Assembly: GCF_014207185.1 (NCBI RefSeq)
Contig: NZ_JACHCP010000012.1
Location: 86,158-110,157, forward strand
Origin: Rhodanobacter sp. A1T4
GTDB lineage: Bacteria > Pseudomonadota > Gammaproteobacteria > Xanthomonadales > Rhodanobacteraceae
DNA length: 24,000 nt
Reading direction: 5' to 3'
A program made the translations under genes and the position numbers. Of this stretch, positions 1-24,000 are shown one piece after another (within the stretch, counting starts at the first letter, position 1; each line of letters opens with the position of its first letter). The notes beneath the pieces were generated by a model that saw only the letters and a program-made list of their open reading frames with translations, ran no database searches and was not told the origin of the DNA.

Positions 1-357
1 TGGCGCGGCATGCAAGTTAGCTACGAGGACAAATTTCCCATTCAAAGCGACCCCTTGGGGCATGACGATGAACTAGATAAAGAGTTCGCTTTGAGAATGA
101 TCTCACAAAAGTCTACAGATTGGCGTTATGAAAAGGAGCGGCGTTTGCTCCATTTTGGATCCTCTAATCTTCTCCTTCCCTATACCCCTAAGGCCCTCAC
201 GGGGGTGATTCTTGGATATCGCTGCGAAGATACAGTGCGTTCCGATGTGCTCAATTTGATTGAGAAGCGCGAGGAGAAATTTGGTTACAAGGTTCGCATA
301 TATCGAGCAACTATGTCAGATAGTCGTTACCATTTTTCCATCAGCCGAGAACGATAA
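1..357 (+). CDS. DUF2971-family protein, C-terminal part (5' end outside the window)
   Basis: Frame 1 is open from base 1, with no stop before the ATG at 10. The stop is TAA at 355-357. The translation has the C-terminal W-x-Y-E-x-E-x-R signature I associate with DUF2971 (KSTDWRYEKERRLL). By eye it aligns with the C-terminus of the 2667..3572 product (PKALTGVILGYRCED vs PEALTAVLLGMRISD). Confidence 0.6.
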   Translation, partial: WRGMQVSYEDKFPIQSDPLGHDDELDKEFALRMISQKSTDWRYEKERRLLHFGSSNLLLPYTPKALTGVILGYRCEDTVRSDVLNLIEKREEKFGYKVRIYRATMSDSRYHFSISRER

Positions 358-803
358 GTTTCAGCACCTCCATTATTGGCCGATTACCGTTCGCGTGCGG
401 GCATCCCTGCTTATGGCCAAGCTAACTGTCTGTGCCGATGGCTGGAAGGCTTTAAAGCCTCGTCGCACCAAAGCACTCAGAGAAGGAGGTTGCGGATGTT
501 TCAGCTGCAGCGATCAGAAGCTGATTGAAGCAGTACGGGCCACGGATAGCGATGAAGTCGGTGTGGTTGGGCTGTACCTCGCCACCAAGTTCACACTGGA
601 ATCGTTCGAAACACCAGAACAACGCGCTTAACCCTTATTCTAGCCTTGCTGGGGCGGCGCACCTTTGCGGATCGTATCGAGCATCTGGTCAACTGACTTT
701 TGGCCTGATCGGCCAACCAATCGCAGATGCTAGCTCGCCGTACCGGCGGTCATGTATTCACAAGGTGATAGTTTTGAAACTCGTCGACACTCAGCCGCTC
801 GAA

Positions 804-1535
804 ATGTACTTGGACACAGCTGATCGCCTACAAGCAGAGGTCAAGATTCGCCAGCCAGAATGGTTTGGCGTGCTCATAGAGCTCGATGCGATCTGGCGAA
901 CCGAACTTTTCGGTGAGGCGACGCACCTTGCTCCTGTACCGGCAAGCATCGTTGTTCAGAGCTTCTATTTTTGGCTTGCTGCCGTGCGAGTGGCGTTGTC
1001 CGGACATGCCACTGCGGTATATCCACTTCTCAGAACTGGGCTGGAGGCCGCTTGTTACGCCTACAAGCTGGTGAAAGATCCGACACTCACGTCGGTCTGG
1101 CTCGCGCGTGATAGAAATGCCGAGAGCCGCAAGAAGTGCAGGCAAGCATTCACCTCGGCCGTATCTGAAGTAGCTAAGTTGCCAGAAATTGATCCTCTTC
1201 TAGGTACCGCCATCCGCGAGATGTACGACGCGTGCATAGACTTTGGAGGGCATCCTAATCCACGCGCATTATTTGATCACCTCAACATGTCGGACAACAC
1301 CGGCAGTGACGCGGTCATGATGAGTATCGTTGGCTTGAATGGTCCAACATCGGTGAATACTGTGCGTGCGCTGGCTGCTGCCGCTGAACACGGATTCTTC
1401 GCCATTATCATCTGCGCCAATGCAACTGGAGACCACCCTCGCGCGGACACCCTTCAGCAACGCCTGGATGCTGTGATAGTGAGGGTTCAAGCGCTGACCA
1501 AACCGTATCTCAACGAGACCCGCAAGACACCGTAG
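804..1535 (+). CDS. hypothetical protein, helical, no family recognised
   Basis: This is the 3' part of track ORF 525..1535. I start it at ATG 804 because the 93 upstream codons are S/P/G-rich and do not look protein-like. GTG 765 and TTG 525 remain possible starts, and no start has a strong SD. It lies 50 nt upstream of the DUF4238 gene on the same strand. It contains R-x5-H (RVALSGH), which is only weakly reminiscent of a HEPN motif. Confidence 0.55.
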   Translation: MYLDTADRLQAEVKIRQPEWFGVLIELDAIWRTELFGEATHLAPVPASIVVQSFYFWLAAVRVALSGHATAVYPLLRTGLEAACYAYKLVKDPTLTSVWLARDRNAESRKKCRQAFTSAVSEVAKLPEIDPLLGTAIREMYDACIDFGGHPNPRALFDHLNMSDNTGSDAVMMSIVGLNGPTSVNTVRALAAAAEHGFFAIIICANATGDHPRADTLQQRLDAVIVRVQALTKPYLNETRKTP

Positions 1536-1585
1536 ACGCTGCCAGGTCGGTTAGATTATTTGCTTAATTAAGTAGGGACACCTCG

Positions 1586-2611
1586 ATGCAGCAGCTGCGC
1601 AAGGACAACCACTACGTACCGAGGCTTTACTTGAAGCAGTGGGCACGCAGCGGAAAGATACCGACTTACCGGCTACTCGTGCCCAGTGGCAACTGCCCTC
1701 TGTGGAAGGATCACTCCATCAAAGGCATCGCCTTTCACCAACACTTGTACACGTACGTTGCCGGCCAAGGAGAAACTGACGAGTTCGAACGCTGGCTAGA
1801 CCGAGAATTCGAAAATCCAGCCGAGGAAGCAATCGACCGAGTTATCAATGATCAGCGACTTACCCCTCAACACTGGAGTCAACTGATCAGATTCCTCGCA
1901 GCCCAAGATGTGAGAACACCGGTGCGACTGAAGGAATTTCTTGCTCGTCAAAGCAAAACACTGCTACCTCTTATAAATGAAACTCTGACCAGTTCAGTCG
2001 CAGAGCTTGAAAAGGCTGCTCGAATTGGAGTCCATTTCTCCGCGCCCAAGAGAGATGTGAACGATCTATTTCCTTTTAAAGTCACCATCGCATCCGATGT
2101 TGACGGAGGAGGCATCATTCGAGCCGAAGCTGTTGCCGGCCGGCAACTCTGGCTCGCCTGTTCCCGACATATGCTGACAAGGACCATCTCGCATTTGATA
2201 GCACACCGATGGACCATCCTTCATGCCCCGGATGGCATCACTTGGCCAACTAGCGACAACCCAGTCATCCGCCTCAATTTCGCGGATGCTTACAACTACG
2301 ATTTCTTGGGCGGCTGGGGGCGCCACAATGGCGAGATACTCCTTCCCCTGAGCTCCAAGCATCTCCTCTACACCAAAATCGGCAACAGCCGGCCTCTCCC
2401 TCGTGGCACTACCTTAAATGAGGATACGGCGAGCCTGGTGCGACGAATGATCATAGAGAACGCCGATCGCTTTGTTTTCGCCCAAGAGGAAGGTGACATT
2501 CACCGGATTCGCCCGCGCACAGTCTGTTCTGAGACCTTCAAGCGCGAAAAGCTCGCCTGGCAGAACTGGCATCAAGAGCAGAGCAAGGTAGAAGCCGACT
2601 TCTTACGTTGA
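1586..2611 (+). CDS. DUF4238 domain protein (same domain family as the single-gene anti-phage system Rst_DUF4238)
   Basis: 341-aa ORF. The N-terminal motif DNHYVPRLYLKQW matches the HHYVP-x-FYL signature that I recall defining DUF4238. The family assignment is from memory, not from a search. Confidence 0.7.
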   Translation: MQQLRKDNHYVPRLYLKQWARSGKIPTYRLLVPSGNCPLWKDHSIKGIAFHQHLYTYVAGQGETDEFERWLDREFENPAEEAIDRVINDQRLTPQHWSQLIRFLAAQDVRTPVRLKEFLARQSKTLLPLINETLTSSVAELEKAARIGVHFSAPKRDVNDLFPFKVTIASDVDGGGIIRAEAVAGRQLWLACSRHMLTRTISHLIAHRWTILHAPDGITWPTSDNPVIRLNFADAYNYDFLGGWGRHNGEILLPLSSKHLLYTKIGNSRPLPRGTTLNEDTASLVRRMIIENADRFVFAQEEGDIHRIRPRTVCSETFKREKLAWQNWHQEQSKVEADFLR

Positions 2612-2666
2612 TTACCTCCCTGCCATTACCCCGCCACTGAGACAGCTACCTGAGGAGTCCGCGTCG

Positions 2667-3572
2667 ATGGCTATCTCCGTTTCTAACTTGTGGAAACCAA
2701 CGCCGCGAGACTTGCGTGAGATCGCCGAGAACATCAAGGCGGCATCAGCCATCTTGGCCATGCCACTTCTCAAGCGCCGAGCGCGCATGGTCGAGCTCGG
2801 CTATCGAAGGCATCTATATAAGTTCCGCGATATTCCGGACGACCGAGGGAAGCGCCAGCGACTAGAGCAGATGCTGTTGAATAACGAGCTGTTTGCCGCT
2901 ACGTCGGATACTTTTAATGACCCGTTTGATGCCCAAGCGGATTACCGTATCGAGCAGCAACGGGATGCTCTGCGTGAGCTGGTTTATCGCTATTTGAGGT
3001 CCCAAGGTGCCCCCGACCACCTTGCTCGGAGCCTGGTAGCTGACGCATTGTTGGACGATTCCGCGGCACTCACTGCGTCCATAAAAGCGAGCCACCAACA
3101 ACTCTTGCAGCAGCTAGGTGTGTGCTGCCTGTCGGAGACCGCTACCGATCCGCTGCTTTGGGCACACTACGCGCAAGATCATTGTGGCATTGCTGTTCAG
3201 TACCGACCGAGCCTAGACCCGATGAGCCTCCAGCCGCATCTGGTCCATTACAATGCTGTGTACCCCATCATCGAAAACTTCTTTGACCGGGAGAAGCGCG
3301 ACATCTTCTCGCCTTTGCTTCGAAAATCTCCGTCTTGGGCGTATGAGCGAGAATGGCGCATCCTTCGCCCCAACGCGCCGAATCGCGCCTTTCAGGTACG
3401 TCCCGAAGCGCTGACCGCAGTGCTGCTTGGCATGCGTATTTCCGACGGCGACCGCGAATACATCCGAGGGTTAGTGGGCGAGCGGAACAAGCGCTACGAG
3501 CTTAAGACCCTAGTCTTCCAGGCAGAAGCTGCTGTGGGCGAATATCGAGTACGCATGCGGCGGCTCCGTTGA
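2667..3572 (+). CDS. DUF2971-family protein
   Basis: 301-aa ORF with a GAGGAG SD 9 nt upstream of the ATG. DUF2971-like motifs are seen in order: LFAATSDTFNDPFD, LWAHYAQDHCGIAVQY, SWAYEREWRIL. It is a paralog of the partial gene at 1..357. Confidence 0.7.
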   Translation: MAISVSNLWKPTPRDLREIAENIKAASAILAMPLLKRRARMVELGYRRHLYKFRDIPDDRGKRQRLEQMLLNNELFAATSDTFNDPFDAQADYRIEQQRDALRELVYRYLRSQGAPDHLARSLVADALLDDSAALTASIKASHQQLLQQLGVCCLSETATDPLLWAHYAQDHCGIAVQYRPSLDPMSLQPHLVHYNAVYPIIENFFDREKRDIFSPLLRKSPSWAYEREWRILRPNAPNRAFQVRPEALTAVLLGMRISDGDREYIRGLVGERNKRYELKTLVFQAEAAVGEYRVRMRRLR

Positions 3573-3913
3573 AGTCATGAGTCCGCCGGATTAGCGGCTT
3601 TCGGCCTGTTGATACACGCCTGAATTTGACAACGCTGCCAAAAAAGAGTCGCCAAGGTTGGCGCCATTCCACCGACTCCAAGCCGACGCGTCACTCAAAA
3701 CCGGAGGTGCGTCGGGCAGTGAATACGTAAAGCGATTGCGTCAGCGCGAACGAGACGGAGCCAAGCAGATTCTTTGACATGGCCACCCGGCTTAATGAAT
3801 TGGTCGAGCAAGCCGATATAGCTGTCAAGTATTGGTCGGCAGTCAGCTCAGACACATGAACCAGACCGACGAAAATTTACCTACATTCGCCGCCCCCTCG
3901 ATCATTATCTTCC

Positions 3914-5158
3914 ATGACTCAGCCACCCGTCGTTGACATCCTGTTTCGCGCCATCCTCAGCGGTGATCAAGCTGCACTCCGTGATCTTGAAACTTATCGA
4001 GCGGCGGAATGCGTCGGCCTTCGTTCCGTGATTAGCACCGATCATGCTGGTGCCGTAGCGTTAGATCTCGGACTCGGTGCGACCTCTAGCATCTATGTCA
4101 CACCATTGTTTGAGGGGCCACGGGCATTTTTTATTTCACGTCATATTAGCGTGCAAGCGCGACTCACCAGCGGGAAAACAACGGTCCCGCTCGACTACTC
4201 CCTCAGCTTCGATTCCAACTTTGCGGAAAAAATGCGCGCCACGCTAAACGGGGAGAAAATTCAACAAGCCGACCACGATCGCGTGATCGAAGTCTTAATG
4301 CTCAAGGCAAAGAACTCTCGGGTGCAGTTCGATGTAGTGCCATTCCTCTACGAGAACGTTCGCTTGGTTCGGGACAATGAAAACAATATGAGGCCTTTGA
4401 ATACCCTGATCGCCTTTCGCATGCTCGATCATCTGAACTGGGAGGCTTTCCGCAACGATCCAAGTAGGTTCGATTTCGGTGTTCCTGCAGACACTCTGAA
4501 AGCGTCACTTCGACCAGACGCGGAAGCCTTTCTTACAGACTTGTTTGCCAACCAGTCGATCGTACATCACGAAGCCAAGAGCCTCGGAATTCAAGCGTTA
4601 CTGCTCCGATTTGCCACGCTGTGGCGAAATCAAAGCAAGCGCGACATCGGCCGTATCCTGCACGAACTACTCCAATTCTGCGTATCAGAACTTGGTTTCA
4701 TTCCCACAACCGAATTGAGCCTGATCTGGAGTGGCATTCGCAACAAAGAAGTCGCCCCTTTTTTTGGACCGGTTATCAATCCTTCGGCCAAACTGTTCAA
4801 GGCAGCTCGCGGCATGGCTTGGGATATGACGCATCTCCGACTCATGGAACAAACCGCCCGCCTTACACAATTCGGTTCATTTTTCATTCCGCACTTCGTG
4901 TCTATTGACGAGCGCTGGCGAACGTTGCTGCGCTTGAACCCCGTGCGTTTCATGGTGGTGGACGATGCAAGGAACAGCATGCTACTGGCGCGAACCCACG
5001 AATTGACGTTTCAAGAGGCACTTCACGAGTGTGCTGGAGAAACCTTTCTTGGAGAGGTTAACGCTGAAAAAATCGAAGCCCGCCGCATGGCAGCACAAAG
5101 CATCGATGTAGCCACCATGCAGCAAAGGGTCGCCAAGGAGGAACAAGCCTGGCGCTAA
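3914..5158 (+). CDS. hypothetical protein (414 aa), no domain recognised
   Basis: Long ORF with protein-like composition. It is preceded by a 341-nt non-coding gap and has no obvious SD. It is convergent with the 954-aa NTPase gene, with 65 nt between the two stops. Confidence 0.6.
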   Translation: MTQPPVVDILFRAILSGDQAALRDLETYRAAECVGLRSVISTDHAGAVALDLGLGATSSIYVTPLFEGPRAFFISRHISVQARLTSGKTTVPLDYSLSFDSNFAEKMRATLNGEKIQQADHDRVIEVLMLKAKNSRVQFDVVPFLYENVRLVRDNENNMRPLNTLIAFRMLDHLNWEAFRNDPSRFDFGVPADTLKASLRPDAEAFLTDLFANQSIVHHEAKSLGIQALLLRFATLWRNQSKRDIGRILHELLQFCVSELGFIPTTELSLIWSGIRNKEVAPFFGPVINPSAKLFKAARGMAWDMTHLRLMEQTARLTQFGSFFIPHFVSIDERWRTLLRLNPVRFMVVDDARNSMLLARTHELTFQEALHECAGETFLGEVNAEKIEARRMAAQSIDVATMQQRVAKEEQAWR

Positions 5159-5223
5159 GCGGTGGTTATGCAAAAGCGTCAATCGAGCAATCCGCTTCCA
5201 ACAGTGCACAACATTGGCGGCAG

Positions 5224-8088
5224 CTAGCTCAGGCCAGAATGGGGGACCGGGTCCACGAATACCCGCTCAACACATGCCCAATAGGCGTGATGTAGCTTAC
5301 TGCCAGAGTCAGTCTTGTCACGCAGATCCTTCAACGGCGGCGCCATCCGGATCAACGCTATGGCTTGCTCTAGCCACCCCCCTTTATCCGTCACTCCAGC
5401 GATTTGACTGATCGCGATATGCATGGCGACAAAAAGTCGGCCTGGCGGTGCGCCACGCTTCATAACGAATGCTCGCTCCATTCGCAGTCGCACGACCTCA
5501 AGCGCTGCAACGCGAAGCGCCTGAAACGATGGCTTTTGTCCAAATTCAGAAACAGCCCCAAGCAGCATGGAACCTATATCTCGGGTTTCAAGTTGCTCAA
5601 GCCAGTCCAGCAACTCCTTTGATGACAGTGAATTGATGTACGCATCGACAAGCTTGGCACTTGAAGCGTCGGCCATACAAACCATCACGAAGAACTCGTT
5701 CCCGGTCAGCGGCTCTTGGTTCTTGGCCATTTTTATTGCCGTAATCCTGTTTTTTATCAAACCCTGCGCCAGAGATTCGAATTCGCATCGCTTGATCTCC
5801 GGATCGGTCAGCAACAAATGAAGCACCGCGATACTCCGGCGACTAAGCCATTCAGCGCTCAAGAGAGGGGCACCTTCATCGGCAAGAAGCCGAAGCAACA
5901 GAGGCCGCCGCATCCAGGCTCGAATGTCAGATCGTTTGAAGGCATCCGCCATCGCAGTCCTGAAGGAGTCAAGTGCCGGTCCATTCCTGAGCAAGCGAAT
6001 CAGCCGACCGTAAAGTTTGGGAACCAGCACATTGAGGTCGCGTAATACCTCCTCTGCCAGATCCGCCTTCAGTTTGCCAAACTTGTTCGCCATTGATGCA
6101 GCGATGCCCTCCGTGCTTATGGAATCAACAAGCCACGCCAGCTCCTTCGGACCCTGCTTGCTAGCCATCCGTATCAGATTGTGAAGCGTACCGACCGGCG
6201 CCAGGCGCGCAGCCATTTCCATACGCCCGGCTTTCGCAGCCTTCTGAAGCGCGACCCAAACTTGCGTCACTTCCTCTGTAAAGCCTTCTCGCTCAGCGAA
6301 CGCCAGGAATGAAGGAAGCCCGATGAGAAAGCGCTCTTGGTTGGCGACGTAAGTAGAAATCTGCGAATTGAGCCTGACCCTGAAGTTCTTCTCCAGCCCG
6401 ACCCTTCGAAAGAGACTGGCAATCGCGCCCGAGTAGCCTGGAGAAAAGCGATCCGAGAACGTCCATGCATCAACGCTCACGCGTTCCAACACGGAGCGTG
6501 CGCGGCTCAAGACCTCATCGGATACAACGCCCTCGCTGGAGTTGGGCAGCAACTGCTGAACGAGGTAGCAAGCTTGGAAGAAATCCTCTTTGATCGCACT
6601 CTCCCACGCGTCGTCCTCCTGCTTTTCTAAGGCTTTCAGGACGAGCGCGCCAATCATGGGATGGGCCAGCCCGTAGCGTAGCTCCTGGTTCTTAGCGCGT
6701 TGCTCGAAGACCCATCCAAGCTTCAGTGAAACTTTAGGAATACGGCCCTGGAGGCTCAATCTCGAAGCCGGAAACTCGAAGCGAGCGCAGTGAGCAATCA
6801 CGGCGAGGACTTCACGCTCGTCCTGCGGTAGCTCATCAGTGTAGTGCGTGCGCAAATAGTCAATGGCATCGCGCTCACGCAGCTTGGGTACGACCCCCGA
6901 CCGGAGGCTATCCTCTGCACCGGCCAGTGCGAGCGAAAAGCTCACCAGGTCTGCATACAGTCCAAGCCACGCCTTAAAATCGGCCGCTGAAGGCTCTGGC
7001 GCACCGTTAGGAAAATTGCGCCGCACCATCAACAGGTAGACAGCACGCAAGTCCTCAGCGCGCAGGCGGAGGAGCATCCGGGCCACGTTCAAATCCCAGC
7101 ATAGGGTCGCGATGTCCGCATCATTCTGCTTCCGCGCCACTGCGAGAATGGCCGGGCGATTGTTTGCATCGACGTGTGCATTCAAGACTTGCTTGAGAAG
7201 CTCTGGCTTTATTCGATGGCAGTTGTCCAAGATGAACAGATGCTGGGCGTCTCCAAATATCTTGATCAGTTGGATCAGTTGAGGACAGATTGCCGCCGGA
7301 TCTGGGTAGTCGCTCATGTCCATGTAGTAAGCGCCGCATCCAGGCTGCCTCTGCCACTGAAATCCGAATGCCGTTGCCAACGTCGTCTTGCCCAAACCGC
7401 TTCCACCTTCGATCAGCATCAACGGGCTAGACTTGAGGCATTCTTGTATTCGCTGAAGGAGATCCTCCGCAACGACAGTGCAGGAATTGAACTCCTCCTT
7501 GATAGGCCCTCTCGCATCGGAAAGAACGCGGAGATCTATGGAGTAAAAGGGAGTGATGTCGATGGGCAACCCGATATCGAACAGCACGCGAAGGTACGCA
7601 GGCTGTTGCAATTCCGCGACCAATTGGTCGAGGAAGATGAACCTAATTCTTGCCGACGGCACCCCAAGCGCCTCAATGTCTGACCTGTATTCTTCAATCG
7701 TCTTCTTCGGCTTGGCTACCCTCTTCCGATTCTGCCTGACCAGTATTTCCTTCTCAGTCATCGTGAAGAGTGTGAATTCTGCAACTCTATTTCCGTCTTT
7801 GATGATCTTATGGATGCCCAGAAGGTCCTCGGAGTCAAGATGAGTGCGCCAGTTACCAGTTGTCGTTTCGATCAAGTACAAGCCCTGCGCGTCGTCCTGC
7901 CCGTATGCGTCTGGATAGCCGATCGTGGTCTGGCTGCGAGTGTTGCGTCCCTGCGGCACGAGGTTTCTGTATGCGTCGCCACGCTGGATCCGCATGAAAC
8001 TCTCGGCAAGCTCCTGGAACTTCCCAGGCGCTGGCTTGAGTCGCAAGATAGCTTCCTTGATGGCGGCCTCAGTCGGCATACCTGACAT
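5224..8088 (-). CDS. STAND/NLR-like P-loop NTPase with an N-terminal nuclease-like domain and a C-terminal helical repeat region
   Basis: 954-aa ORF with a GGAG SD 7 nt upstream of ATG 8088. Walker A is GGSGLGKTT (aa 228-236, nt ~7381-7410). Walker B-like is HLFILDNCH (aa 283-291), resembling the NB-ARC hhhhDD box. The N-terminal ~110 aa show an Mrr/PD-(D/E)xK-like pattern (FQELAES...GYPDAY...LYLIETTT). The C-terminal ~550 aa are leucine-rich and look like HEAT/TPR helices. Confidence 0.7.
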   Translation of the reverse strand: MSGMPTEAAIKEAILRLKPAPGKFQELAESFMRIQRGDAYRNLVPQGRNTRSQTTIGYPDAYGQDDAQGLYLIETTTGNWRTHLDSEDLLGIHKIIKDGNRVAEFTLFTMTEKEILVRQNRKRVAKPKKTIEEYRSDIEALGVPSARIRFIFLDQLVAELQQPAYLRVLFDIGLPIDITPFYSIDLRVLSDARGPIKEEFNSCTVVAEDLLQRIQECLKSSPLMLIEGGSGLGKTTLATAFGFQWQRQPGCGAYYMDMSDYPDPAAICPQLIQLIKIFGDAQHLFILDNCHRIKPELLKQVLNAHVDANNRPAILAVARKQNDADIATLCWDLNVARMLLRLRAEDLRAVYLLMVRRNFPNGAPEPSAADFKAWLGLYADLVSFSLALAGAEDSLRSGVVPKLRERDAIDYLRTHYTDELPQDEREVLAVIAHCARFEFPASRLSLQGRIPKVSLKLGWVFEQRAKNQELRYGLAHPMIGALVLKALEKQEDDAWESAIKEDFFQACYLVQQLLPNSSEGVVSDEVLSRARSVLERVSVDAWTFSDRFSPGYSGAIASLFRRVGLEKNFRVRLNSQISTYVANQERFLIGLPSFLAFAEREGFTEEVTQVWVALQKAAKAGRMEMAARLAPVGTLHNLIRMASKQGPKELAWLVDSISTEGIAASMANKFGKLKADLAEEVLRDLNVLVPKLYGRLIRLLRNGPALDSFRTAMADAFKRSDIRAWMRRPLLLRLLADEGAPLLSAEWLSRRSIAVLHLLLTDPEIKRCEFESLAQGLIKNRITAIKMAKNQEPLTGNEFFVMVCMADASSAKLVDAYINSLSSKELLDWLEQLETRDIGSMLLGAVSEFGQKPSFQALRVAALEVVRLRMERAFVMKRGAPPGRLFVAMHIAISQIAGVTDKGGWLEQAIALIRMAPPLKDLRDKTDSGSKLHHAYWACVERVFVDPVPHSGLS

Positions 8089-8243
8089 CGTCGGTCTCCA
8101 GTTTCTCGATAGATATTGTGTTAACAGGCATCGTAGCGTCGCGCGCGAGCGTCTTTCCTAGCGCTACGGCATTTCAGATTGCGAAGCCGCATTGCACTAG
8201 CACGTTACCCCTCACTTCGGCGCACCTCCCTGGATACTTTCAG

Positions 8244-15430: not shown

Positions 15431-18400
15431 TCAAAGAAAACGCATGTCGCTCGCCTTGCGCAATCGACGCAAGATCAGCAGATGGAAGGCTGCGGGGAGA
15501 ACGAGCATGGATAGCAATGGCGCAGTGAGCATGCCGCCGATCATCGGGGCGGCAATGCGCTGCATCACTTCAGAGCCCGCGCCGTGGCCCAGAAGAATGG
15601 GAAAGAGGCCCGCGAGAATCACGGCGACGGTCATCGCCTTGGGCCGCACGCGCTGTACTGCGCCTTCGCGGATCGCTTCGTCGAGTGCAGCGGGTCCTGC
15701 CTGTGGATCGAGTGTCAGTTGTCGCTGCCATGCGTGGTCGAGATAGAGCAACATCACGACACCAAACTCGGCGGCAACACCGGCCAAGGCGATAAAGCCG
15801 ATCATCGTGGCGACCGACACGGCGTGCCCTAGCAACCAGATCAACCACAATCCGCCCACGAGAGCGAGCGGCACACTCGCCATGATCAGGGCCGCTTCAC
15901 TGGCACGGCGAAACACCGCATAGATCAGCCCAAAGATGATGACCAAGGCAATCGGCACGACAAGTTTGAGCCGCGCCATTGCACTGGCCAGATACTCGAA
16001 TTGACCCGACCAAGCGACCGTGACACCGGGCGGCAACATCACCTGTTTTGCCACCGCTCGTTGCAGATCCGTCACAACAGTGCCGAGGTCACGTCCACTC
16101 GTGTCGATATAGACGTAAGTGGCTAACTGGCCGTTTTCGCTTTTCAGCATCGGAGGACCCATCGTCAACGTGACGTCGGCAATCTGGCCGAGAGTCAGTT
16201 GCGCACCGCTCGCCGCGAGGATCGGTAGCTGCCGTAACGCCGCGACCGAATCACGATCAACCCGTGGATAACGGACGACGATCGGATAGCGTTCTCTGCC
16301 CTCGACCGCTTGCCCGATCGGATCGCCACCCACAACCGTCGCGATCAGCTCCTGGACCTTCTGTTGCGTCAATCCATAGCGCGCTGCGTCTTCGCGACGA
16401 AGATGCACATCGACGTAGCGAGCGCCCTCGGCTCGCTCGGCAATGGCCGAACTCACTCCGGGTACGGTCTTGGCGACCGCTTCGACTTTGTCGGCCACTG
16501 TTTGCAACGTGGATGGATCGGGCCCAAGCACTTTGATGCCGATAGGACTCTTGATACCGGTTGCCAACATGTCGATGCGATTGCGAATCGGTGGCACGAA
16601 GAGGTTCGTCAGTCCGGGCACGTGCACCGCCTTGTCCAGTTCGACTTTGAGCTTCGCCATGGTCATACCGGGACGCCATTGGTCCTTTGGCTTGAAGGTG
16701 ATGGTCGTTTCGAACATTTCCAACGGCGCCGGATCAGTGGCGCTTTCCGCACGTCCAGCCTTTCCGAAGACGTGATCGACCTCCGGCACCGTCTTGATCA
16801 TGCGGTCAGTCAGCTGCAAGATCTGCGACGCTTTGCCAGCGGATAAACCCGGTAGCGCAGTCGGCATGTACAGCAACGTGCCCTCGTCCATGGGCGGCAT
16901 AAACTCGCTGCCTAACTGGGTCAACGGAATGGCCGCACTGAGCAAAATAATCCCGGCCATGAGCAAGGTCATCTTGGGAAAGCGCAGCACGGCATTCAGA
17001 ATCGGTCGATACAGAGCGATCAGGCCACGATTGAGCGGATTATGGTTTTCAGCGCGAATCCGTCCACGCACCAGATACCCCATCAGCACCGGCACCAGAG
17101 TGACCGCCAAACCAGCCGCGGCAGCCATGGCGTAGGTCTTGGTGAACGCGAGTGGCTTGAACAGCTTGCCTTCCTGGCCTTCGAGCGCGAATACGGGCAC
17201 GAATGACAACGCGATGATCAGCAGGCTGACAAAGAGTGCTGGCCCGACCTCAGCCGCTGACTCGGCGATCATCGCCCAACGCGAGGCACCTTGGGGTTCT
17301 TTCCCATCGTTTGCATCGCGCCAATGTTCCAGATGCTTGTGCGTATTTTCGATCATCACCACGGCGGCATCGATCATGGCGCCTATGGCAATCGCGATAC
17401 CGCCCAGAGACATCAGATTGGCCGACACACCTTGCAGATGCATCACCATGAAAGCGGTCAGCACACCCAACGGCAAGGTGATCACCGCGACCAGTGCCGA
17501 GCGCAAATGGCCAAGGAACAGCACGCACACCAACGCAACGACGAGAAATTCCTCCAGCAATTTGCCCCACAGGTTTTCAACGGCGGCATCAATCAGCTGT
17601 GAGCGATCGTAGGTGGGCACTATCTCAACGCCAGGGGGCAAGCTGCGTTTCAGCTCGTCGAGCTTGGCCTTCACGGCGGCGATCGCGGCTTTGGCGTTCT
17701 TGCCTGTGCGCAACACAATCACGCCACCGGCAACTTCGCCTTGGCCATCCAGTTCGGTGATGCCACGCCGAAAACTGGGGCCTCGCCTTACTGTCGCAAC
17801 GTCGCGCAATAGCACCGGCACGCCGCTGGCGTTGATGGTGATTGGCACACGCTCAAAGTCCTCGCTGCTGCGAAGATAGCCTTCGCTGCGCACCATCAGT
17901 TCGGCTTCACCTTGTTCGATCACCGAGCCACCATTCGCACCGTTGGCCTCGCGGACTGCCTCGACCAATTGCGAAATGGTGACGTTGCGGGCGGCTAACT
18001 GATTCGGATCAGGCACGATCTGCCAGGCGCGTTCCATGCCGCCGAGACTTGCCACTTCGGCGACATCCGGAACGGTCTTGAGCTGAAAGCGCAAGAACCA
18101 ATCCTGCAGTGCGCGAAGCTGGCCAATGTCATGTTTGCCCGTACGATCGACCAAGGCGTACTCGTAGATCCAACCCAGACCGGTTGCGTCCGGGCCCAGC
18201 GTCGGGGAGACGCCTGCCGGCAAACGATCGCGTACCTGACTGAGGTATTCGAGTACCCGTGAGCGGGCCCAATAGAGATCCGTGCTGTCATCGAACAGCA
18301 CGTAGACATACGAATCCCCGAAGAATGAATATCCGCGTACCGTCTTGGCTCCCGGTACGGAGAGCATGGTGGTGACCAGCGGATAGGTAACCTGATCCTC

Positions 18401-18583
18401 GACTATCTGGGGTGATTGACCGGGCCAGTTCGTACGTACGATCACCTGGGTGTCGGACAGATCCGGCAGCGCATCAACCGGCGTGTGCAGGGCGGCGAAC
18501 ACGCCAGCAAGCGCCAACGCCAATGCGGCGAGCAGGACAAATACGCGATGCGCGATCGCTGCGCGAATAAGGGCGGCGATCAT
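15431..18583 (-). CDS. cusA: CusA-type heavy-metal (Cu+/Ag+) RND efflux pump, inner-membrane subunit
   Basis: 1050 aa, collinear with recalled E. coli CusA from the N-terminus ([17 protein letters not shown]) to the C-terminus. The three-methionine Cu(I)/Ag(I) site contexts are conserved: [35 protein letters not shown]. These correspond to M573/M623/M672 in E. coli numbering, from memory. Confidence 0.95.
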
Positions 18584-19869
18584 GGGTTTGTCCCCATCGT
18601 CATGCCCGGCATGGCAACGCTGGACGCGGGTGCCGGTGGGTCATCCAGGCGTTCCAATGCGCCGGACAAGCTGGCTTCCGAATCGATGAGGAATTGGCCG
18701 GACACCACTACCTTTTCGCCGCCAGCGAGCCCCTCGAGAATTTCGGTATAGCCCCCTGCCGCGCGTCCTGTGCGAACGGCAATGGCACGGAAATGGCCGC
18801 CGTCTTCGGCAACGATCACGCGCGTGTCGGCGCCCGACGCAATCAGTGCATCGTCGGGCACGACCGGCACAGCCTTGCCGGACGCCGGATCAAGCTGCAC
18901 CGTCGCGAACATGCCCGGACTCAACACCCCGTCGGGATTGGCGAGGACGATGCGCATGTGCTGCGTTCGGGTTGTCATGTCGATGTCGGGTAGCAACGAT
19001 TCGACGTGGCCATGAAATACCTGTCCTGGCAGCGCGTCGATACTCACGGTGACCGGTGTGTCGGCGCGCATCGTGCCGGCCACCGACTGCGGCAAAGCGG
19101 CGTCTACCCATACAGTGGAAATGCCGTTGATCGTCATCAACGTTTGACCCGCGTTGACACGTTGACCTTCACGCACGTCCAGTGTGCTGAGAACGCCGGC
19201 CTGCGGGGCTCGCAACGTAATCTGACCGTTGCTTCCCATCGAACGACTATCCGCCGGAGATAGACCGAGCACCCTCAGGCGTTGTTGCGCCGCGCCGCGC
19301 AAGGCCTTGGCCTCTGTTGATTGCACGTGCTGCAACGCTTGGGCTTCAGCCACGGCGCTGCTCCATTGAGGAGCCAACACGTCGGCGAGAGGCGCACCTG
19401 CCTTGACGCTCGCGTAAGGAGTGCGCACGTAGAGCTTGTTCACCACCGCGTCGACGCGAGCACTGACGACCACAGCCTGACTCAGGTCCCAACCGATTGT
19501 GCCGGGCACTTGTACCGTTGCCGACAGCATGCGGCGCTCAACCGGAGCGGTACGCACGCCGAGGTTTTGTACGGTCGCGGCATCAATGCTTACGGTGTTC
19601 GGGTCAGCGTCGGCGTTGGCGTATTTGGGCACCATCTGCATGCCCATCGACGATAGCCCCGGCTTGTCCGAATGCTGCGCGGGCACCATCGGGTCATACC
19701 AGTACAGCACTTTCGCGGTTGCGGTCTGCGCGGGCGATCCTGTGCCGACAGAATGATCGGCGGACGTTCCATCTTGAGCACCGTCGTGGTGGCGATCTAT
19801 CAAATACGCGCCGACCGCAGTAACCAACAGCCCTGCGAGGATGGAAGAAATCAACAGTGCGCGTTTCAT
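18580..19869 (-). CDS. cusB: CusB-type periplasmic adaptor (membrane fusion protein)
   Basis: 429 aa. [28 protein letters not shown] matches the CusB N-terminal Met-rich metal site region. ATGA overlaps with both neighbours (19866-19869 and 18580-18583) imply translational coupling. Confidence 0.9.
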
Positions 19870-21158
19870 GGAGAATCCCCTTCAGGCAGTAAATAGGTCA
19901 GGGCTGCCCAGGCACGGCCGTAGTCGGTCAACATGCGGGCGTAGTCGGTGTGATGAGTAATTTCGGCACGACGCGCTTCGAGGAGAGGCTCGATGTCGCC
20001 GCCACCCCGATAGGTCGCCAAGGCCAGCGCGGCACGATCGTTGGCTTGCGGTAGAAGCTCGTTGACATGCCGACGCGTCTGTCGTCCCAGCGCATCCCAT
20101 TGCGCCCAACCCGTCTGCACGGCTTCTGCTTGCTGACGCTTCGCGTCGTCGTGCTCTGCACGAACCGCATCCAGATCGGCCGAGCGGGCACTGATGCCGC
20201 GATCCTGTCGATTGCGCGTAAACAGCGGCAACGACACGCCCACCTGGAGCGACACCATGTCGGATAACCCTCGAACACGAGAGCCGTAAGTCAAACCAAC
20301 GCTCCACTCCGGATGCTTCTCGGCCTCAGCCTCGGCCAGCGCAGCTTCGGCTTCCTGCTCGCGTGCAGGCCAGTCCAGGAGATTGCCTTGCCGATCAACA
20401 CTGGTCAGCAACGAGGGCTCGTCATGGGGCAGCACAGAAAAATCGGGCGGATCAGCAAGCGGTTCGGTGACGGGATGGCCCAACCAGCGGCCTAAAGCTG
20501 CGCGAGCCTGGGTCTCGCGTGAGGTCACATCATCGATGCGATTCTCCAAGTCGAGGGCCTCCATCCGCATCGCGAGAACGTCAGCTGCTGATCCGGCACC
20601 CCCTCGCAATCTCGCTTGAGCGACCTCAACATCCACGGCCCACTCGCGTCGCATGGACTGCAGCATCTTCAATTCATGGTGGGCGCCCCAGGCATTTACC
20701 CAGGCATCCGCCACTTGTTGCTCGATCCCTAACCGAGTCATCACCGTGGTCGATGTGGCCTGCTCGACGTTGGCGTCGGCGAGGTCACGCTGGGCTTGGC
20801 GTTTAGCCCTTGATGGCAGCACCTGTGTAAGCCCCACCGTGCGCATCGTCATCGTGTCCCCACCGGCTGTAAATGCACCCGCTCCCTGGATAGCGAGATT
20901 GTCGATACCGACGGAAAGCTGCGGATCCGGCAAGGCGCCGGCACGCGCGGCCTCCTCATGGGCCGATTGCTGTTGGGCGTAGCGTGCCTCCAGCAATGGC
21001 GCTTGCGAGGCTGCTTGCCGTGTCGCGGTTTCCAGCGTTAGAGGTGACGCCGGATCGTCAGCCCAAGCAGGCGACACGAAGAAAATAGCGGCGGCCATCA
21101 ATAGGCAACGCCGAACACGGACCGACAAGGTCCGCGTCAAGATTTGTTGGCAAAACAT
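19866..21158 (-). CDS. cusC: Outer-membrane factor of the HME-RND system (CusC/CzcC, TolC family)
   Basis: I start it at ATG 21158 (Met18 of the track ORF), which has GGAG 6 nt upstream. The signal peptide ends ..SPAWA-DD and has no lipobox Cys. The CzcC-like motif GALPDPQLSVGIDNLAIQG is present. Confidence 0.85.
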   Translation of the reverse strand: MFCQQILTRTLSVRVRRCLLMAAAIFFVSPAWADDPASPLTLETATRQAASQAPLLEARYAQQQSAHEEAARAGALPDPQLSVGIDNLAIQGAGAFTAGGDTMTMRTVGLTQVLPSRAKRQAQRDLADANVEQATSTTVMTRLGIEQQVADAWVNAWGAHHELKMLQSMRREWAVDVEVAQARLRGGAGSAADVLAMRMEALDLENRIDDVTSRETQARAALGRWLGHPVTEPLADPPDFSVLPHDEPSLLTSVDRQGNLLDWPAREQEAEAALAEAEAEKHPEWSVGLTYGSRVRGLSDMVSLQVGVSLPLFTRNRQDRGISARSADLDAVRAEHDDAKRQQAEAVQTGWAQWDALGRQTRRHVNELLPQANDRAALALATYRGGGDIEPLLEARRAEITHHTDYARMLTDYGRAWAALTYLLPEGDSP

Positions 21159-21230
21159 GGATAGCTCCGATGACAAGACCGTACGGGCCATGCACGCAGG
21201 CATGACCACCGAATGGCTAGCAATCGAGGG

Positions 21231-21638
21231 CTAAATCAGAAGGGTGCAGAACCGCAACATGGGCGGTGGATCAGAGCGATACTTCGAAATGCTTGGCAAT
21301 GCTCTCAGCGCAGGCGCGCTGGCGCCCAGTAGAGCGGGCGACTGCGAAGGTAACAAGACAGGGGGCACCGTCAGGGCATGCGCGTCCTGAGAAGAAGTCA
21401 CGTTGTTACTGCAGTGCTCAACGCACCGAAGATCCGACGTGACATGAACGTGAGCGAACGATACCTTCGAGCCTGTCCGCATCGCGGCACATTCACCCGT
21501 CAAGGCAGCATGCGCTGGTACCGTCGGGAGTGTGCAGACATAGCTAGCCATGGCCAGCTGCTGAAAAAACAGACAAAACAATACCGCCCATACCCAAAGG
21601 GCACGGCGACGGCGACTGAGGTAGTAAGGCCTGTTCAT
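21231..21638 (-). CDS. small membrane-anchored Cys/His-rich protein, first gene of the cus operon (CzcI/DUF2946-like guess)
   Basis: 135 aa. The N-terminus has basic residues then a TM segment (RRRRALWVWAVLFCLFFQQLAMA). It contains 6 Cys and 6 His, including FAHVHV and CVEHC. It lies 21 nt upstream of cusC on the same strand. The family assignment is a guess. Confidence 0.6.
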   Translation of the reverse strand: MNRPYYLSRRRRALWVWAVLFCLFFQQLAMASYVCTLPTVPAHAALTGECAAMRTGSKVSFAHVHVTSDLRCVEHCSNNVTSSQDAHALTVPPVLLPSQSPALLGASAPALRALPSISKYRSDPPPMLRFCTLLI

Positions 21639-21931
21639 GCTCCCTAAAACGATAACACACGTTACAGCAGCGGCTAGCGCGCGCGGCTCCGCCTTCAGTA
21701 GTACCTGGCTTTAGAGGCTCGGCGGCATAATCGCCGGTTGTTTTGCATTGGCGGCGGTTGTCAGGCTGCCGGGGCTTTATATTCGCGTCGCCATGCTTCG
21801 ACCGGGTGGCCTAGGGCCATGACGACTCTCGCACGTACTTTAGGCAGTCGAATCTATCTACGCTTTAGTGTCATGCCCACGCTGGCCTGCTAAGTTGTGC
21901 ATTGTGCCGATTGTCAATTAAGGGGACTGCC

Positions 21932-22882
21932 ATGATTCGCCGCTATCGCCTCGCCGCTGTGCTGGCATGTCTTGTGTTTGCGCTACCGGCGCTGGCTGAA
22001 AAGGAAAAGGCCAAGCCAACGCCAACCACGGCAGAGTTATTGGCGAAGTCCACACCGGCCGAGTGGCGCAGGCCCGACCCAGAGAATCTGCTGGTGATGC
22101 AACTGGCCAACGGTCGCGTGCTGATCGAGCTGGCGCCGGATTTCACACCACTGCATGCGGCCAACATCCGCACGCTGGTGCGCCAGCACTATTTCGACGG
22201 CCTGGCAATCGTGCGGGTGCAGGACAACTTCGTAGCCCAATGGGACGACCCCGCCGGCGATGACAACGGCGACAAATCCAGGATCCGATCGCTGGGCAAG
22301 GCCAAGGCTACCGTGCCGCCGGAATTCACTCGCCCGATCGACGCCAAGCTGCCGTGGACCAAACTGCCCGATGGCGATGTCTATGCACCGGAAGTCGGTT
22401 TCTCCGAAGGCTTTCCGGTAGCGCGAGATCCAGCCAGCGGACAGGAATGGCTTACACACTGCTATGGCATGGTCGGCGTAGGCCGCGACAACGGACCGGA
22501 AACCGGTAACGGTAGCGCCCTGTACGCGGTGATCGGTCAGTCGCCACGCCGGCTGGATCGCAACCTGGCAGTGATCGGCCGCGTGCTTGACGGCATGCCG
22601 CTGCTGTCCAGCCTGCCACGCGGTGCAGGGCCGATGGGCTTTTACGACAAGCCATCGCAGCAGATCAGCATCCAATCCGTGCAGTTGGCGGCCGATCTAC
22701 CCGCCGCACAGCAGCCAGCGATTGAAGTGCTGCGTACCGACAGCAAAACCTTTTCGGCGTTGATCGACGCCAAGCGCAACCGCCGCGATGCGTTCTATAC
22801 CGTACCAGCCGGAAAGGTCGATATCTGCAGTATCGATGTACCGATGCGCGAAGTCACTACCACGATAACCGGCAAGTATTGA
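21932..22882 (+). CDS. periplasmic cyclophilin-type peptidyl-prolyl cis-trans isomerase
   Basis: Start moved to ATG 21932, with an AAGGGGA SD upstream. The signal peptide is MIRRYRLAAVLACLVFALPALA. Cyclophilin blocks seen: GRVLIELAPDFTPLHAANIRTLVRQHYFDGLAIVRV and GNGSALYAVIG...AVIGRVLDGMPLL. Confidence 0.85.
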   Translation: MIRRYRLAAVLACLVFALPALAEKEKAKPTPTTAELLAKSTPAEWRRPDPENLLVMQLANGRVLIELAPDFTPLHAANIRTLVRQHYFDGLAIVRVQDNFVAQWDDPAGDDNGDKSRIRSLGKAKATVPPEFTRPIDAKLPWTKLPDGDVYAPEVGFSEGFPVARDPASGQEWLTHCYGMVGVGRDNGPETGNGSALYAVIGQSPRRLDRNLAVIGRVLDGMPLLSSLPRGAGPMGFYDKPSQQISIQSVQLAADLPAAQQPAIEVLRTDSKTFSALIDAKRNRRDAFYTVPAGKVDICSIDVPMREVTTTITGKY

Positions 22883-22978
22883 TCAGCGCCACAACATTAT
22901 ATTCAGCGTCATCAGCTAGTTTTGTGGACTTGCAGATTTGCGCGTATGCGTTACACCACGTACTGATCGGGAAACCGG

Positions 22979-23572
22979 ATGTTGTTGAGCGATACCTTTA
23001 GCTTCTGGCGAGCATGGTTGCGGGCACCACGCAGCGTCGGTGCCGTGGTCCCGTCAGGGCCATCGCTGGCGCGACTGATGACGCGCCACGTGAATCATCG
23101 TCACGGTCCGGTGATCGAACTGGGACCGGGCACTGGCGTATTCACCCGCGCACTGTTGGCTGGCGGACTGCCAACCCATCGATTGGCGCTGGTGGAAGCC
23201 GATCCGGTCTTTGCCGATGCCTTGACCCAACGTTATCCCGAGGCACGCGTGCTACGCATGGATGCCGCACAGCTGGGAGAGACGCTTCCGCTGTTTGGTG
23301 ACGAGCGTGCCAGTGCGGTGATCAGCGGGCTGCCGTTGCTGTCGATGCCGCCGGAACAGGTCGCCGCGATCATACGCGGTGTTTTCGAACAGCAGCTGCA
23401 TGCCGATGGCGCGCTTTACCAGTTCACCTACGGAACGCGCTGCCCACTGCCGCGCCAGCTGCTCGATCAACTGGATCTCGAAGCCGTTCGCATCGGCAGT
23501 GTGCTGTTCAATCTGCCGCCAGCCACGGTCTATCGGATCGGTCGGCGCCAATGCAAACGCGTCGCGGCTTGA
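22979..23572 (+). CDS. class I SAM-dependent methyltransferase (COG3963 phospholipid N-methyltransferase-like)
   Basis: 197 aa. SAM motif I is VIELGPGTGVFT, and the N-terminal FLRAPRSVGAVVPS-type motif is typical of this group. Confidence 0.75.
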   Translation: MLLSDTFSFWRAWLRAPRSVGAVVPSGPSLARLMTRHVNHRHGPVIELGPGTGVFTRALLAGGLPTHRLALVEADPVFADALTQRYPEARVLRMDAAQLGETLPLFGDERASAVISGLPLLSMPPEQVAAIIRGVFEQQLHADGALYQFTYGTRCPLPRQLLDQLDLEAVRIGSVLFNLPPATVYRIGRRQCKRVAA

Positions 23573-23720
23573 GCGTCAATCCATCGCACGATTGAGTCTG
23601 CACCAGGGATGAGCGGGCTCATTCATGGGCTTTCGCGTACTGCACACATAATCTTTCCATCTATTGCGCTATCAAACCCAACAAAGCCCGTGCTTGCAGA
23701 GCGGAAAAAGGGATCAGTGG

Positions 23721-24000
23721 ATGAAACGCAGCCGCAAGGTGTTGAACTGGATCGCGGGACTATTCTTGGCGCTGATCATCGTATTGGTGATCGTGATTGC
23801 CACCTTCGACTGGAACCGCCTCAAGCCTTTCATCAACGATAACGTCAGCCAGGCCATTGGCCGTCCATTTGCCATCCAGGGTGACCTGAGTGTGGATTGG
23901 CGGCGCGAGCCGACCGAAAGCGGCTGGCGCGCATTGATGCCCTGGCCGGAATTCACCGCACGCGATATCCACATCGGCAATCCAGCATGGGCAGCGAAGC
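23721..24000 (+). CDS. AsmA family protein, N-terminal part (3' end outside the window)
   Basis: Not in the ORF track because no stop is reached. My own translation from ATG 23721 is MKRSRKVLNWIAGLFLALIIVLVIVIATFDWNRLKPFINDNVSQAIGRPFAIQGDLSVDW... This is a typical AsmA N-terminal anchor and motif. Confidence 0.8.
   Translation, partial: MKRSRKVLNWIAGLFLALIIVLVIVIATFDWNRLKPFINDNVSQAIGRPFAIQGDLSVDWRREPTESGWRALMPWPEFTARDIHIGNPAWAAK

Follow-up and report, generated by a model that had tools for sequence, protein, structure and literature searches.

The closest described relatives of two of the genes considered here act alone. One DUF4238 gene from a P2 hotspot of E. coli (Rst_DUF4238, a single-gene system in DefenseFinder) protects against phage T7 by itself (Rousset et al. 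2022, PMC9122126), and one DUF2971 gene on lactococcal plasmids (Aristaios) confers an abortive-infection (Abi) phenotype (PMC11381338). The DUF2971 family has been described as ADP-ribosyltransferase (ART)-like with an ExE motif (PMC12522546, PMC11381338), and a role as secreted effectors has also been proposed for its proteins (PMC12522546). PDC-S31, a candidate in PADLOC, is likewise defined as a single gene.

The window analysed here, a 24,000-nt stretch of Rhodanobacter sp. A1T4 DNA, holds a member of both families on the same strand, downstream of a gene that we call X (Table 1), and homology searches identify all three as genuine genes, each with homologues. The gaps between them are 50 nt (1535 to 1586) and 55 nt (2611 to 2667), as the original prediction had read them and the ORF list confirms, and a promoter/terminator scan predicted neither a sigma-70-like promoter nor an intrinsic terminator in either gap. 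Given the shared strand, the 50–55-nt spacing and the lack of a predicted terminator, an operon or co-transcription is therefore possible. The original prediction had proposed that the genes flanking DUF4238 may be co-functional partners in a multi-gene variant of this defence, with independent neighbouring defence genes as the alternative. Our preferred reading, to which we assign a probability of about 80%, is that positions 774–3572 hold three single-gene modules in a row, each mobile on its own and carried as island cargo, rather than a dedicated three-component system. Co-transcription of the three genes, if any, may merely reflect their juxtaposition.

Table 1. Features at and around the three-gene block, in window coordinates.
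Feature	Position	Strand	Basis
Second DUF2971 / PDC-S31 paralogue, 3′ part, cut by the window start	1..357	+	PADLOC PDC-S31 1.1e-15
Gene X, all-helical protein, 253 aa, from a large family without a name, with weak resemblance to DUF5677	774..1535	+	PHROG 36906, profile search
DUF4238 protein, 341 aa, distant relative of Rst_DUF4238	1586..2611	+	Pfam PF14022
DUF2971 / PDC-S31 protein, 301 aa, ADP-ribosyltransferase-like	2667..3572	+	PADLOC PDC-S31 and Pfam PF11185
414-aa ORF (ORF414), island cargo	3914..5158	+	No family match
STAND-like P-loop NTPase, 954 aa, island cargo	5224..8088	-	Weak sub-cutoff profile matches
Repeat cluster, at least 5 copies of a ~16-nt motif, island/core boundary	8244..8449		Repeat search

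A dedicated X + DUF4238 + DUF2971 system was rejected because the order of the trio does not recur in divergent lineages. The trio was found elsewhere only in the metagenome contig L029, whose DNA is 92.6% identical and which therefore belongs to the same element lineage as the window. The neighbourhoods of DUF4238 homologues, where the original prediction had suggested looking for linkage, were sampled in about 20 distinct contexts of orthologues at 39–84% identity (17 genome loci, 2 plasmids and 2 metagenome loci); by HMM and tblastn none of them contains X, DUF2971, ORF414 or the STAND gene, and neither an all-versus-all BLAST nor a Pfam search of 103 neighbours revealed a conserved neighbour. 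The sample of DUF2971 orthologues is small (3 distinct contexts, 62–90% identity) and includes neither DUF4238 nor X. For X, about 85 contexts were covered, relatives being read in 7 close, 80 metagenome and 3 plasmid loci; the locus search used alignment A1, the broad alignment A3 being too diverse for it. Many of the metagenome loci are short, about 40–50 of the 80 having usable flank on a given side. No neighbour is conserved among these loci, and one adjacent DUF4238 (L083) and one adjacent DUF2971 (L073) occur, both convergent with X.

The extent of DNA homology follows the individual genes. Similarity to the solo DUF2971 copies in L025 and L026 spans positions 2646–3569, taking in the entire gene and 21 nt before it, that to the solo copies in L027 and L028 begins within the gene at 2861, and that to a Dyella DUF4238 gene is limited to 1592–2612. 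The three genes are thus juxtaposed in the window and independently mobile, while a defence function for each of them is suggested by family membership and context, the contexts of their relatives being rich in CBASS, Gabija-like genes, SIR2, AbiJ, TIR and type I R-M. With no recurrent linkage in either direction, the proposed co-functional partnership is unsupported, and it is the alternative of independent neighbouring defence genes that the neighbourhood evidence favours. The outcome is clearly negative and removes a tempting false lead: sharing a strand and being separated by short gaps is not enough to turn genes of a defence island into a system.

The island around the trio is low in GC and at least 8 kb long; it also carries the second DUF2971 gene, ORF414, the STAND-like NTPase and, at its end, a cluster of repeats. 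GC content is 0.46–0.57 in the island genes versus 0.58–0.62 in the core genes, and climbs from 0.52–0.57 to about 0.60 at the repeat cluster, where direct and inverted copies of the motif CACAYACTTTG(G/C)T(T)GTC lie on the boundary between island and core genome (4 matches versus 0.27 expected, and none elsewhere in the 24 kb). In L029 the repeat region directly follows the trio, at 71% identity, and the 4.6-kb ORF414 + STAND segment present in the window is absent. The island resembles P2/P4 hotspots and the cargo regions of integrative elements in being a low-GC block of defence-type genes, in that homology between related elements ends at or near gene ends, in the presence or absence of ORF414 + STAND, and in its repeat-rich boundary beside core genes; it differs from them in that the 24-kb window holds no integrase, transposase or tRNA. 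Scans of the island for promoters and terminators, Rfam families and tRNAs found nothing. The island would have been acquired horizontally by this Rhodanobacter, with X, DUF4238 and DUF2971 as cargo.

The DUF4238 assignment made in the original prediction holds over the full length of the protein (PF14022: score 98.6 bits, cutoff 27, E = 5.5e-28, covering 2–279 of the 281 profile positions), and its remark that a DUF4238 gene on its own has been validated as a defence is also correct (PMC9122126). With the validated protein of E. coli TA007 (pFR101) hhalign gives a collinear full-length alignment (probability 86%, E = 4.7e-6) and BLASTP a match of 20% identity (E = 1e-5), so that the window protein is only distantly related to it and falls into a different subfamily. 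The two have in common the full-length PF14022 domain and the motifs H-(H/Y)-(F/V)-x-x-x-Y-L-K (N-terminal), RTP and TSDNP, and the orthologues of the window protein are solitary and found in variable contexts; they differ in setting, the window gene being chromosomal-island cargo in a Xanthomonadales-type host and Rst_DUF4238 stemming from a P2 hotspot. No match was found in PADLOC-DB 2.0.0, which, together with the low identity to the validated protein, makes the defence activity of the window protein itself an extrapolation. Searching with its AF2 model (pLDDT 90.7) returned no PDB fold match, and tblastn found no match in the phage collection. Most likely it would work alone in defence, in the manner of Rst_DUF4238. 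The subfamily to which it belongs, with proteins of about 340 aa, is frequent among Pseudomonas, Xanthomonadales and Burkholderiales and deserves attention for its distance from the validated protein and for a confident predicted fold that has no solved relative.

The third gene is, as had been predicted, a DUF2971 gene (PF11185: 27.9 bits versus a cutoff of 22), and it matches the PDC-S31 models of PADLOC at 3.9e-45, 1.9e-32 and 3.8e-29. Across 19 sequences of its family no substitution occurs at W224, Y226, E227, E229 or R231, H167-Y168 show conservation of 90% or more, and the ART-like catalytic residues as defined in PMC12522546, the tyrosine of motif II and the ExE of motif III, are present. 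It resembles Aristaios (compared at the family level) and PDC-S31 in its single DUF2971 domain of about 300 aa, in the conserved Y and ExE, and in that its orthologues are solitary in other contexts; Aristaios differs in host and replicon, and the window island carries two DUF2971 paralogues. The second of these, truncated by the window start, covers positions 153–256 of the 259 of the PDC-S31 profile, matches Pfam DUF2971 weakly, retains the W-x-Y-E-x-E motif as DWRYEKERR, and has about 25–32% identity to the third gene and its orthologues. The third gene should be read as belonging to an established family of ART-like Abi genes that act singly (Aristaios / PDC-S31), and not as an unknown partner. 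By analogy with Aristaios and DarT-like relatives, its product most likely works alone as an abortive-infection toxin of the ADP-ribosyltransferase-like type, whose target after infection would be DNA or an essential protein, modified via the conserved Y...ExE site.

The start codon of gene X is most likely TTG 774 rather than ATG 804, from which a protein of 243 aa had been predicted. The upstream start is favoured because the NCBI gene model of X in this strain has 253 aa, homologues begin with MK(L/F)(V/I) in register with TTG 774, and AAGGTG lies 6 nt 5′ of this codon. X matches PHROG 36906 (7.8e-28) and no model in Pfam, NCBIfam or PADLOC; a profile search places it in a family of at least 1,494 representative clusters (50% identity, E ≤ 1e-3). 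Neither a tblastn match in the phage collection nor a relative among viral contigs was found, and X-family genes sit on mobile elements (plasmids and prophages) and in defence islands. X is an uncharacterised helical protein (AF2 model, pLDDT 84.7) that moves alone through such elements and islands, and as a large uncatalogued family it is the only new lead among the three.

The original prediction had seen in X a weak HEPN hint, the R-x5-H sequence RVALSGH. The sequence is there, yet among 138 family members its R72 is R in 110 (80%), and H78 is H in 100 (72%) and Q in 30 (22%), and no HEPN model of Pfam matches. The invariant residues lie elsewhere (G77, R87, E91, G158, H160 and P161), and a conserved R-x4-6-H catalytic motif was dropped; the HEPN hint is weak, its sole fold-level form being a non-significant Foldseek match of the X model to the HEPN protein 1ufb. 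R87, E91 and Y95 fall on one helix and G-x-H-P-N occupies 158–162, an enzyme-like invariant constellation. X was also rejected as a member of DUF5677 (PF18928), whose helical proteins are uncharacterised and whose genes are enriched near defence-marker recombinases. The two are alike in being helical and of about 250–350 aa, and a DUF5677 gene adjoins an X-family gene in loci L006 and L112, but the window X has no match at E < 0.1, its relatives give sub-threshold matches only (13 of 138, best 3e-4), and hhalign of the X profile with one DUF5677 protein found nothing. It is conceivable, if on balance doubtful, that the X family represents a new defence-island or mobile-element function marked by the invariant R-x3-E-x3-Y ... 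G-x-H-P-N, either as a candidate stand-alone anti-phage enzyme or as a conserved terminal partner translationally coupled to ever-changing upstream genes.

In the rival closest to the original prediction, the trio forms a functional operon specific to its lineage, with X, DUF4238 and DUF2971 as sensor, effector and immunity components, and the strand, gaps and missing terminators described above agree with this. So does the collinearity of the block in L029 even though ORF414 + STAND are missing there; the intact trio beside a differing adjacent segment could mean that the block was kept as a unit. We nevertheless consider an operon of this kind highly improbable, as there is no recurrence beyond that one near-identical copy, each gene occurs alone elsewhere, at 62–90% identity, with homology restricted to the gene itself, and the DUF4238 and DUF2971 families act as single genes in experiments (PMC9122126, PMC11381338). 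A looser association, in which X serves as a promiscuous accessory partner (antitoxin, regulator or sensor) of whichever toxin or defence gene adjoins it (in the window, DUF4238 or the DUF2971 gene upstream), draws on the surroundings of the X family. Its neighbours include CBASS, AbiJ, TIR, RES, PIN, DUF4238 and DUF2971, and the closest ORF upstream shares the strand of the X-family gene in 34 of 46 cases and lies within 100 nt in 18, several overlapping the X-family start by 4 nt, with further examples in L002, L006 and L111. The ORF calls behind these counts are crude, however, and the upstream genes have no detectable similarity to one another. In the window X is preceded by a gap of 417 nt, the DUF4238 neighbour in L083 and the DUF2971 neighbour in L073 are oriented convergently to X, not in the same direction, and invariant enzyme-like residues are atypical of a simple antitoxin, so that we regard an accessory role as unlikely.

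If, on the other hand, the trio were not defence genes at all but unrelated mobile-element cargo such as effectors or addiction modules, the low identity of the window DUF4238 to the validated protein and the secreted-effector role proposed for DUF2971 (PMC12522546) would be readily accommodated, and in Enterococcus a tested DUF5677 ORF was not among the active candidates. This we also hold to be improbable in view of the defence-rich contexts of the relatives, the strong match to the PDC-S31 defence candidate, and the validated members of the DUF4238 and DUF2971 Pfam families. Three separately mobile modules remain our preferred reading of the block.

ORF414 and the STAND gene were rejected as the true partner of X, since no homologue of either turned up at any of the X, DUF4238 or DUF2971 loci; the 410-aa gene that follows X in L005 was considered as an ORF414 relative and gave no match. 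ORF414 itself matches no family and no PDB entry, and its homologues (52–60% identity) occur on plasmids, either between PLD/helicase and SIR2 genes or beside zeta toxin and DUF4041. The 954-aa NTPase has weak, below-cutoff matches to AAA_22, nSTAND_NTPase5, NACHT and nSTAND3 at residues ~196–320, and matches PADLOC PDC-S01 at 3.7e-4.

The three plus-strand genes of the trio are present with the 50- and 55-nt gaps claimed for them, and both domain assignments hold: the second gene matches PF14022 (DUF4238) over its full length (E 5.5e-28), and the third scores above the PF11185 (DUF2971) cutoff and also matches four PDC-S31 models of PADLOC (top 3.9e-45). The start of the first gene, X, had been placed at ATG 804 and moves to TTG 774, from which its homologues align and which yields the same 253-aa protein as the NCBI model. 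This protein (P0001) and a second window protein (P0132) match NCBI entries of Rhodanobacter sp. A1T4, the source of the window, at 100% identity. A predictive scan found no promoter-like or terminator-like sites in either intergenic gap of the trio, and its co-transcription is possible.

The original prediction took X, DUF4238 and DUF2971 as one multi-gene variant of DUF4238 defence, with independent neighbouring defence genes as the alternative; it had itself named absence of recurrent linkage as speaking against a single system, and such absence is what the gene neighbourhoods show. Among 11 X relatives retrieved by word-indexed search we read seven contexts, in which X lies downstream of type II CBASS operons (L001, L003/L004) or OLD/UvrD Gabija-like genes (L005), overlaps a KfrA_N gene and adjoins AbiJ (L002), overlaps a DUF5677 gene (L006) or is close to a TIR/SEFIR gene (L007). 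By tblastn, DUF4238, DUF2971 and the two genes that follow the trio in the window (ORF414 and the STAND gene) are absent from all seven. A further 80 metagenome loci with X-family members (23-41% identity) have no conserved neighbour, near-duplicate contigs excepted, each neighbouring Pfam family occurring in at most 2/150. A true DUF4238 (Pfam 2.2e-37) adjoins an X-family gene in L083 and a true DUF2971 (6e-11) does so in L073; each pairing is found in one locus, and both partners are convergent with X. The window-type DUF4238 subfamily (~340 aa) is well populated, with 547 matches (the best 120 of them at 53-94% identity), and occurs in Pseudomonas, Stenotrophomonas, Burkholderia and relatives. 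Screening 17 genome loci (39-81% identity), two plasmids and two metagenome contexts (84% and 75%) with purpose-built subfamily-specific DUF4238 and DUF2971 HMMs, an X-family HMM and tblastn revealed zero X or DUF2971 genes; nor do these loci share a conserved neighbour of any type, the surroundings being SIR2, Gabija and RmuC genes intermixed with housekeeping genes. DUF2971 orthologues (90%, 84% and 62% identity) likewise occupy three unrelated contexts, all without DUF4238 or X.

The most telling evidence on the unity of the trio comes from the boundaries of DNA-level homology, which, with the exception of the metagenome contig L029, never extends past a single gene. Homology is limited to 1592-2612 for the Dyella subtropica DUF4238 gene, extends over 2646-3569 for the solo DUF2971 copies in L025/L026, taking in the gene and the 21 nt before it, and starts within the DUF2971 gene, at 2861, in L027/L028. 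The L027 gene (2073-2939), an 84%-identical orthologue adjoining a Mu-type transposase, differs from the window protein in its N-terminal ~45 residues, and this together with the boundary at 2861 suggests, from sequence comparison, recombination within the DUF2971 gene. L029 (3.2 kb) carries the entire trio at 92.6% DNA identity (X 95.5%, DUF4238 93.3%, DUF2971 91.1%); it belongs to the same element lineage as the window and is not an independent recurrence of the trio. About 230 nt past the trio its sequence switches to a homologue of window 8291-8421, in the repeat cluster described below, and the 4.6-kb ORF414 and STAND segment is therefore missing there, so that cargo varies even between two close relatives (window 3715-8290 against L029 2985-3072, an insertion or deletion). 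On the best-supported reading, the trio represents three single-gene modules that are independent of one another and share a defence island; two of the families are already validated as stand-alone defences and one, X, is uncatalogued.

A single DUF4238 gene of an E. coli P2 hotspot confers strong protection against T7 (PMC9122126). Compared with this validated sequence, taken from the supplement of that study, the window protein has 20% identity, is collinear over the full length (hhalign probability 86%, E 4.7e-6) and shares the N-terminal H-x-x-x-x-x-Y-L-K, RTP and TSDNP motifs, and therefore belongs to the same family, in a distant subfamily. In a Foldseek search its confident AF2 model (pLDDT 90.7) matched no PDB structure significantly. 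For DUF2971, the lactococcal system Aristaios consists of one DUF2971 protein of 316 aa, which has an ADP-ribosyltransferase fold and shows an abortive-infection phenotype (PMC11381338), and a separate survey (PMC12522546) groups DUF2971 with DarT/AbiGi-like ARTs, marked by a conserved Y together with an ExE motif. In the window protein and its relatives W224, Y226, E227, E229 and R231 are invariant and H167-Y168 nearly so.

What remains novel is the X family and, as a candidate defence, the window-type DUF4238 subfamily. Searching 1.84 billion representatives with a profile returned 1,494 X-family clusters (E≤1e-3), nearly all single-domain and 240-265 aa long. Across 138 members G77, R87, E91, G158, H160 and P161 are invariant and Y95, W109, R112, Y151, I155 and N162 at least 95% conserved, and the R-x5-H motif put forward as a HEPN hint is conserved in part (R 80%, H 72%, Q 22%). 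X has no match among Pfam, NCBIfam or PADLOC models; it matches PHROG 36906 (7.8e-28), and its relatives are annotated "hypothetical" in all 25 plasmid records. The AF2 model (pLDDT 84.7) is helical throughout except for a single beta hairpin and has no significant match in PDB or BFVD, the sole domain-like hit being the HEPN protein 1ufb (E 1.2). Thirteen of the 138 members match DUF5677 weakly, in keeping with which two unrelated loci (L006 4928-6001, L112 3826-4617) have a DUF5677 gene directly beside an X-family member. By crude ORF calls, 34/46 loci have a co-oriented ORF as the closest one upstream, ≤100 nt away in 18 and, in several, overlapping the X-family start by 4 nt; the closest ORF downstream lies on the opposite strand in 30/49. 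X-family genes thus tend to close a short same-strand run, usually followed by a convergent gene (L030-L109, L002, L006, L111), and the upstream genes have no detectable similarity to one another. Two paralogues occur in tandem or nearby in L064/L065 (4087-4758 and about 5001-5672), L050 and L080.

The trio is part of a larger gene block, which the original prediction overlooked.

Features of the island and its surroundings
Feature	Position	Strand	Remarks
Second DUF2971/PDC-S31 gene	1-357	+	Truncated by window start; PADLOC 1.1e-15
X	774-1535	+	Trio
DUF4238 gene	1586-2611	+	Trio
DUF2971 gene	2667-3572	+	Trio
ORF414 (414 aa)	3914-5158	+	Uncharacterised; without known family
STAND-like NTPase (954 aa)	5224-8088	-	Convergent with ORF414; weak AAA_22, nSTAND and NACHT matches
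Repeat cluster	8244-8449		At GC transition between island and core genes; ≥5 copies of a ~16-nt motif in direct and inverted orientation
Cus-like heavy-metal RND efflux operon	15431-21638	-	Ordinary, unrelated to trio

The island therefore holds two DUF2971 paralogues, one on each side of X and DUF4238; the truncated copy has ~25-32% identity to the trio protein and its orthologues and the same W-x-Y-E-x-E motif. ORF414 has no match in Pfam, PADLOC, NCBIfam, PHROG or PDB; of its plasmid homologues (52-60% identity), a Ralstonia copy lies between PLD-helicase and SIR2 genes and an Enterobacter copy adjoins a zeta toxin and DUF4041. The STAND-like protein, which has a Walker-A region (GGSGLGKT) ahead of a long C-terminal part that is helical, is likely a STAND-type (Avs-like) defence NTPase, all its matches falling under curated cutoffs.

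Within the window, the repeat motif CACAYACTTTG(G/C)T(T)GTC is confined to 8244-8449 (4 matches, 0.27 expected by chance). The cluster may mark where a transposon or integrative element ends and contain several putative recombinase-binding sites. It also contains a 24-nt inverted repeat, and a homologous region lies directly 3′ of the trio in L029. GC content is 0.46-0.57 in island genes against 0.58-0.62 in genes beyond 8.7 kb, which are ordinary (TetR, FAD monooxygenase, AraC, hydrolase, DUF4142, aldo-keto reductase, cyclophilin and the efflux operon). This operon encodes an outer-membrane factor (447 aa), a membrane-fusion protein (429 aa) and an RND pump (1050 aa), with a small 135-aa ORF upstream within it.
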